A stretch of DNA of 64,000 nt from a virus, in IMG/VR virus record IMGVR_UViG_3300025585_000039, positions 16,004 to 80,003 of that record. One strand, given 5' to 3'. Shown here piece after piece: positions 1-64,000 of this stretch (its first letter is position 1; the number at the start of each line of letters is the position of its first letter). A program made the translations under genes and the position numbers. Under the pieces are notes generated by a model, which made no database searches, was not told where the DNA came from, and was given only the letters and a program-made list of their open reading frames with translations.

Positions 1-192
1 AAAAAAATCATCATTGTAGTTATAATCTACTGTGCCATCATCATCTGCAATCTCAATTGGAATTCTTGTCCAATGTCTTTGTGTAGTTAAAATACCGTTC
101 ATCTTACCCCAAGTCGCATCGAACTTGTTGTAAAATACGTCATCTATTCCACCATCAAGACTTCTTAAAACAAAAGGATCTGTCTTCTTCAC
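1..192 (-). CDS. hypothetical protein, partial (runs off the left edge); possible paralog of 22736..23515
   Basis: Manually translated open frame MKKTDPFVLRSLDGG...VDYNYNDDFF from GTG at 192; SD AGGAGAGG; GTGA overlap with the upstream stop. Confidence 0.6.
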   Translation of the reverse strand, partial: MKKTDPFVLRSLDGGIDDVFYNKFDATWGKMNGILTTQRHWTRIPIEIADDDGTVDYNYNDDFF

Positions 193-701
193 TCTAATAC
201 CTCTCCTACTGGTTGGCTATATATAGTTAATGGTCGTTCATCAAAGTATGCAAGAAGAACACCAGTCTTATTATTGTTAATGTCGGGGTTTGTGTTTCTC
301 CAATGCTCTAGTTTGCCTGAATTAAAAGCAACACCAGAGTTTGGTGGGAAAACATATTCTTTATCTTCTACCATGATTCCCCATGGCAAATTTTCATATA
401 GACACACATCCAAAAGACATACAGTTGGATTTAAATCAACGTGCTTCCCAAGAACACCTTGATGTCCTTCGTAATGTGCAAATGTTGTTTTAGTAGAAGA
501 AAGATTTGGATTGTCAAATAGTTCTCTTGCCAATGGTAAAAGTTCTTGTCCAAACATTTGTAGCACTGGATTATTGATACTATCAAACATAGTTCTTTGT
601 TGTTTGTTTACACCAGAATGAGACAGTAGTCGTTTACAGTATGAAACAACTTCCTCAAACCTATCAAGTGTAAAAACACCATGTACTATTTTTGGATCCA
701 T
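189..701 (-). CDS. 2OG-Fe(II) oxygenase-like protein (dispersed family A)
   Basis: HxD (KHVD) and distal HWR motif; similar to four other ORFs in the window. Confidence 0.7.
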   Translation of the reverse strand: MDPKIVHGVFTLDRFEEVVSYCKRLLSHSGVNKQQRTMFDSINNPVLQMFGQELLPLARELFDNPNLSSTKTTFAHYEGHQGVLGKHVDLNPTVCLLDVCLYENLPWGIMVEDKEYVFPPNSGVAFNSGKLEHWRNTNPDINNNKTGVLLAYFDERPLTIYSQPVGEVLE

Positions 702-707
702 ATATCT

Positions 708-716
708 ATTCTATCA
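708..716 (-). promoter_or_regulatory. extended -10 promoter TGATAGAAT, probably leaderless
   Basis: TGn + TAGAAT lies 6 nt before the ATG at 701. Confidence 0.55.
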
Positions 717-718
717 TA

Positions 719-1123
719 TTAGGACGATTGTTCGTCTTCTTCTTTTGGCAACAACAACATCAATTCTTCATACGCTGTCACTAGTCTATTTAAACTATTA
801 ATGTTTGGTGTCCATATTACGTCACCATATTTTTTGTGGTAATCTACTACTGGACCAACCTCATCCTTGAATTTGTTCAGTGCTTGCTGAACAACCTCTA
901 TATAAACAAACGCATCGTCTCTTGATTTTAATAAAAAGTTAGTAAACCCTTCGTTATCTGCAATATTAGATTTTTTTAATTGATCCGCCACTATAAAATA
1001 ATCTAGATTTACTTGAAACAAACTTTGAATTAATTTTTTTATTTTTAATGTTGCAATAATATTATAAAACAATGACGACATTAAAACTAAAAAGAAAATA
1101 ATAAATAGTATAAAGTTTAACAT
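719..1123 (-). CDS. hypothetical membrane-anchored protein
   Basis: N-terminal hydrophobic helix; TAATG coupling. Confidence 0.7.
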   Translation of the reverse strand: MLNFILFIIFFLVLMSSLFYNIIATLKIKKLIQSLFQVNLDYFIVADQLKKSNIADNEGFTNFLLKSRDDAFVYIEVVQQALNKFKDEVGPVVDYHKKYGDVIWTPNINSLNRLVTAYEELMLLLPKEEDEQSS

Positions 1124-1353
1124 TACATCTTATCCCTAACAAGCATAACAATTGCCCCATTATCTTCTAGTGCTTTTTTAACTCTAATCATATACTCAAC
1201 AGCAGAAATCTTATCATCATGTCCAAGTCTCATGAACTGCTCAGTATTAGCCTTGACTGTTAAAAAATTTTCATTATCAATTATTTGCACACTAAAATTT
1301 TTAGGCGGTGTCAAGGATCTAAATGCTTTCTGCATTGACAAAGTATATGTCAT
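1123..1353 (-). CDS. hypothetical protein
   Basis: ORF; likely start MTYTLSM with ATGA-type overlap. Confidence 0.65.
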   Translation of the reverse strand: MTYTLSMQKAFRSLTPPKNFSVQIIDNENFLTVKANTEQFMRLGHDDKISAVEYMIRVKKALEDNGAIVMLVRDKM

Positions 1354-1571
1354 TTCTCTTCTGCCCTCCACTGTCTAAATGATTTAATATAAACAGAAGC
1401 ATACGCAAGAGCCATTATAATAAAACCATATTGCTTTGTAGCAAGTGCATAAAGTATCCAGATGCACTCATTGATACATAATACTAACCATCCCAGCATG
1501 TTCTTATTACCAACAACATATATTCCAGAAACTCCAATTACTGCTAAGATCCAAGACCACCACTGATTCAT
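1350..1571 (-). CDS. small membrane protein, half-size PnuC-like
   Basis: Three hydrophobic segments; pattern GW..C..NE..W..YA...QYGF. Confidence 0.5.
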   Translation of the reverse strand: MNQWWSWILAVIGVSGIYVVGNKNMLGWLVLCINECIWILYALATKQYGFIIMALAYASVYIKSFRQWRAEEK

Positions 1572-1575
1572 ATTA

Positions 1576-1857
1576 TTAACCCATAGTCAAAGATTGCCAG
1601 GTTTCATTCCATTTATCTTTGTCCTTGTGTAAATTAAATTCTTTAGAGATCGCCCCATCTTCTAGGTAAACTCCACCCCAAACTCCCCATTCTTTTTGAG
1701 AAATTCCAACAGCAAAACATTGCTTGTTAACTGGGCATTGATTGCAGAGTTTGTCTAATGCATCTCGCAAAAGAACATCCTCTTCATATTTTTCAAAGAA
1801 CATGTTTGTATCATAATCTAAACATGCAGATGAGTCTTTCCACTCATGTCTCTTCAT
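1576..1857 (-). CDS. whiB: WhiB family Fe-S transcription factor
   Basis: Four conserved Cys (C...CxxCPVxxxC) plus the GVWGG turn. Confidence 0.92.
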   Translation of the reverse strand: MKRHEWKDSSACLDYDTNMFFEKYEEDVLLRDALDKLCNQCPVNKQCFAVGISQKEWGVWGGVYLEDGAISKEFNLHKDKDKWNETWQSLTMG

Positions 1858-1860
1858 TGG

Positions 1861-2070
1861 CTATACCGCCAATTTGTCTGGTAACTCCCATCCAGAACGA
1901 GTAGGAACAAAACGACGTGTCATATGCCACTTATTATTGATAAGTGCTCCAAATTTGGATGTTCTACCCTTGTCTGATGGATATCTATGGACTACTGTCC
2001 ATCCATCCCAATCTAGGGATTTATTCTTTGCTACAATTTTTTCCATTTTTTCAAGTGATTCGATTTTCAT
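1861..2070 (-). CDS. hypothetical protein
   Basis: ORF with SD AAGGA; fills the gene array. Confidence 0.7.
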   Translation of the reverse strand: MKIESLEKMEKIVAKNKSLDWDGWTVVHRYPSDKGRTSKFGALINNKWHMTRRFVPTRSGWELPDKLAV

Positions 2071-2078
2071 TATTATCC

Positions 2079-2429
2079 TTAGTATCTAAAAATTCCTACC
2101 TCAACATTGTTGTTTTCGGCAGTCGAAACAATTTTTGATGTTGTCTCTTTTGGTGTTGATAAAAACGCAAAATAGTTAAAAGAACTCATATTCTCTTCTA
2201 ACCAACTTGCTGGTACTTTATATAACTTTATTTTTTTATTTCGAAGTTTCATACCTTTTTCAGAAAGGTTTACAAACTCCATAGCCATTGAATTTACTTT
2301 GGCTGGTCCAGCGGTATAGATAGCCAAGAGGTTGTCATCTGCTGGCATGCTGGACATAGCCACACCCATGGCCCTTAAGAAAACATTATAGTCGCTAAAA
2401 CTATTTGTTCCCTGTACTCCCACTATCAC
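2079..2429 (-). CDS. SLOG/YspA-like (DUF2493-like) protein
   Basis: N-terminus IVGVQGTNSFSDYNVF resembles the SLOG strand-GSR-F-DY pattern. Confidence 0.45.
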   Translation of the reverse strand: MIVGVQGTNSFSDYNVFLRAMGVAMSSMPADDNLLAIYTAGPAKVNSMAMEFVNLSEKGMKLRNKKIKLYKVPASWLEENMSSFNYFAFLSTPKETTSKIVSTAENNNVEVGIFRY

Positions 2430-2823
2430 GTTTTTGTCCGTTCTGTAATTGATCTACTATGAAGATCGTCTTATCTAATTCTACCTTATCCATACTCATT
2501 GTGTCAACTGGAAAAGTAGTTTCTTTATCTACCCCTTCTTTGGTAACTTTGGCGGTATATAAAATGTTATCCTTAATCCAATAGGCATCTGGCCCAATGA
2601 TAATAACCCTGATTTGAACACCTTCCAGGTGCTTTGAGGACTGAGTGTTCAGAGGCTTCCTGAGAGAGGCTGTAGGGGGCATTAGAGGCCTTATAATGCT
2701 ATGTATATGGCTTTGTGAATATCTGTATGTATTGGTTGGCGGAATGCGTGTAAGGTTATTCAGGAGTATATATAGGAAGGCAGCCCCCAAAAAAGTGACA
2801 AAAGAACCTATAAAATATTCCAT
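2401..2823 (-). CDS. hypothetical membrane-anchored protein
   Basis: N-terminal TM helix; SD AGGAG. Confidence 0.7.
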   Translation of the reverse strand: MEYFIGSFVTFLGAAFLYILLNNLTRIPPTNTYRYSQSHIHSIIRPLMPPTASLRKPLNTQSSKHLEGVQIRVIIIGPDAYWIKDNILYTAKVTKEGVDKETTFPVDTMSMDKVELDKTIFIVDQLQNGQKRDSGSTGNK

Positions 2824-2843
2824 GATATATGTCTCCTAATACT

Positions 2844-2852
2844 ATTATATCA
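2844..2852 (-). promoter_or_regulatory. extended -10 promoter TGATATAAT
   Basis: Consensus extended -10 upstream of the SD and ATG at 2823. Confidence 0.6.
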
Positions 2853-3188
2853 GGATTCTTCACTAACGATTCTTACAATTTCCTTTAATACATTTTGTTG
2901 ATCACTGGTTAGTTTATTAGTCTCAATAACATCTAAAGCCTTTGGTGTCAGCATAACCTTTGGATCATTGGTATCCATTTCTTGTATTTCCAAAAACCCA
3001 TATTGCCATAATGTCATTACATCTGTATAAAAGTATGTAAACATTGCATCATGTAATTGTGGATTGACAACTTCTAGTTTGTCAGTAAAAGAAAATAGTA
3101 ATTCATTTGTATCCATATCAACAGCAGCAACTTCAAGTGCTCCATCAAGGATTAATTGCTCTACGATTTTATCCTCTGGTTCCATCAC
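2850..3188 (-). CDS. hypothetical protein (paralog of 3169..3411)
   Basis: Shared motif L.L.GALEV...D..T.E.L...TDKL. Confidence 0.7.
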   Translation of the reverse strand: MMEPEDKIVEQLILDGALEVAAVDMDTNELLFSFTDKLEVVNPQLHDAMFTYFYTDVMTLWQYGFLEIQEMDTNDPKVMLTPKALDVIETNKLTSDQQNVLKEIVRIVSEES

Positions 3189-3411
3189 TAATTCTCCAAG
3201 TCATTGTTTTAGGTCCAGCATACATCATCTGGATCATATTTTTTCTAAAAATTGCGTTTACTTCTTTGTACATTGCTGGGGAAACCTCTTCAAGTTTATC
3301 TGTAATTGCATACAAAGTCTCACCAGTTTGAGGATCCATACCAGACACTTCTAGCGCACCTTGTAAAAGTAAGTGTTCTAAAAGTGCCTCAGTTTTTATA
3401 TTGATATTCAC
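3169..3411 (-). CDS. hypothetical protein (paralog of 2850..3188)
   Basis: Shared motif as above. Confidence 0.7.
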   Translation of the reverse strand: MNINIKTEALLEHLLLQGALEVSGMDPQTGETLYAITDKLEEVSPAMYKEVNAIFRKNMIQMMYAGPKTMTWRISDGTRG

Positions 3412-3815
3412 TTCTTCTTCTTAGCACGTTGCTTGGCAAGAGCATCGAAATCTTTTACCTTGGTATCTCCAAGATAGCCCCATGCATAACCGTCTTCAAT
3501 CATTTGATCATTGACGGAAATAGTATTTCCATCTAAATATACCCACCCCAAAATACGACCGTATTTTTCTGTAGAGTCTGGCAATTCAGTTTTAATTACT
3601 ACTAGTTTAGCATCTTTGAACTTATATTTCAAGTACTCTTTTGCTTCTAATCCTAATGCTTTTTCAACCTTATCTGTTGTACGAGATTCAGGGGTATCAA
3701 TACCAGCCAATCTCACACGCTTTGTTAAAGAAATATCAAAGCCAAGATCAATATCAACATCGATAGTATCTCCATCGACTATCTTTATAACATTTTTTAC
3801 TCTATATTCGTACAT
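3408..3815 (-). CDS. thermonuclease (SNase family)
   Basis: VDGDTID, RVRLAGIDTPE and KYGRILG motifs. Confidence 0.93.
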   Translation of the reverse strand: MYEYRVKNVIKIVDGDTIDVDIDLGFDISLTKRVRLAGIDTPESRTTDKVEKALGLEAKEYLKYKFKDAKLVVIKTELPDSTEKYGRILGWVYLDGNTISVNDQMIEDGYAWGYLGDTKVKDFDALAKQRAKKKK

Positions 3816-3816
3816 T

Positions 3817-4476
3817 CTATAACCTATTCCCATGCCAATAATCCCAACCATGAAGATCTATGAATTCTTTTTGGAAGTTTTCTTGGTATGCGCTTTCTGT
3901 TAGTTTCTTTATTTCTTTTGTCATTCCATAATCATCTTGTTTTCCATCATGGAAATGAAAAAATATCATATCTACATATTCATCATCTTTTAATATTGTA
4001 GGCTTTCTCCAGTGTACCTCATACGATGGTTTAAAAACTAGTGCATCGTTATCTTCTAAAGAATACTCTTTATTTTCTACAACCAATTTCCACTCAACAT
4101 TAGATTCTAGTTGATAGTCAATAGTAAATGTAGAATGACCAGTGTCATAATGTGGTGCAAGTCGTGGAGTTCCATATTTAGGCGAGTATCTTGTAAAAGC
4201 ATAACCATCTGGTTTTAGATCTTCACCATAATTATCTCTAGCATATTTTTCTATCTTATCGGCAATCCTTTTTGGAATTCTATCAGTAGCAACAAACAGG
4301 GCACGTCCAGACCATTCCTGTGCTAAGACCTTATCTGTTGGTCTACCTTCTTTTGCAATAGTTTCAAGCGGTATGGTTACTGGCTCCATAGAATTAAAAA
4401 ATCCATACATTGCTTCTTTGAGTTCTGCAATCTCATCATCTGTAAAGAATGCTTTAAGTTGATGGCTCTTTGTCAT
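3817..4476 (-). CDS. 2OG-Fe(II) oxygenase-like protein (family A)
   Basis: LAPHYD...TIDYQLESN..W...VHWR. Confidence 0.75.
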   Translation of the reverse strand: MTKSHQLKAFFTDDEIAELKEAMYGFFNSMEPVTIPLETIAKEGRPTDKVLAQEWSGRALFVATDRIPKRIADKIEKYARDNYGEDLKPDGYAFTRYSPKYGTPRLAPHYDTGHSTFTIDYQLESNVEWKLVVENKEYSLEDNDALVFKPSYEVHWRKPTILKDDEYVDMIFFHFHDGKQDDYGMTKEIKKLTESAYQENFQKEFIDLHGWDYWHGNRL

Positions 4477-4676
4477 TGTCTACCCCACTGAATATTATTC
4501 CATCCACGCTCATGGAAATAATAAAGAATTGTTTTTGTTAATACCTCAAAACCAGCAATAGACGCTGCCGTAACTGCCTTATGTGTTATGAAATATGAAA
4601 GAACGAAGGTATCTAATGTACCAACAACTCTCCATGTAATTGCTTTTAGTGCAGATCTTGATTTAGTTACTTTCAT
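4473..4676 (-). CDS. DUF2061 small membrane protein
   Basis: RSALKAITWR...LYYFHERGW motif. Confidence 0.85.
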   Translation of the reverse strand: MKVTKSRSALKAITWRVVGTLDTFVLSYFITHKAVTAASIAGFEVLTKTILYYFHERGWNNIQWGRQ

Positions 4677-4753
4677 GATGGCCACTCCATATCATTTGGT
4701 CTTGTGATAATATCCCAGATCTTCGATAAAACCTTTTTAAGTTTTGTAATCAT
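4673..4753 (-). CDS. 26-aa micro-ORF MITKLKKVLSKIWDIITRPNDMEWPS
   Basis: Fills the gap exactly, with ATGA overlaps at both ends. Confidence 0.55.
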   Translation of the reverse strand: MITKLKKVLSKIWDIITRPNDMEWPS

Positions 4754-5307
4754 GAGATATACCTATTAGGAATAATGTCTACCAATAAATGAATGCGATG
4801 CAACGGACTCTTGTTAACCACAGAGTGAATCTTAGCATTATTTATTTCCCAACATTCTCCTTCTTTCATTGTAACTGTTTTTTCATCTACAGTAAAAAAG
4901 ACATTCTGATTTGTTATGATTGGTATATGGTGTCTGCGAGAATGCATAAGGTAGTCACCACTATCACTATGTGGATGAATGTCTCCAAATCCTTTTAGTT
5001 TAATTAGAAGGCATTGTCCAACTTTACCATCATGTAATATCTCTAAATCCCTTACAATTGGATCAACAAGACTCATAATGTTGTCATCAAAACATAATTG
5101 TTGACCTTGGTATGGCGTATTAATACCCCACCCCAAAGGGTGAGTATATAAAAAAAATGACTCTGTAAATCTGTGTGTATATTCGCTGCGCTGCCTGCTT
5201 GTATTAATTTGCCATTCTGAATTAAATTTTTCAACAATAGACCGCAATTGAGAAACGTCAAATTGTTTGTGCATTGTTATGCTAAATTCTTCGTCCCTCT
5301 TGTACAT
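4750..5307 (-). CDS. aspartyl/asparaginyl beta-hydroxylase-like 2OG-Fe(II) oxygenase
   Basis: IHPHSD, RHHIPIITN, WEINN..HSVVN....RIHL motifs. Confidence 0.85.
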   Translation of the reverse strand: MYKRDEEFSITMHKQFDVSQLRSIVEKFNSEWQINTSRQRSEYTHRFTESFFLYTHPLGWGINTPYQGQQLCFDDNIMSLVDPIVRDLEILHDGKVGQCLLIKLKGFGDIHPHSDSGDYLMHSRRHHIPIITNQNVFFTVDEKTVTMKEGECWEINNAKIHSVVNKSPLHRIHLLVDIIPNRYIS

Positions 5308-5308
5308 T

Positions 5309-6070
5309 TTAGATACCTAACTCTTTTCGCTTTTGTGTGGCACTAATGGATTCAATTTCATCACCAAGTTTAACTTGTTCTATTTTATATCCAACGTCAC
5401 GACCATAAACAATATTAGTAATGTTAGGTAATCTAAGAACCATTGATCCATCCATAAATGAATCTTTAGCAATATAATCTTTTACTTCATCAAACTTTAA
5501 TGGATCTTTTTCGCTTGTTTTATATGTATTACGCACTCCCAGAAGTACCTGATCAGTTCTCTTACCTGCTTCTACATATAGAGCGTGATGACCCTCATGC
5601 CATGGTTGATATCGCCCAAGCATAAGTGTTGTTGGTGCAGACCAATCATGCAAGCCAAATTCTTTAATTATTACGGATGCTTTATCATCTGCATCAAGAA
5701 TGTGGCTTGGAAACGAGATGTCATATTGAGTTGGCTCTTCAAACATTTTATTTGTATCTTCAAAACGACTTTCCTTGATTGTTCTCATCCAAATAAGAAT
5801 ATCTGGCTTACCAAATGCTGCACGAGTTAAATCTGTTGGGCATACAAAGTCAACAATAACTGGAGCAACACCTTGCTTTGAAATAAGACGTGCCATCTCT
5901 CCCATGCGTCGTGCCTGTTCTAAACGATCCTCTGGCGTAAAGCCAAGATCTGAATTCACTGTTGCACGAACCTCATCTGCATTAAGATGAATAGCGTTAA
6001 TACGTTCTTTTAATGCCTTCGCAAGTTCTGTTTTGCCAGAACCTGGCAATCCAATTATTTGAATAATCAT
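5309..6070 (-). CDS. adenylyl-sulfate kinase fused to an HxGH nucleotidyltransferase domain
   Basis: GLPGSGKT P-loop, ADEVR, DLGFTPEDR, FEEP; C-domain GRYQPWHEGH, GRD, ISAT. Confidence 0.85.
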   Translation of the reverse strand: MIIQIIGLPGSGKTELAKALKERINAIHLNADEVRATVNSDLGFTPEDRLEQARRMGEMARLISKQGVAPVIVDFVCPTDLTRAAFGKPDILIWMRTIKESRFEDTNKMFEEPTQYDISFPSHILDADDKASVIIKEFGLHDWSAPTTLMLGRYQPWHEGHHALYVEAGKRTDQVLLGVRNTYKTSEKDPLKFDEVKDYIAKDSFMDGSMVLRLPNITNIVYGRDVGYKIEQVKLGDEIESISATQKRKELGI

Positions 6071-6327
6071 TCTTCTGTTTCGTCCTCAAGTTTGTTCTCT
6101 GATAAACGTTCACGTTCATCTAATATTTCATACATAAATTGCATCATTTTATCGTACCCCTCTGGAGTAGACATAATACCGTTATAATGATGTGCACAAA
6201 AAAGTAGATCTCCAGATACTCCAGTTACCTTAACATAGGCCTGTGCAGAACATCTGTCACATCTATCATTTGCATCTAGTACCCACTCCCTTTTAGATAC
6301 GGAAGGGTGTGTTGCCGTCATACTCAT
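6067..6327 (-). CDS. actinobacterial-type Cys/His zinc-binding protein (DUF7455-like)
   Basis: DRCDRCSAQAYV...LLFCAHH. Confidence 0.7.
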   Translation of the reverse strand: MSMTATHPSVSKREWVLDANDRCDRCSAQAYVKVTGVSGDLLFCAHHYNGIMSTPEGYDKMMQFMYEILDERERLSENKLEDETEE

Positions 6328-6328
6328 A

Positions 6329-6514
6329 TTATACCTTTCGATTATCAGTGGAATAAAAGCCAGAGCCGTTAAAAACCGCTCCTACATTAGAGTATACACG
6401 AACTAGTGGTTTTTGGCAAGTTTCACACAAATATCCTGGATCATCTTCAGTCATAGCCCTAACTTTGATATATCTTTGGGCACAAGCCATGCAATCATAT
6501 TCGTATGATGGCAT
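6329..6514 (-). CDS. FmdB family zinc-ribbon protein
   Basis: MPSYEYDCxxC...CxxC...FNGSGFYSTD. Confidence 0.9.
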   Translation of the reverse strand: MPSYEYDCMACAQRYIKVRAMTEDDPGYLCETCQKPLVRVYSNVGAVFNGSGFYSTDNRKV

Positions 6515-6621
6515 TACTTTTTCTTCTTTGCTTTAACGTACCATATTGGTAAATTTAAATTATCTCCAGACCATTCATAGCCAAGTAGTTTAACAACAAA
6601 CTTAATAATCTTAATACGCAT
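6514..6621 (-). CDS. 35-aa micro-ORF MRIKIIKFVVKLLGYEWSGDNLNLPIWYVKAKKKK
   Basis: Fills the gap, with TAATG overlaps at both ends. Confidence 0.6.
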   Translation of the reverse strand: MRIKIIKFVVKLLGYEWSGDNLNLPIWYVKAKKKK

Positions 6622-6821
6622 TATTTTACCTTATTCCCAAATTTTGTCCAAAGTCTTTCATGCACAAAGTACAAAGCAGATTCCCAAAATAATTCCGCCA
6701 GAGCAGCAATACCAGCAATTTCCCATTCTCCTGTTAAAAGAAAAATTGTTCCTGCAACCATTGTCATGTGAACCAGTTGCCAAGTAACTGTTTTAAGTAG
6801 ACTCTTTTTTGGTGTATCCAT
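6621..6821 (-). CDS. DUF2061 small membrane protein (second copy)
   Basis: KSLLKTVTW...LYFVHERLW. Confidence 0.85.
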   Translation of the reverse strand: MDTPKKSLLKTVTWQLVHMTMVAGTIFLLTGEWEIAGIAALAELFWESALYFVHERLWTKFGNKVK

Positions 6822-7603
6822 TACTTTACTCCCTTAATTCTTCTGTATGTTTCTTCATCTACAATACCATTTACTGGAAGACCTTCTTTTTTCTGAAAAG
6901 CCCTTACCGCTTTATCGGTAATTGGTCCAAACACACCTTCTGCTGGCTTAACACCAAGTGCTACTTGAACAACCTTAACTGAAGATCCCTTCGATCCTTG
7001 CTTAAATGGTTTAAATAATTTTACTTCTGGAACTTCGACACCTTGTGATTTAGCAACTTCAGCAAGTGCAACCTTCTTGTCTTCTAAAGGCATTGGTGCA
7101 TCTGCATCTGGATAATCAACTACTCCGTATCCTGCAATGAATACTTGAAGACCTTTCTTGTTAGGACCGTATGCACGAAGTTTCTTTGCACACTCACCAC
7201 CATTTGACTGACTACCCTTCTTTCCATCAGCGGATGTATTTCCTTCAATACACCAAGCAGTTCCATCACCATTATCTTTCAATACCCAACCAACATGGTC
7301 AATGTCACGACCACCAGGGAAGTCAAAATAAACTACCCAACCTGGCTGTGGTTTGTTACCTTTAACAGGAACCCACTTGTTCATCTTTTTAAATGCTGCT
7401 ACACCAGCAGGTGTATAAACTGTATTTGGAACTTTTACACCAGCCTGATTAGCGGACCAGTTAACAAACGATCCACACCATGGCAAGAAATTTGCCTTTG
7501 TGTATGCACCATATTTTGTTTCATTATCTTTTGGACCTTCTACGGTTCCAACTTCTTTTTGAATCACTTCAAGTAGAAGTGCTCTTGTACCTTTTTCTGC
7601 CAT
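6821..7603 (-). CDS. endolysin: CHAP amidase plus peptidoglycan-binding domain
   Basis: PWCGSFV, DHVG, IEGNT; C-terminal G.FGP.T..AV..FQ...GL..GIV. Confidence 0.9.
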   Translation of the reverse strand: MAEKGTRALLLEVIQKEVGTVEGPKDNETKYGAYTKANFLPWCGSFVNWSANQAGVKVPNTVYTPAGVAAFKKMNKWVPVKGNKPQPGWVVYFDFPGGRDIDHVGWVLKDNGDGTAWCIEGNTSADGKKGSQSNGGECAKKLRAYGPNKKGLQVFIAGYGVVDYPDADAPMPLEDKKVALAEVAKSQGVEVPEVKLFKPFKQGSKGSSVKVVQVALGVKPAEGVFGPITDKAVRAFQKKEGLPVNGIVDEETYRRIKGVK

Positions 7604-7617
7604 TTTTCCTCCTAGTG

Positions 7618-9042
7618 TTACCTGATAATTTTTGTATTATAGGTCTTTTCCCACTCTATTATATCACTCTCATCATTTAGTAGTGGTTGGCCTTTAATAT
7701 TTAAACTGGTATTTAATAATATAGGAACACCAGTTGCCTTATAAAATTTTTCTAAAACAGCATACAATCCAGGATGCTGTTCTTTAGTTACTGTCTGAAC
7801 CCTAGATGTGCCATCAATATGCACCACAGAAGGTATTAAATCTGGCTTTAAACATCTTGGGGTATATTGCATATATGGGGATTCATACTTCATGTCAAAC
7901 CATTCTGAGGCGTGTTCTGCCATTATTACGGGGGCAAAAGGTCTAAACAATTCACGCTTCTTAATAAGATTTACCTTGTCTTTAATATTTGGATCTCTTG
8001 GATCAGCAAGGATACTTCTATTTCCTAATGCCCTTGGACCAAACTCTGCTCTACCGCTTGCTACTGCAGCAATTTGATTTGTCATAATCTCATTAAAGAT
8101 AGCATCAACTGGATACTTTCCTGGAATATTATATCCAAGATATGGTCCTTCCCATTTTACATGTTTTGCACGAAGAGCAAGGGCAGCACCCAAAGAACTA
8201 CCAGCATCTCCAGGATTTGGCATGATCCAAACGTCATCAAAAATATCCCAAAGCATTGTATTGGCTGAAGCATTTAATGCACAACCACCCATAAAAACCA
8301 AATTCTTATATTCTGGTAATAGTTCTCCTCGAACCATTATCATAAACTCCCACAATCTTTCTTCATACACCTTTTGAACTGAAGCAGCAATATCAAACTT
8401 ATCTTGATCAGTCAAGATGTGGTATGGCCAATCTTTAATTCCTTGATGGTAATTATATTTTTGTGTTTTAATATCAGGGAAGTAGGACCAAACCTCTTTG
8501 TAATATGTGTCTGGATTTCCATACCCTGCCATACCCATTAGAATATATTCTTCTTGATTTGGCATTAAACCTATCAGTTGTGTAAATGCAGAATAGAATA
8601 AACCGAAACTTAATGGATATTTTATTTCTTTAACAAGTTTGATATCCTCTCCATCTCCTACCCAAACAGTAGACGTAGAAAATTCTCCAATAGCATCTAA
8701 AACAACAATTGCTGCTTTGTCAAATGGACTTGTATAATATCCTGCACAAGCATGGGTGTAGTGATGCTTAAATGATATATCAAACTTATGTTTTGGCTTC
8801 CAATCTGCAGCACCACCACGTAAAACCAATCTTAACTTTTTAAGTCCAGGCTTTTCATAGTATGCAATTTCATCTGGAGTTCCTCCGTATCGCTCTGCAT
8901 CTTTCCATAACTCATTATTGGTATACCAATCATTTTTAATCTTGCTATATCTTTCTGCGTGTCCAGCAAATAAAATAGAACTATTTTTAATTACAGCAAG
9001 TGCAGCATCGTGAGATGTCTCATTGAATCCAAATATTTTCAT
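7618..9042 (-). CDS. carbamoyltransferase (NodU/CmcH family)
   Basis: HDAALA, ERYS, HH..HA, DAIGE, EFGPRALGNRSILADP, RELFRPFAP, HIDGTSRVQTV, LLNTSLN. Confidence 0.95.
   Translation of the reverse strand: MKIFGFNETSHDAALAVIKNSSILFAGHAERYSKIKNDWYTNNELWKDAERYGGTPDEIAYYEKPGLKKLRLVLRGGAADWKPKHKFDISFKHHYTHACAGYYTSPFDKAAIVVLDAIGEFSTSTVWVGDGEDIKLVKEIKYPLSFGLFYSAFTQLIGLMPNQEEYILMGMAGYGNPDTYYKEVWSYFPDIKTQKYNYHQGIKDWPYHILTDQDKFDIAASVQKVYEERLWEFMIMVRGELLPEYKNLVFMGGCALNASANTMLWDIFDDVWIMPNPGDAGSSLGAALALRAKHVKWEGPYLGYNIPGKYPVDAIFNEIMTNQIAAVASGRAEFGPRALGNRSILADPRDPNIKDKVNLIKKRELFRPFAPVIMAEHASEWFDMKYESPYMQYTPRCLKPDLIPSVVHIDGTSRVQTVTKEQHPGLYAVLEKFYKATGVPILLNTSLNIKGQPLLNDESDIIEWEKTYNTKIIR
7658..7666 (-). promoter_or_regulatory. 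internal extended -10 promoter TGATATAAT upstream of the endolysin
   Basis: Consensus motif inside the 3' end of the carbamoyltransferase gene. Confidence 0.5.
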
Positions 9043-9719
9043 TATTCTTGTCCAGTGGAATCTCTTTTAGCAGAAAGGGGAACATTGTGATACCAATTTG
9101 GTAACGCATATCTTGGACCTTTTGTAACTGGATGAACTTCATGAACATACAAAAAGTTAGATGGGAAGAACAAAACGCTTCCTGGATCTGGTTTAATTAC
9201 AAGGTCTGAATGTCTAAACTCTATCTCTCCGCCCTCATAGTCATCATTGAGATAAAGCAATACAGATAAAACTCTTGTACTAATTCCTTGATCTTGATGA
9301 GCAGGAAGGTGTCCAGTTTTTTCATACTTCAATAAATGCATTGTATGTTCTCTAGACTTAATGTTCTTTTCTGCAAATGGATATAAGTCTTTTGTATAGT
9401 GATCAAGCGTTATATCTAATGCACCAAATAGTTCTGAAGAAATAAACTTTTGTTCTTCACCATATATATCATTTGCTGGAATGTCTTTGACTTGTGGAAT
9501 AAACTTCTGCATGTTAAACGTCAGCATGCTTTCACCCTCGCCATATGTCCAAGGAACCCATGGCTTTACGGATGTTTGATTTGGTCCAGGCTTATCAGTA
9601 AGCCATCTATTCTCAAGTTCTTCAACAGCATCAATAATCTTTTGTGGTTCTTTAATTACATTTGTATAATAAACTAAACCAAGATCTAAAACTTCATAAT
9701 CAAACATGGTTAAGTCCAT
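9042..9719 (-). CDS. prolyl-4-hydroxylase-like 2OG-Fe(II) oxygenase
   Basis: LPAHQD, LLYLNDDYEGGE, FPSN..YVHEV.PV..G.RY. Confidence 0.9.
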   Translation of the reverse strand: MDLTMFDYEVLDLGLVYYTNVIKEPQKIIDAVEELENRWLTDKPGPNQTSVKPWVPWTYGEGESMLTFNMQKFIPQVKDIPANDIYGEEQKFISSELFGALDITLDHYTKDLYPFAEKNIKSREHTMHLLKYEKTGHLPAHQDQGISTRVLSVLLYLNDDYEGGEIEFRHSDLVIKPDPGSVLFFPSNFLYVHEVHPVTKGPRYALPNWYHNVPLSAKRDSTGQE

Positions 9720-10350
9720 ATTCTCTTGCAAGCCACTTTGGTCTTTGGCCTGGGAATAGGAACTCTGGATCTGCATTTTGTGGCAAACTAGTATGCATAT
9801 ACAGTGCCGTATATCTATTGCCCTTAGTTACCGTTGTAATACCATGTACATATTCTGTTCCAGCACTTGGGAAAAATACCGCCGAATATTTCTTAGGAGC
9901 ATAAACAACATTTTGGTTTGGAAAATAAATTCTTCCACCTTCAAAATCATCGTTAAGATACATAACGGTACTCCACTCAATCCATGGTTCTGGGCCTTGT
10001 GCATCAATGTGTAGGTCTCCCTTTTTACCTTCTGCCCACCAAGATCCAAACCCTTTGAATACATATATATCATGCATATACCCATTGAGTCTTCTGTGGT
10101 CTTCGTTTGCTTTCTGTCCATACTTAACAAGTACTTCCATAACTTGCTTGTTATAAGGAAGAGAAGTTCCTCCAAATCTTTTCTTATAATAATCTGGATA
10201 ATCATTAACCTCAGAAGGATTTTGCATTTCTCTAACTAAGAGATCTGCATCTTCTGGTGTAATGTAATTTTCTATAACATGAATTCTATGGCCATAGGTT
10301 TCTGGTCCGTGTGCCTCTAAATAGTTTTCTGGATTTGCTACTTCGATCAT
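9700..10350 (-). CDS. prolyl-4-hydroxylase-like 2OG-Fe(II) oxygenase
   Basis: LHID, MYLNDDFEGG, YVHGIT.V..G.RY; SD AGAGGAG. Confidence 0.9.
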   Translation of the reverse strand: MIEVANPENYLEAHGPETYGHRIHVIENYITPEDADLLVREMQNPSEVNDYPDYYKKRFGGTSLPYNKQVMEVLVKYGQKANEDHRRLNGYMHDIYVFKGFGSWWAEGKKGDLHIDAQGPEPWIEWSTVMYLNDDFEGGRIYFPNQNVVYAPKKYSAVFFPSAGTEYVHGITTVTKGNRYTALYMHTSLPQNADPEFLFPGQRPKWLAREYGLNHV

Positions 10351-10366
10351 TTTTTCTCCTCTTATT

Positions 10367-10375
10367 ATTATACCA
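10367..10375 (-). promoter_or_regulatory. extended -10 promoter TGGTATAAT
   Basis: Perfect motif upstream of the SD of the gene starting at 10350. Confidence 0.6.
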
Positions 10376-11245
10376 CTAGTGAACTGCTTTGGTGGTAGCA
10401 GTATATCTTCTAGCATCAATTTGATTAAAATTTAATTTTTCTGGATCATATTGAACATCATTAGTTTCAAATGGTAGTGGTTCTAAACTTTTGAAATCAA
10501 AGTTGTGTCTTGTGCAGAAATCATCTACCGTTAAGTCCCTGCCAAGAATTGATCCACAGCAATTAATACCAGTCCTTAGCATTGTGATTGCTTCATTGTA
10601 ATTATGATTTATTGAAAATGGTACGTACAGTGTTTCCATAGTTGGCTTACCAGCAAGAGTATAAAAATCTGTGGGCATTGCAAAAACTGGAATACCCCTT
10701 GTAAATAAATCTAGGGATAGGACTTCTTCCACACCATTATATTTTATATAACTTGGATAGTTAAGATTAGACATTGTTTTCTTATCACCAAATATTAGAT
10801 CCCTATCAATAAAATCTGTTTGAACAATTTCAGAAGTTTCAATTTTTTCTTTTTGTATATAGAATACATTCTTTGCGGATATAGCAACTTGGTGATTACC
10901 AGAAATTATCTGATTTGGCTTACACGCCTCAATTAGTTTTACATCCCAATCCTTAGACAACATAACATTGTCCGACAACAACATAAAATATTTTGATTTG
11001 GACCACATTGCATTTGATGCTCTTAGGGCTGAATGATTTGTAATCCAATCCCAGAATAGGTGCTTATATCCAACACCCATTTTTTCAAAGGTATCTTTTC
11101 TATCTAGTGGATGTTGATCATATATACCTATACCAATTGAATGTTTCTTACTTGAATTATCTATAATCTGTTGAATAACATCTTTAAGATGTTTACCCTT
11201 ATAAGAATAAATAAAAATATTTATGTCTACATTATTCATCGTCAT
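10376..11245 (-). CDS. GT-A fold glycosyltransferase, GT60/Gnt1-like
   Basis: IFIYSYK...IGIGIYDQ...KYFMLLSDNVML.KDWD..LIE parallels the Gnt1 pattern IFVSIASYRD...VGV..Q...YYLQIDSH..F...WD. Confidence 0.6.
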   Translation of the reverse strand: MTMNNVDINIFIYSYKGKHLKDVIQQIIDNSSKKHSIGIGIYDQHPLDRKDTFEKMGVGYKHLFWDWITNHSALRASNAMWSKSKYFMLLSDNVMLSKDWDVKLIEACKPNQIISGNHQVAISAKNVFYIQKEKIETSEIVQTDFIDRDLIFGDKKTMSNLNYPSYIKYNGVEEVLSLDLFTRGIPVFAMPTDFYTLAGKPTMETLYVPFSINHNYNEAITMLRTGINCCGSILGRDLTVDDFCTRHNFDFKSLEPLPFETNDVQYDPEKLNFNQIDARRYTATTKAVH

Positions 11246-12002
11246 GCTTGACTTCTTTCATCAATGCATTTTTGATACCATAAATCTTACGTCTCCAAGC
11301 AGTTTCTTTATAATAACCATATAGTCTGGATCTTCGATTCTCTGCCATAAACTCATGTCTTTCTAAATCTGAATCTTTTTCTGCTAATTCCATTTCCCAG
11401 TTTTCTCGTTTAAATGGTATCATTTGAAATATTGGTGTTCCCTTTGGAATTGTTCCAATGAAATTTTTCTTTAAAAAGAATGCGGTAAATACTGGTAGTC
11501 CCCAAATATCAGCCTCAACAACGCCAGACATTGTATAGAATGGAAGGTCGTGTCTATTCATTGGGTGGGTAATAAGAACAGAGTATCCAGGTGGTGTTTC
11601 ATAATACCAGTTCATTCTCCATCCGTAATGGATTGGATGACACCCATCTGGCACTGGTAATTCAATCGTTGGTCTTTTATCAACCATCATTACTTCACCA
11701 TTCCAAGACACAATTGGCTTACCGTGCTTGGTTTGATCTACGTGAACATCATCTTCTAGGACATAGTGATATCCACCAGTCATGGCATCAAAGAATGGCA
11801 TACACATTTTAGTAGCAACCATTGCTCCGTCTGCACCAATATTATTTTTTACACCAAGAGTAATATCATCATTTGACTTATCAAACTTTGCAAGACTTCT
11901 GTACCATTCAGGCACATTCTTTACCGCTGGCTCTGGTGGCGTAAGTCTATGCTCATAACCAGTAAAGGCTGGTGTAAATTTAATAATGTTAGGATCTGTC
12001 AC
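11232..12002 (-). CDS. DUF6065-like protein (possible dUTPase-like beta fold)
   Basis: PEWY, TK.CMPF.DAM..GY, TPPGYS, IPKGTP..Q.IPFKRE. Confidence 0.55.
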   Translation of the reverse strand: MTDPNIIKFTPAFTGYEHRLTPPEPAVKNVPEWYRSLAKFDKSNDDITLGVKNNIGADGAMVATKMCMPFFDAMTGGYHYVLEDDVHVDQTKHGKPIVSWNGEVMMVDKRPTIELPVPDGCHPIHYGWRMNWYYETPPGYSVLITHPMNRHDLPFYTMSGVVEADIWGLPVFTAFFLKKNFIGTIPKGTPIFQMIPFKRENWEMELAEKDSDLERHEFMAENRRSRLYGYYKETAWRRKIYGIKNALMKEVKHDDE

Positions 12003-12721
12003 TTAAATTCTTTCTTTGCTCTATATTTATTTTTATAAGAGTGAACAAAATTACTTCTAAGTTTAAATCTTTGTTTTGTTAATTCTGCTGATGATTCAGA
12101 AGTTGGAACTAACTCCATCTTCCAATCTTCACGTTTAAATGGGATGACTTGAACAAGAGGTGTTCCTTGTTTAATTACACCCTTAAAATCTTTTTCAATA
12201 AGAATAGATAGGTGACCATCTGTAATAAACTTATCTGTGTCAATGAATCCCTGTATTGCTAAGAAAGGTAAGTGATCTTTGTGCAAGGGATGCATGAAAA
12301 GTGTGCTATAACCTTCTGGTGTTTTAACTGCCCAGAATGGCATAACTCTAAACAATTGTTTGTGATACTTATTAGTATCGATTGGATAATGATCGTATTG
12401 TTCTGGAGCATGTACAGCAAACATATCATTAACAAATTGCTTCATCGTCAACGGAACTGAGAACTCAATCTTTGCTGGGTTTGTTGCATCAATATAAACA
12501 TCGCATGGAAACGGAATGACATACCCTGCTGTCATAGCATCAAAAATTGGCATACAACGTTTAATAGTTGATGATAATTCTCCCTTTGGAAGGAACTCGT
12601 CATCCCTTACAGATGCTGGCTGTCTCTTATACCAGTCTGGTGTATTTTTGATTGCTGGTGTTGGTTCTGGTGCGAAAAATGTTGTTCTTTCGCTAAACGG
12701 ATAAAACCGAATGATGTTCAT
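11999..12721 (-). CDS. DUF6065-like protein, paralog of 11232..12002
   Basis: PDWY, TIKRCMP..DAM.AGY, TPEGYS, GTPLVQVIPFKRE. Confidence 0.55.
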   Translation of the reverse strand: MNIIRFYPFSERTTFFAPEPTPAIKNTPDWYKRQPASVRDDEFLPKGELSSTIKRCMPIFDAMTAGYVIPFPCDVYIDATNPAKIEFSVPLTMKQFVNDMFAVHAPEQYDHYPIDTNKYHKQLFRVMPFWAVKTPEGYSTLFMHPLHKDHLPFLAIQGFIDTDKFITDGHLSILIEKDFKGVIKQGTPLVQVIPFKREDWKMELVPTSESSAELTKQRFKLRSNFVHSYKNKYRAKKEFK

Positions 12722-13382
12722 AGAACTCCTTTACTCTATTAACAATTATATCATCTGCCTCAAAAACCATATCAAACATTGGCTGTTGTCTTTTAATTTT
12801 GCCAAAATTCTCATTGATCATATGGGGTCCAACTTTTTTAAAGGCAAATGTAACAAATGCTGGCTCAATATATTTTTCATCGCCAGTGGTTTTTGTATAA
12901 CTATATTCTGTTGGATTAATATAGAATGGTGAGGCAGCGTCTGGTTTTTCAAACCTCACATTGATGTTTTCATCTATAAACCACGGAACATAAAACTTAT
13001 AAAAAGAATTAAAACAATCATCTGTCAAATCAAAGGTTTCTTTGGTTTGATAGTATTGCCTTATCCATGGACGATCTAAATTAAAAAATGCCCTAGTGTG
13101 TTGTCTTACTAGCAAAAAGAATTCAGCATGATTTCCCTGCCTAAGTCTAACTGTATTGTTTTCAATCGATACAAGTTTTGGTGCTGGGTATAAATTCCTT
13201 ACATAGTTGTTGATTGGCTTGATTATTGAGTCTTTATATTCACTCTGCATGACTTTAGAATATGTAATCCAATTTATATTTACCCTGGATTTTTCACTAA
13301 TATCAGAAAAAACTGGGTCCCATGTTTCTTGCCAAATATGAAAATTATATTTTTGATCTGTTAGGATTTCTGGTCCTTGCAT
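12693..13382 (-). CDS. hypothetical protein
   Basis: Long ORF; promoter upstream at 13404. Confidence 0.7.
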   Translation of the reverse strand: MQGPEILTDQKYNFHIWQETWDPVFSDISEKSRVNINWITYSKVMQSEYKDSIIKPINNYVRNLYPAPKLVSIENNTVRLRQGNHAEFFLLVRQHTRAFFNLDRPWIRQYYQTKETFDLTDDCFNSFYKFYVPWFIDENINVRFEKPDAASPFYINPTEYSYTKTTGDEKYIEPAFVTFAFKKVGPHMINENFGKIKRQQPMFDMVFEADDIIVNRVKEFYEHHSVLSV

Positions 13383-13403
13383 TACAAAACCTTTCGACAA
13401 CTC

Positions 13404-13412
13404 ATTATACCA
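13404..13412 (-). promoter_or_regulatory. extended -10 promoter TGGTATAAT
   Basis: Perfect motif between the tRNA cluster and the gene starting at 13382. Confidence 0.6.
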
Positions 13413-13425
13413 ACACATTCATCAG

Positions 13426-13497
13426 AGCCTCCTGTAGGATTTGAACCTACGACAACTCGCTTACAAGGCGAGTACTCTACCCCTGAGTTAAGGAGGC
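13426..13497 (-). tRNA. tRNA-Thr(UGU)
   Basis: Cloverleaf: GCCTCCT/AGGAGGC acceptor, CTCGC-CTTGTAA-GCGAG anticodon arm, GTTCAAATC T loop; no CCA. Confidence 0.93.
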
Positions 13498-13498
13498 G

Positions 13499-13570
13499 TA
13501 GCCCTAGAGAGAATTGAACTCTCGTTTCCAGATTGAAAATCTGATGTCCTAACCACTAGACGATAGGGCC
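13499..13570 (-). tRNA. tRNA-Glu(UUC)
   Basis: GGCCCTA/TAGGGCT acceptor, TCAGA-TTTTCAA-TCTGG anticodon arm, GTTCAATTC. Confidence 0.92.
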
Positions 13571-13574
13571 TAAG

Positions 13575-13648
13575 CGATCCCGAACGGACTTGAACCGTCG
13601 ACCTCTTCCGTGACAGGGAAGCGTTCTAACCAACTGAACTACGGGACC
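13575..13648 (-). tRNA. tRNA-Asp(GUC)
   Basis: GGTCCCG/CGGGATC acceptor, CTTCC-CTGTCAC-GGAAG anticodon arm, G discriminator. Confidence 0.93.
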
Positions 13649-13652
13649 TCAG

Positions 13653-13723
13653 AGCGAATAGGGAGAATCGAACTCCCACCTTCTGCTTGGAAGGCAGAGG
13701 CACTACCATTATGCAACATTCGC
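13653..13723 (-). tRNA. tRNA-Gly(UCC)
   Basis: GCGAATG/TATTCGC acceptor, TCTGC-CTTCCAA-GCAGA anticodon arm, GTTCGATTC. Confidence 0.93.
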
Positions 13724-13835
13724 AGTGTCTAACTTTGTTGTTGCGTCCTAGTTAGACTTAGGCACAGAGGCAGTGCACTGCATGTGATGATGTGTGACCG
13801 ACACTTTCGTGTTACAGGGACAAACATACGCTATG
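13724..13835 (-). ncRNA. candidate structured ncRNA between tRNA-Asn and tRNA-Gly
   Basis: ACAC-GAAA-GTGT hairpin, GCAC/GTGC hairpin, 8-bp GTCTAACT/AGTTAGAC stem crossing a GTCC/GGAC stem; other spacers in the cluster are only 1-4 nt. Confidence 0.45.
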
Positions 13836-13908
13836 CTGGTCTGGCAGGTCTCGATCCTGCGACATCTCGATTAACAGTCGAGTGTTCTACCAACTGAACT
13901 ACAGACCA
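13836..13908 (-). tRNA. tRNA-Asn(GUU) with atypical T loop
   Basis: TGGTCTG/CAGACCA acceptor, CTCGA-CTGTTAA-TCGAG anticodon arm, T arm GCAGG-ATCGAGA-CCTGC. Confidence 0.88.
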
Positions 13909-13915
13909 AAACCTT

Positions 13916-14680
13916 TTATGCTGCTGCTTTTACAATTTTAGATGTAACTGCATCAGATGACCACATTGCTGCAAGTGCTGCAGTGGCAGATGAAGATGTA
14001 TGTGCTACTAAGCCAATAGTAGTTGAATAACTAAACTTAGATCCATCATCAGAGATTTTTACAAAGTAATCTGTATCAGCATTAAACTGTCCAAGTGCAC
14101 TTCCAACTTCATTGGCATGTACTACTGAAGCAGTATCTACAATGCATGCTGGATAGTTTACTGGCTTAGCCTTGTCATTGCCAGTAGATGCAAAAACCAA
14201 AATACCTTTTTGCTTTAACACTGTAATAATTCTCTTAATTTCTTTATCTGCTGTATCTGGTGTCCATGGTGCAGATGCAATTGGCATACATGGTTTAGTT
14301 GCATGATTAAAATATCTTGAAAATGAGACAGCCTTTACCATAGATGCATTCTTTTCAACCCACTGCAAAGACGAGATAAATTGTGCTGGAGTCATTTCTG
14401 TTTTTGCATTTGCTCCACAAATTGCAATAATATTTAATGCTGGATTTTGCAATTTTGCAACAGCGTACATTGCTGTACCATGATTGTATGGGCTTGATGC
14501 CAACGCACCAGAAATAGGTGCAGTTTGTGGACAAGATGTTCCAGATGGTGTAATTGGATTCAGTGCAACATTAGACTGAAAATAAGAATCAATAATGACA
14601 AGAGACTTAGTATCTGCCTGTGCTTGAACTGGTACTACAACTGAAAATAGTATTGCTACTAGTGCTATGATTTTTTTCAT
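13916..14680 (-). CDS. secreted subtilase (peptidase S8)-like protein
   Basis: Signal peptide; LVIIDS (Asp), NHGT (His), ASTGND (oxyanion Asn), HTSSSATA (divergent Ser motif). Confidence 0.65.
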   Translation of the reverse strand: MKKIIALVAILFSVVVPVQAQADTKSLVIIDSYFQSNVALNPITPSGTSCPQTAPISGALASSPYNHGTAMYAVAKLQNPALNIIAICGANAKTEMTPAQFISSLQWVEKNASMVKAVSFSRYFNHATKPCMPIASAPWTPDTADKEIKRIITVLKQKGILVFASTGNDKAKPVNYPACIVDTASVVHANEVGSALGQFNADTDYFVKISDDGSKFSYSTTIGLVAHTSSSATAALAAMWSSDAVTSKIVKAAA

Positions 14681-14696
14681 TTTATTCCTTTTGCTC

Positions 14697-14903
14697 TTAC
14701 GATATCATCAATCTGATGACATGACAACATGGGTCGCCTCCTGCTTCCCATTCTTCTAACTCTTCCTCACCCATATATTCGTATCCGCCATCGTGGGTAT
14801 TGCAATATGGGGGTGTTACCCAACCACGATCAATACCATTAGAAAGCCAAATACCAAACTCTGTTTCCTCTGGAGATAAATCTTCTTCATGTGTGTGATT
14901 CAT
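14697..14903 (-). CDS. hypothetical acidic Cys/His protein
   Basis: W...GI..GW...P.C.THDG...W..G.DPC.H; ATG 7 nt after TAGAAT. Confidence 0.7.
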   Translation of the reverse strand: MNHTHEEDLSPEETEFGIWLSNGIDRGWVTPPYCNTHDGGYEYMGEEELEEWEAGGDPCCHVIRLMIS

Positions 14904-14916
14904 ACTATTAATTCTA

Positions 14917-16563
14917 CTACTTACCGTTCCACTTGTCAAGTTCTTTTTTGAGCATATCTAGCCCCATAGGACCTAATTTCAATGCGTACATATGCCATTT
15001 TTTGAGATTAAAATTGTCACCTAATTTAGTTTTTGATTTTTCTCTGGCTTCGAGCCAAATACGCTCACCAAGTTTATAGGTGATTGCTTGTCCTGCCCAA
15101 GAAATATATCTTTTAACTTCATTAACAGCATAGTCATGTGTTAATAATGCTTGCTCTTCCATAAATTTTACAGCCAAGTCTGGTGTCCATGTTTCACCAT
15201 ATGGACTTTCATATTCTAAGTGCAACCCAATATCAACAACTAACCTTGCTGCTCTCATTGCTTGGCAAAGTAAGTATCCCATTTTATATCCAGGATCTTC
15301 AAAATAGCCAAGTTCATCCATTAGTGTTTCTGCATATAAAGCCCATCCTTCACCATACCCAGAATTCCAAGCATCTTCTCTTTGATATCTTGTCAGTGTT
15401 TCTTTGTTGTATGTTGCAGTTGCAATTTGCATATGATGGCCAGGCACTGACTCATGGAACCATGTCGAATAATTTTCCCATGTTGTAAACTTTGTACGTC
15501 CCAATGTTGGATAATATGTTCTTCCTGGTCTCTCTAAATCATCTGAAGGTCCTTTGTAATATGGAGATTCATCAATAGTATCTTCATCCATGATCACTTC
15601 ACATTTACGAATAACAGCAGGAATTGTAAAATACTCACCACTTAGATCCGCAATTGCTTGCTTAGTTATTTTATCTAAAAACTTTTTAAAATTATCTTTG
15701 CCCTCGATGGTGTAGTCTGGACTATTATTTAAAAAATTTGCAACCTCTGTCAAGGACTTGGCATCTGGTTTAATTTTTTTGGCAACATCCCACATCTGCT
15801 TATGAATATTTTCTAAATCTTTGAAGCCAGAAGCATATACCTTTTTAGGATTAATCATTAAACCAGTTTGAGACTTTACTAGTTTTATGTATCTTTCTTC
15901 ACCCACAGCAAACTTATCTAAACAGGTAGGAAGGTATTTAAGTTCTAACCAAGTAGAGACTTGCTCACATGCGATCTGCGCTTCCTTTGCAGCCTTTAAA
16001 AGTCTTTTGTCAGCATCATCAATATCTTTGGCAATTTTAACAAACAAACCTTCTGCATAATTATTTAAAATATCAATCAAATATTCAACACGTAACTTAA
16101 TTCCAGGCTGACCCAATGCTGATACGTCTTTCAGTGATGAGACCCATTGTGTAAGTGCCGTTGGAATTTTTTCCATACGCTTAATAATATTTAAAACATC
16201 TTTCCTTGTTTCTTTAGGCATGACCTCAAAAACTTCAAACATGGATTGTGGCTCTGAAAAAACTGAGCCGAAGTTTACATAGTTCCAATTGTCATCAGCA
16301 TCTTCTATGTAATCATTAATATCAAACAAGATAACCTTTTTTGCAATCTCATCATAGCGATCAATTGGCTCTACCTCGCTGATTTGTTTGTAATATTTTT
16401 TTGCTATCTTTAAAAATGGGTCTACCTCATGGTAGGCATAGTCGTTCCAGTCTGAATTTTGGTCTGTATCATTGGCAAAGGTTGAAGCGATAGCATCATA
16501 TTCTAAAGACTTAAGGCTATATTCTTCAGACAGCCTAAAAATTTCTGATCGATGCCTTGCCAT
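14917..16563 (-). CDS. DUF885 family zinc metallopeptidase-like protein
   Basis: HESVPGHHMQ, EGWALYAE, RAARLVVDIGLH, EVKRY...GQA..YKLG. Confidence 0.9.
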   Translation of the reverse strand: MARHRSEIFRLSEEYSLKSLEYDAIASTFANDTDQNSDWNDYAYHEVDPFLKIAKKYYKQISEVEPIDRYDEIAKKVILFDINDYIEDADDNWNYVNFGSVFSEPQSMFEVFEVMPKETRKDVLNIIKRMEKIPTALTQWVSSLKDVSALGQPGIKLRVEYLIDILNNYAEGLFVKIAKDIDDADKRLLKAAKEAQIACEQVSTWLELKYLPTCLDKFAVGEERYIKLVKSQTGLMINPKKVYASGFKDLENIHKQMWDVAKKIKPDAKSLTEVANFLNNSPDYTIEGKDNFKKFLDKITKQAIADLSGEYFTIPAVIRKCEVIMDEDTIDESPYYKGPSDDLERPGRTYYPTLGRTKFTTWENYSTWFHESVPGHHMQIATATYNKETLTRYQREDAWNSGYGEGWALYAETLMDELGYFEDPGYKMGYLLCQAMRAARLVVDIGLHLEYESPYGETWTPDLAVKFMEEQALLTHDYAVNEVKRYISWAGQAITYKLGERIWLEAREKSKTKLGDNFNLKKWHMYALKLGPMGLDMLKKELDKWNGK

Positions 16564-16616
16564 TTTATCCTCTTTAGGTAGTAGTAAACCCCCCATTAAG
16601 GATGGGGCATACATAT

Positions 16617-16645
16617 AGTATACCAGCCCTTAAGGGGGGTGTCAA
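16617..16645 (-). promoter_or_regulatory. near-consensus sigma70/sigmaA promoter TTGACA-N17-TATACT
   Basis: TTGACA CCCCCCTTAAGGGCTGG TATACT, includes the TG extension. Confidence 0.8.
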
Positions 16646-16665
16646 TTACCACTATTAATGATTAA

Positions 16666-16965
16666 TTAACCCTTTTTTGATCGTGATCTACGCTCTTCAA
16701 CCACCATGTCTTCTACGGTAATTGCATTTTTGTCTACAGTAGAGAATGCTGAATTAATCTCATCGATAGTTAGTTTGCCATCGTCCATAAATGCACGAGC
16801 CAACTTTTCAACTACTGCTGCAACTGCTGTCAAACCAGCAACGGTAACTGCCTTAATTGTAGAGATACCAGCAATAGCACCAGCACCAATGACTGCAAGG
16901 CCATTAGCAGCAAAGACTGCCACGATACGCATAATAATATTCCAAATATTTTTTACACCTTTCAT
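16666..16965 (-). CDS. membrane protein, possible holin-like
   Basis: Two hydrophobic segments; DDGKLT..EI motif; basic C-terminus. Confidence 0.6.
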   Translation of the reverse strand: MKGVKNIWNIIMRIVAVFAANGLAVIGAGAIAGISTIKAVTVAGLTAVAAVVEKLARAFMDDGKLTIDEINSAFSTVDKNAITVEDMVVEERRSRSKKG

Positions 16966-16966
16966 T

Positions 16967-17173
16967 CTAGTCCTCCTTTCTCAATGGAATGGATATTAAC
17001 CAAACCACTGTAGTAATAAGAATTGCTATACCAACAATATCTCTTGCTGATCCTGTAAGGGTTAGCCAAGCAATAAAAAATCCAAGGAGAGTAAATGCTT
17101 GAGCAATTATTTCTACACCTGCATCTTTTAGCCATGTCATGAATCCCTTTATAACTTTCTTAATCATTTTCAT
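16967..17173 (-). CDS. small two-TM membrane protein
   Basis: Two hydrophobic helices; SD AGGAGG upstream. Confidence 0.7.
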   Translation of the reverse strand: MKMIKKVIKGFMTWLKDAGVEIIAQAFTLLGFFIAWLTLTGSARDIVGIAILITTVVWLISIPLRKED

Positions 17174-17175
17174 AT

Positions 17176-19209
17176 TTACCTCCTCATACCAATAATCGTA
17201 CTTGCAATTTGAGATACAATGACTACTGGGATTATTACCTCTTGTGCTTTTTCTCTCTGATCGTCTGTCATATCCATACCTAACTCAGAGAAATTAGATA
17301 GGAGTTCTAGTGGGTCTACATTAAATAATGCACCAAGTGGATCTTCTAAAAATGCTTCTGCTTGTACCTCTGTAACAGCGTCTGCCAATGTAAATGGCAT
17401 TGGGGTATCTCCAGCATCACTTGCTCTTGCTGAAAACTCAACAAATGCTTCTGCAAGTGCTGGATTAGATTTCATTTGATTTGCAATTTGTCCAATTTCT
17501 GATGTTTTAATACCAAGATCTTTTGCAACCTCAGCCTTTGCCTCTTGAGTTAAGGTTTGCAGTGTTTGGCTAACTGCTGCTATTTGTTCGGCAGAAAGTT
17601 TAACTAATTTATTATCTTTGCTTGTAAGGTTTGCAATAACTCCAGATAAATCTTCTGTTGTTCCAGTACCCTTTTCTGGAATAAGTGCTGCCAATTCTTC
17701 ATCTTTTATTTCAGGATTAGTGGTTGGTTCGGTAGTTGGCTCTACTGTTGGTTCTGGGCCAGGTGTAGGCTCTGGAGTTGGATCTATTATAGGCTCTGTT
17801 GTAGGTTCTACCGTTGGCTCTGGAGTTGGCTCTGGGGTAGGATCAATTGTTGGTTCTGGATCTGGGGTAACTTCAGGTGTAGGTTCTGGGGTAGGTTCTG
17901 GAGAAACTTCTGGAGTAGGTTCAGGTGTTGGATCTACGATAATTGTTGGTTCTGGAGTAGGCTGATTTGCTGCTGCATTGGCTGCTGCTTGTGCAATTGC
18001 AATTTGAATTTCTCTTTCTTTTTGTTTATTATAATATTCCCATGCATCTTCTATAGCATTATTCATATCTATTATTGCTTGATTGTAATTATCATTAGCA
18101 GTATTCTTATTAGATAATGCATTTTCTGTATTTGTAACAGAAGTATTATATGCTGTTATTTTTTCCTGTAAAGTTTGATTATATGTTGTTAGTGTAGAAT
18201 TGGCACTATTATATGCAGTAACTTTATTATTATAATTTGTTTGTGCTGTTGCTTGATCTTCTACTGCTTGATTATATGCATTAGTCTGTGCCTGTGTTGG
18301 TCCAGAACCAGAAGAAAAAGTATTTAAATTGCAACTAAAACCTACACCCCAACCACCAGTATAGTCACATCCTGCTCCAGTCCATCCTCCAGGAATAGCC
18401 CATCCAAGATAATAAGATCCTGGACCACCACCGTTATACCACCAAATTTCTACATCTAATGTTTTATTTTGGCTAACATCATATACTGGTGAATAAGCAC
18501 TCCATCTTGCTCCCTGTTCTACCCAGTTATCAATTGCTAATTGACCATTGACATACATTTTAAAACCATCGTCTGTATACCCTGCAAAATAAGTTGAAGT
18601 CCAATGAGATGGAACTGTAATCTTTCCAGTAAACTTAACTACTATATTTTCATATCTATTACCACAGACTGGCAGGTACATAGAATTTGAATTCCAGGTA
18701 CCAGAACAAATAACAGAATCTGGTACTGCTATGCTTGGCCAAACCCTAGCAAGGTTATAAACTGTGTATTGAAGTCCTTGACCACTAGCAGATTGCATAT
18801 TTGCTTGGGTTGTTTGAACATTAATGTTTGCTAGATCTAGGGTATCTTGAGCAGCATTCTTTGCAGATAGTGCTGTTGCTACCGTTGAAGTTTGACCATC
18901 AACTGCAGATTGTGCCAAAGTCTTTTCTTCAAGTGCAACCGCTTGAGCATTTACTGCATCTTCATAGGCTTGGTTTGCTGCATCTCTTGAGTCTCGTGCT
19001 GATACGGCAGCATCATATTTATTTTCTGCTATATCTATTAGGTTTACAAAATCAGTCTGATAGTTTAAGTCATCAACGCTGTTATTAAGTTTTGTTATTT
19101 CTTGTGCAGCAACTGATATAGGGTCGTCTGAATTAGCGTCTGTAGGGGCTATTAAAAGCCATCCAAAGGCTAATATGGTGGCTGTTGCTATGCGTATTAA
19201 TCGTTTTAT
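17176..19209 (-). CDS. secreted/membrane-anchored protein: signal peptide, coiled coil, PA14 domain, (PTPE)n linker; probable ATA start
   Basis: Frame stays open 97 codons upstream of the tracked TTG and encodes a signal peptide; PA14 motif FTGKI...TDDGFKMYVNGQLAIDNW..Q...W.YNGGG. Confidence 0.75.
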   Translation of the reverse strand: MKRLIRIATATILAFGWLLIAPTDANSDDPISVAAQEITKLNNSVDDLNYQTDFVNLIDIAENKYDAAVSARDSRDAANQAYEDAVNAQAVALEEKTLAQSAVDGQTSTVATALSAKNAAQDTLDLANINVQTTQANMQSASGQGLQYTVYNLARVWPSIAVPDSVICSGTWNSNSMYLPVCGNRYENIVVKFTGKITVPSHWTSTYFAGYTDDGFKMYVNGQLAIDNWVEQGARWSAYSPVYDVSQNKTLDVEIWWYNGGGPGSYYLGWAIPGGWTGAGCDYTGGWGVGFSCNLNTFSSGSGPTQAQTNAYNQAVEDQATAQTNYNNKVTAYNSANSTLTTYNQTLQEKITAYNTSVTNTENALSNKNTANDNYNQAIIDMNNAIEDAWEYYNKQKEREIQIAIAQAAANAAANQPTPEPTIIVDPTPEPTPEVSPEPTPEPTPEVTPDPEPTIDPTPEPTPEPTVEPTTEPIIDPTPEPTPGPEPTVEPTTEPTTNPEIKDEELAALIPEKGTGTTEDLSGVIANLTSKDNKLVKLSAEQIAAVSQTLQTLTQEAKAEVAKDLGIKTSEIGQIANQMKSNPALAEAFVEFSARASDAGDTPMPFTLADAVTEVQAEAFLEDPLGALFNVDPLELLSNFSELGMDMTDDQREKAQEVIIPVVIVSQIASTIIGMRR
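17720..17965 (-). repeat. Pro/Thr/Glu coding tandem repeats (PTPEPT, IDPTPE)
   Basis: Visible in the protein translation. Confidence 0.85.
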
Positions 19210-19246
19210 TTGCCTTCCCCCTTGCAGACGAATGTCTGATAGGATG

Positions 19247-19255
19247 ATTATACCA
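19247..19255 (-). promoter_or_regulatory. extended -10 promoter TGGTATAAT
   Basis: Perfect motif just after the terminator, upstream of the PA14 gene. Confidence 0.6.
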
Positions 19256-19264
19256 TTTTATTGC

Positions 19265-19297
19265 AAAAAAAGAGGGCCAGTATATAACTGACCCTCT
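19265..19297 (-). terminator. Rho-independent terminator
   Basis: AGAGGGTCAGT-TATAT-ACTGGCCCTCT followed by a T run. Confidence 0.85.
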
Positions 19298-19311
19298 AAT
19301 TTATAAGTTAA

Positions 19312-20406
19312 TTACTTAACTAGTGTAACCTTTGCCTTTGGATTCTTTGCATTCCACTTCTTAGCAAGATCGTTGAATGCCTTCTTAATTGCAGCAAGAG
19401 CAGCAGCATTGTCTGCCTTCAATTTTGCAATTTCAGCATCCTTAGCAGCAATTGCAACTGCTGTTGCTGAATCTGAAGCAGCCTTTGCATCTGCAAGTGC
19501 CTTTGTAGATGAAGCCTTTGTTGCAGCATGTGCAGCAACTTCATTTGCAAGAGCAGCATCTGCTACAGCCTTAGCAGCAACTGCTGCATCTGCGATAGCC
19601 TTTTGTGCTGCAAGTTCAGACAAAAGATCACGAACTGTGATTGTCTTAACTACGCTTGAAGTAACTGTGTTGAATCCTGCTACTGCAGTTGCAACATCAG
19701 ATGAATTTGTAACAGAAACAACAATGGTTGAAGAACCAGTTGCTGGAAGTGTTACCTTAAATTCTGCCTGACCAAAGTTAGACAAAGTTGCGCCAGTTGT
19801 AGCGGTTGTTGTATCAAGAGTTCCACCAACAACAAGTGCTGTTAGACCCTTACCTGATACCTTGTTACCAAATACGTCTGTTGCGGTTACTGTTGCAGTT
19901 ACAACGCTTGAGGTTGTTCCAGCATCAGCAGATGAAAGTGCAATGGTATTAATCTTACCAGCAGTTCCCTGTACATAATATGTTAGTGTTGTTCCGCCAT
20001 TTGTGATAGCAACTGTACCAATTGCTGTTGTCTTTGTATAGACATAAAATGTTGCGGTTGTTCCTGTTCCAGTTGCAATCGTCAAAGATGATGATCCTGA
20101 AGATGCAGATACTGGTGCAGCAGATGTGTGTAGTGCTGATACGATTGTTGCATTTGTTGCTACAACAGAAACGTTTGTTCCTGTATCAACTGTTGCAACA
20201 AACTTTAGTGCATCAGCAGCATCAACTGTGTTATCTGCTGGGACTGGCAATGATGCAGGCGTAGCAAGTGCGGATGCTGTTGTATTAGCAGTTCCGTCAA
20301 GTGATACAGCGACTGTCATTACGGCAGCACTTGCAGGCGTTGCCACGATTGTTGCGGTAGTCATGGCTGCAACCACGGCTAGGGCGATTTTCTTAAATGA
20401 ATTCAT
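19312..20406 (-). CDS. secreted Ala/Thr-rich surface (S-layer-like) protein with C-terminal coiled coil
   Basis: MNSFKKIALAVVAA signal peptide; Thr/Ala/Val beta-rich body; coiled coil ending KKWNAKNPKAKV; followed by a strong terminator. Confidence 0.6.
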   Translation of the reverse strand: MNSFKKIALAVVAAMTTATIVATPASAAVMTVAVSLDGTANTTASALATPASLPVPADNTVDAADALKFVATVDTGTNVSVVATNATIVSALHTSAAPVSASSGSSSLTIATGTGTTATFYVYTKTTAIGTVAITNGGTTLTYYVQGTAGKINTIALSSADAGTTSSVVTATVTATDVFGNKVSGKGLTALVVGGTLDTTTATTGATLSNFGQAEFKVTLPATGSSTIVVSVTNSSDVATAVAGFNTVTSSVVKTITVRDLLSELAAQKAIADAAVAAKAVADAALANEVAAHAATKASSTKALADAKAASDSATAVAIAAKDAEIAKLKADNAAALAAIKKAFNDLAKKWNAKNPKAKVTLVK

Positions 20407-20428
20407 TCATTTCTCCTTATATTTATAT

Positions 20429-22216
20429 TTATATTGTTTTTAATCTATCCATAAAATCATCATCATTATCGATGTCTGAATCTTTACGAGTAGGTTTAAA
20501 TTGTATCACACCATCTGGCTGCTTGTCAACTTTGGGTCTATCTTTGAAGGTGTGAATCTCTACAACCACATCTTGATATTTTGGGGTATAGGAGATTGCT
20601 CCAAAAATAGCACCACAGACAGCATCTGCCAAATCCTTAGATTTTTTACGGGGGTGATCAACTTTATCATTTTTCATGATTTTGAGTTCTGTTAACTCAT
20701 TGAACAATAGTTCAATTGCTGGCATAACTAGTCGCTCTTCGTAAACTAGCATGGCCATATCCTCATAATGTTTCTTAGCAACAGAAACAGTATCAGTTCT
20801 CATTCCTACGGATTGGAGTTCATTTTGAATATCGAACGATTGCCAACGGTCAAACGATACCAATCCAATATTAAAACCAAGTCTTCGAAGGTTTTGTATC
20901 CATTGTTTTACCTCTGAAAGATTCACTGGACCTTCTACCTTTGGTTCCCACCATGCTACGGCATCTACAATTACTATTGGAGATACCTGCTGGTAATCTT
21001 TTAATACCTGCACATTTACCCACTTTTCCACGTGTGCAATAGCAACCGCACACTTGTCATGCTTTTGTGCAAGGTCAGCATGTACATAATAAATTTTATT
21101 TGGATCTGGAACAAATGTTTCTTCAAATCTTCTAAATTGATCTAATGGATTTCGTGCTGTCATACATGCTCTAACTTTGTCTGCCTGTTTGAAGAATGCG
21201 TCAGAAGCAAAAGTTGGTACGCAAGCAAAACGTTGCATTGCATCACCCATGTCAGTTAAGAATGCGATTTTAAAATCATCAACTTTTCTTGTGGGGTTGA
21301 CTTCCCATGTTGGTCTCTTAAGAGCAAACACACCAGGATATCTGTATGATTTGATGTGATCTTCATCCCATGAAATTTCAAACCAATTCTCTGGATCATC
21401 TTCTGGCAAAAGTGGATTAATAATAAATCTATGTGTCTTAGTTATCGTTTCTTTATCAGCAATTACAGCATCATATCTTTCAGAAATAAAGTCTCCCTGA
21501 TATCTTGGAAATGACAATAGGGCTACCTTTCCCAAATCTGGAAAACGAGAATCCACAGAAGCACGGAATGCTTTATAGATATTATCTGCAGTCTTACCTT
21601 GATCGTTACCCGTTCCAATCTCCTGAGCAAAACCAGAAATCTCATCAAGCACTGCCATAATAAGGTTCAAACCCTCATGTGATTCACGTTCTGAGTGACC
21701 TGAGTAAACTGTAATAGATTTGTCAAATTCAATAGAGTCTGCCTTTGCATTAAACTTACCAGCAAACCATGGAGATTTTTCAATCTTTGTTTTAAAGCCT
21801 TTAAAGAAAACGTTCTTAGCCTGTTGAGCGTTAATAGCAACGTTAATAATATCGATGGCATCTCCAGAAGGTTTTCCATAGTACCGTGCTGGATCTTTAA
21901 GGCAGAGCAACTTATAAACAGTATAAGCACAACCAACTGTAGAAGTAAAATCCTTACCAGAGCCTTTTCCTAGTTGTAGAATAATTTCATTTTTTGTATA
22001 CTTATCATAATAACGTGCACCTTCTTCTTCACCAAGCAAGGACATCAAATCTTCTTTTTTATAAACCTGGCTCATTGCTTGCACGATATCATACTGAATA
22101 TCTGATAATCCAGGTTGTGCAAGATAGTCTGGTGACTCTACAAATGTTTTTACATCTACTGGTACTTCTTCAAAATGATCGTCTTGAAGTGCCAATAAAA
22201 AATCATTGAACTCCAT
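20429..22216 (-). CDS. terL: terminase large subunit
   Basis: Walker A GKGSGKD, Walker B AVLDE, RNase H-like HADLAQKHD, DHP...SKDLADA. Confidence 0.9.
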   Translation of the reverse strand: MEFNDFLLALQDDHFEEVPVDVKTFVESPDYLAQPGLSDIQYDIVQAMSQVYKKEDLMSLLGEEEGARYYDKYTKNEIILQLGKGSGKDFTSTVGCAYTVYKLLCLKDPARYYGKPSGDAIDIINVAINAQQAKNVFFKGFKTKIEKSPWFAGKFNAKADSIEFDKSITVYSGHSERESHEGLNLIMAVLDEISGFAQEIGTGNDQGKTADNIYKAFRASVDSRFPDLGKVALLSFPRYQGDFISERYDAVIADKETITKTHRFIINPLLPEDDPENWFEISWDEDHIKSYRYPGVFALKRPTWEVNPTRKVDDFKIAFLTDMGDAMQRFACVPTFASDAFFKQADKVRACMTARNPLDQFRRFEETFVPDPNKIYYVHADLAQKHDKCAVAIAHVEKWVNVQVLKDYQQVSPIVIVDAVAWWEPKVEGPVNLSEVKQWIQNLRRLGFNIGLVSFDRWQSFDIQNELQSVGMRTDTVSVAKKHYEDMAMLVYEERLVMPAIELLFNELTELKIMKNDKVDHPRKKSKDLADAVCGAIFGAISYTPKYQDVVVEIHTFKDRPKVDKQPDGVIQFKPTRKDSDIDNDDDFMDRLKTI

Positions 22217-22739
22217 TAACCACCGTAATCACTTCATTTTCTTTTGCAATAGCAGATAACCTACGCATAATATCATCACGAACCTCTGGATACTCAGATG
22301 CAATATCTTTTAGAATTCCAACAAGGATTTCCTGTCGTCTTTCAATCTCAACCATTTCTTCTGCAAGTTCCTTATTTTCAAGTAGTCCTGCTTTTTGTAG
22401 CATATCAATACGCTTAGATTCGATATCCATAACAAGTTTAATGGCTGCGGTTTTTGCTCCAAGATTATTAGTCATAGACGCTTCATCAATAACTTCATAT
22501 GATTTTGTTATCAATTTACTATAATGTGCATCAGCACCTACCAATGCTTCTTTTGCTCTTGCTCTGATGACAGCATTATCAGAAGCCATTTGCTTCCATT
22601 CATCAATGTACGCAACTACCCGTGTGCGTGGAATAGCCAAGTCTTTAGAAATTTGTGTTGGATCATTTCCCTTTAGGTACTCAGAAACTACATCATTGAC
22701 TTGATCTAAATGCTTGACCAGATCTTCTTCTGCTGTCAC
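22203..22739 (-). CDS. putative terminase small subunit
   Basis: N-terminal HTH, helical body, directly upstream of terL. Confidence 0.55.
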   Translation of the reverse strand: MTAEEDLVKHLDQVNDVVSEYLKGNDPTQISKDLAIPRTRVVAYIDEWKQMASDNAVIRARAKEALVGADAHYSKLITKSYEVIDEASMTNNLGAKTAAIKLVMDIESKRIDMLQKAGLLENKELAEEMVEIERRQEILVGILKDIASEYPEVRDDIMRRLSAIAKENEVITVVNGVQ

Positions 22740-23515
22740 TTTGAACTCTTTTCCATATATCTATTATACATTATTTCGGCCCATACCGTGTGGTATCCAT
22801 TTCCATAATGATGGCCATCTCTAGCATTCATTGCATATTCATCATCTGGATTTTCTATTACATATTTGGCAACCATGTCATCGTCTAGAATATTGACATA
22901 ACAGTTTAAATCTTGATAATGATTAAAATTAGAACGAGGTGCCCATGTGCCATAAATTAAATTAATATTATTTGACTTACAATATCTTTCTAGCATAAAA
23001 ATATATTGATATTCTATTAATGGAATCGTATGCCAGAGTTCTTCTGAGATTTCTTCTGGCTCATGAATATTAACATAAATATGTTTTTGTATTGTTGTAT
23101 CAAATGAAAGGAATCTTCTTGATACTGGGAAATTAATAAAGATTACATTTGGTTTGCCAAATGATTCAATATATTTATAAATATTAAAAACAATAGCAAG
23201 AATGCCTAATCCAGGTGCACCTATATTAAAAAATCCAGAAGTATTTTCTTTGTGATGAATTTTGTCATAAAGTCTTTTTGCCCAAATCTCATGCTCTTCT
23301 AAACCATCCCCAAAAGTATTAGAGCATCCAGCAAACAAAATATGAAGTCCAGCATGCTCTGTAGTAAAATCATCTGACCTATATTTATGTTTATTTAATC
23401 TAATTTTGGGATCATGTAGATATGGGTGTGCCTGTATTTTGGGAAAGTCTTTCTTGAAGGGGAAGGCTATTACTCTGTAGACAGAACCACTATCGGTATC
23501 AAAAATATCAGGCAT
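22736..23515 (-). CDS. SGNH-hydrolase-like hypothetical protein
   Basis: FAGCSNTFGDG block I, NIGAPG, RDGHHYG (DxxH). Confidence 0.55.
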   Translation of the reverse strand: MPDIFDTDSGSVYRVIAFPFKKDFPKIQAHPYLHDPKIRLNKHKYRSDDFTTEHAGLHILFAGCSNTFGDGLEEHEIWAKRLYDKIHHKENTSGFFNIGAPGLGILAIVFNIYKYIESFGKPNVIFINFPVSRRFLSFDTTIQKHIYVNIHEPEEISEELWHTIPLIEYQYIFMLERYCKSNNINLIYGTWAPRSNFNHYQDLNCYVNILDDDMVAKYVIENPDDEYAMNARDGHHYGNGYHTVWAEIMYNRYMEKSSK

Positions 23516-23741
23516 TCTGTAATCTTTCTATCTCATCCTTAATATAGAAGATTGCTTTCTGTAAATCTTCAATTTGTTTCTTATCATCTTTGAGTCCTGC
23601 TCTCCAAAGATATTTAAAAGCATTACCAATATTAAAATTGCGATGTCTAGTAATTTGAATACACTCAACTCCAGATGGATCGCTAGTATAATGTAATGGG
23701 TGGTTAACCTGATCTACCGTAATGTTAAATTTATCTGTCAT
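23508..23741 (-). CDS. DUF3310 family protein
   Basis: DQVNHPLHY...ECI...FNIGNAFKYLWRAGLK...EDLQKA.FY. Confidence 0.9.
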   Translation of the reverse strand: MTDKFNITVDQVNHPLHYTSDPSGVECIQITRHRNFNIGNAFKYLWRAGLKDDKKQIEDLQKAIFYIKDEIERLQNA

Positions 23742-23893
23742 CGTCTGCTCTTTCTTAATTTGAATTTAGCCAAATATGCGTAGATAGTTTCTACACTTGC
23801 TCCACACTCTTTGGCAATTTCTTGTGGAGTTTTTTTATCCACAATAAAACGTTTTTTAAGCCATGCTTCGTTTGTATATAGTCTAGCACTCAT
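23738..23893 (-). CDS. 51-aa HTH DNA-binding protein
   Basis: Manual translation MSARLYTNEAWLKKRFIVDKKTPQEIAKECGASVETIYAYLAKFKLRKSRR; ATGA overlap. Confidence 0.8.
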   Translation of the reverse strand: MSARLYTNEAWLKKRFIVDKKTPQEIAKECGASVETIYAYLAKFKLRKSRR

Positions 23894-24074
23894 CTTCTTT
23901 TTTGTCAACTCGTTCCATCTGTTTTAATTTATCCCAATATCCATTTTTGTTTCCCTCGTATACCTGGCCAGTTTCCCTGTCAATTAAAATCCATTTTGTG
24001 GGTGCTTTTGTTTTTACAACTAAGAATACTGGCTCGTCTTCTTCTGGAAAACTAAATGGTTGTCTATTAGTCAT
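23883..24074 (-). CDS. hypothetical protein
   Basis: TKAPTKWILIDRETGQVY; ATGA coupling. Confidence 0.65.
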   Translation of the reverse strand: MTNRQPFSFPEEDEPVFLVVKTKAPTKWILIDRETGQVYEGNKNGYWDKLKQMERVDKKEDEC

Positions 24075-24637
24075 GCAAGAGCCTTTTCCCAATTGTTCAA
24101 TGCCCAATGACCTATGCCACACGCATCCGCTACATCATAATCATCTATGGTTTTATCATAAATAACATCTATCAATTTAATAGTTCTTTTTTTTCTATAA
24201 TCTCTTTCAAAACTTTTATACCAAGAATCTGATTTTCCAGGGTTCTGTTGTCTTAGTACCAACTGTTCCTCTTTGGTTAATCTTTTATTTCCTAAGTAGT
24301 TTTGCCATGTGATTGGGGATACCTTACCGATACCCTTGATTCCAACAACTCCAGCAGAACCAATAATTGCACCTTGAACCAAAGCAAGATCAGCAGCGGT
24401 TTTAGGGCTATTCATAAAAACCGTATGCTCAATAATCAAATGCTCAGTATTATCAAATAATGGATTTTTAAAAAAGGCCTGAACCTTTTGTGATGCATCA
24501 ATACATTTTTGATAGATATCTTTGCCATCAAAATTTATTTTTCCAACTAATTCTATTTTGCCAAAAACAAAAAGACAAAAAGCAAGACTATTAGTACTTG
24601 CATCAATAGATACAAATTTGGATGGCATTTGTTTCAT
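24071..24637 (-). CDS. RuvC-like Holliday junction resolvase
   Basis: SIDAS, IIE and D.ADACGI acidic motifs. Confidence 0.8.
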   Translation of the reverse strand: MKQMPSKFVSIDASTNSLAFCLFVFGKIELVGKINFDGKDIYQKCIDASQKVQAFFKNPLFDNTEHLIIEHTVFMNSPKTAADLALVQGAIIGSAGVVGIKGIGKVSPITWQNYLGNKRLTKEEQLVLRQQNPGKSDSWYKSFERDYRKKRTIKLIDVIYDKTIDDYDVADACGIGHWALNNWEKALA

Positions 24638-24909
24638 TTGCTATTTCCCTTAATCTGTTTTAAAGCCTTTAGTACTTCATTTGGATTAACGCTACACTTA
24701 ATGCATAGTGGGTCATCATTATATATAGATAGCGGTGACCCACATGACTTGCATTTACGATCCTTGCCTTTTCTTTTTTGTCTTCTTGTAATGAGGTAAC
24801 GCTGCGCTATTTTTTGTTTTGTAGCAGCAGCCCTACACTCATCTGAGCAATATACCTGATAGGTTATTGCTGTAAAGAATTCAGTATCACACCAGTTACA
24901 ATGCTTCAT
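24634..24909 (-). CDS. zinc-finger protein
   Basis: Four CxxC/CxxxC pairs. Confidence 0.75.
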   Translation of the reverse strand: MKHCNWCDTEFFTAITYQVYCSDECRAAATKQKIAQRYLITRRQKRKGKDRKCKSCGSPLSIYNDDPLCIKCSVNPNEVLKALKQIKGNSK

Positions 24910-25747
24910 TCCCTAACAACTCCAGAGGTTTAATTTTAACTACCCCTGTTTCGGCCTCAGCGCATGCCTTCTGAATCGGACATACCTTGCAAATTTTTGA
25001 GTTTGCACGATATGTTTTTTGTGGAAGTTCTTTGTTCTCCCAAGACTTCCGAACCGTTCTCATCCAATCAAACGCTTGGTCTACCCACCTGCGGTAATGA
25101 TCACTTACTTGAACAGGAATAACCATTAGTTCATGATTATTTTTATTCTCGTAAATCAAAGCACCCAAATCCTTTTTAAGTATCTTCATATACATAATAA
25201 GTTGCATTAGGTGTCCATCTTTTGGTTTTCTACTTGCTTTCTTGTATTCAAAGCCTTCGTTTGGCATTGTTTTAATTTCACCAAGAATAGTATTGCCATT
25301 ATAGTTCAACATCGCATCCCCGTAACCAGAAATAGGTGGATCTTGATATTTAATTCTAAACTCAAGAGCAGGGTGTTTCTGTGTCTTGTATTTGCTTGGC
25401 TCTGGATCAAACTCCATCGTTTCATCTAAAAGACCAGCATCCATAATAGCATCTTGAATTCTGTCATGACTGAGTGTTCCGCTTGTTCTATTGGCTACAC
25501 CATATGCATCTGCATTATCATGAAAGATTGCTCCCTCAAATGCTAAATACCAATACCTTGCACATTCGCCAGCACCATAAGTTAGTGTTGACGGAGCAAA
25601 GGTTGTCTTCTTTTGAAAACGTGGCTTAATTTTTGCAGTATAGCCAGAATTGATTGCATCAACTAGCCCTTCTGTAAAGTCTGTATCGGAACTTGTTTTC
25701 TTAGGTTCTGATTTAATCATTACTTGTTTTAATAGATTTTTTGTCAT
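24896..25747 (-). CDS. Cas4-like PD-(D/E)XK exonuclease
   Basis: C-x-RYW, GT..H, GYGD...EIKT, QL..YM, C-terminal CxxCPxxxxC. Confidence 0.85.
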   Translation of the reverse strand: MTKNLLKQVMIKSEPKKTSSDTDFTEGLVDAINSGYTAKIKPRFQKKTTFAPSTLTYGAGECARYWYLAFEGAIFHDNADAYGVANRTSGTLSHDRIQDAIMDAGLLDETMEFDPEPSKYKTQKHPALEFRIKYQDPPISGYGDAMLNYNGNTILGEIKTMPNEGFEYKKASRKPKDGHLMQLIMYMKILKKDLGALIYENKNNHELMVIPVQVSDHYRRWVDQAFDWMRTVRKSWENKELPQKTYRANSKICKVCPIQKACAEAETGVVKIKPLELLGNEAL

Positions 25748-25752
25748 TTTTA

Positions 25753-26067
25753 TTATCGAGTAATATATTTAAGAGCAGAAACCAAATCATTAATTGATTC
25801 GGCTGCTGTATAATAAATATTCTTTTTTGCTCTATCTCCTTTATCTACATTAGTCATCCATGTTGCTTTAAAAGCCATTTTTGCTGCGATAGCCTGTAAC
25901 CTTACTATCTCAATTGTAGCAGTATTGATTGGGATATCTGGTTTAATAATTAACTTAGCAATAAAGGTTAGGGCTGTAGTTAATTCTTCGTCTTCCATAA
26001 ACTCTGCAACTTCTGCAAGTCCATTCACCATCTCAAGGGTGGTCTTACTTGGTGCTTCAATTGTCAT
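25753..26067 (-). CDS. hypothetical protein
   Basis: ORF; helical composition. Confidence 0.7.
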   Translation of the reverse strand: MTIEAPSKTTLEMVNGLAEVAEFMEDEELTTALTFIAKLIIKPDIPINTATIEIVRLQAIAAKMAFKATWMTNVDKGDRAKKNIYYTAAESINDLVSALKYITR

Positions 26068-26852
26068 TACATTGACCTCATATCTATTCCATCTAACATG
26101 CCTTCGTCATTCCATAACTTAAATGCTGCCATCATATCTGGCCGTGATTGTAGTTCATCTAAATACTTTTTGCGTTCTTGTGGTGATTTCTCTGGATCAA
26201 TAGGATTATCTTCACCAGTAAATCTATAATTATCTGTAGGGCAATAATCCATACTAATAATTTCACAAAATTCATCATTTTTAAATTTACGTTTTGGTCT
26301 CCAATGTATTTGATTAACTGCACTGAAGACAATCGTTTGTCCAGGAGTCAACGTATACTTGGTAAAGTTGCTCGTATCATTCCAATTGCCAACATAAAGA
26401 TCCCATTCAATATTTGAATCTAGGCAATAATTCACTGTAATTAAATTTTCATCTGCATCTAGATGTGGTGGTAGGGATGGATTATTATCTCCGTAACCCC
26501 ACTTGCGATTATAATCAATATAGTTGTAGTGGCATAATGCAACGTCTCCGTTATAAAGAGGCTTTGCAATACTGTCCAAGGTATCTTCACAGTCTTTGGG
26601 CATATCAAATTCAATTAGCATTCTAGACATGTTTCTTGCAATCTTTGGCTGATACCGACTTCTGAAATCAGATGTTCGAATGTAGCCATCTTCAATTCTA
26701 TCCCCAATAACAAATGGCTCAATCTTTCGATTTTCTTCAATTAGATTTCTTAAACTATTTACCTGCTCAACAGAAAAAAGATTATCTACATAGAATGGCA
26801 AGGGCCTATTGTATTTGTCAAATCCAGTAAGGTAATCATGCAGTTTTCTCAT
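26067..26852 (-). CDS. 2OG-Fe(II) oxygenase-like protein (family A)
   Basis: LPPHLD...TVNYCLDSN..W...QIHWRP. Confidence 0.75.
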   Translation of the reverse strand: MRKLHDYLTGFDKYNRPLPFYVDNLFSVEQVNSLRNLIEENRKIEPFVIGDRIEDGYIRTSDFRSRYQPKIARNMSRMLIEFDMPKDCEDTLDSIAKPLYNGDVALCHYNYIDYNRKWGYGDNNPSLPPHLDADENLITVNYCLDSNIEWDLYVGNWNDTSNFTKYTLTPGQTIVFSAVNQIHWRPKRKFKNDEFCEIISMDYCPTDNYRFTGEDNPIDPEKSPQERKKYLDELQSRPDMMAAFKLWNDEGMLDGIDMRSM

Positions 26853-27444
26853 TCGAGAACCCTCCGTTTGCAAAATACCAATCCTTGTACAATTTTGCTT
26901 TTGCATCTACAAACTTCTTTGTAGCCTCATCTTTTGGTGGCAATGTTGGATCTGTGAAATGACAGAATATCATTTCTACATATTGGTCATCGGAGAATTC
27001 TTTTGGTTCTCTCCAATGAATTTGATGTGTACCAGAAAATGTTGCTGCCTGATTATTTAATAGAGGTAGTGCTCTATGCTCAACGACAATGTTCCAGTCA
27101 ACGTTTCCATCTAGTTGATAGTCAAACGTGAATTTGGATTCTTTGAAAGTTTCATCATAATGTGGGAATAATGATGGACGGAACTTTACCCCATCCTTTT
27201 CAGTATTCTTGTATATTGCATGACAGTATTCAGTCAAAACAATATTTTCATTGCCACTGATAACTATTGCATAATGTGTTAATTTATCTACAATATTCTG
27301 TGGGAGTTGTATAAAATTATTTAATTGACAGTGTGGAGCCACAAATGCGGAGCCAGTGCTTGCAACAACGGACTCCTTTATCTGACCAATCTCTTCTTCT
27401 GTAAAAACATTATCTACTACTACATTTGGTATATCGTATCTCAT
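26836..27444 (-). CDS. 2OG-Fe(II) oxygenase-like protein (family A)
   Basis: LFPHYD...TFDYQLDGN..W...QIHWRE. Confidence 0.75.
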   Translation of the reverse strand: MRYDIPNVVVDNVFTEEEIGQIKESVVASTGSAFVAPHCQLNNFIQLPQNIVDKLTHYAIVISGNENIVLTEYCHAIYKNTEKDGVKFRPSLFPHYDETFKESKFTFDYQLDGNVDWNIVVEHRALPLLNNQAATFSGTHQIHWREPKEFSDDQYVEMIFCHFTDPTLPPKDEATKKFVDAKAKLYKDWYFANGGFSNEKTA

Positions 27445-27467
27445 TTTTTCTCCTAGTTACTACTCTA

Positions 27468-27752
27468 TTATACAGCATCAATCAGTTGTTCTAACATCTC
27501 TAATTCTATAATTGCTAGTCTTACCTTTGCATTACCCTCGCCCAGCACCACAAAAATTGCTGGATCATTACCATTCCGAATCGCATCAGTAACGGCCTTG
27601 GCCCAATTATCTTTATTTACTGTAAATCCTTTTGGGTATTCTTTAAAATCTACAGTAAAGTTATGCCATGTGGCATCACCTTTTTTAGTATTTCTGCCAG
27701 AGTTTTTATGTGGCTTGGCACCAATTCTTTTACTCTCCGTCTGTTCGCTCAT
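27468..27752 (-). CDS. small PD-(D/E)XK nuclease, Hjc-like resolvase
   Basis: SE..E, NSGR...KGD, VDFK. Confidence 0.6.
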   Translation of the reverse strand: MSEQTESKRIGAKPHKNSGRNTKKGDATWHNFTVDFKEYPKGFTVNKDNWAKAVTDAIRNGNDPAIFVVLGEGNAKVRLAIIELEMLEQLIDAV

Positions 27753-27912
27753 AATCCTTTTTCTTTCTTTTTGCAAAAGAAACTTTGCTCAAATGCTTTT
27801 CTTTGCACATCCAAGTTGCCTCTTTTGTATCAGCATAGAGTCTTAATGTTGGTACTTCCATCTTGCATGTGTGGCATACAAACTTGCCAGAATAAACTGT
27901 ATAGGATGCCAC
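27730..27912 (-). CDS. zinc-ribbon hypothetical protein
   Basis: CxxC...CxxxH. Confidence 0.65.
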   Translation of the reverse strand: MASYTVYSGKFVCHTCKMEVPTLRLYADTKEATWMCKEKHLSKVSFAKRKKKDYERTDGE

Positions 27913-28448
27913 TAAGCACCTGAACCAAATCTAAAAAATACCATCTTAAGAAATTCACCCTCTGCAAAAGTTTTGTCTACCCTAGAGTGCAACTGTCTTA
28001 CTGGATCCATTACTAGCGCATCATTATCTCCTAAAGTATAAATTTCATCATCTATACATAAATCCCAACTGGTATTTGATTCTAGTTGATAATTAATCAT
28101 CAAGGATGAATCTCCGCCATCCTTGTGTGATCTTAAAACTGGCCTACCATATTTTCCAGAATACTCTACCGCCATAATTCCATGAGCCTTTATGGAATGA
28201 TGATTAGTGCCATCTAAGTCATCTGCTATTTTTTGAATAGAAGGCATAATAGATTTTGGTATATTTAATTGCTCAACATCTAAACGACCCATAAATTTAT
28301 GCACTACAGTTTTAGTATTTTGTCCTTCTAGGTATCCTGGATCATCTAGGTATACTGTCTCACGAGAATTCTGCTCTCTTTCAATAAATGATTTTAATAG
28401 AGCAACTTGTTCTTCTGATAAAACATTTCTTACAATATATGGTTTCAT
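27912..28448 (-). CDS. 2OG-Fe(II) oxygenase-like protein (family A)
   Basis: LRSHKD...INYQLESN..W...QLHSR. Confidence 0.72.
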   Translation of the reverse strand: MKPYIVRNVLSEEQVALLKSFIEREQNSRETVYLDDPGYLEGQNTKTVVHKFMGRLDVEQLNIPKSIMPSIQKIADDLDGTNHHSIKAHGIMAVEYSGKYGRPVLRSHKDGGDSSLMINYQLESNTSWDLCIDDEIYTLGDNDALVMDPVRQLHSRVDKTFAEGEFLKMVFFRFGSGA

Positions 28449-29458
28449 TATGAGATCTTTCCTTTAATCTGTTCCTGAAGATCTAAATCTTCTTTGACAC
28501 GATTAATAAATCCTTCTCTACCCTGAACTTTTGTTCCATCATCAAACTGGTACCATGCTCCAGTTCTATTGATTATGCCAAGTGATTCAGCAGTATCACA
28601 AAGATCGCCGATAGTGTCAATCCCAATAGAATCACCTCTAAAATAGAAATCATATTCACCAGACTGAAAAGCAGGAGAAGTTTTCGAAAACTGTAATTCC
28701 CATCTAACTTTGCGACCAATCTTTTCTTCAATAAGTTTGTCACCAACATGTATTTTTCCCTTCAATGCTTGGTTTTCTGATTCTGACGAAAATAATTTAA
28801 TAACCGTAGAAGAATAAAACTTAGTAGCCTGACCACCAGTAGGCTGCTGGCTAGTATACATAGCATTAATATTATTGCGAGACTGGCTAATAAGGACAAG
28901 CAAAGTAGGCTTAACTTTATTGTTAGCATAGTTAAGCATTTTCCATGCATTGCTAAAGTCTCTAGATTCCGCTCCAATTTGCTTGGTATTCTCCAGTTGC
29001 TTGAGTTCATCAGAATCCTTTTCAAAATAGATTGCTGGAAGTAGAGATGTAATTGAGTCAACGACAATCATATCAACCCCAGCCTCCATCAATTGTACAC
29101 CCACATCTACCATCTCATTAATTGTTCTTGCTTGAGAATAAATCAGTTTAGTAGTATCTACGCCTAATCTTTCAGCCCAAGTCTTATCATAAGACATCTC
29201 TGCATCGATCCATGCACAAATCTTATCCTCCTGTTGGGCCTGTGCAATCATTTGTAGACAGAGTGAGGACTTGGCAGATGATTTAGATCCCCAGATAAGT
29301 ACCTGCCTTCCATACGGTAAGCCACCACCCAAAGCACGATTTAGTCCAAAACTTGGTGTGGCAGCAAACTCTGTCTTAGGCACAGCATCGCCTACAAGAA
29401 TATTTTTACGTAACTTAGGATTTAAGTTTGCTAGTACTTCTTCTACTGTTACTGACAT
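28448..29458 (-). CDS. recA: RecA/UvsX-like recombinase
   Basis: LGGGLPYGR, Walker A variant GSKSSAKS, WIDAE, IVVDS, PTGGQATKFYSS. Confidence 0.93.
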   Translation of the reverse strand: MSVTVEEVLANLNPKLRKNILVGDAVPKTEFAATPSFGLNRALGGGLPYGRQVLIWGSKSSAKSSLCLQMIAQAQQEDKICAWIDAEMSYDKTWAERLGVDTTKLIYSQARTINEMVDVGVQLMEAGVDMIVVDSITSLLPAIYFEKDSDELKQLENTKQIGAESRDFSNAWKMLNYANNKVKPTLLVLISQSRNNINAMYTSQQPTGGQATKFYSSTVIKLFSSESENQALKGKIHVGDKLIEEKIGRKVRWELQFSKTSPAFQSGEYDFYFRGDSIGIDTIGDLCDTAESLGIINRTGAWYQFDDGTKVQGREGFINRVKEDLDLQEQIKGKIS

Positions 29459-29775
29459 TAGAATCTTACCCCATGCTTCTGTGGACGATCTTTATTAATG
29501 TTAGCCTTTTCCTGTAAAGCATAGTCAAGGGAGACTGTGGTATACCCTGCCTGTACAAGACCAGCATATAGATCTAGTGTACGAATAAAGATATCTGCAG
29601 TTTCCATTGCAATCTCTTCTTCTCCCTTGTCCTTACGAATTGCTTCCATAAGTTCTGTGACCTCTGATACAATCATCATACATTGTTTTGCAATAAAAAT
29701 ATCATCAGTTTCATTAGGCCAAAAACCTTTTGCTACTGCCGTTTCGTGTAATTGTTCTGCTAAATCATCAAGCAT
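29458..29775 (-). CDS. MazG-like NTP pyrophosphohydrolase
   Basis: SEVTELMEA...ETADIFIR. Confidence 0.85.
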   Translation of the reverse strand: MLDDLAEQLHETAVAKGFWPNETDDIFIAKQCMMIVSEVTELMEAIRKDKGEEEIAMETADIFIRTLDLYAGLVQAGYTTVSLDYALQEKANINKDRPQKHGVRF

Positions 29776-32700
29776 TTATATCCTCCAATATAACCGTTCC
29801 ATCTTTTGTCTTGCCAAAATCAAACTTATAAACATTTCCTTCTTGTATTTTCATATATGCTTTAGCAAATGCGGTAGGAAATACAGTAACAGAATGTAAG
29901 TCTCTAGATGCATCCGCAACTGTGAGGGATGCCATCTTCTTGCCAGTTTTTGTAACACGTGGTTTAAATGATACCACGAACATCTCTTCATCTTTATATG
30001 GCAACATTCTATAATTTAAAAACTTAATTAATGCATTGTCAGATGTTTTAATTTCTTCAATTGGTACTGCAGAAACAACCCTGTTGTCATTAGCAAGTAA
30101 GATATACGTCTTGCCTGCTTCAATAGTTGTCTGCTCATCATCAAAAATACCAGTGCTACCAGTTTTATCTAGCAGTTCAACTCTTGACCATCCCTTTGCT
30201 CTCTTAATTCCTTTTATCATGCCCATCATAATAAAAGATCCCTTTTCTTCATAATCTTCTACAGGTGTAATAAATGCATGATAGTGAGATGGAACTGTCA
30301 AATTAAATTCTGGTAAGTTTAAATATTCGTAGAGGTTTTCTTTAATCTCTTCGTCATTTCTTGGGTTGTCACTAAATGTTGCTGCACCGACAACACGTAA
30401 TGCTTGAAGAGCACGGCTGTTAACTCCGTTTCCCTTAGTAAAAGTAAACTCCTCAAGTTCAGAATACGAATTGAAAGGCCTAGCAGAGATATACCTCTCA
30501 GCAATTTTATCTGATATGTACTTAATACCAGAAAGACCAAATCGTATACCCTTACCCTCAATTTTAAAATCAATATCTGAATCATTAATATGAGGTAGTT
30601 TAATGCTGATCCCCATTCTCTTTGCTTCAATAAGATATTCAGTCCTCGCATCTTTATCCTTTTCGTTCTTTAGTATTGAGTACATAAACTCAAGTGGATA
30701 GTAATATTTCAACCATGCTGTCCAATAGGAGAGGGTTGAGTAGGCCACTGCATGTGACTTGTTAAAAGAATATCCTGCGTGGGCTTCGAAATCATGCCAT
30801 AGGTCAAGAGCGTTATTAGGACTAATATACTTACTAGCACCAGTAACGAAACGATCTTGGAAGGCGTTAAATTCTTTTGCATCTTTCTTCTTTCCAATAA
30901 TCTTTCTAACTTTATCTGCTTCTGACATTGACATACCACCAAGTTCAACGCATGCCTGCATAACCTGTTCTTGATATAAAATACAACCATAGGTATCTTC
31001 TGTAAACTCTTTTAATACCTGATGTTTATAGTCAATGTTTTGACGACCATGCTTGCGTTCAATATAATCTTTTCCAATTGTATTCATTGCACCTGGACGT
31101 ACCAGAGCATTTGATGCAGCAAGTTCTGCCAAATTCTTTACACCCATTTTAATGAGTAGGTTGGTGTATGGTGTTGCTTCACACTGGAATACGCCTTTGG
31201 TATATCCATCTGAAAGCATTTGATAAACATTTTTATCATCCATATCAATAGAAAGAAGGTCTATCTTTTTACCTTCTCTTTCTTCAATAATATTTAATGT
31301 ATCTTTTAATACACTTAAGGTTTTAAGTCCAAGTGCATCGATTTTGATGAGACCAATCTTTTCAGCCTCTTCCATATCCACAGCAACGACAGGAATACGG
31401 TCATCGCTACCAGGAGAATTACGTGTCTCCATTGGTGCGTATTTAAAAATAGGATCTTTGCTAGTGACAACGCCAGCAGCGTGAATGCCAGTACCTCTAA
31501 TACGACCACGTAATTGTTCACCATATACCTCCACCTCTGGATATTTATCTCTAAACCATTCCGTTGTTTTTGAACTACAGAAATCATCCCAACTATCTAC
31601 TAACTTTAAAACTTTGTTTACATCTGGTAGTGGAATATTCAATACACGTGCAACATCTCGAACAACACCCTTATCTTTAAAAGAAAGAAATGTTGCAATA
31701 GAAGCAACGTGTCGATACTGTCTAACTAAATAATCTTTAACTTCTTCACGACGAGAATCCTGAATATCTGTATCGATATCTGGAAAGTCATTACGCTCTG
31801 GGTTAATAAAACGGAAGAACAAAAGTCCATGCTCAATAGGATCTATGTCCGTAATACCAAGTGTGTAGCAGAGCAACGAACCAGCAGCAGATCCACGACC
31901 TGGACCTACCATGATTCCTTCTTTCTTTGCCCAGTTAATCATGTTTCTTACAACAAGAAAGTATGGAGCAAATTTTTTATCACGAATAACTGATAACTCT
32001 TCTTCTAGTCTTTGTTCGTATATATCGTTACCAAGCCAGTTTGAGTTTAATCTTTTTTCTTCAAGCCCAGCAAAAGCAAGTTCTGCAAGTTCTCTGTCTG
32101 GATTCTTATACTGAACTGGTAAAAGATTTAAGCCTTCTTGTATATCGTAATCCTCTACCTTATTAGCAATCTCTAATGTGTTAGCATAAATATCTGGTCT
32201 ATCGATACCCTGCTTTTCCATTGCAGCCTTTATTTCTTCGTATGATAGTAAATGAATATCAAACTTATTAAAAGTTATGTCTCTGTCAGCACCATACAAA
32301 TAATCCAAACGCTTCATCATGTTGGTATGCTTTTTGGACTTTTCAAAAGTGTGTTCTTTGTCAATCTTGACATGTGTATTTAAGAGTAATTTAAACTCTT
32401 GAATTTCTTTTTGATCTGTTGTGCTGTGGTGGCAGTCTGGAGTAACAACAACCTTAATCTTATACTCATCTGCCAGAGCAATCAGTTGCTTGTTGATTTC
32501 TGACTCATTGTGTGGCATGACCTCAATATAATAGTCATCCTTAAATACTTTTTTAAACCATTCAATATATTTTTTGGTTATAGCAAATTCACTATTTTCC
32601 AAAGCCTTAACCAAAACACTGCTTGGGCAAGCAGATGTAACAATAATGCCCTCTGAATATTTTTCTAAAATTTCAAAATCAAATCGTGGCTTTTTGAAAT

Positions 32701-33052
32701 ATCCTTCTGTCCACGCAATCTCATTAATCTTGTTTAGGTTTTCCAAACCAATTTTATTTTTGGCGAGAAGGACTATATGGTTATAGACTAGATCTAGATC
32801 TCCATCTCTTTCAGACTTATCTCTAGTGTCAAATCTATCAGAACACATATAGCCTTCTACGCCGAGAATAGGCTTAATACCCTTTGCTTTTGCAATACGG
32901 TGCAGTTCCCTATGCCCAGATAAAGTACCGTGGTCAGTGATTGCCAATGCTGGCATCCCTAACTCAACTGCACGGTTCACGTATTCTTCTGGAGTAGCAA
33001 TCCCGTCAAATAACGAGTAATGGGTGTGTACGTGTAAGCCTACGTAAGACAT
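29768..33052 (-). CDS. dnaE: DNA polymerase III alpha subunit
   Basis: PHP domain HVHTHYS, GPGRGSAAGS, PDIDTD, YSFNKSH; no intein. Confidence 0.97.
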   Translation of the reverse strand: MSYVGLHVHTHYSLFDGIATPEEYVNRAVELGMPALAITDHGTLSGHRELHRIAKAKGIKPILGVEGYMCSDRFDTRDKSERDGDLDLVYNHIVLLAKNKIGLENLNKINEIAWTEGYFKKPRFDFEILEKYSEGIIVTSACPSSVLVKALENSEFAITKKYIEWFKKVFKDDYYIEVMPHNESEINKQLIALADEYKIKVVVTPDCHHSTTDQKEIQEFKLLLNTHVKIDKEHTFEKSKKHTNMMKRLDYLYGADRDITFNKFDIHLLSYEEIKAAMEKQGIDRPDIYANTLEIANKVEDYDIQEGLNLLPVQYKNPDRELAELAFAGLEEKRLNSNWLGNDIYEQRLEEELSVIRDKKFAPYFLVVRNMINWAKKEGIMVGPGRGSAAGSLLCYTLGITDIDPIEHGLLFFRFINPERNDFPDIDTDIQDSRREEVKDYLVRQYRHVASIATFLSFKDKGVVRDVARVLNIPLPDVNKVLKLVDSWDDFCSSKTTEWFRDKYPEVEVYGEQLRGRIRGTGIHAAGVVTSKDPIFKYAPMETRNSPGSDDRIPVVAVDMEEAEKIGLIKIDALGLKTLSVLKDTLNIIEEREGKKIDLLSIDMDDKNVYQMLSDGYTKGVFQCEATPYTNLLIKMGVKNLAELAASNALVRPGAMNTIGKDYIERKHGRQNIDYKHQVLKEFTEDTYGCILYQEQVMQACVELGGMSMSEADKVRKIIGKKKDAKEFNAFQDRFVTGASKYISPNNALDLWHDFEAHAGYSFNKSHAVAYSTLSYWTAWLKYYYPLEFMYSILKNEKDKDARTEYLIEAKRMGISIKLPHINDSDIDFKIEGKGIRFGLSGIKYISDKIAERYISARPFNSYSELEEFTFTKGNGVNSRALQALRVVGAATFSDNPRNDEEIKENLYEYLNLPEFNLTVPSHYHAFITPVEDYEEKGSFIMMGMIKGIKRAKGWSRVELLDKTGSTGIFDDEQTTIEAGKTYILLANDNRVVSAVPIEEIKTSDNALIKFLNYRMLPYKDEEMFVVSFKPRVTKTGKKMASLTVADASRDLHSVTVFPTAFAKAYMKIQEGNVYKFDFGKTKDGTVILEDINA

Positions 33053-33055
33053 CTA

Positions 33056-33709
33056 TTACCAGTCGATATTTGTACTAGTAACAGAAGGTGTGTCAAATCC
33101 AAAATAGAATGATTCTTGTTCTGGATATGGAACCTCACGAACAACCTTTTCTAGGTTGAAGAATTCAAGACCATCCCACTTAAATGGTTCTGAATCTGGC
33201 TTGGTAGGAAGAAGTGTGTAATTGGTTTCAGTACCCTGACCATTACGCTTTAACTTCCATTCAAGGTTTGATACGCTACCTGTGTCAAGTGCATATTCAC
33301 GAATATTATTAAATGCTGATTGCTTGCTAATACCTTGAGACCATACAGCAATATATGGATCTTCAAGACCATCATTAATCAAAACATTGCAGTAGAAACG
33401 AAGACGTGCTCTCCAGCCAGACTTCGGTTCCTTCTTGGCCATTTCACAACCGAAACAACGACCTTCTGTTTCCATTGTGCATGCAGCCTTACGCTTATAA
33501 TCTTTTGGATTAGTGTGTTCTGCAACTACTACAGATAAACCACGGCTCTCTGCATAGTTTGCTGAGTCCGAATCTAGTTCTTCTACGAATCGGATTTTTG
33601 CTGATTGTCCATCAGCCAACTTTACCCAACGAACCTTTTGTCCAGTACCTTCATACTTTGGCTTGTCGAGCAAGGCATTGATATCTTTGAGTCCTTTAAT
33701 TACGCTCAT
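33056..33709 (-). CDS. single-stranded DNA-binding protein (gp32-like)
   Basis: KLADGQS..IRF, Cys Zn motif, KRNG.G..T.Y, acidic/aromatic C-terminus; lies between primase and polymerase. Confidence 0.7.
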   Translation of the reverse strand: MSVIKGLKDINALLDKPKYEGTGQKVRWVKLADGQSAKIRFVEELDSDSANYAESRGLSVVVAEHTNPKDYKRKAACTMETEGRCFGCEMAKKEPKSGWRARLRFYCNVLINDGLEDPYIAVWSQGISKQSAFNNIREYALDTGSVSNLEWKLKRNGQGTETNYTLLPTKPDSEPFKWDGLEFFNLEKVVREVPYPEQESFYFGFDTPSVTSTNIDW

Positions 33710-33730
33710 TTTTTCTCCTTGTTTGTTATC

Positions 33731-34675
33731 TTAGTTTAGCATAGACAGTATTGACTTGTCAAACTGATATTCTAATTGTTTAATTGACGTGTCGTCCATA
33801 TCGCCTATATCTTTATATTGTTTATCTAACTGAATTACGCTAACACGAGAACCTAATCTTTCAATTAATCGATCTTTCATGTTACCGCCTGCCTCATCAT
33901 TATCTGCAATAACAATAATATTATTGAAGTATTTTTGAAGCAATTCTATTTGTGCATTTGAAACATTTGCACCCAAAGTAGCCACTGCTGGGAAACCAAC
34001 CTGATCTAATCTAATAGCATCAAATGAGGATTCAACCACATAAACCTTGTCTGCAATTTTTACTCTATGCAAATTAAATAAAGTTTTTGATTTTGGTAAT
34101 CCTGGGGTATTTTTAAATTCTTTACCTTCGATGGTTCGTGCAACAAAACCAATAATCATTCCATCTGGGCTATGTACTGGAACAGTGACCATATCTTGCT
34201 TTTCAGAAAATCCAAGCCAAAAGTTTTTCATTGACTGTTCGGTAATTAGTCTGCCTGAAAAATATCTTTTTGCTCTTGGAGATTCCATTGCCTGAGAATT
34301 TAATCTTTTAATCAATATCTCATCAAACTGGATAAAATCTGGTTTAACATAAAGTGCTTGGTTAATATCTTTTTCTAAATTAGATTCAGATTCTTTACCT
34401 TTGATAAAACGAATAGATTCAAAATAAGTGCGACCAGACGTGTGCATAACAAGTTCTACTAAATCTGCGACTTTCTGACAAGAAAAACAAAAAAATGTTC
34501 CATCGCTTTTATGCACTTCGCCAGCAGGAGTTCTTGTATTAGAATGAAATGGACAAAAGATAATATAATCAGAATCTACTTCTGATTCGATTGTGATTCC
34601 CGAACCTGTGAGAACTCTTTTAATTTGTTCTTTGGTGTAGGTATTGCTTTGTGTTCGTCTAGTCCTATTATCCAT
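33731..34675 (-). CDS. dnaG: DNA primase (CHC2 zinc finger plus TOPRIM)
   Basis: CPFH...CFSC, VVESSFDA, DNDEAG, KDIGD. Confidence 0.92.
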   Translation of the reverse strand: MDNRTRRTQSNTYTKEQIKRVLTGSGITIESEVDSDYIIFCPFHSNTRTPAGEVHKSDGTFFCFSCQKVADLVELVMHTSGRTYFESIRFIKGKESESNLEKDINQALYVKPDFIQFDEILIKRLNSQAMESPRAKRYFSGRLITEQSMKNFWLGFSEKQDMVTVPVHSPDGMIIGFVARTIEGKEFKNTPGLPKSKTLFNLHRVKIADKVYVVESSFDAIRLDQVGFPAVATLGANVSNAQIELLQKYFNNIIVIADNDEAGGNMKDRLIERLGSRVSVIQLDKQYKDIGDMDDTSIKQLEYQFDKSILSMLN

Positions 34676-34920
34676 TCGCTCTGTCTTCTTCCTATGTATA
34701 CTCCGTATAATGTTAATTCAAATTCAAAAAATTTTTTCTTTTCGTTATAGTCTACCGTAAAATCTGGCACTATGTCAAGTCTTGGTACATAACCTGCCAA
34801 TCGCATTTCTGTAACCAGAAGGCGGATATACTCCTCCTTCAATCTCCAGATTACAGCCTCGTCGCTGATCATTCCGTTGAGATTGAACTTCTTCAATGGT
34901 TTGTGATGAAAAGTTGCCAT
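34576..34920 (-). CDS. hypothetical protein
   Basis: ORF; ATG 7 nt after TATAAT, leaderless geometry. Confidence 0.7.
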   Translation of the reverse strand: MATFHHKPLKKFNLNGMISDEAVIWRLKEEYIRLLVTEMRLAGYVPRLDIVPDFTVDYNEKKKFFEFELTLYGVYIGRRQSEWIIGLDEHKAIPTPKNKLKEFSQVRESQSNQK

Positions 34921-34942
34921 GTATCATATTATATCTGCTATC

Positions 34943-36160
34943 TCAATTCTCAAAGTCTTTATATCTATAATGTCCTCTGTCAAAGTCTACTTCAACCAAG
35001 AATTCACCCATAAAACCATTTCTATTCTTTCTAAATACACATTCAATAATGTCGCTATTGGCTCCACGACCAAGTGCCATAACCCAGTCAGCATCATATG
35101 CGATCTGTCTAGACCAAGCAGTTTGACCCAATGTTGGAACGGTATCGAGTTTAGTAACGTCATCTGGAGTAGCAGATGAGATTGCAATAATTGGTACTTC
35201 TTCTGCAATTGCCATTAACTTTAATTCACGAGAGAGGTTCTTCATACGTACCGTCTCATTGTCAGACTTTTGATTTGGACTCATGAGTTGTAGGTAGTCA
35301 ACAATAATAAAGTCTGGTTTGTACTGATCAATCTTTCCACGCAGGACAGATGGAGTTACATCTCCACCAGAGTCATTAGAGATAATATGAAATTCGGGTT
35401 TTCCAACAAGACGATCTCCATGCCACTTCTTAAGCATGTCAATCTCAACCTGTCCAGAACTGAGTTTTCTATGTGACCAAAGACCTTCGCCCATAATTGT
35501 AAATACACGGTTACGAACTTCTGTCTCACTCATTTCCAATGAAATGACTAATGGGGATTTGCCTTGCTTCCATGCTTGTACAGCAAAGTACAAAGAAAGC
35601 CAAGACTTACCAATACCAGGATATGCTAGGAAGACACCCAACTGTCCTGGCATGATTCCTGCTGGAAGATAATTATCAAATCCTGGTAAACCAGTTTTAA
35701 TTCCAACAGAACCTAATTCTTGTTGCTTCTTTACTTGTTCATAATATGCAACTGCTGAATCTAAATCCGTAACATCGATATCACGAATTGCAGCAGTGTT
35801 CTTTTTTAATTCTGAAGTTTTCTGAATCAGTGTTTCAAGTGCTGCAGGACCTTGGCCACTCTGTACCTCTGTTGCAGTAGCCCTAAGAATATCTTTAAGA
35901 CTATCTGTTAAATACTCTGCCTGCAATTCATCTAGGTGATGCTTTGTTGCTCCCACTCCAGTAGAAGGTGTAAAGTCTCTAAACTTTTCAACAACAAGGG
36001 ATAGTGGTGGAACGGATCCATTGTGTTCAGAATAGTTTCGTATAAAGTTCCAAATGTCTCCATGAGTTCTTAGGATGTTGTCAACATTTGCTTGTAAGAG
36101 TACATGAACCTGTCTATCTTCAAGGACAGCGGTAATAAGTTTATTCTCAGTATTATTCAC
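34943..36160 (-). CDS. dnaB: DnaB-like replicative helicase
   Basis: AYPGIGKS, SLEMS, IVDYLQLM, KNRNG. Confidence 0.95.
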   Translation of the reverse strand: MNNTENKLITAVLEDRQVHVLLQANVDNILRTHGDIWNFIRNYSEHNGSVPPLSLVVEKFRDFTPSTGVGATKHHLDELQAEYLTDSLKDILRATATEVQSGQGPAALETLIQKTSELKKNTAAIRDIDVTDLDSAVAYYEQVKKQQELGSVGIKTGLPGFDNYLPAGIMPGQLGVFLAYPGIGKSWLSLYFAVQAWKQGKSPLVISLEMSETEVRNRVFTIMGEGLWSHRKLSSGQVEIDMLKKWHGDRLVGKPEFHIISNDSGGDVTPSVLRGKIDQYKPDFIIVDYLQLMSPNQKSDNETVRMKNLSRELKLMAIAEEVPIIAISSATPDDVTKLDTVPTLGQTAWSRQIAYDADWVMALGRGANSDIIECVFRKNRNGFMGEFLVEVDFDRGHYRYKDFEN

Positions 36161-36461
36161 TTAACCACTTCCTAGCCATTGCTCGTCTCTCTTCTCGTTC
36201 TCTTTTGTCTTGTTCTATTTGATTTCGTTTTTCAATTATAGCATCTGCATAATTGACGTAATACTTCCAATTTGGTTCATTTGCAATTTCAAAATAATAG
36301 GATAACAAATCATAACATGCTGGCAATCCATATGATTCAATCAATGCATCTGCAGCCCATTGCTCTACGTTTAAATTGAGAGATGGCTTCTGCTCATATC
36401 GCTGAGTATATAATTTGCTATAACGACTAAGCAAAGCCATGCGGTCTTTGCGCTCAGCCAT
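36153..36461 (-). CDS. hypothetical protein (possible helicase loader)
   Basis: ORF directly upstream of dnaB; function inferred from position only. Confidence 0.65.
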   Translation of the reverse strand: MAERKDRMALLSRYSKLYTQRYEQKPSLNLNVEQWAADALIESYGLPACYDLLSYYFEIANEPNWKYYVNYADAIIEKRNQIEQDKREREERRAMARKWLSE

Positions 36462-36463
36462 TA

Positions 36464-36670
36464 CTACTCTTCTAACTCAGACTTTGCTTCAGCAATTTTT
36501 TCAGTTAGTTTATCTTCTACAAACTTGTAGACTCTTTCAAAAGCATCGTTAGTATTCTCTCCATCACGCTTTGAATCTACAACCCCAAGATCCAGTCTCA
36601 AGGATTGAAAATTTCCAAGGTTGAGGGTATAACCCAATGTTACAGAAACTTTAGTATTCTCATTTTCCAT
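36464..36670 (-). CDS. hypothetical protein
   Basis: LGYTLNLGNFQSLRLD; SD AGGAG. Confidence 0.75.
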   Translation of the reverse strand: MENENTKVSVTLGYTLNLGNFQSLRLDLGVVDSKRDGENTNDAFERVYKFVEDKLTEKIAEAKSELEE

Positions 36671-36698
36671 TTATATTTTCTCCTATGTGTTTTAAACA

Positions 36699-36727
36699 AT
36701 CATATCACAGAAGTCTGTGAAAGTCAA
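36699..36727 (-). promoter_or_regulatory. sigma70-type promoter TTGACT-N17-TATGAT with palindromic spacer, heading the replication operon
   Basis: TTGACT TTCACAGACTTCTGTGA TATGAT. Confidence 0.75.
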
Positions 36728-36843
36728 GCATTGTCTTTCTATGGAAGGTGCCAAATCATCCATTAAAGCCACTTTATAGGGGTTTTTAGCCCCTACCATA
36801 AGTTGCTGGTCATTCTGCCCCCTAGAGGCTGGTTTATGACCCA

Positions 36844-37386
36844 TTAAAGCGTTTCACTCCAAACTGGTATATATCTACCATCTTCAGTCTTTACATATGT
36901 AAGTATACCGTCCCCCATTCGCCTTGTCAACTCTTGGCGTGAGGGTGTTATATCATTTGTAATTAATTTATCTTTTCTTGGCCTGCCAATATGGTATGTA
37001 GCCAATATATCACGAATTTCCTTTACCTGCGATTCAGAATAATATGATCTAACTTGCCAACCCCTAGCCCCACCCTTTTGAGATCCCATTGGAAATGGAA
37101 TAACCCCACGCTTCATAAGTGATGGCATATACTTTTTGTGTCTATTTACAAGTTCTGCAGTTTCTCCAACTGTATAGGCACGTTCTCTATTATTTTTAAA
37201 ATCACTAATAAGACAACTTTCAATTCTATCTTTTGTAATATTATAAACAGACATTATTCCATTAGAACGATTTAAATGATGAACTCGAACAAGATCACCA
37301 TTTAGAAACCAAACCTTTTTGTTTCCAGGAATTACAGAGGCGTTATTGTAACCTTCGCTCTCAATGCTTCCTTTTTTAATAGCCAT
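36844..37386 (-). CDS. hypothetical DNA-binding protein with a MerR-like HTH
   Basis: AYTVGETAELVNRH...RGVIP...RSYYSESQV. Confidence 0.6.
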   Translation of the reverse strand: MAIKKGSIESEGYNNASVIPGNKKVWFLNGDLVRVHHLNRSNGIMSVYNITKDRIESCLISDFKNNRERAYTVGETAELVNRHKKYMPSLMKRGVIPFPMGSQKGGARGWQVRSYYSESQVKEIRDILATYHIGRPRKDKLITNDITPSRQELTRRMGDGILTYVKTEDGRYIPVWSETL

Positions 37387-37523
37387 TGTCCCTCATTTGA
37401 ATCAGTTGGTGGGTGAAAAAATTTGCGTGATCCACATGTCAAACAAAAAGTTTCTAAGTGATCGGCTTTAGTATATTGTCTATCTAGAAACATTCTTTTG
37501 TGACACTTATCACATTTTAACAT
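37332..37523 (-). CDS. zinc-ribbon protein
   Basis: CxxC...CxxCG. Confidence 0.7.
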   Translation of the reverse strand: MLKCDKCHKRMFLDRQYTKADHLETFCLTCGSRKFFHPPTDSNEGQWLLKKEALRAKVTITPL

Positions 37524-37966
37524 TAGTTCGGAATACCAATAACTATTAGATTGACCCCAACAGTTAAGTTTCCGCTAGTGTTAAAACGAACTACACCCTC
37601 TACCCTAGAAGTATTAACTGTTTTTAATACCACAGATACATTTCCACCTGCTGGTGTACCGCCAACATTTATTGGTGTTGCTGTACAAATTGGTGCATAC
37701 TTGAAGTCTGCTGGAAAGTCATATGAAAATGATTTTTCGTTTCCGCTGTTTACAGTAGTATCTGAATAAATATTTACATATCCACCGATGATTCTGGCTT
37801 CAGATGCTTTGACACTTTGCTTGCCTGCATTAACAGTATCAACGGTTACATACTTATAAGTAGATGGTGAAATTTGGCTGGCAAGATCATTGACTGCATT
37901 AGCAATCTGATAGATGTAGGTCACATCCATTGGCTGACCTCGTTCTGGTAGTGGTATTTTTGACAT
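37523..37966 (-). CDS. putative minor tail protein
   Basis: PLPERGQP N-terminus; beta-rich C-terminus; end of the tail block. Confidence 0.55.
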   Translation of the reverse strand: MSKIPLPERGQPMDVTYIYQIANAVNDLASQISPSTYKYVTVDTVNAGKQSVKASEARIIGGYVNIYSDTTVNSGNEKSFSYDFPADFKYAPICTATPINVGGTPAGGNVSVVLKTVNTSRVEGVVRFNTSGNLTVGVNLIVIGIPN

Positions 37967-37982
37967 AGTATCTCCTTATCCA

Positions 37983-37991
37983 ATTATACCA
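37983..37991 (-). promoter_or_regulatory. extended -10 promoter TGGTATAAT overlapping the upstream stop codon
   Basis: Perfect motif followed by SD AAGGAG. Confidence 0.55.
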
Positions 37992-38412
37992 AAGGTTCGG
38001 TACCTTCGTATATTGTTAATTTTGTATTTCTTTCTTTTGTAATTCCTTCGAATTGAATTGCTACACTTACGCTATTTGCCGTTTCTTTTAAAAATGAGAA
38101 ACTATGTACGTATGATGTACCAGCATATTTATACTGACCATTATCAAATTTAACAAAAACATCATAGGCATCTTTATTTACATTGTTATCTGAATCACTC
38201 CATACAACATTTATAGTTTTAGATCCAACCTCAATAACACCAGTAACAGTAGTTGGGGTTTTTTCAACTAGGTTATATTGTGGAGACCAATGTGACATTC
38301 TGTTTCTATCTTCAGAAATAATCCTGTATCTTAAAATAACATTATTATCTTTACCAAGTGGTGGTAAATCAGAAGACTTTATAACAACCTTCTTTATTCC
38401 TGCATCTGACAT
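37984..38412 (-). CDS. putative tail protein
   Basis: YRIISEDRNRMSHWSP, FN3-like beta-rich; position. Confidence 0.55.
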   Translation of the reverse strand: MSDAGIKKVVIKSSDLPPLGKDNNVILRYRIISEDRNRMSHWSPQYNLVEKTPTTVTGVIEVGSKTINVVWSDSDNNVNKDAYDVFVKFDNGQYKYAGTSYVHSFSFLKETANSVSVAIQFEGITKERNTKLTIYEGTEPLV

Positions 38413-39569
38413 TATTGCACATCCAGGGCAAATCTAAATTCTAGGTAATTAGTTGTATTTTGTAATTTTACAATTGTTTCTGCATTTGTATTTTTAATAA
38501 CAGAATATCCAGTTAATCCGTACAAAGCATTTTCTGTTGAAACATTTTCAAGTCTCATTGCATCAATACACACAAAGAAATTTTCTGATGGCTCACCATT
38601 TTTAATAACACATGAATAAATCTTTACAACATTAATAGCACTCCAGGCAAATGGGTTTGTTTTAAATAGTTCTTGTAATTGCTTTTTGACAACAACATAT
38701 CGGTTAGTGCTAAAGTCATACTGTCCTGATCCTGTGCCATTTGGTACATCGATTTCTAATTTTGCTGTTTGGCTAGATGATAAATTAGATCCACCATCAT
38801 CTGAAGAAAATTCAACAATAATACGAACAGCATCTGGAACTTCATTTGAATCTGCAATAGTATTTGCTACACTGAAAGCAAATCGTAACTCATCTGTTGG
38901 TGCATTCTTGCTAAAGTCTGCTACTAATCCAGATTGATGAATATGGTTCTCATCTCCAACAACGGAAAGTCTAGAAATACCATTAACTGTTTGTTTTTGA
39001 ATATTGCAATGATTACCTCTAACAGCAACAATATTATTTAAAAATCGGCAACGCTCATATCTTGCAACTCTGTTTGCATCATTAAATACTCTATTGTTAG
39101 CGTTTGTTTGTAAAACATTGAGATCTGTAACAATATTATTACTATCTTCTGAACCATTTAGTGGTGTGTATATTGATGGAATTGACGTTGCCTGCTCTTC
39201 TCCAGAAAGGTGCTCTTCCCAGTTTTCCTCTGGAGAATAAGCAAACAAAGTTTTACTGTCATAAGCACCTGCTGTATTATTGGATCCTGCAGAATAAATT
39301 CCTACTTCAGATAACTCATATCTTTCTTCACTAGGTAGTTCAGCAGTAAATACAATCTTAGAAATACCGTTCTCAGTTACAAAGCCACGAGAAGCAATTG
39401 GAACACGAAACATCTCAAAATCTAGGTTTGTCTTATTTGAATAATCTGCAAAGTTGTCCCCAGTATCTAGAGGGGTTGGTCCACATCCAACAGCAATGTA
39501 AGAGGCGTAGGCTGGAGCCTGGCCAATAAGGTATTTGGCTAAAATTCTTTTCCCAGTATTAGTAATCAT
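38412..39569 (-). CDS. putative tail tip/baseplate protein
   Basis: MITNTGK..LAK...YIAVG.G N-terminus typical of tail-fibre/baseplate attachment domains. Confidence 0.6.
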   Translation of the reverse strand: MITNTGKRILAKYLIGQAPAYASYIAVGCGPTPLDTGDNFADYSNKTNLDFEMFRVPIASRGFVTENGISKIVFTAELPSEERYELSEVGIYSAGSNNTAGAYDSKTLFAYSPEENWEEHLSGEEQATSIPSIYTPLNGSEDSNNIVTDLNVLQTNANNRVFNDANRVARYERCRFLNNIVAVRGNHCNIQKQTVNGISRLSVVGDENHIHQSGLVADFSKNAPTDELRFAFSVANTIADSNEVPDAVRIIVEFSSDDGGSNLSSSQTAKLEIDVPNGTGSGQYDFSTNRYVVVKKQLQELFKTNPFAWSAINVVKIYSCVIKNGEPSENFFVCIDAMRLENVSTENALYGLTGYSVIKNTNAETIVKLQNTTNYLEFRFALDVQ

Positions 39570-40060
39570 TAATTATTCACCTCATATATTGTATCATTAA
39601 GTAGGTCCCCAGCGTTTAGCATTTGAACCTCTACCTGCTCGTCTTCTTCTAGGTTAATAACATTAATAATGATGTCCCCAGTTTCTGAATCGATATAGAC
39701 AATTTCCCCATTGGGTCCAGTACCAACATCTGGCACCTTGTTTTCAAACTTGATTGGGAAATTCTTAAAAAATGTATTTGCAGTATTTTGTAATGATAAA
39801 ACATTTTGTGGATTATATTGCAAATAAATGCTTGTTAGGTTTTTGATTGGTTGGTAGGATACTAGTTGACCTGCAACAATATCGTTTCTTGCTATATTAA
39901 TAATTTCCTCAGCACCTATATCCTCAAATAGAAGGTCTGTCATTACCTCTACTGGTACGACCTCTTCTGTTGTAATAATTAGATCAGGTGTCGCTACTTT
40001 GATTCCTGACGTTGATGTTGATGGAACAATTGTTGGTAAGTTGGGTGTTGCCTCTACCAT
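39569..40060 (-). CDS. putative tail protein
   Basis: Position and TAATG coupling. Confidence 0.55.
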   Translation of the reverse strand: MVEATPNLPTIVPSTSTSGIKVATPDLIITTEEVVPVEVMTDLLFEDIGAEEIINIARNDIVAGQLVSYQPIKNLTSIYLQYNPQNVLSLQNTANTFFKNFPIKFENKVPDVGTGPNGEIVYIDSETGDIIINVINLEEDEQVEVQMLNAGDLLNDTIYEVNN

Positions 40061-43000
40061 TATTTTACCTCACTTAAAAATACCGTCATGTTAGGGCCAT
40101 GACCATCTTTGCTATATTCAATATTATATACTACAAAACGGTCTGTATCTGAAACCAAAACATCTACATCTTCTTGTTTAAATTTAATATTAACAATATC
40201 TCCAAGTTGTAATGTTGGCATTGCAAATATTTTAAGACCAATAGATTTTCTTGGCTTAGAGATTTTTGAAATAATCCATTCCATCATATTTTGTGCATCG
40301 TCATATGATTGTATGTATGGTGCATTTAATGAAAAATCTTTTTTACCATGAGTTAATCTACTTATTTTAATATCCTCATAAAGTTTATTAACCTTAAATG
40401 GAGAAGATATTAAATTGGTTCCCTTAAATTGTGGATTAGAAAAATTAGAATTTTTAGTAAAATATTCATCCACAGTATAATCATTCTGAGACTGCTGCGT
40501 AAATGTTACGCCCTGAATTCTTAAATAATTTCCACTACCGCTGTCCAAACTTAATGCTTTGTCTGTTGCATTAAATACCATAAATTCTGCTGCATACGAT
40601 CCTGCCCTAAAGCCAGAGACGGTATATCCCTTAATGTTATTAAATGTTGGTGACAATTTTGCATAAAGTGCAGGAAAGGCTTTATCATATTTTACATTAA
40701 AGTAATGTGCCTCTCTCATGATTGTGCCAAATTCGTCAAAGTATATCTTATATGCAGGTGGTTCTGCTGGATTGATTCCAGATAGGTATGTGCCCTGAAT
40801 TACACCACTCATTGCATATTTTCTAAAAGCCTCATTGGTATTAATTTCACTATCAGAATATATATTGTTTATAGGTAGGTCTAGGGCATATGCGGTATTC
40901 TGACTATAGTTATTTGTTAATGCATAAACATTTTCAAACATTACCCTGGAAGATCCACGCAAAAATAATGCCATATTATTATATTTTGGTAGAGGATCTG
41001 TATCATCTACTGTAGCAACAAGTCTGTTATTAATATACAAGAAAAACCTTCTTATATTTCCTATGTCCAAATATTCTACTCCAAGGTCATATACCGTTTG
41101 CTTATCTTGTCCAGAAATTCTATATTGGCCAACAAGCGTTCCAGAGTCTACTAAAACCTCGGCAAGTCCAGACCATAGTTTAATTGGAACTGCTAATTCA
41201 CCAGATGCGTCTTTTTTAATTTTATAAAAAATAACATTACTTACTCCAGAATCCTGATCACTATACGCCTCTATATTGTTTGCTGTAAGTGCTGCCAACT
41301 CAAAGTAATATCCATTGTTTGTATTTGGATTAACCATAACTGCTAAACCACCAGAAGATCCACCAATCTGTAAACTATTTTGTGGGGTGGTTCCTGTAAC
41401 AGTATAATATATACCAGTTCCAATTGGTGTTTGACCACGACTCTCACTATTTTCAATTTTACCAATAATACGCATACGTGTACCAAAATGCTTAAATCTA
41501 TCATTCAATGGTTTATAAACATAAGAAATATAATCTAATGGTCTATCTGCTGTTGCAAAAGAAGGGCCATTCATTACCAGAGCAGATGACTGAACGGTAC
41601 CAGTATCTGTACTCTTTTTGCTATTAACTTCTGTTTCTGTTAAATATCTACTTGACAAAAAGTTTCTAATAATTCCATTTCTTGTAGTGTTATTAGCAAG
41701 TGTTTGTCTCATACCTGCGACACCTTCAACTGTTGCAGGCAATACCTTATCTGTAAATAAATAGTCTGCATTCATTTGACATGCACGAACATACGCATTG
41801 TCTGACCAGTTAGATGCTAGTCCTGCGTTATGTGAAACTATAGGTGTTCCAAATTGTCCTCTACCGTGTTTTGCAACTGCACCATTTTTGAGCATAAGGA
41901 CTCCGCCAACCTCTTCATAGTTTGGTTCGCTATAAATTCTGATCAATCCAGTTGGATAGATTTTTCCATTAAAAGGTAGTTTAGAAAAATAGTTCTGATA
42001 CTCTTGTGTGCTTGTAATCCAAACATTTCCAAATCCAGAAATGTTAAATTGTGCAGCATCAAATTTGATAATTTCACCATTGGCATAGAAGTATCCATTG
42101 TATCTGGTTAACCAGGAAATGCCTTCACCAAAGTCCATGGTATTGTTTACAACCATTCTATTTACTACTGTCGGTACAGCACTTGAAAGATCTGTATTTA
42201 ATGGAATAGCAGCAAGGGCAAAGTTGGACATATTTGTAACGTTTTGATTAACAGACTTGATTGCTTCTGTACCCGTGGCTTCCCACAATAGAGCAGGTTG
42301 ATAAATCCAGGTCTTGTCTTGATCAACCATGCTTGCCTGCTTGATTGAGCCATACTGTCTTTGTATATGCTTTGTATTATATGTAATTCTTCCATCATTG
42401 ATAATTGCATTGTCTTGAGAGGCAACTTCAATAATGTTAGCCAATTTTGTTGATGTTGGTTTATTTTTGTAGACACCAGTTTTTTCAAAATCTTGTGTAC
42501 CATATAGTGTCATGTCAATGCCTCTTTGTGTTTCAGAAGGCATAATATAATTTTTTGACATCATTACAAAATTATTATATTCATCAAAAAACATTGCTGT
42601 CTGTGTTGATACTGCTAAATCGTTTAAAATTTCTGCCACAGTTTTATCTGGTGGAATATAGAAAAATGGAATAATAGCATTTGCTTCATTATTAATAAAC
42701 TTAAAGACATAGTTAGAAAATCCAACTGAGTCCAACAACAAAGAAACAGCATATGTTAGTGACGCATCTTGGATCAACATCTGAGGGGCAGTAATTGATT
42801 CAAAATAAAAATATAAATCTCTTAATGTTATGTCAACCTGTCTTGTATTTGCATTGATGGCAGGAAAACCTTCGGAGTACATTGTCTTGATTGGAATATA
42901 ATAATCATATCCATCAACATTTACAATAATCTCATAAAACTTAATTTGAAGATGTCTTGATGTATACTTTGCAATAATGCTATTTGGATTATTAATATTA

Positions 43001-44340
43001 AAAGAATTGTTATAGTCAAATAGTTGTAGCATACCAGTTGATGCTAATAGTTGACCAACAGGTAGTGCTGAGCCAGATAGATCAGATGCCGACTTTGTTA
43101 TTGAATAGTTTGTTGTCAAATCAGAAATATTGGCTGATAGTCTTGGCGAAAGTTCAATAAGGTCAAATGTAGAGTTGGCCTTGTTCATAGTTTCTACCAC
43201 TATTCTGATACCCTGAATATATTCAAACTGTCTATACTTATTAGATGCTGTCATAGGATCATTAAAATAATCTGGATTTGATAAGTCTGTTACAAAGTTG
43301 GTGAGTCTATCTACCGTTTCTTCTTGTAGATACCATCCATATGTTGGTACAAAGGTTTCATAGGCTTCTCCAGTCCAAATATGAAATGTTCCAATATCAT
43401 GCTGGCTATTTTTAATTAAGTAAGCATATCCAACAATAGACTTTTCTGGTAAAAAGGTGATTGTATTATAGTCTTCTGCATAAATAAAGATGTCCCTATA
43501 TTTATCTGGAACAATTAATCCATATGCAAGTTCAACATAGCCGTCAGACTTAATAATCTTAGTTCCATCTTTTCTAACAGATGCTTTATTAAAAGATATT
43601 GCATCGACCCAATTATTATTTTTTAAAAACTGTACCTTCCATTTTTGTGGAGTTGTTTGGTTAGCATCTCCATATAGTGGATCTGAGAATGTTCCTGCAT
43701 TTGTTGAGAAAGGTCCAAGATCTGTTGAGCCAACATTTGTTTGCATTTTGATTACTACTCTATTTGATGGTACCTGATCTTTATAAACTACATATGGAGC
43801 AGTATCATCAATATAGAAATCGCCATTAATATTGTTATTAGCAAGACCACGCTCTACGTTATTCTCTGTACGAAAAGATGTCCAGTATTTAAAAGTATCG
43901 TTTTTGTCTGCCATGTAATATCTTGGTCTTGTTGACATATTCAAATTAGAATGATGGACATATTTGCCATTTAAATAAACTGCCTTATTAATACCAGATC
44001 TAGGTCTAATCACACCGAAGCAATCTTCTAGAGAGTATAACAGTTTCATCTTATCTTTTACTGATTTAAATACTTGTGGCTGATCATCCTCATCAATTCC
44101 ACCATCAACTGTAATATCTGAATCAGTTGCATCTGTATAATGTCCGTTAATATCATTTTCATCAAATGACGGATTGATATTTTTATACAGAGATTCAGGG
44201 TCTGTTGGTCTATATCTATAATTTCCAATTTGTAAAATATTTGTTGGAATATTCATGTTCCACTCAGCCACAATTGCTGACTGTGTTTTAATTGTAGAAG
44301 AAGTCTCTAGATGATTTTGTAGATCTGTATCTTGAAACAT
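40060..44340 (-). CDS. large tail tip / hub protein
   Basis: About 1426 aa, second gene after the TMP; C-terminal P.LQLGDIV hub-like motif. Confidence 0.7.
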   Translation of the reverse strand: MFQDTDLQNHLETSSTIKTQSAIVAEWNMNIPTNILQIGNYRYRPTDPESLYKNINPSFDENDINGHYTDATDSDITVDGGIDEDDQPQVFKSVKDKMKLLYSLEDCFGVIRPRSGINKAVYLNGKYVHHSNLNMSTRPRYYMADKNDTFKYWTSFRTENNVERGLANNNINGDFYIDDTAPYVVYKDQVPSNRVVIKMQTNVGSTDLGPFSTNAGTFSDPLYGDANQTTPQKWKVQFLKNNNWVDAISFNKASVRKDGTKIIKSDGYVELAYGLIVPDKYRDIFIYAEDYNTITFLPEKSIVGYAYLIKNSQHDIGTFHIWTGEAYETFVPTYGWYLQEETVDRLTNFVTDLSNPDYFNDPMTASNKYRQFEYIQGIRIVVETMNKANSTFDLIELSPRLSANISDLTTNYSITKSASDLSGSALPVGQLLASTGMLQLFDYNNSFNINNPNSIIAKYTSRHLQIKFYEIIVNVDGYDYYIPIKTMYSEGFPAINANTRQVDITLRDLYFYFESITAPQMLIQDASLTYAVSLLLDSVGFSNYVFKFINNEANAIIPFFYIPPDKTVAEILNDLAVSTQTAMFFDEYNNFVMMSKNYIMPSETQRGIDMTLYGTQDFEKTGVYKNKPTSTKLANIIEVASQDNAIINDGRITYNTKHIQRQYGSIKQASMVDQDKTWIYQPALLWEATGTEAIKSVNQNVTNMSNFALAAIPLNTDLSSAVPTVVNRMVVNNTMDFGEGISWLTRYNGYFYANGEIIKFDAAQFNISGFGNVWITSTQEYQNYFSKLPFNGKIYPTGLIRIYSEPNYEEVGGVLMLKNGAVAKHGRGQFGTPIVSHNAGLASNWSDNAYVRACQMNADYLFTDKVLPATVEGVAGMRQTLANNTTRNGIIRNFLSSRYLTETEVNSKKSTDTGTVQSSALVMNGPSFATADRPLDYISYVYKPLNDRFKHFGTRMRIIGKIENSESRGQTPIGTGIYYTVTGTTPQNSLQIGGSSGGLAVMVNPNTNNGYYFELAALTANNIEAYSDQDSGVSNVIFYKIKKDASGELAVPIKLWSGLAEVLVDSGTLVGQYRISGQDKQTVYDLGVEYLDIGNIRRFFLYINNRLVATVDDTDPLPKYNNMALFLRGSSRVMFENVYALTNNYSQNTAYALDLPINNIYSDSEINTNEAFRKYAMSGVIQGTYLSGINPAEPPAYKIYFDEFGTIMREAHYFNVKYDKAFPALYAKLSPTFNNIKGYTVSGFRAGSYAAEFMVFNATDKALSLDSGSGNYLRIQGVTFTQQSQNDYTVDEYFTKNSNFSNPQFKGTNLISSPFKVNKLYEDIKISRLTHGKKDFSLNAPYIQSYDDAQNMMEWIISKISKPRKSIGLKIFAMPTLQLGDIVNIKFKQEDVDVLVSDTDRFVVYNIEYSKDGHGPNMTVFLSEVK

Positions 44341-44999
44341 TATACCTCTTCCAGGGTTACATTGATATTCCACATGTCATGACCAACAATGCCACCTTCT
44401 GACGATGTTCCAGTACCCCTCTTAGCAACATTATATGAAAAGTTTGATATATAAACTTCAATCAATTCGTTATATTGGTTAATGTGTCCAAATGGTTCTT
44501 CAGCATTTTTAAAGTTCTTATAGTTATCATATGCAAGAAACATCCAGAATGGACCAGTATGATTATTGTACCAATCTAATAACTCTACTCCACCTGCTCC
44601 ACCATCAGCAGTATATTCGTATTCGCTCTTATGGTATGGAGACTTTCCTTGAGAATTAAATTCAGCATTCATGTTATATGCTCTAGATGGAAGCATATCC
44701 CAAGACATTGAAACTGTCATCTTGTCTGCTGTATGGTAAGACCTCATCCTACCATTAATCATTCTCTCACGTGTTTCTATTCTGGTTGGTGAAAAATCTA
44801 ATGGAGATCTATTGTGATCTGATAAAATAAGGAATTGGTTATATAGTGTTGTATCTGATGTACCGCCAGTATACTGACCAACCTCTAACCCATTTGGAAC
44901 ATACAGTCCATTAACAAGCGTTCCAGAATTCTCTGACCATAAAACTGCCTGTGGTCTTTGATATCTTTGTCTACCATTCATATAGGCCGTGGTACTCAT
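44340..44999 (-). CDS. distal tail protein-like
   Basis: Directly follows the TMP; RMINGRMRSYH..DK, WNINVTLEEV. Confidence 0.6.
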   Translation of the reverse strand: MSTTAYMNGRQRYQRPQAVLWSENSGTLVNGLYVPNGLEVGQYTGGTSDTTLYNQFLILSDHNRSPLDFSPTRIETRERMINGRMRSYHTADKMTVSMSWDMLPSRAYNMNAEFNSQGKSPYHKSEYEYTADGGAGGVELLDWYNNHTGPFWMFLAYDNYKNFKNAEEPFGHINQYNELIEVYISNFSYNVAKRGTGTSSEGGIVGHDMWNINVTLEEV

Positions 45000-47900
45000 T
45001 ATACTCTTTGCCCCCTAAGTTTTTGAGAATCAATTCTTCGCAATTGTGCCATTACAGTTTGTGCAATGTCTTCTGGTGAAGCATCGGATTGAGCATTTAC
45101 TGTCAAGTTATAATTATACATGCTATCACCAATAGATTTTCCGCTATTAATTGCTTTCATTCTATCCAAACCAAAATTACTTACGGCATAACGACTCATA
45201 ACAAATTCTCCAGGTGTTAGCATTGCTGGAACAGTATCTGTTCCCTTTGCATAGCCACCAGCAACAAAATATTTTGGAATAATTCCACCAGCAGATCTAT
45301 AATATGAATCTTCATACATCATGATTTTTGTTGCTTTTGTTGCAGCCTCTGCTTCTTTAAGTTTTTGTAATGCTGCTGCTTGTTTTTCTGCTGCTGCTTG
45401 CTGTGCTGCATATGCAATTGCTTGTCCAGTATAACGTGCTGAGGACATTACTCCTGATACGCCACCTAATGCAGCAGTAGCCGCTTTATCAGATAATAGG
45501 CTTGCTGCCATATCATTAGCAATCTTGCTTGCAGAAGTATCTGTGGTTGTTCCATTCTTTATTGATGTAAGTAGTTTATCTGTTTCGGTTTTTACCGTTG
45601 CATTTGTCTTATCAATATTTCCTGGGTTTGTGGTTGTACCATTGCCTCCGCCTCCGCCACCACCGCCACCGCCAGTGGCACCAGTTCCTGCCTTAAATGC
45701 TGCTTGTGCTGCGATGGCACCATTGATGGCTGCTATAACGGCATTCCATGCCTGCTCAACAGATATAACACCTGATGCAACAGCGTCCAGATCAATAGCC
45801 ATTGTGTCTAGATAATCATTTGTTGCATTAACTGCTTCTTTAATTAACTCCCACTCAGCCTTAGATCTTCCTTGTTTATCAATAATAGCATCGATTGCCT
45901 TTTGCATATCAGTGTTATATTTATTAATAACTTCATTCATCTTATCAAGTTTATCTTGCTCAGCCTTAACCAAATCTTGTGCTTTTTTCAAAGTGGTTTG
46001 TTGAATGGTATAAATCTCATCTTCTTTAGTTCTAACCATTTCTTGCAACTGTGTTCTTGTATAGAGAACGCCATTAATATCAACCTGAATCTTTTCAATT
46101 TCTTTTTGTTGTTGAATCTCTAGTTGCTTCTTGCGTTCTTGCAAAGCGTCAATAGATGACTGTGTGGAGTTTTCTGCAGCCTTGGCCTGCATATCTTGTG
46201 CAATTTGTGCAGCAGCAGAAATGTCACCTTGAGACAAAGCATCGGCAAGGCTTGTTTTTTGTTTTTCCTGCTCAGCAAGTTTAGAATTAATATCCTTAAC
46301 TTTATTTAATGCTTCAATTTGTGAATCAATAGCATCGGTTCTCTTCTTGTAGGCATCATTGATTTTATCTTCTTCTCTACCAATTAAATCAAGGCCTCTA
46401 TTCCAAAGAGCAATTTCTTCTTGCTTTTTATCAATTGCTTCATTAATTGCATCAACTTCTTTTTGTTTTGCTTTAACGACTTCTTCTTGTGCTGAAATTG
46501 CCTGTTGATATTTTTCTGGGGACATGCCCTGTTGTTCAATAAAGTTCTTTCTCTGTTGCTGTTTAATAACAACTTCCTGATATTTGAAATATTGATCAAC
46601 TTTGTCTGCTTCAGTTTCCTGTTCTTGTTGTGCAGCAAACTTAGCAGCCTTTAATTCTTTAGCAAGTTGTTTTGTTGCTTCTGCTCCAGCCTTGGCACCA
46701 GCAATAAAATTCTTAAAGTCATTAGAGTTAATATCTTCTGCTGCTATGTTAGCAGTCAATGCAGCATTTTCCAATACTGCTAAAATCTGACTTGCAGATA
46801 GGCCAGCCTTTTGTAATTTACCAAATGCAGTAACTTGCTCTTGTGTATTTATAACAATTTGTTGTTGTTGATCAACAAATGTCATTAAAGAATTTTCTTT
46901 AGTAAATTGAAGAATTGCCTTACCCAAATCTCCAAAAATAACCTTTCCATCTTTAAGTCTATAAATTCTATCGCCAAGTTTTTTCAATGTTTCAGAATCA
47001 ATATTATTAATAATGTCAATTGCTTCTTGTGTTGCACCAGCACTACGCATTAGGTTGTCCATGCCCTTGAAGCCAGACATGTCCTTGCTTAATGCTTTAA
47101 CAAAATCATTATATGAACCAAGGGCGTTGATTGATTCTAATTTAAACATCTTTAATTTTTTCATTAACTCATCTGTAAATAATGTCTTACGAGTGTTGCC
47201 AGTAGTATCTGTAATAGTTTTTGTGCCTGGAGTTTCTTTTGGATTTTGTAATACCTTTGCAGCCTCTTCTTGTGCTTTTTTAGCATCAGCAATAGTTTTC
47301 TTAAGTCTTGCTTCTTCTAAAATTAAAGCACTATTTGCTCTATCTCCTGCCAATGCCTTTTGAACTTTGTCAAGTGCTTTTTGTGCTTCCTGTATTGTCA
47401 TTTGAGCAATAGCACCCTTACTCAAATCTGATGTTTGAATAATCTTAATAGCAACTGAATATTCTTTGCCAGAAATCTGTTCTAATATTTTTGGAATAAG
47501 AACAAGATCCATCATTGTCAAACTTCCATTAGCAAATCCCATCATCAGGGAAATTTGTGTATTTTTTGGTAACTTGGCCAAATCATCTTTAATTCTTTTT
47601 GCAAATTTTGGATTTGATTTTTCTAATGTAGAAAATACCTGTGTAGCAAGATCTGCCAAAGAATCCTTGGCTAATTCACCACTACTATCAATTTTATCTA
47701 ATGCCTTAACTAATTCGACTGTAGATGATCCAATACCTGCAAAATTATTCCAAATAGCATCAAATTGTTTATTATAATCTTCTTGTTTAATTGCGCCATC
47801 TGCATACTGCTGATTTAATACAGCCAAACTTTGTGTTTGTTGTTGAAATGCTAAATCTAATTGCATTGATGCTAATTGCACCTTAGATTGTAAATCTTTA

Positions 47901-50900
47901 TATATTTTAAGTGAATCAATTTCAAGTGGAATATTGAAATTTAGACCACGCATTAACTGTTTTCCAGCACCTAAAACTTCACTCCAGAAACCACCAGAAT
48001 ATGACTTATTAATAGATTCTTGTGCACCAGCAGCGTTTTTTAATTGTTGATAATTAACATCAATGCCAGAAGACTTAGGAATTTTAATCTTTGATACATC
48101 TTGAATTGCAGTTCCGACTCTCTTAATACTTTGCATACTTGCTGCATTAAGGAAGTCAATTCTTGCTTGAATTGTTAATGGTTCCTTTAGAATATCCTTG
48201 CCATTTGGAGCAAGAAGTTGTTGTACAGCAGCCTTAACTTTAATTTCATCTGCACCAATAAGGTCTGCTGCTGCCTTAATGTTTGCTGCAATATCTTTAG
48301 GTCCCAACCCAAATATGGCTGCTCTATTTGCAACGTCAAATGCAATAGCATTGATACCACCCGTTTGTCCTTGTTCAGCACCAGCATTAATTGCAGCAGT
48401 TGCAGCAGAATTCTTTTGACTATAGAAGTCAGTAAATGTTCTTACCTTTGCTTCATCTGCTGTAATAAGTCTCTTATTATCTCTACTAAACTGTGCAGAT
48501 GATGGAAGAGCCTTATCTCCAATAAATTTACCATACTCAAGAATTGCTCTAGCACTTCCAACTCTTGCTTCTGCTTCTTTTTTAGCAGCATCTGCTAATT
48601 CTTTTGCTGCCTTTTGCGCTGATCTATTAAATGCCCAGAAACCCACACCTAATGCAACAACTGCTGCACCAAGTGCAACAAATGGATTAGATAGCATAGG
48701 AAGAATCATGGATAGGGTTTGGAATCCAGCAACTACTGGAGCAACCTTTTGTGCCATATCACCTATAGGTCCTGGAGCAAATGATGCTGCAAATGTTGCT
48801 GCAGAAAGACCCATTGCAACACCAGATGTTCTTTGTGAGAATGCTCTAAATCTTTCTTGTCTTGCTGCATTACGTTCTTGGAAAGCAGCATATCGTGCTG
48901 AAACATTATCACGGAAAGCACCAAATCTTGATTGTCTTGCAACCATTTCTGGCATGCCTAAAAATACTGGTTCTGGTTTTGTTGTTCCACCAAGTGATGC
49001 ACCCTTTGGAACAAGCAATCCAGATGGTGTTTGAACCATATCGCCCATTGCTGTAGCAGTTACTCTTTGTGCTGCTGCTTTCACTGCTGGAAGTCTTTCT
49101 TCCATTCCAATAATCAAACCTTCAGAAATATCTCTACCAATTTGCTTTGATTTTTCAGATGGTGAGTTTGTAGCAGCACCTACTGCTGTACCATGAATTG
49201 CAGCCTCGCCAAGTGCTTGACCATTTCTATCAAGAATAACTTGGCCTTCTTTAAATGTTTGTCCCTCATTCATCATCTGCATTACACGTTGTTCTGCAGC
49301 AGATCCTGCACCTGCTTTCTTACGTAAGAATGGTGGAACAAAACGACTTACAGCCCTTGAAAAAGGAATGTGTGCAAATTGATAATCTTGTGGATATCCA
49401 GTTGGGGCATCCATTCCACGAGATGCTAGTTCTCTTAAGAAGTTGGCACGTACTCTTGGCTTAAGTGTTTGGCCAGATCTTTCTGTACTTGCTCTCTTAA
49501 CAACTGTTTGTCCTGCCTCATTTATAGCAAGTTCAACTCTCTGAATATTTTGTTGTGTTAAATCACTTTCCAATGGTGCAACTAACTTACGTAATGCATT
49601 GGTAAGTCTTTCTGCTTCTTGTGCAGAAAGTTTTCCTTGTTGTGCCATAGAAGTAATGTGGTCTGCCATTATTGGGAATTGACGCTCTCCAACTTGAGAG
49701 ATGTTCGTAATATCGTCTGTTATGCCACCCTTGAATAAATCAAATAGTTGATCATTAATTCCTCTAAATTGTGTTGAGAACTTATGATAGTTAGATTGTG
49801 TTGCTTTTACATCGCTTTCAAACATCATCATTGTATTTAGTGAGGCAGCAAAAGAAGCCTTGGCTTGCTCTGATGTTTGTAACCATTCTCTATCCATACC
49901 AAAGCCACCAGGAGTATTACCTGGTGCCATCATTGCTACTGGTGAATATCTACGTGATGCAAATGTTCCACCAAGAACTGTACCGATTGTTTGTAATGAT
50001 GTTCCAAGTCCTGTGGCAAATCCTGGAATACTATTTGAAACCAGAGCATTTACAAGATCTGGATTTCTTGCAACAGATGCAGCAGGAATGATTGCTTCTC
50101 CATTTGAAACCCTTGCAATAATTGAATCTGATGTTCCAGTACCAGGACCAGAAATAACACCACCACTAGCATATCCCTTTGGTCCACGTCTTGATTGAGG
50201 AAGCATCATACCTGGATTGTTTATAGCAAATCGCTCTGATGCTGCTATCGCTTGCAAATATGCATTCTTTAAATTAAGTACGGCATCTGCTTCTACAACA
50301 AATCTTTGTGTTAATTTGGCATGTACTTGATCCAACGAGTGCGCTACGGCTTCTGCCTGTAATTGTTCATCCGTTAAATATTGAGTTTGCTCACCTAATA
50401 TCTTTGATCCACCAGTAAGTCTAAGATATCCGTTACGAATCATTCCTAACATCTTCATAAACTGACCAGCAAAGTTGGCAAACAAACCTATAAGCATCAA
50501 AACGACAGGTCCGATTCCTGCAAAGATTGTAACAATTACAGCAATAACCTTCTTAGTATGATCAGATAGTCCATTAAACTTATCTGCTAAATTTGTAATG
50601 AAAGTAAGAATAGGAGTAACAACTTTAACAAATATTTCACCAACAGGCGCAATAGAATTTTTCATGGCTTCTGCTGCAGCCTTAAATTTGGTCATGCTAT
50701 TTTCTTCAATTGACGCTAATTCTTGTTGTGAAATACGTGAAAGGTCTTGTGCAGACATACCAACAAGTTCCATTACTCTTTGTGCCTGAGATCCAGACTT
50801 GGCGATATTATCAAACAAAGCACCAACACGTGCATACTGGAATTTACCAAATAATTGTTCTAAAACTCTTTGACGTGCTAGTGGAGTTAATTCCTTTAAT

Positions 50901-52174
50901 GCATTACCAAGTTCAAGAACGGTACGCATTATATTGCCTTGATTTCTTTCAGTCATTTCTTTAAGATTTATTCCAACACCAGCAAGCATTTCTTTTGCTG
51001 CTTTTGTTGGGTTAATTAAAGAACCAAGTGCTGACTTTAAACCGTTTGCTGCTGAAGCAGCGTCAACGCCACCCTCTTGCATTGCAGCCATAAATACTGA
51101 AAGGTCTTTTATGTCTCCACCAAGACCACGAATAATAGGTGCGGTACGTGGAATTGCCTGGGTAATATCATCTAGCGAAACAACTGTTTGGTTTTCTACT
51201 GCGTTAAGAAAGTCAACAGACTCAGCAAGTTGATTATTGCTCATCTTAAATGCATTTTGAAGTGTGATGGTTGCTTGAAATGCTTGTTGTTTATCTATTT
51301 CACCAAGAACACTAAGTTTAGTGGCTTGTCGAACTGTTTCTTGTAATTTTTCACCTTGAAAACCTGCTGCTGCTGCATCCGCAGCAATTGCCATTGTGTC
51401 TTGAATAGCAACCCCATACTTAGTAAATTCAGAAGCAAGATCTCTAATCATTTGAAGATTTGTATCTGTTTCTGTTTTACTTGTCATTAAGTCACCATAC
51501 ACACGCTTAAATCTTAATGCCTGTTGTTCAATATCCATAAATACCTTAGATGCCGTTGATCCAAAAATAGATAGTGGTACTGTAAAACCAACCATCAACT
51601 GACGACCAGCCCACTGAGTGTTCTTACCAAAGTTAATTAGATTGGTTGTACCCTGAGCAAGCAACTGATTGAAGAGTTGCTGTCTTTGCGCTGCCATCAT
51701 TGTCTTTACTGAATAATCGTTCATATTCATAGACAAAGGCGTAATAGAAATTGCCTTCATTGCGCCAGAGGCATCTCGGCCAAGTTTTATATATTGTGTC
51801 TGTAATTTGCGAACACGCTCTTCTGCGACTCTATTGATGGTATCAAATTCAGTTCTAAAAAGTTTACCGAATGACTTAGATGATGCTATACCATATCTAA
51901 AATATTCTCGCATTGAGAATTTGTTTTTTTCAAGGGAGGTGCTAAAAGATTCTGCAGCAGTTTTGATTGTTCTTATTTGTGCAGCAAATTGCCCAGTCGC
52001 ATTTACAGAATTAAGAAAATCTTGTTGTAATTGACGCTGGGCAATAGAAGCAGAAGCACTAGACTTTGCAATTGAAGAGTGGAAAAGAGATATCTGACGC
52101 TGTAAACTCTTTAGTTCAGCAAGAGCAGCAGACGTGTCGATATTAACGCTAATATTAGCATTAACATCACTCAT
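44999..52174 (-). CDS. tail tape measure protein
   Basis: 2391 aa, Ala-rich and helical; TP901-type core; TM-like segments; GTDTVPAMLTPGEFV motif. Confidence 0.93.
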   Translation of the reverse strand: MSDVNANISVNIDTSAALAELKSLQRQISLFHSSIAKSSASASIAQRQLQQDFLNSVNATGQFAAQIRTIKTAAESFSTSLEKNKFSMREYFRYGIASSKSFGKLFRTEFDTINRVAEERVRKLQTQYIKLGRDASGAMKAISITPLSMNMNDYSVKTMMAAQRQQLFNQLLAQGTTNLINFGKNTQWAGRQLMVGFTVPLSIFGSTASKVFMDIEQQALRFKRVYGDLMTSKTETDTNLQMIRDLASEFTKYGVAIQDTMAIAADAAAAGFQGEKLQETVRQATKLSVLGEIDKQQAFQATITLQNAFKMSNNQLAESVDFLNAVENQTVVSLDDITQAIPRTAPIIRGLGGDIKDLSVFMAAMQEGGVDAASAANGLKSALGSLINPTKAAKEMLAGVGINLKEMTERNQGNIMRTVLELGNALKELTPLARQRVLEQLFGKFQYARVGALFDNIAKSGSQAQRVMELVGMSAQDLSRISQQELASIEENSMTKFKAAAEAMKNSIAPVGEIFVKVVTPILTFITNLADKFNGLSDHTKKVIAVIVTIFAGIGPVVLMLIGLFANFAGQFMKMLGMIRNGYLRLTGGSKILGEQTQYLTDEQLQAEAVAHSLDQVHAKLTQRFVVEADAVLNLKNAYLQAIAASERFAINNPGMMLPQSRRGPKGYASGGVISGPGTGTSDSIIARVSNGEAIIPAASVARNPDLVNALVSNSIPGFATGLGTSLQTIGTVLGGTFASRRYSPVAMMAPGNTPGGFGMDREWLQTSEQAKASFAASLNTMMMFESDVKATQSNYHKFSTQFRGINDQLFDLFKGGITDDITNISQVGERQFPIMADHITSMAQQGKLSAQEAERLTNALRKLVAPLESDLTQQNIQRVELAINEAGQTVVKRASTERSGQTLKPRVRANFLRELASRGMDAPTGYPQDYQFAHIPFSRAVSRFVPPFLRKKAGAGSAAEQRVMQMMNEGQTFKEGQVILDRNGQALGEAAIHGTAVGAATNSPSEKSKQIGRDISEGLIIGMEERLPAVKAAAQRVTATAMGDMVQTPSGLLVPKGASLGGTTKPEPVFLGMPEMVARQSRFGAFRDNVSARYAAFQERNAARQERFRAFSQRTSGVAMGLSAATFAASFAPGPIGDMAQKVAPVVAGFQTLSMILPMLSNPFVALGAAVVALGVGFWAFNRSAQKAAKELADAAKKEAEARVGSARAILEYGKFIGDKALPSSAQFSRDNKRLITADEAKVRTFTDFYSQKNSAATAAINAGAEQGQTGGINAIAFDVANRAAIFGLGPKDIAANIKAAADLIGADEIKVKAAVQQLLAPNGKDILKEPLTIQARIDFLNAASMQSIKRVGTAIQDVSKIKIPKSSGIDVNYQQLKNAAGAQESINKSYSGGFWSEVLGAGKQLMRGLNFNIPLEIDSLKIYKDLQSKVQLASMQLDLAFQQQTQSLAVLNQQYADGAIKQEDYNKQFDAIWNNFAGIGSSTVELVKALDKIDSSGELAKDSLADLATQVFSTLEKSNPKFAKRIKDDLAKLPKNTQISLMMGFANGSLTMMDLVLIPKILEQISGKEYSVAIKIIQTSDLSKGAIAQMTIQEAQKALDKVQKALAGDRANSALILEEARLKKTIADAKKAQEEAAKVLQNPKETPGTKTITDTTGNTRKTLFTDELMKKLKMFKLESINALGSYNDFVKALSKDMSGFKGMDNLMRSAGATQEAIDIINNIDSETLKKLGDRIYRLKDGKVIFGDLGKAILQFTKENSLMTFVDQQQQIVINTQEQVTAFGKLQKAGLSASQILAVLENAALTANIAAEDINSNDFKNFIAGAKAGAEATKQLAKELKAAKFAAQQEQETEADKVDQYFKYQEVVIKQQQRKNFIEQQGMSPEKYQQAISAQEEVVKAKQKEVDAINEAIDKKQEEIALWNRGLDLIGREEDKINDAYKKRTDAIDSQIEALNKVKDINSKLAEQEKQKTSLADALSQGDISAAAQIAQDMQAKAAENSTQSSIDALQERKKQLEIQQQKEIEKIQVDINGVLYTRTQLQEMVRTKEDEIYTIQQTTLKKAQDLVKAEQDKLDKMNEVINKYNTDMQKAIDAIIDKQGRSKAEWELIKEAVNATNDYLDTMAIDLDAVASGVISVEQAWNAVIAAINGAIAAQAAFKAGTGATGGGGGGGGGGNGTTTNPGNIDKTNATVKTETDKLLTSIKNGTTTDTSASKIANDMAASLLSDKAATAALGGVSGVMSSARYTGQAIAYAAQQAAAEKQAAALQKLKEAEAATKATKIMMYEDSYYRSAGGIIPKYFVAGGYAKGTDTVPAMLTPGEFVMSRYAVSNFGLDRMKAINSGKSIGDSMYNYNLTVNAQSDASPEDIAQTVMAQLRRIDSQKLRGQRV

Positions 52175-52200
52175 TCATTTCCACCTCTTTATTTTATAAA

Positions 52201-52530
52201 TTAGACATCTGCATTAATTGAAATACCCAATGGGCTTTCATTTAACTTGATACCTGAAGCAACATCTACAATCTTATAGACCGTTGGAAGGTCGATGTTA
52301 GATTCTAGTTTTGCCAGATCTTCCGCCAATTCTGGCTTGTATTGCTGAAGTGCAATTTGTACACATTCCATTAAAACGCTCATTGACTTATCATTATCAT
52401 CCGCAACCTTGGCGATTTTATCAAATGTTTTCATAAATTTACGAAGTAGTGCGATGCTTAATGGACGCAATTCAATTTCTGTCCCATCAACTAATGTCAC
52501 TATTTCTTTTTCATGTACTGTAGTTGTCAT
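52201..52530 (-). CDS. tail assembly chaperone, short (G-like)
   Basis: Between MTP and TMP; homologous to the N-half of 52578..53261. Confidence 0.7.
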   Translation of the reverse strand: MTTTVHEKEIVTLVDGTEIELRPLSIALLRKFMKTFDKIAKVADDNDKSMSVLMECVQIALQQYKPELAEDLAKLESNIDLPTVYKIVDVASGIKLNESPLGISINADV

Positions 52531-52556
52531 TTATTCCTCCGTTATTGACTTAACTA

Positions 52557-52565
52557 ATTATATCA
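52557..52565 (-). promoter_or_regulatory. extended -10 promoter TGATATAAT
   Basis: Intergenic, upstream of SD GGAGG of the gene at 52530. Confidence 0.6.
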
Positions 52566-52577
52566 CAAAGAGCCAAA

Positions 52578-53261
52578 TTACGAATCTATCTTTTCGTAAT
52601 CTAAGCCCAACCCTATTCCAAATCCTGCTGTTTGTGCATTTTGACCTTGCAAAGATAAAATATCATTAGAATCCTTAGTTTGTCCTTTACTAAATACTCT
52701 GGCCTTAAGATCTTCCCAAGCATTACTCTTGCCAGTCTGCTCATCTAAATCTACACCCTGTAGGGCTGCATTAAACTTCTTTGCTTCATAGTCCAATTCC
52801 CTTTTTGTAGAAAGGATTGCTAAAAGTTCTGGCATAGATATAGAGTTTTCTAGTTCCTCAAAGTTTTTCCATATACCCGTCAAAAATACCTCTGATTCTA
52901 GTCTAGCAATATCCATGGTTGCCCAAGTACTACCTTCAGCACTTTTTATGGAACTCTGTTTTTCATCATTTTTGGCAACTTTAATGTCTGCCGAATATTC
53001 AATTATTTTATAAAGTGTTTTAATGTCAAATGCCAAAGATAATTCTTCTATATCATTGAATACCCCTGGTGCAAACTGTGACATAGAAATAAGTGCACAT
53101 TCTAATAGGATATCTATTGATGCCTCATTATTTTTTGCTGTATGCACCGTTTCAAACTTTTCCATGAAATCATGCATGTATCGTATTTTTAATGGGGTAA
53201 TTAAATATTCATTACCCTGAATATCATGTACACTATTAATGTCATAGATTTTGATTGCCAT
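52578..53261 (-). CDS. tail assembly chaperone, long (GT-like)
   Basis: N-half homologous to the short chaperone; C-half W..FEELE.S.SMPEL is T-like. Confidence 0.65.
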   Translation of the reverse strand: MAIKIYDINSVHDIQGNEYLITPLKIRYMHDFMEKFETVHTAKNNEASIDILLECALISMSQFAPGVFNDIEELSLAFDIKTLYKIIEYSADIKVAKNDEKQSSIKSAEGSTWATMDIARLESEVFLTGIWKNFEELENSISMPELLAILSTKRELDYEAKKFNAALQGVDLDEQTGKSNAWEDLKARVFSKGQTKDSNDILSLQGQNAQTAGFGIGLGLDYEKIDS

Positions 53262-53267
53262 CTATAT

Positions 53268-53276
53268 ATTGTACCA
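53268..53276 (-). promoter_or_regulatory. extended -10 promoter TGGTACAAT, leaderless
   Basis: 6 nt before the ATG at 53261; no SD. Confidence 0.55.
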
Positions 53277-53279
53277 AAT

Positions 53280-53310
53280 GACAAAACCCACCATTGCTGG
53301 TGGGTCTGTC
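53280..53310 (-). terminator. terminator hairpin after the major tail gene
   Basis: GACAGACCCACCA-GCAA-TGGTGGGTTTTGTC. Confidence 0.75.
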
Positions 53311-53328
53311 TATTAAATTGTATTTCTG

Positions 53329-53958
53329 TTATGCGAAAGTACGATCCACAATCTTTCCATAAGATCCTGATGTATCTTCTGGAAGTAGACGGAATGTAAC
53401 TTCGAATTCAGTTGCTGTATCACGCTTTGCAGATACTGTAACATTTTCAATTGAAAGTGCACGATATGCTGCATAAACACGTTCTACGCTAGTTGTGTCG
53501 CAATCTCCAGTTCCTGGACCCACTGCAACCAATCCACGCTCAACTGGGCATTCGCCTAGTCGACCTGCTGAAAGTGTCAAAGTTTGTCCTGCGCTTGTAG
53601 ACTTGCCTGCTTCAGAACCGAGATCGGCTGAAGCACCTGCTGTTGCAAGAAGTAGGTTTTCAAGTGTTGCTTCTGCAAAAGATGTCTTTAGGGACACCTG
53701 CATTCCTTGCTTGTAAAGTTTAGCAACGTCAAGAACCTGATCTACTTTTACTTCACCGAAATCTGGTTGGAACTGAAGTTCCAAACCATTGTTTGTATAA
53801 CCAACATTTCTCCAGTCAGCATCTGCGGACAAGGTTTCCTTGTACGAAGTACCGCTTGCGAATGCTGGAAGATCGTCGCTAGTCAAAGTTGTATCTGCAA
53901 CGAATAACGCAGCAGCACCAACGATGATTTGTTTCGAATCACCTGCTTGATAAGCCAT
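53329..53958 (-). CDS. major tail (tube) protein
   Basis: IIVGAA.LF, VGYT..GL...F.P, position; followed by a terminator. Confidence 0.8.
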   Translation of the reverse strand: MAYQAGDSKQIIVGAAALFVADTTLTSDDLPAFASGTSYKETLSADADWRNVGYTNNGLELQFQPDFGEVKVDQVLDVAKLYKQGMQVSLKTSFAEATLENLLLATAGASADLGSEAGKSTSAGQTLTLSAGRLGECPVERGLVAVGPGTGDCDTTSVERVYAAYRALSIENVTVSAKRDTATEFEVTFRLLPEDTSGSYGKIVDRTFA

Positions 53959-54008
53959 ATTTTCACCTCTTCTGTTTTAATGAAAGTAGGCGTGTTTCCT
54001 CATTCATA

Positions 54009-54017
54009 AGTATAACA
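54009..54017 (-). promoter_or_regulatory. extended -10 promoter TGTTATACT
   Basis: Intergenic, upstream of the major tail gene. Confidence 0.55.
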
Positions 54018-54023
54018 GCCTTT

Positions 54024-54659
54024 TTAAGATTTATGCCAGTCATATTCTACTATCATTTTGTTACCAGCGTAAGTTCTGGCGGTTCCAAAGTCAATAATAT
54101 CCCTGGTTTCCTGTAGTTGGTAGACCCTGAGCCTATGGAAAAATGGTACCAAAAAGTCTTGCCCTTTAAATTTTGCTGTTTTAAGCATTATAGGTTTGGT
54201 AAGATCATCCTTTAAAATACCACCATCATTATATTTTTCATACATCAATTGTCCATCATCAGTAGTTTTTTGAATCGGTGTTCCAGGATTATCCTCTACA
54301 TACTGCGAGACCCATTTGTTAACTCTTTGTGCAGATTCATCTTCGCTATCTAGTAGGTCTTGCATATGTTGGGCAGTTTCAATAACACGATCTACAGCCT
54401 CTTCTCCAACTGCATAAAAATAATACATAAGTTGTTCTGATTTAATATGAGGAAATGGACTTCTTCTCATTCTTAACATACGATCATATACTGCAAAAAT
54501 TCCACTAGTTGAATTACCATTTTGTATAAATGTTTGTGTTAAATCATCAATAGTTGTAGGGCTTGTTGGAAAAAATGGAATTGTTTCATTTTCTGCATAT
54601 GCAGGAGTATTATCTTTTAGGTATGCATTAATAAATGTTGGTGGATGATAAATAGCCAT
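54024..54659 (-). CDS. putative tail terminator/neck protein
   Basis: Position before the major tail gene. Confidence 0.5.
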   Translation of the reverse strand: MAIYHPPTFINAYLKDNTPAYAENETIPFFPTSPTTIDDLTQTFIQNGNSTSGIFAVYDRMLRMRRSPFPHIKSEQLMYYFYAVGEEAVDRVIETAQHMQDLLDSEDESAQRVNKWVSQYVEDNPGTPIQKTTDDGQLMYEKYNDGGILKDDLTKPIMLKTAKFKGQDFLVPFFHRLRVYQLQETRDIIDFGTARTYAGNKMIVEYDWHKS

Positions 54660-55333
54660 TATGCACCAACCTTTATATTAGCAATCCAACGATATCCAGT
54701 TTCTAGTCCCTTGTTACGACCCATCTTAGAACCTGATCTAATGTTGTTCTTATATGCAGTTGGTGTACCTAGTTCTGACAAGATACCGCTTGATCTTAAA
54801 AATGCTTGTGTAAAATATCTAGAGAAAAAAGAGTCAAATGTTTTTTCAAATTGTCCTTCAGTATTTCCACCAGGATTATTTACAGTTACTGGACTTTTAG
54901 TAAATACTTCATCTTTGCCAACTTTAAACCTAAGTGCCTGTGCATTTTTAGGTGCAATAGTTACAGACATTCCAGTTTCCATAATATTTGCTTTATTATA
55001 AAATGGTTCTCTAGATCCATTTTGAATGCTTCGTGATTGACTAAATGTAGATTTAAAAGACAGACCGAGATTACTTACAGTATATTGAATATCAAATAGT
55101 CTAGCCTGTGGACTTCCAGTTTCATACCACTCATATACGTGGTGCAAAGATGCTGGGTTAACTCTTGCGCTAGAGTCAACATACTCTTTTAATAGTGAAA
55201 CTACTTCATTACCTAGTTTATTTAAAAATATATTTTTGCCCTTTTTTACGCCATCCAGAAATCCAATAGAGTACTCAACTATATTTTTCATTTCAGACAT
55301 AAATAACTTATCATCAAGTTTTACATTTATCAT
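54659..55333 (-). CDS. putative neck protein
   Basis: Position; LHHVYEW, P...ALRF motif. Confidence 0.5.
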   Translation of the reverse strand: MINVKLDDKLFMSEMKNIVEYSIGFLDGVKKGKNIFLNKLGNEVVSLLKEYVDSSARVNPASLHHVYEWYETGSPQARLFDIQYTVSNLGLSFKSTFSQSRSIQNGSREPFYNKANIMETGMSVTIAPKNAQALRFKVGKDEVFTKSPVTVNNPGGNTEGQFEKTFDSFFSRYFTQAFLRSSGILSELGTPTAYKNNIRSGSKMGRNKGLETGYRWIANIKVGA

Positions 55334-55776
55334 AAATCTACTCCTTGATTTTCTGACCTACGTAATACAACCTTATAATACTCTACGCCACCAAAAGGAC
55401 CTACAATTGGTTCTTGTGATGCTATTTCAAAAATTGTAGATTTGCCTGCTCTCACACCTGCTGTTTCTAAATAGATGTTTTCACAATTTCTATCACGAAT
55501 ATTACTAATTACAATATTTGTCAGCGATGTCTTAGCATCTCTGGTTGATATTCTGATATCACTTTTAACTCGTCCAGACAAAATAAGTGTCTGTGTGATA
55601 TTTACATTTGGCTTAATATCTTCTTGTGCTGCACCACCTGGTGAAGCAAAACTACAAGCAATTGTCTTATCGTGCATCCATTGTTTCTTTACGTTTCCAT
55701 ATGCACCTTGCTCTACTGTTGGATAGAACACATCTGCTTGTAATGGAAATACAAAATCTGGCTCTTCGCAGATCAT
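55330..55776 (-). CDS. putative head closure (stopper) protein
   Basis: Position; beta-rich, 148 aa. Confidence 0.55.
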   Translation of the reverse strand: MICEEPDFVFPLQADVFYPTVEQGAYGNVKKQWMHDKTIACSFASPGGAAQEDIKPNVNITQTLILSGRVKSDIRISTRDAKTSLTNIVISNIRDRNCENIYLETAGVRAGKSTIFEIASQEPIVGPFGGVEYYKVVLRRSENQGVDL

Positions 55777-56696
55777 TACAATACCCCAATTTTTTGAATA
55801 GACTTATCATACTTTTCAAGTATCTTGTCTACAACAGTATTTCCCGTTCCCTCGAACATTTTTTTATCAAACTGTATTCTATATTGATCAGTTATATAAG
55901 ACTGAACATATCTCTTATAGTAATCTAGTTTACCGCACTTGATATCTTCAATTAACATTTTGGTTGCTGCAACAACATCTGGTGGAACAACCTTATATCC
56001 AACATCCATAACAACAGTATAATCAAATCCTTTAGGAAAATCGCCTATTCTATATCCAACAAATCCCAAATCTCCAGATGATCCAATAATCTTAGTTGGA
56101 TTATATTCCATTCTATTTCTTTCATCTGTTGAAGTTGCGTTTTCTGTTCTATAAATTCCAGAATTATCTAATAAGATATCATAGGAGTAAGCATAATTGC
56201 TTGCATCTTCTACATCATAAACTAAAATATTATTTTCATAAACTTTCAATACACGATTACTATCGTGCCATAGTGGTAGGTAGTCTGTACCCTGACCAAC
56301 AACATTTAAAACTAATTTATGGTTATAAAAACCATCTCCGACACATGTATCAATAATAGATCTTGCTACTAATTCCAAATTCTTGTATTCTTGAATATCT
56401 GAAGCGGTATCTCCAAATTCACTTGGATTTACATATGGCCTAATAATAGATAAATTATCTTCATGCAAAACATGTTCATGCTCTGTATCATAAAATCTAA
56501 TTAAAAAGTTTCTATCGAACTGCACCTTTGTAAGTGGTAATTCATATACCAACTTGCCATTTTCATCTGACATAATGTTGGTTTCTTCAATTGAGTGATC
56601 CACCAAATCCTCAACATACACAATGTACTCATAGTTTGCTATGGGTAGTATCCATGTGGTTGTTAAAGGATAAGGCGGAACTCTCAATACTTCCAT
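55776..56696 (-). CDS. putative head-tail adaptor
   Basis: AR.IID, GY..VP.DV..A, TGN..VD.IL.KY. Confidence 0.65.
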   Translation of the reverse strand: MEVLRVPPYPLTTTWILPIANYEYIVYVEDLVDHSIEETNIMSDENGKLVYELPLTKVQFDRNFLIRFYDTEHEHVLHEDNLSIIRPYVNPSEFGDTASDIQEYKNLELVARSIIDTCVGDGFYNHKLVLNVVGQGTDYLPLWHDSNRVLKVYENNILVYDVEDASNYAYSYDILLDNSGIYRTENATSTDERNRMEYNPTKIIGSSGDLGFVGYRIGDFPKGFDYTVVMDVGYKVVPPDVVAATKMLIEDIKCGKLDYYKRYVQSYITDQYRIQFDKKMFEGTGNTVVDKILEKYDKSIQKIGVL

Positions 56697-56698
56697 CT

Positions 56699-57148
56699 TT
56701 AGTTACCGTGCTCTTTATCAATTTCGTCTTGTGTGGCTTTGCGAACGCCATCTCTAGATAACCACTTATCCTCGTGCTCTTTTGAAATAACGTTGAATCC
56801 TTTATTTAGATTTCCAACACCGCTCCAAAATACGCTGCGTTCTGCAACTACATAAGAAACTTCCTTTTTGGCTGCTGGAGCCTTCTTCTTTGCAGGTGCC
56901 TTTGGTTCTGCTTTTGCAACACCAATTACACCATTTGCAACATACCCTAAAGCATCTTTTCCTTCTGCATCTGGTGCAGGAGTGGATACAGCAGATATGA
57001 AAGAAGGTTCTGGCTTTGGTTCTTCTGCCTTTGTCTCTTCTACAACTGGTTCCTCAACCTTTGGCTCTTCTTGTGCCTCTGGTTCATCTTTAACTAGTTG
57101 ATCTAAAATCGCATCGAGTTCAGCATCATCATTAAAATTTTCTGACAT
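56699..57148 (-). CDS. hypothetical protein (acidic, low-complexity N-terminus)
   Basis: ORF with SD GGAGG and promoter TGTTATAAT at 57169..57177. Confidence 0.7.
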   Translation of the reverse strand: MSENFNDDAELDAILDQLVKDEPEAQEEPKVEEPVVEETKAEEPKPEPSFISAVSTPAPDAEGKDALGYVANGVIGVAKAEPKAPAKKKAPAAKKEVSYVVAERSVFWSGVGNLNKGFNVISKEHEDKWLSRDGVRKATQDEIDKEHGN

Positions 57149-57184
57149 ATTATTACCTCCAATGTTATATTATAACAGATTACT

Positions 57185-57229
57185 AAAAAATTAAGAGGGG
57201 GAGGAGATTCAACCCCTACCCCCTCTCAA
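57185..57229 (-). terminator. Rho-independent terminator after the capsid gene
   Basis: TTGAGAGGGGG..AGGGG/CTCCT..CCCCCTCTTAA followed by TTTTTT. Confidence 0.8.
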
Positions 57230-57246
57230 AGGTTACTGTTTACAGA

Positions 57247-58389
57247 TTATGCATCTGCAGCAGCGTCTGCCCATGCAATAGCGTCTTCTTCTTCCCATTG
57301 AATACCGAAGCGGACGAATACTGTGTATTCAATTGTGTCCTTCTTCGCCTTGTATTCACGGTTAACGACGATATCACGTTGGAAGCCCCAAACACGGTTC
57401 TGAGGGAATGTCAAATCGACATAACCTGCAGGATAGTAAGGAACTTCTTGAACATCGATACCTAGAACACGAGTTGTACGTGCTCCACCGAATGTCTGTG
57501 CAGAACCATCAAGGTATGCTTGACGATTTGCAGATGTACCAGCAACACGGTTACCCATTGCTTCAGCAATTGCATCAGCGAGAGTTCCGTTATGCTTGAC
57601 GATACCTGCGAACACGTCTGTACCTGCATAGAACTTAAGATTATTCTTAAGTGCACGATACTTACGTGGCATAGCAAGGATAATGTTTTGCATTACCTCT
57701 GGTGTCCAAGCGTTGTCAGCAACTGTAACAACTGATTCGTGTGAATCTCCGTTGTCTTGATGCTTCTTAACAAAGCCCTTCATAATAGAAAGGAAGTTAC
57801 CTGTTGAACCATCACCATTGATAGCGAGATCTTCGATATCGTTAGCAAATGCGTTTGTCATAAGACGAACGAGATGGTCTTCAAGTGCAGCCCCCTCAAT
57901 ATTATCTTCGAGTGCTTCAGCAGAAACTTCCCAATCGAGACGAATCTTCTTTGTAGTAAGTTCTACCTTGCTGAATGTTGCACCAGTATTTGTGTAATCG
58001 CCAACACCTTGAGCAGCAGCACGAATAACACGCTCACCAACGTTAACTTTTTCAAGTTCCATGGTGTTTGCTCTCATTGTGACACGACGACCGTCTTGGG
58101 CGAGAACAGTAGCATCCCATACATAATCGATGAAACGCTGTGCTTGTTCAGGGCGGAGAATTCCGCTTCCAGCCTCACCCGAAGGATTTACTGCGTTAGG
58201 ACCTGTGGTCAAACCCAAATTTGCATTTGGAATATTACCAAGGACACCGCCTGTAGCATAGTTACCAGGAATATTGGAACCTGCTTCAGATCCTGAAGCA
58301 AATCCACCTTGTGACTGGTAAAGACCTGGTGTTGTCCCACCTAGTTCTCCAGACTCTCCTGGTTGATTTTTAATTAACTCTTCCGACAT
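57247..58389 (-). CDS. major capsid protein (HK97 fold)
   Basis: GILRPEQAQRFID, LEDNIEG, FANDIEDLAINGD; SD GGAGGTG. Confidence 0.92.
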   Translation of the reverse strand: MSEELIKNQPGESGELGGTTPGLYQSQGGFASGSEAGSNIPGNYATGGVLGNIPNANLGLTTGPNAVNPSGEAGSGILRPEQAQRFIDYVWDATVLAQDGRRVTMRANTMELEKVNVGERVIRAAAQGVGDYTNTGATFSKVELTTKKIRLDWEVSAEALEDNIEGAALEDHLVRLMTNAFANDIEDLAINGDGSTGNFLSIMKGFVKKHQDNGDSHESVVTVADNAWTPEVMQNIILAMPRKYRALKNNLKFYAGTDVFAGIVKHNGTLADAIAEAMGNRVAGTSANRQAYLDGSAQTFGGARTTRVLGIDVQEVPYYPAGYVDLTFPQNRVWGFQRDIVVNREYKAKKDTIEYTVFVRFGIQWEEEDAIAWADAAADA

Positions 58390-58416
58390 ATTGTCACCTC
58401 CAAGTTTTCTTTTTAC

Positions 58417-59769
58417 CTATTTAAATAAGTCGGCTGTTTTGAGGAAACGTCCGCCCCATAAGGATTTTTCAACCATTTCTGGTTGATCCTGCACGATCTC
58501 GCCTAGATCGCCAGACTTTCGGAATGCCGTATCTGCTTCTACTGCGTCCACACGCTTTCCAAATCTATTAATTACTTCAGATGTTGCAGCGATGTCTTTG
58601 GCGACTGCTTCAAGTGAAGATTTTACTGCATCTGTATCGACCTTTGTAGACTTAAGCATTTCTACTTCTGCCTGCAAAGCCTTTACAGTTGTAACAAGAT
58701 CGCTAAAGGCTGATGTAAGTGTATTTTTAACATCTGCAATTGCATCAACAATTGCCTCGTCTGACTTCTTTGCCTTATTCTCCTCGTCCATTTCAGCATT
58801 AGGACCTTCCTTAGAATCTTCTTCTTCGGTTTCCTTATCTGGATGTGCAGCCTTTTCAGTTTCTTCATCATCTTTTGGCTTTTCAGTATTTTCTGATTCC
58901 ATTGATGCTGCTTTTTCTGTTTCGACCACAGGAGTTTCTTCGGCAACAGCCTCTGGAGCAATCTCTTCTGACTTTGTAACTTCGACTGTTTCTTCAACAG
59001 CCTTTGCTTTTTTGGTCATAGGATTTACCTCCTCTATGGTCTTAGTATCAATGCCTTTAGCACTATCTACTAAGAATTTAACTATATTCATTTTTTCGTT
59101 GTCTTCTTTTTCAACGAAACCTATATTTTCCATCTGATCGCCACTAACTGGACTTACAACAGATTCTTGATCTGAAATCATAACTAATCCAGATTCTTTA
59201 TCATAAAAAACATTTTCTAATTCAACGTCTGCACCCTTTACAACATCTACTCCATCTACCTTTTCAACAGATACAATGTTTGCAAATTGATTTGCTGGGG
59301 AATCTACAAGACTCAACTCAACAAGATCATAATCCTTAATAATTCTAATTGTAGAATCTGATTTCTCATCATAACCATCATCCCATTTATTCATACGTCC
59401 ACCAATTGAAAATCCTGTTAGTGTACCGTCCAAAACTTTTTCCCATGTATCTTGTGCACCTTTAGAAACATATGCAGATACAAAAACACCAGAATAAAAC
59501 TTTTTTGTATTTGGATCAAAATATTTATCTGCTTTAAAATTAACCATCTTACCTACTGCAAGAGGTTGATGCATTTCACGAATGTTTCCACGGAAATTAC
59601 TAAATGCTTTCATTGATGCTTCTGATGTAACAATATCGCCTTGCTTATCTAAATTATCTAGTGAAGCAAAGCCAGAAACAATGCGTCTTTCCTTGTCCAC
59701 CTTAGAAAGTGGTAAGGAAAGCCTTAACGAGTCGCCATCAGTATTCCAATGGGCTTTGGATATAGTCAT
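58417..59769 (-). CDS. prohead protease fused to an acidic scaffold/coiled-coil region
   Basis: DKQGD, REMH, GFSIGG, ELSLVDSPAN; acidic C-half. Confidence 0.9.
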   Translation of the reverse strand: MTISKAHWNTDGDSLRLSLPLSKVDKERRIVSGFASLDNLDKQGDIVTSEASMKAFSNFRGNIREMHQPLAVGKMVNFKADKYFDPNTKKFYSGVFVSAYVSKGAQDTWEKVLDGTLTGFSIGGRMNKWDDGYDEKSDSTIRIIKDYDLVELSLVDSPANQFANIVSVEKVDGVDVVKGADVELENVFYDKESGLVMISDQESVVSPVSGDQMENIGFVEKEDNEKMNIVKFLVDSAKGIDTKTIEEVNPMTKKAKAVEETVEVTKSEEIAPEAVAEETPVVETEKAASMESENTEKPKDDEETEKAAHPDKETEEEDSKEGPNAEMDEENKAKKSDEAIVDAIADVKNTLTSAFSDLVTTVKALQAEVEMLKSTKVDTDAVKSSLEAVAKDIAATSEVINRFGKRVDAVEADTAFRKSGDLGEIVQDQPEMVEKSLWGGRFLKTADLFK

Positions 59770-59790
59770 GTTAAATATATTATAGAGCCT

Positions 59791-59824
59791 TTTTTCACAT
59801 ACTTGTGAATAAACCTGTGGATAA
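59791..59824. promoter_or_regulatory. cluster of three DnaA-box matches
   Basis: TTTTTCACA (59791-99), TGTGAATAA (59804-12), TGTGGATAA (59816-24), each matching TTWTNCACA on one strand. Confidence 0.55.
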
Positions 59825-59825
59825 C

Positions 59826-61415
59826 CTATTGAGAAGATCTACCCTCGCCTTTTGGATTCCGTCCACTAATTGTGGCTGGACCATCAGATTGGTTGTTTAG
59901 TCGCTCCCCATCCCTTGCTCTTTGCACATTATCTGCTGGCTTTGGCTGGAAAGGCTCATCTCCTCCTTCCCGTTGAGGAAGTCCAAGTGTCTGTCTTGCC
60001 TCATTTGGAAGCATAACTTGAGTCTTTATATATCTTTCAATGATCTGTGACTGAGCAATTTCATCAGTCAGAGTTAATTCCTTAAACTTCAGCAATAAGA
60101 TATCTGTCTTTTCTTTGATAATCTTATTTAGAGTTTTTTCTAATTCCTTTTGTGCTGGTCTTGCAACCTGTTCTTTAAAGGTTCTATCTTGTGCAAGTGC
60201 TGCAGCAAGTCCGCCTGCTTCTCCTCCACCAATTTTAGAAAGTGGAACTTGGTGAGCAATTAAAATATCATCACGATTTTGTTTACGATATCTTTCAAAT
60301 GAACCTTCTTGTACACCGTTTTCAATTGGCTCCATCTTAAATTCAACTTTATTTTGATCCGTATCTCCTGGAAGTGGAATATAAAGTGTTCTGTGTGATT
60401 GTCCTTTAAGATTGGTTTGTAAAAATCTAAACATTTTATCTTCAGCATCAGATGATAGTCTTGCACCCTTAAGTGTAATAACATAACGTGGTACAGCCTT
60501 GTTACTGAAATAATCAATATTATATTGTGAGGCTAATTGATCACCATAAAGTGAATTAATTGCTGACATAATATCTGGAACACCATAAAATGTATTTAGT
60601 GGTGAATACTGTTTAAAATGAATAATCTCATTTGGTCTTGGATCATCTGTAATTGGATTTGGATTGTTTGCGCCAAAGTTTCTAAAGTAAACAACCTTCT
60701 GTCCAATAATTTGAACATAACCATCACGTAGTCTGCGAACACGCATTGTGGTTGCTGGAATGTGGCCTACATAACCAATTTGTCCAGATGTTGTTCTACC
60801 TACTTCAAGATAACCATTTCCGATTGCCTGCATATCTGTATATACCTTGGTCATTGTAGTTGTAAAAGAATCATCATCATTTAATGATTCAATCCAAGCA
60901 TGCATTTCAATCTTTGCTCTTTCAATTCTATTTCTTGCCCTATCAACCTGTCCAGAGTCTGAGTTTGATTCTAGTTTAAGCATTGTGCTTGGAGATAGTT
61001 CAAAATCATATCCAAGACCAACAACATTTTCTACCTTTGCATCAATAGCAGCATGGTTAGCAAATGAAGTATCGTAGAAGTTTGCTAATTCATAAACATT
61101 CCATGGTGGAGTAATAACATCAAAAAGTCCATATGCATTTCTGTATACTGTTCCAGGATTAATTTCTTTTGAACGTGCACCATCAATACCGCTTTGATTT
61201 GCTCTTGCACTATCCATGTAGCCTTGCATATTATCTGGTGCTAAAGACTTTTCTGCAATTCTGTTTGTGCGACGCTTAAAATTATTTCCCAAACCAGAAT
61301 ATGTTTTTAGTTCAGACCAAACCTTGTTGAATGGATCTTCTTGTTTAAACTGATCCAAGAAACTAGATGGTGTGTCTATATTCGCATTAATAAAAATCTG
61401 ATCTTCGTTTGACAT
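59826..61415 (-). CDS. portal protein
   Basis: GNGYLE, EIIHF, FYGVP, YN..YF.N.A.P, PNEARQ.LGLP. Confidence 0.93.
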   Translation of the reverse strand: MSNEDQIFINANIDTPSSFLDQFKQEDPFNKVWSELKTYSGLGNNFKRRTNRIAEKSLAPDNMQGYMDSARANQSGIDGARSKEINPGTVYRNAYGLFDVITPPWNVYELANFYDTSFANHAAIDAKVENVVGLGYDFELSPSTMLKLESNSDSGQVDRARNRIERAKIEMHAWIESLNDDDSFTTTMTKVYTDMQAIGNGYLEVGRTTSGQIGYVGHIPATTMRVRRLRDGYVQIIGQKVVYFRNFGANNPNPITDDPRPNEIIHFKQYSPLNTFYGVPDIMSAINSLYGDQLASQYNIDYFSNKAVPRYVITLKGARLSSDAEDKMFRFLQTNLKGQSHRTLYIPLPGDTDQNKVEFKMEPIENGVQEGSFERYRKQNRDDILIAHQVPLSKIGGGEAGGLAAALAQDRTFKEQVARPAQKELEKTLNKIIKEKTDILLLKFKELTLTDEIAQSQIIERYIKTQVMLPNEARQTLGLPQREGGDEPFQPKPADNVQRARDGERLNNQSDGPATISGRNPKGEGRSSQ

Positions 61416-61819
61416 TAGTCTGTTGCTCCATATTTTGCAATTGTGTCTTTTGCTGCTTGAACAGCACCTAAATCGTTAAGGTTAGGAATTAGTCCTTCTG
61501 CCATTCTTTGTTTTTGTTCAGAGTATTCTTCATCGGTTACCCTTCCCAATCCAGCAAAGAAGTATGGTTCTCCATCTGGCTCACCGTAGTATGCTGCTGC
61601 CTGCTTTAATTTAGCGATCTGAGCAATATCACCCTTCATAGATGGAATGTTTAGGATGTTACCCTCTCCATCAGTAAACCATTTGCCGTTTGCCCTCTTC
61701 CAAACATAAAGACCCCAGTCATAGTTCTTTTCAATTAAAGTAACCTTGGTATCACCAATTTGACCAGGCATTCTTGGTTTTCCGTCTTTACCAAAAGGGG
61801 CATTGTTTTTGTTTTTCAT
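61415..61819 (-). CDS. hypothetical protein
   Basis: ORF; ATG 7 nt after TGGTATACT (61827..61835). Confidence 0.7.
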   Translation of the reverse strand: MKNKNNAPFGKDGKPRMPGQIGDTKVTLIEKNYDWGLYVWKRANGKWFTDGEGNILNIPSMKGDIAQIAKLKQAAAYYGEPDGEPYFFAGLGRVTDEEYSEQKQRMAEGLIPNLNDLGAVQAAKDTIAKYGATD

Positions 61820-61837
61820 AACCACCAGTATACCATA

Positions 61838-64000
61838 CTATACTGCGTTGATGACTTTAGACTGCCATGTTACATCTGTATTGAAGTTATATTCATAGTT
61901 GTCAAACATTAAAAGCCTTTCATCATCAATAATTATCTTATTAGTACCAGCAAAGGCATCGTAAATATTTTTTGGATTTACGCCATAATAACTTGTGGTA
62001 GATAGGATTAGTACGTTATTCCAGTTACCAGCGTCAACCCAATACTCCCAATCCTGAACTGAGGATCCACTGTTGAGAACCTGGAACCATTGACGCTTGA
62101 CGACAGTCTTTACTTCCTGAAGGGTTGTAGACTGATAATACGATATATTACTAAATACAAGTGGTCCAACTAGGTTTAACTCACCAGTGTAGTTTGTATA
62201 ATCAATGATGTTGGCAAACGATATTCCCAAAACAGACCATTCTTTTACAGTTATAACGGGGTTCTTAACCAATTTTCCATTTATATAAAATGCTATACCG
62301 TTTTCCAGTCTTCCAGTGTCTGAGTTAATTGCATAAATTTTTGCACGTCTACCGTCTGGACTATCTGCAACCATATAAAAATTCAAAGAACTATTGCGTC
62401 CATATATATTAAATATTGGAGTTGGGGCATATGGGAAAAAGTCTTTATCATATTTAAGGAATACCTGCATAGCCATAACCTGATAGTCAGATGCCTTACT
62501 TGAATTAATCTTAATAGAAAGACCTCTATCAATTTGTGGATTATATGTGCCCTTAATCTCAAAGCCACTATTTCTACTTAGATATAAGTATGGCATGCTC
62601 TTTTTATAAATGGTGTATGGATTTGTATGCTTATAATTATAATAAAATCCATCTTTGGTATATGGATAAACATCAGTACCGAACCTTGTACCAATTGGAG
62701 TCAACTGGTTTGCGTTTAGTGCTTGTGATGCCAACTGCAATGATCTCACCTTAACTGGATTAAATCTAACTCCATTAACTACAAACTCTAAGTGTAAGAC
62801 AATAGATAGGTCATTAAAGTCTACTAGTGTTGGTGGATAGATAACCATATTATCTACCACTTCATATTTAGTGTGTTGCCAATCAGAGCCAGGAATTACT
62901 ACTCCATTCTTTGTGGCATTTTCAATACGAGTAAAATAACCAGGCTGAGCATTTGCACCAGTTTTAGTATATTGGAAAGTGATATAGGATCTTACCAAAG
63001 AATTAGAGGTATCGTATAGGTAATTCTTTATAGATCTTTGTGCTAAATCATCATAATTATCATAATTAGTATATAGGTGATTATCTAATAAAGCATATGT
63101 CTTTTGAGTTGGTTTTTCATACTCAGATTTTAGTTCTGCATAGTTCCAAGTGCCCGTGGTTTCTGATTCTGTATATTTAGATGGTGCAGGATAGTCAATA
63201 TTAAATTGAATAAAATCCAGACCGTATACCGTCGACCCATCATCTGCTACTATATTTTTACCAAAATATGTAAGCGGAAGATTATCTTCCCAATATCCAG
63301 TTGTAGCAATGTCTGGAATTAGTTTGTCAAATATCTTTTCAAAAATTAGTGTGTGGCTTGCTATATGATCAACTAGACGCTGTACTGAAAAATCTGATGG
63401 CGTACCGCCACTTAATAAATATTGCCAAAATGTTACATTGTCTCCAAAATATGAATCACCAGAATCTATTGGTGTTACGCCATCAAAGTATTCAAAGACA
63501 TCTTCATAGTCATAAGGAACACCCTTAAAGTTAAGTCCTAAATCAACATTGCTAATATTTCTAGCAGTTGTAAAACCAACTTTGTAGATATTACCAGTAA
63601 AAGTATTTGATAGTTCTTTTGTACCACCAATATAAACGTTTAATTGATTTTTGTTTCCAAAAAACGATAATAGATTTTTTCCATAGTAGTTAGCAAAATC
63701 ATCAATGTTTATACCTGCTGCAAATATTGTTCCAACTTCAACCCCTGGAGATGAATAGATAACTTTTGTGGTTCCAGAATATTTTAATATATAATCAATT
63801 CTATGATCTTGTGCCTCAATGGAAAAATAGTTATTATTGGTCGAATCTTCTACCCTAATCAATACCTGCGGTATACCAGTGATTGCCTCTTTAATTTTAA
63901 AAATACCATAAAATGCTTTTGTCTCTTCAGAGATCATATTTAGTTTATTATAATAAATATATGCATTAGTATTATCCCAAGAAGAATTTGGTCTAAATGT
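61838..64000 (-). CDS. large virion-associated beta-rich (LamG-like) protein, 5'-partial
   Basis: Frame is open to the window edge (...TFRPNSSWDNTNAYIYYNKLNMISEE...); rich in Y/N/F/T. Confidence 0.6.
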   Translation of the reverse strand, partial: TFRPNSSWDNTNAYIYYNKLNMISEETKAFYGIFKIKEAITGIPQVLIRVEDSTNNNYFSIEAQDHRIDYILKYSGTTKVIYSSPGVEVGTIFAAGINIDDFANYYGKNLLSFFGNKNQLNVYIGGTKELSNTFTGNIYKVGFTTARNISNVDLGLNFKGVPYDYEDVFEYFDGVTPIDSGDSYFGDNVTFWQYLLSGGTPSDFSVQRLVDHIASHTLIFEKIFDKLIPDIATTGYWEDNLPLTYFGKNIVADDGSTVYGLDFIQFNIDYPAPSKYTESETTGTWNYAELKSEYEKPTQKTYALLDNHLYTNYDNYDDLAQRSIKNYLYDTSNSLVRSYITFQYTKTGANAQPGYFTRIENATKNGVVIPGSDWQHTKYEVVDNMVIYPPTLVDFNDLSIVLHLEFVVNGVRFNPVKVRSLQLASQALNANQLTPIGTRFGTDVYPYTKDGFYYNYKHTNPYTIYKKSMPYLYLSRNSGFEIKGTYNPQIDRGLSIKINSSKASDYQVMAMQVFLKYDKDFFPYAPTPIFNIYGRNSSLNFYMVADSPDGRRAKIYAINSDTGRLENGIAFYINGKLVKNPVITVKEWSVLGISFANIIDYTNYTGELNLVGPLVFSNISYYQSTTLQEVKTVVKRQWFQVLNSGSSVQDWEYWVDAGNWNNVLILSTTSYYGVNPKNIYDAFAGTNKIIIDDERLLMFDNYEYNFNTDVTWQSKVINAV

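What the first reader, a model, noticed from the sequence alone, without database searches (positions are those of the whole stretch)
13724..13835. Candidate novel pseudoknotted ncRNA embedded in the tRNA array
Seen: the other tRNA spacers are 1-4 nt, but tRNA-Asn and tRNA-Gly are separated by about 110 nt that is GC-richer than the genome. On the transcribed strand it reads ...UGUUUGUCC-CUGUA-ACAC[GAAA]GUGU-...-GCAC[UGCCUCU]GUGC-CUAA-GUCUAACU-A-GGACGCAACAACAA-AGUUAGAC. It has a GNRA-capped hairpin, a second hairpin, and a perfect 8-bp helix whose loop (GGAC) can pair with the 5' GUCC, giving an H-type pseudoknot with an A-rich connecting strand. Known: phage tRNA arrays can host theta ribozymes and large RNAs such as GOLLD. 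I could not fit this sequence to HDV/theta or hammerhead topology. Inference: a new structured RNA, released as a discrete species by normal tRNA processing on either side.
Basis: partly seen in the sequence, partly recalled or inferred. Interest (0 to 1): 0.72.

Follow-up and report, generated by a model that had tools for sequence, protein, structure and literature searches.

The report
New structured RNA among phage tRNAs
The 111-base gap between two tRNA genes of this uncultured lake phage encodes a small folded RNA; related phages carry the same RNA between other tRNAs, with mutations that keep its base pairs, it matches no catalogued RNA family, and its function is unknown.

Summary
On the minus strand, 111 nt (13724-13834, 46% GC) separate tRNA-Asn from tRNA-Gly; the other tRNA gaps are 0-3 nt.

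The first tests argued against a structured RNA. The folding z-score was about -0.2. There was no Rfam or BLAST hit, and 14 syntenic relatives lack the stretch.

A covariance model built from this one sequence then found homologues that BLAST had missed. There are now six copies in three sequence lineages. Each lies inside a phage tRNA array on the tRNA strand, in five different tRNA contexts. Each ends 0-1 nt before a tRNA 5' end.

On a sequence-only MAFFT alignment, 8 of 22 pairs carry compensatory changes (0/500 shuffles reach this; slid controls give 0-1). The closest copy differs at 10 positions, none in the 46 paired bases. No reading frame is conserved. No copy matches Rfam 15 or resembles a tRNA.

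Two fold details need correcting. The second hairpin is a different, two-part stem with a UGCA loop. The proposed pseudoknot is only partly upheld.

Release by RNase P and tRNA 3' processing is inferred, not shown. The function is unknown. Related arrays also hold manA RNAs and several other unnamed covarying RNA classes.

The parts
13724..13834 (-). Whole element 'X', 111 nt, between tRNA-Asn and tRNA-Gly
   Evidence: Self-hit of models R1 and R2. Homologues in L122, L132/L133, L088 and L123.
13823..13834 (-). 5' tail (nt 1-12) holding GCGUA (13827-13831), invariant in all copies. It could pair with ACGC in the H3 loop; this is untested.
   Evidence: Segmentation of the five distinct sequences. 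The linker after GCGUA varies in sequence and length.
13820..13822 (-). P1 5' strand UGU (nt 13-15)
   Evidence: RNAalifold on MAFFT alignment A4. Two of its three pairs show compensatory change.
13813..13819 (-). J1, CCCUGUA (nt 16-22), invariant. Its CC(C) may pair with GG(G) of the H3 loop.
   Evidence: Invariance is partly by ascertainment for L122 and L123, but not for L088 or L132.
13801..13812 (-). H1: ACAC-GAAA-GUGU (nt 23-34)
   Evidence: Two pairs with compensatory change and one C-G to U-G change. The loop is GAAA, or AUU in L088/L123.
13794..13800 (-). J2, CGGUCAC (nt 35-41; consensus CGRUCAY). With J1 it forms a conserved 7x7 internal loop.
13791..13793 (-). P1 3' strand ACA (nt 42-44)
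13763..13786 (-). H2 (nt 49-72): outer stem CACA/UGUG, U and CUC internal loop, inner stem GCAG/CUGC, loop UGCA. It contains the 12-nt DNA palindrome GCAGTGCACTGC.
   Evidence: Three of four inner pairs change on both sides in L132 on the MAFFT alignment. The outer stem CACA/UGUG corresponds to UAUA/UAUA in L132. L088 and L123 have a short 5-6 bp hairpin at this place.
13727..13757 (-). H3 (nt 78-108): 8-bp helix GUCUAACU/AGUUAGAC with a 15-nt loop AGGACGCAACAACAA (13735-13749)
   Evidence: U-A to C-G compensatory change and G-C to G-U change. The loop core GGACGCA and the A-rich 3' part are conserved.
13724..13726 (-). 3-nt tail ACU, immediately before the tRNA-Gly 5' end (the expected RNase P site)
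   Evidence: The same 0-1 nt abutment to a tRNA is seen in all homologues.
13835..13908 (-). tRNA-Asn(gtt), upstream neighbour, no encoded CCA
13652..13723 (-). tRNA-Gly(tcc), downstream neighbour. It is 72/72 identical to the tRNA-Gly of L036, L048, L057 and L072.
13425..13648 (-). Rest of the array: tRNA-Asp, tRNA-Glu and tRNA-Thr, with 3, 3 and 0 nt gaps

Best explanation
The spacer encodes a member of a previously uncatalogued family of structured non-coding RNAs of about 100-113 nt. I call it X. It lives inside the tRNA arrays of uncultured freshwater phages.

Shown here:
- X is conserved in three sequence lineages.
- X is always on the tRNA strand and always fills an inter-tRNA slot.
- X has a fold of four helices kept by compensatory mutations. 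P1 (3 bp) closes a conserved 7x7 internal loop, CCCUGUA/CGRUCAY. H1 is a 4-bp hairpin, GNRA-capped in most copies. H2 is a two-part hairpin with a UGCA loop. H3 is an 8-bp helix with a conserved GGACGCA...A-rich loop.

Inferred:
- X is co-transcribed with the tRNAs.
- RNase P, cutting at the 5' end of the next tRNA (0-1 nt after X's 3-nt tail), makes its 3' end.
- 3' maturation of the preceding CCA-less tRNA (RNase Z type) makes its 5' end.
- The excised RNA, with an 8-bp hairpin at its 3' terminus, persists and acts in trans. The invariant internal loop and H3 loop would then form a tertiary or pseudoknotted site for a protein or small molecule.

What X binds or does is not known. It is dispensable for many relatives and moves between arrays as a cassette.
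For: Homology:
- Model R1, built from the window sequence alone, hit L088 7661-7759 over its full length at 48.8 bits, E 3e-8, in 0.9 Mb.
- L122 scored 123.5 bits and L123 43.5 bits.
- L132 and L133 scored 71.3 bits, E 2.5e-13, with R2, which was built without them.

Context: Asn|X|Gly, Gly|X|Tyr, Trp|X|Glu, Met|166-nt element + X|Arg, and Met|166-nt element + X|Ile. X is always on the tRNA strand and always ends 0-1 nt before a tRNA.

Structure:
- On MAFFT alignment A4, 97% of cells are paired and 8 of 22 pairs have changes on both sides. 0/500 shuffles reach this, and slid controls give 0-1.
- The G-U pairs in H1 and H3 work only on the tRNA-sense strand.
- Window versus L122: 10 differences, none in the 46 paired nt (P about 0.005).
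- All three frames are interrupted in L132 and L088, so there is no conserved ORF.

Not a known RNA:
- No Rfam 15 match for any copy, even at E<=10 for the window.
- No tRNA remnant: ARAGORN and RF00005 are negative, and the best local alignment to 254 tRNAs is below the shuffled mean.

Population: near-identical copies occur in freshwater metagenome runs (8 runs hold at least half of the sampled words; the 24 listed runs come from 17 studies, but the low-share ones may hold only the tRNA parts). One variant was seen in the spacer, and it equals the L122 state.

Setting: 78 of 408 adjacent tRNA pairs in related arrays have 30-450 nt spacers. Many of these are covarying RNA classes, including manA RNA above its Rfam threshold.
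Against: - There are only three independent lineages, so each covarying pair rests on one or two events.
- Two of the three retrieval patterns required GTCCCTGTA, GGACGCA or part of H3. Invariance of those blocks is therefore partly by construction.
- Single-sequence folding is no better than shuffles (z -0.16 and -0.28), and the covariation-supported structure is 5.5 kcal/mol above the MFE.
- X is absent from all 14 syntenic relatives found through the neighbouring gene. Only 5 of the 100 other related viral records searched with R2 hold it. It is therefore not essential.
- There are no expression data. The one RNA run laid gave no cover of the spacer, which proves nothing.
- Processing, stability and trans action are all inferred.
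- In L088 and L123 the 5' side of X abuts another RNA element, not a tRNA. There, tRNA processing alone cannot define its 5' end.
Confidence: 0.7

Rival explanations
1. X is a cis-acting processing or insulator module. Its folded structure sits directly upstream of a tRNA. It helps the neighbouring pre-tRNAs fold independently or presents the RNase P site, and is then degraded. It has no role of its own.
For: Every copy ends 0-1 nt before a tRNA 5' end, even where the 5' side is not a tRNA. Other inter-tRNA elements in related arrays also end in a hairpin 3-5 nt before the next tRNA.
Against: 233 of 408 adjacent tRNA pairs in these arrays have gaps of 10 nt or less and need no such module. The downstream tRNA differs in every context (Gly, Tyr, Glu, Arg, Ile). 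Invariant internal-loop and hairpin-loop sequences are more than an insulator hairpin would need.
Confidence: 0.12
2. X is a self-cleaving ribozyme that matures tRNA ends, functionally like the HDV-like theta ribozymes found 3' of phage tRNAs.
For: In three of five contexts X starts 1-3 nt after a tRNA 3' end, the position reported for theta ribozymes (PMC10879173). X has invariant unpaired blocks and possible pseudoknots.
Against: No HDV-like, hammerhead, twister, pistol or hatchet model of Rfam 15 matches at E<=10. The helix order does not fit the HDV-like nested double pseudoknot. In L088 and L123 X follows another RNA element, not a tRNA.
Confidence: 0.05
3. X is a tRNA-derived relic: an old tRNA gene that decayed or was remodelled.
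For: GUCCCUG-UA-(4-bp hairpin) loosely resembles the acceptor 5' strand, U8-A9 and D arm. CU(A/G)GGAC could pair with GUCCCUG like an acceptor stem. Model R2 gives weak alignments (15-17 bits) to a tRNA-Leu preceded by AUUGCGUAG.
Against: ARAGORN and RF00005 find nothing, even at E<=10. The best local alignment to 254 distinct tRNAs scores 19, against a shuffled mean of 20.9. There is no T arm. The covariation in P1 conflicts with an acceptor-like pairing of G14.
Confidence: 0.04
4. X is a non-functional spacer or recombination scar that was carried in together with tRNA-Gly. The helices are chance, or a DNA-level feature.
For: The folding z-score is about 0. X plus tRNA-Gly behaves as a 185-nt insertion or deletion relative to Asn-Asp arrays. 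23 of 35 inter-tRNA spacer clusters were singletons.
Against: Full-length homologues occur in five unrelated tRNA contexts, with compensatory changes, strand-specific G-U pairs and no substitutions in stems. The L122 copy is about 91% identical, although no other similarity to the window was found in that 8-kb locus.
Confidence: 0.03

Closest known systems
Bacteriophage T4 RNAC and RNAD (the small RNAs of the T4 tRNA region)
   Same: [quoted passage not shown]
   Different: X belongs to uncultured freshwater phages. It occupies a full inter-tRNA slot flush with both neighbours and moves between slots. No expression data exist for X.
manA RNA motif (Rfam RF01745)
   Same: It is a structured RNA of phages and marine bacteria. 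In arrays related to this one it sits in the same kind of inter-tRNA slot: L030 90-271 between Asn and Gly, and L064 and L072 between Gly and Asp, at 66-76 bits against a gathering score of 55.2.
   Different: X has no similarity to manA by cmscan or nhmmer. It is half the size with a different fold. manA was described as a likely cis-regulatory or riboswitch element in 5' UTRs (PMC2864571).
Theta ribozymes (minimal HDV-like ribozymes next to phage tRNAs)
   Same: They are small structured RNAs placed directly beside tRNA genes in Caudoviricetes, proposed to act in tRNA 3'-trailer processing (PMC10879173).
   Different: X matches no HDV-like model and its helix order does not fit the fold. Theta ribozymes were reported from gut phages of Bacteroidota and Bacillota. 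Catalysis by X is untested.
GOLLD and ROOL large RNAs (from my own knowledge, not checked here)
   Same: They are phage-associated structured RNAs that often lie next to tRNA genes, with unknown function.
   Different: They are several hundred nucleotides long. Rfam models for them gave no match in the window.

Membership tests
Any Rfam 15 family (4227 models) | Covariance-model score at or near the family threshold | tested here: not met
   No match in the spacer at gathering thresholds or at E<=10 with lax filters. No match over the homologues in L088, L122, L123 or L132 at E<=1.
tRNA or tRNA pseudogene | Cloverleaf detectable by ARAGORN or RF00005 | tested here: not met
   five tRNAs were found and none lies in 13724-13834.
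tRNA or tRNA pseudogene | Residual sequence similarity to tRNAs of related arrays | tested here: not met
   Best local score against 254 distinct tRNAs is 19, versus 20.9 +/- 2.1 for shuffles.
HDV-like / theta ribozyme | Nested double-pseudoknot fold (P1, P1.1, P2, P3, P4) recognised by HDV-like models | tested here: not met
   No HDV-family hit at E<=10. The helix order P1-H1-P1'-H2-H3 differs.
HDV-like / theta ribozyme | Position immediately 3' of a tRNA | tested here: inconclusive
   True in the window, L122 and L132/L133. In L088 and L123 X follows a 166-nt RNA element.
HDV-like / theta ribozyme | Self-cleavage at its own 5' end | not testable with these tools
   Needs an in vitro transcription and cleavage assay.
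manA RNA (RF01745) | Match to the manA model or to the manA copies of related arrays | tested here: not met
   cmscan negative. nhmmer with a profile of three array-borne manA copies gave no hit at E<=100.
Small RNAs embedded in phage tRNA clusters (T4 RNAC/RNAD type) | Encoded within a tRNA gene cluster on the tRNA strand | tested here: met
   All six copies.
Small RNAs embedded in phage tRNA clusters (T4 RNAC/RNAD type) | Accumulates as a discrete stable RNA during infection | not testable with these tools
   The only RNA run laid was held as contigs and gave no usable cover.
   C16-C17 with G87-G88 is invariant, and a third pair is gained in L088/L123. G14-C90 is broken in L132, and G14 and U15 covary with C43 and A42 in P1. 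An alternative pairing, GCGU (nt 4-7) with ACGC (nt 89-92), is equally invariant.
Protein-coding small ORF (33 codons, nt 8-109) | Reading frame conserved in homologues | tested here: not met
   The start codon is lost in L122, and there are stops in all three frames in L132 and L088.

The most novel reading that the evidence does not exclude
X may be the first recognised member of a new functional class of RNA. In this reading, the invariant internal loop (CCCUGUA/CGRUCAY) and the H3 loop (GGACGCA) fold into a pseudoknotted binding or catalytic site. Freshwater phages would then use tRNA arrays as an expression and processing platform for a whole set of trans-acting structured RNAs: X, manA and at least six other unnamed covarying classes. 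The ends of these RNAs would be cut precisely by RNase P and RNase Z. X itself could be a decoy or inhibitor of a host defence or RNA-processing protein, an aptamer, or a self-processing ribozyme.
Probability: 0.12. Interest if true: 0.85.

Novelty: new variant of a known kind. Interest (0 to 1): 0.62.

Why it matters
Small RNAs in phage tRNA clusters have been known since T4 (RNAC and RNAD) and remain unexplained. X is a compact, well-delimited new family with a defined fold. It changes its tRNA neighbours from phage to phage, so it behaves as an independent module rather than a spacer.

Related freshwater phage arrays also hold manA RNAs and several unnamed covarying RNA classes in the same slots. 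This has two consequences:
- tRNA arrays look like general launch pads for structured RNAs whose ends are made by the tRNA-processing enzymes.
- For manA, the accepted reading as a 5'-UTR regulator may be incomplete.

X gives a concrete candidate of about 110 nt for biochemical work: end mapping, probing, and pull-down of partners.

There is also a methodological point. A folding z-score, BLAST and synteny all pointed to 'nothing there'. Only a covariance model found the homologues.

Tried and rejected
Searches that found nothing:
- An exact 31-mer of the H3 region in viral contigs and in genome contigs gave no match.
- blastn of the spacer against 50,697 phage records gave only 19-20 nt chance matches.
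- blastn-short against the first 73 loci gave only chance 10-13-mers, including a 13-mer in L056 that I first took for a lead.
- BLAST of the spacer against 50 whole viral records missed the true homologues in the L088 and L094 records. That search was a false negative.
- nhmmer with profiles of six other inter-tRNA element classes gave nothing.
- The neighbouring 254-aa protein found 14 syntenic loci, none with X, and nothing in genome contigs.
- The junction pattern Gly/Asp had no match.

False or uninformative hits:
- Motif hits L124-L128 are random: no model hit and no tRNA context.
- R2 hits of 15-17 bits (L136-L141) are a tRNA-Leu or AT-rich coding DNA.
- Promoter and terminator scans found nothing inside the spacer.

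Readings considered and dropped:
- Decayed tRNA.
- Small ORF.
- A CRISPR-repeat mimic and an anticodon-loop mimic, both considered from the sequence only and dropped because loop sizes and positions do not fit.

RNA evidence: the RNA run X19, held as contigs, showed no cover over 13724-13831. That is no evidence either way.

Tools and limits:
The 89-97% identical relatives seen as proteins P0001 and P0002 could not be fetched.

Full report
**Observation**

The window is part of an 80-kb IMG/VR virus record. Its sequence recurs almost unchanged in freshwater metagenome runs: 8 runs hold at least half of the sampled words, and the 24 listed runs come from 17 studies, though the low-share ones may hold only the tRNA parts.

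On the minus strand, ARAGORN and Rfam agree on five tRNAs:
- Asn 13835-13908
- Gly 13652-13723
- Asp 13574-13648
- Glu 13498-13570
- Thr 13425-13497

The Asn-Gly gap is 111 nt (13724-13834). The other gaps are 3, 3 and 0 nt. The stretch is 46% GC, against roughly 30-40% in the neighbouring genes.

**First tests pointed the other way**

- The MFE of the 111 nt is -24.3 kcal/mol, with z = -0.16 against dinucleotide shuffles and -0.28 in my own run. The opposite strand gives z = 0.04.
- Rfam 15 gave nothing in the spacer at gathering thresholds, nor at E<=10 with lax filters.
- An exact 31-mer, blastn against cultured phages and blastn-short against fetched loci gave only chance matches.
- Fourteen loci that share the neighbouring 254-aa gene lack the stretch. 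Most have tRNA-Asn alone, followed directly by the next gene. One has Asn-Asp-Glu with 1-3 nt gaps.
- Contigs from two lake metagenomes join Asn to Asp and skip 185 nt, that is, the spacer plus tRNA-Gly. Most arrays with the same tRNA-Asn are Asn-Asp.
- A 4-bp pseudoknot pairing such as GUCC/GGAC is expected about three times by chance in this geometry (my estimate).

At that point I put the odds at about 65% that the spacer was a scar.

**Context changed the prior**

A scan with the conserved core of tRNA-Gly brought 52 viral loci. The tRNA-Gly of L036, L048, L057 and L072 is 72/72 identical to the window's. Those arrays have the same order, Asn-Gly-Asp(-Thr), with non-tRNA inserts of 49-192 nt between the tRNAs.

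One class of insert is manA RNA, RF01745, at 66-76 bits against a gathering score of 55.2. It lies in the Asn-Gly slot of L030 and in the Gly-Asp slot of L064 and L072.

Over all fetched loci, 78 of 408 adjacent same-strand tRNA pairs have 30-450 nt spacers. These fall into 35 sequence clusters. So a long insert is unusual in this window but common in this phage group.

The window's spacer matched none of these classes by nhmmer. It matched none of 254 tRNAs beyond chance.

**Finding homologues**

A covariance model built from the window sequence alone, with three hairpins (R1), was run over 0.9 Mb of fetched loci. It gave a full-length hit in L088 7661-7759 at 48.8 bits, E 3e-8. BLAST against that same record had found nothing.

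Motif scans designed from the two sequences added more copies:
- L122 6578-6689, 123.5 bits
- L123 255-353, 43.5 bits
- L132 11852-11964 and the identical L133 5464-5576, at 71.3 bits, E 2.5e-13 with model R2, which did not contain them

The other pattern hits (L124-L128) are random. R2 searches were run over 100 other whole viral records. Five of them hold X, all already known from the scans above. The remaining hits were spurious, at 15-17 bits. There is one copy in the window's own genome.

**Where the copies sit**

| Copy | Context |
|---|---|
| Window | Asn \| X \| Gly |
| L122 | Gly \| X \| Tyr |
| L132 / L133 | Trp \| X \| Glu |
| L088 | Met \| 166-nt element + X \| Arg |
| L123 | Met \| 166-nt element + X \| Ile |

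X is always on the strand of the tRNAs. Its last conserved base is always 0-1 nt before the first base of a tRNA. Where a tRNA precedes it, X starts 1-3 nt after that tRNA.

L132, L133 and the L123 contig share protein genes with the window at 63-81% identity. The 8-kb L122 locus shares nothing detectable with the window except X, which is about 91% identical. X therefore behaves as a discrete module that is reshuffled among arrays.

**The fold**

All copies divide into the same parts:
- a 5' tail with invariant GCGUA, then a variable linker
- P1 5' strand (3 nt)
- invariant CCCUGUA (J1)
- H1, 4 bp, with loop GAAA (AUU in L088/L123)
- CGRUCAY (J2)
- P1 3' strand
- H2
- CCYAA
- H3, 8 bp, with loop R-GGACGCA-(2-4 nt)-AAYAA
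- a 3-nt tail

On the MAFFT alignment A4, made without structural information, the structure P1+H1+H2(inner)+H3 plus a 3-bp loop contact scores as follows:
- 97.1% of cells are paired.
- 8 of 22 pairs have changes on both sides, across 11 cells.
- 0 of 500 shuffles reach any of these values.
- Sliding the partners by 1-3 columns gives 0-1 such pairs.

Per helix:

| Helix | Pairs with compensatory change | Other changes |
|---|---|---|
| P1 | 2 of 3 | - |
| H1 | 2 of 4 | one C-G to U-G |
| H2 inner | 3 of 4 | - |
| H3 | 1 of 8 | one G-C to G-U |

RNAalifold found P1 on its own. The G-U pairs would be A-C mismatches on the other strand, so the tRNA-sense RNA is the folded molecule.

The H2 outer stem is CACA/UGUG in the window and UAUA/UAUA in L132. 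Both have the same CUC bulge and UGCA loop. L088 and L123 carry a shorter hairpin at that place.

Window and L122 differ at 10 positions, and none lies in the 46 paired bases (P about 0.005). The single population variant seen in lake contigs, 13788 T>G, is the L122 state and is unpaired. No reading frame is conserved.

In the window the covariation-supported structure has -18.8 kcal/mol.

- The GNRA hairpin and the 8-bp helix are upheld.
- The hairpin GCAC[UGCCUCU]GUGC is not upheld. The conserved structure uses the same bases differently.
- For the pseudoknot GUCC/GGAC, the two C-G pairs are invariant and L088/L123 gain a third. G14-C90 is lost in L132, where G14A is instead compensated by C43U in P1.
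- A second candidate contact, GCGU (nt 4-7) with ACGC (nt 89-92), is equally invariant. The two contacts could together occupy the whole GGACGC of the loop.
- Nothing here can decide between them. The invariance of GGACGCA, and of GTCCCTGTA for L122 and L123, is partly imposed by the search patterns.

**What it most likely is and does**

Shown: X is a conserved RNA fold of a new family, carried as a module in phage tRNA arrays.

Inferred from the established roles of RNase P (5' ends of tRNAs) and of RNase Z-type 3' maturation of CCA-less precursors:
- The array transcript is cut exactly at both ends of X. tRNA-Asn here has no encoded CCA.
- This releases an RNA of about 110 nt whose 3' terminus is an 8-bp hairpin plus 3 nt. 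That form should resist 3' exonucleases.

What it does then is unknown. The conserved 7x7 internal loop and hairpin loop suggest a tertiary site for a partner. I hold a trans-acting RNA as the most likely reading.

The rivals are:
- a cis-acting processing module (0.12)
- a self-cleaving ribozyme of the theta kind (0.05)
- a tRNA-derived relic (0.04)
- a functionless scar (0.03)

In L088 and L123 the 5' side is another RNA element. There, tRNA processing alone does not define that end. This keeps the ribozyme reading and a composite-RNA reading alive.

**Comparison with known systems**

- manA RNA (PMC2864571) shares the slot in related arrays but not the fold.
- Theta ribozymes (PMC10879173) share the position next to tRNAs but not the fold.
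- No Rfam model matches any copy.

I therefore file X as a new family of a loosely known kind. Its function is open.

**Limits**

- There are three lineages only.
- There are no expression data.
- The acI-actinobacterial host named in earlier notes of this scan was not checked here.

Noticed in passing
L030 90-271 (+), L064 4904-5088 (+), L072 607-791 (-): manA RNAs (RF01745, 66-76 bits against a gathering score of 55.2) lie between tRNA genes (Asn-Gly or Gly-Asp slots), not in a 5' UTR. This fits poorly with the usual cis-regulatory or riboswitch reading of manA.
   Followed up: partly
L072/L057, L048/L036 and L064: the 49-51 nt between tRNA-Asn and tRNA-Gly (e.g. L064 4775-4825): A small element sits in the same slot as X, next to a tRNA-Gly identical to the window's. 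It has a 6-bp stem enclosing a 3-5 bp hairpin. 7 of 9 predicted pairs have compensatory changes among three variants. The blocks UAAUGGU, ACCACUC and AUAAAA are conserved, and UGGU/ACCA could form a pseudoknot. No Rfam match.
   Followed up: partly
Inter-tRNA spacers of L025, L030, L033, L047, L057, L064 (150-172 nt); L079, L096, L088 (about 166 nt after tRNA-Met); L029, L032, L115 (177-180 nt); others: At least six further classes of inter-tRNA elements show many compensatory pairs in RNAalifold (14, 14 and 13 for the three named here). For the classes whose loci were scanned, no Rfam match was found (E<=1, E<=0.01). These phage arrays look like a reservoir of undescribed structured RNAs.
   Followed up: partly
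L079 about 1292-1304 (-), just upstream of tRNA-Leu: The 166-nt element is followed by AAUUGCGUAG-UUUA and then tRNA-Leu. This equals the first 9-10 nt of X plus the last 4 nt of the L123 copy. It may be a footprint of loss, or the target site of gain, of the X core.
   Followed up: no
window 13649-13835, seen in runs X6 and X10: Lake metagenome contigs join tRNA-Asn to tRNA-Asp and skip 185 nt (X plus tRNA-Gly). The joint sequence matches Asn-CCAA-Asp arrays such as L075 and L094, so these contigs are probably relatives rather than variants of the same phage.
   Followed up: partly
window 13404-13413 (-): An extended -10-like promoter TTGGTATAAT lies just downstream of tRNA-Thr. It is conserved with L020 (GTTGGTATAAT...TTGTCGAAAGGTTTTGTAATGCAAG) and probably drives the next gene (12693-13418).
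   Followed up: no
window 13425-13908: The array is a mosaic. tRNA-Asn is 100% identical to that of L020. By eye, Asp and Glu sit as in the Asn-Asp-Glu arrays (L085, L089, L098, whose tRNA-Glu looks closest); my scored tRNA comparison was unreliable. tRNA-Gly is identical to that of a different array type (L036, L048, L057, L072). tRNA-Thr is an extra unit relative to L020.
   Followed up: partly
L013 1015-1417 (also L014, L017, L018): In 113-kb relatives, the 403-nt gap between tRNA-Glu and tRNA-Met holds three tiny ORFs (31, 49 and 35 aa). The first has a strong Shine-Dalgarno sequence, and the third has CxxC and HxxxH motifs. So not all long inter-tRNA gaps are RNAs.
   Followed up: no
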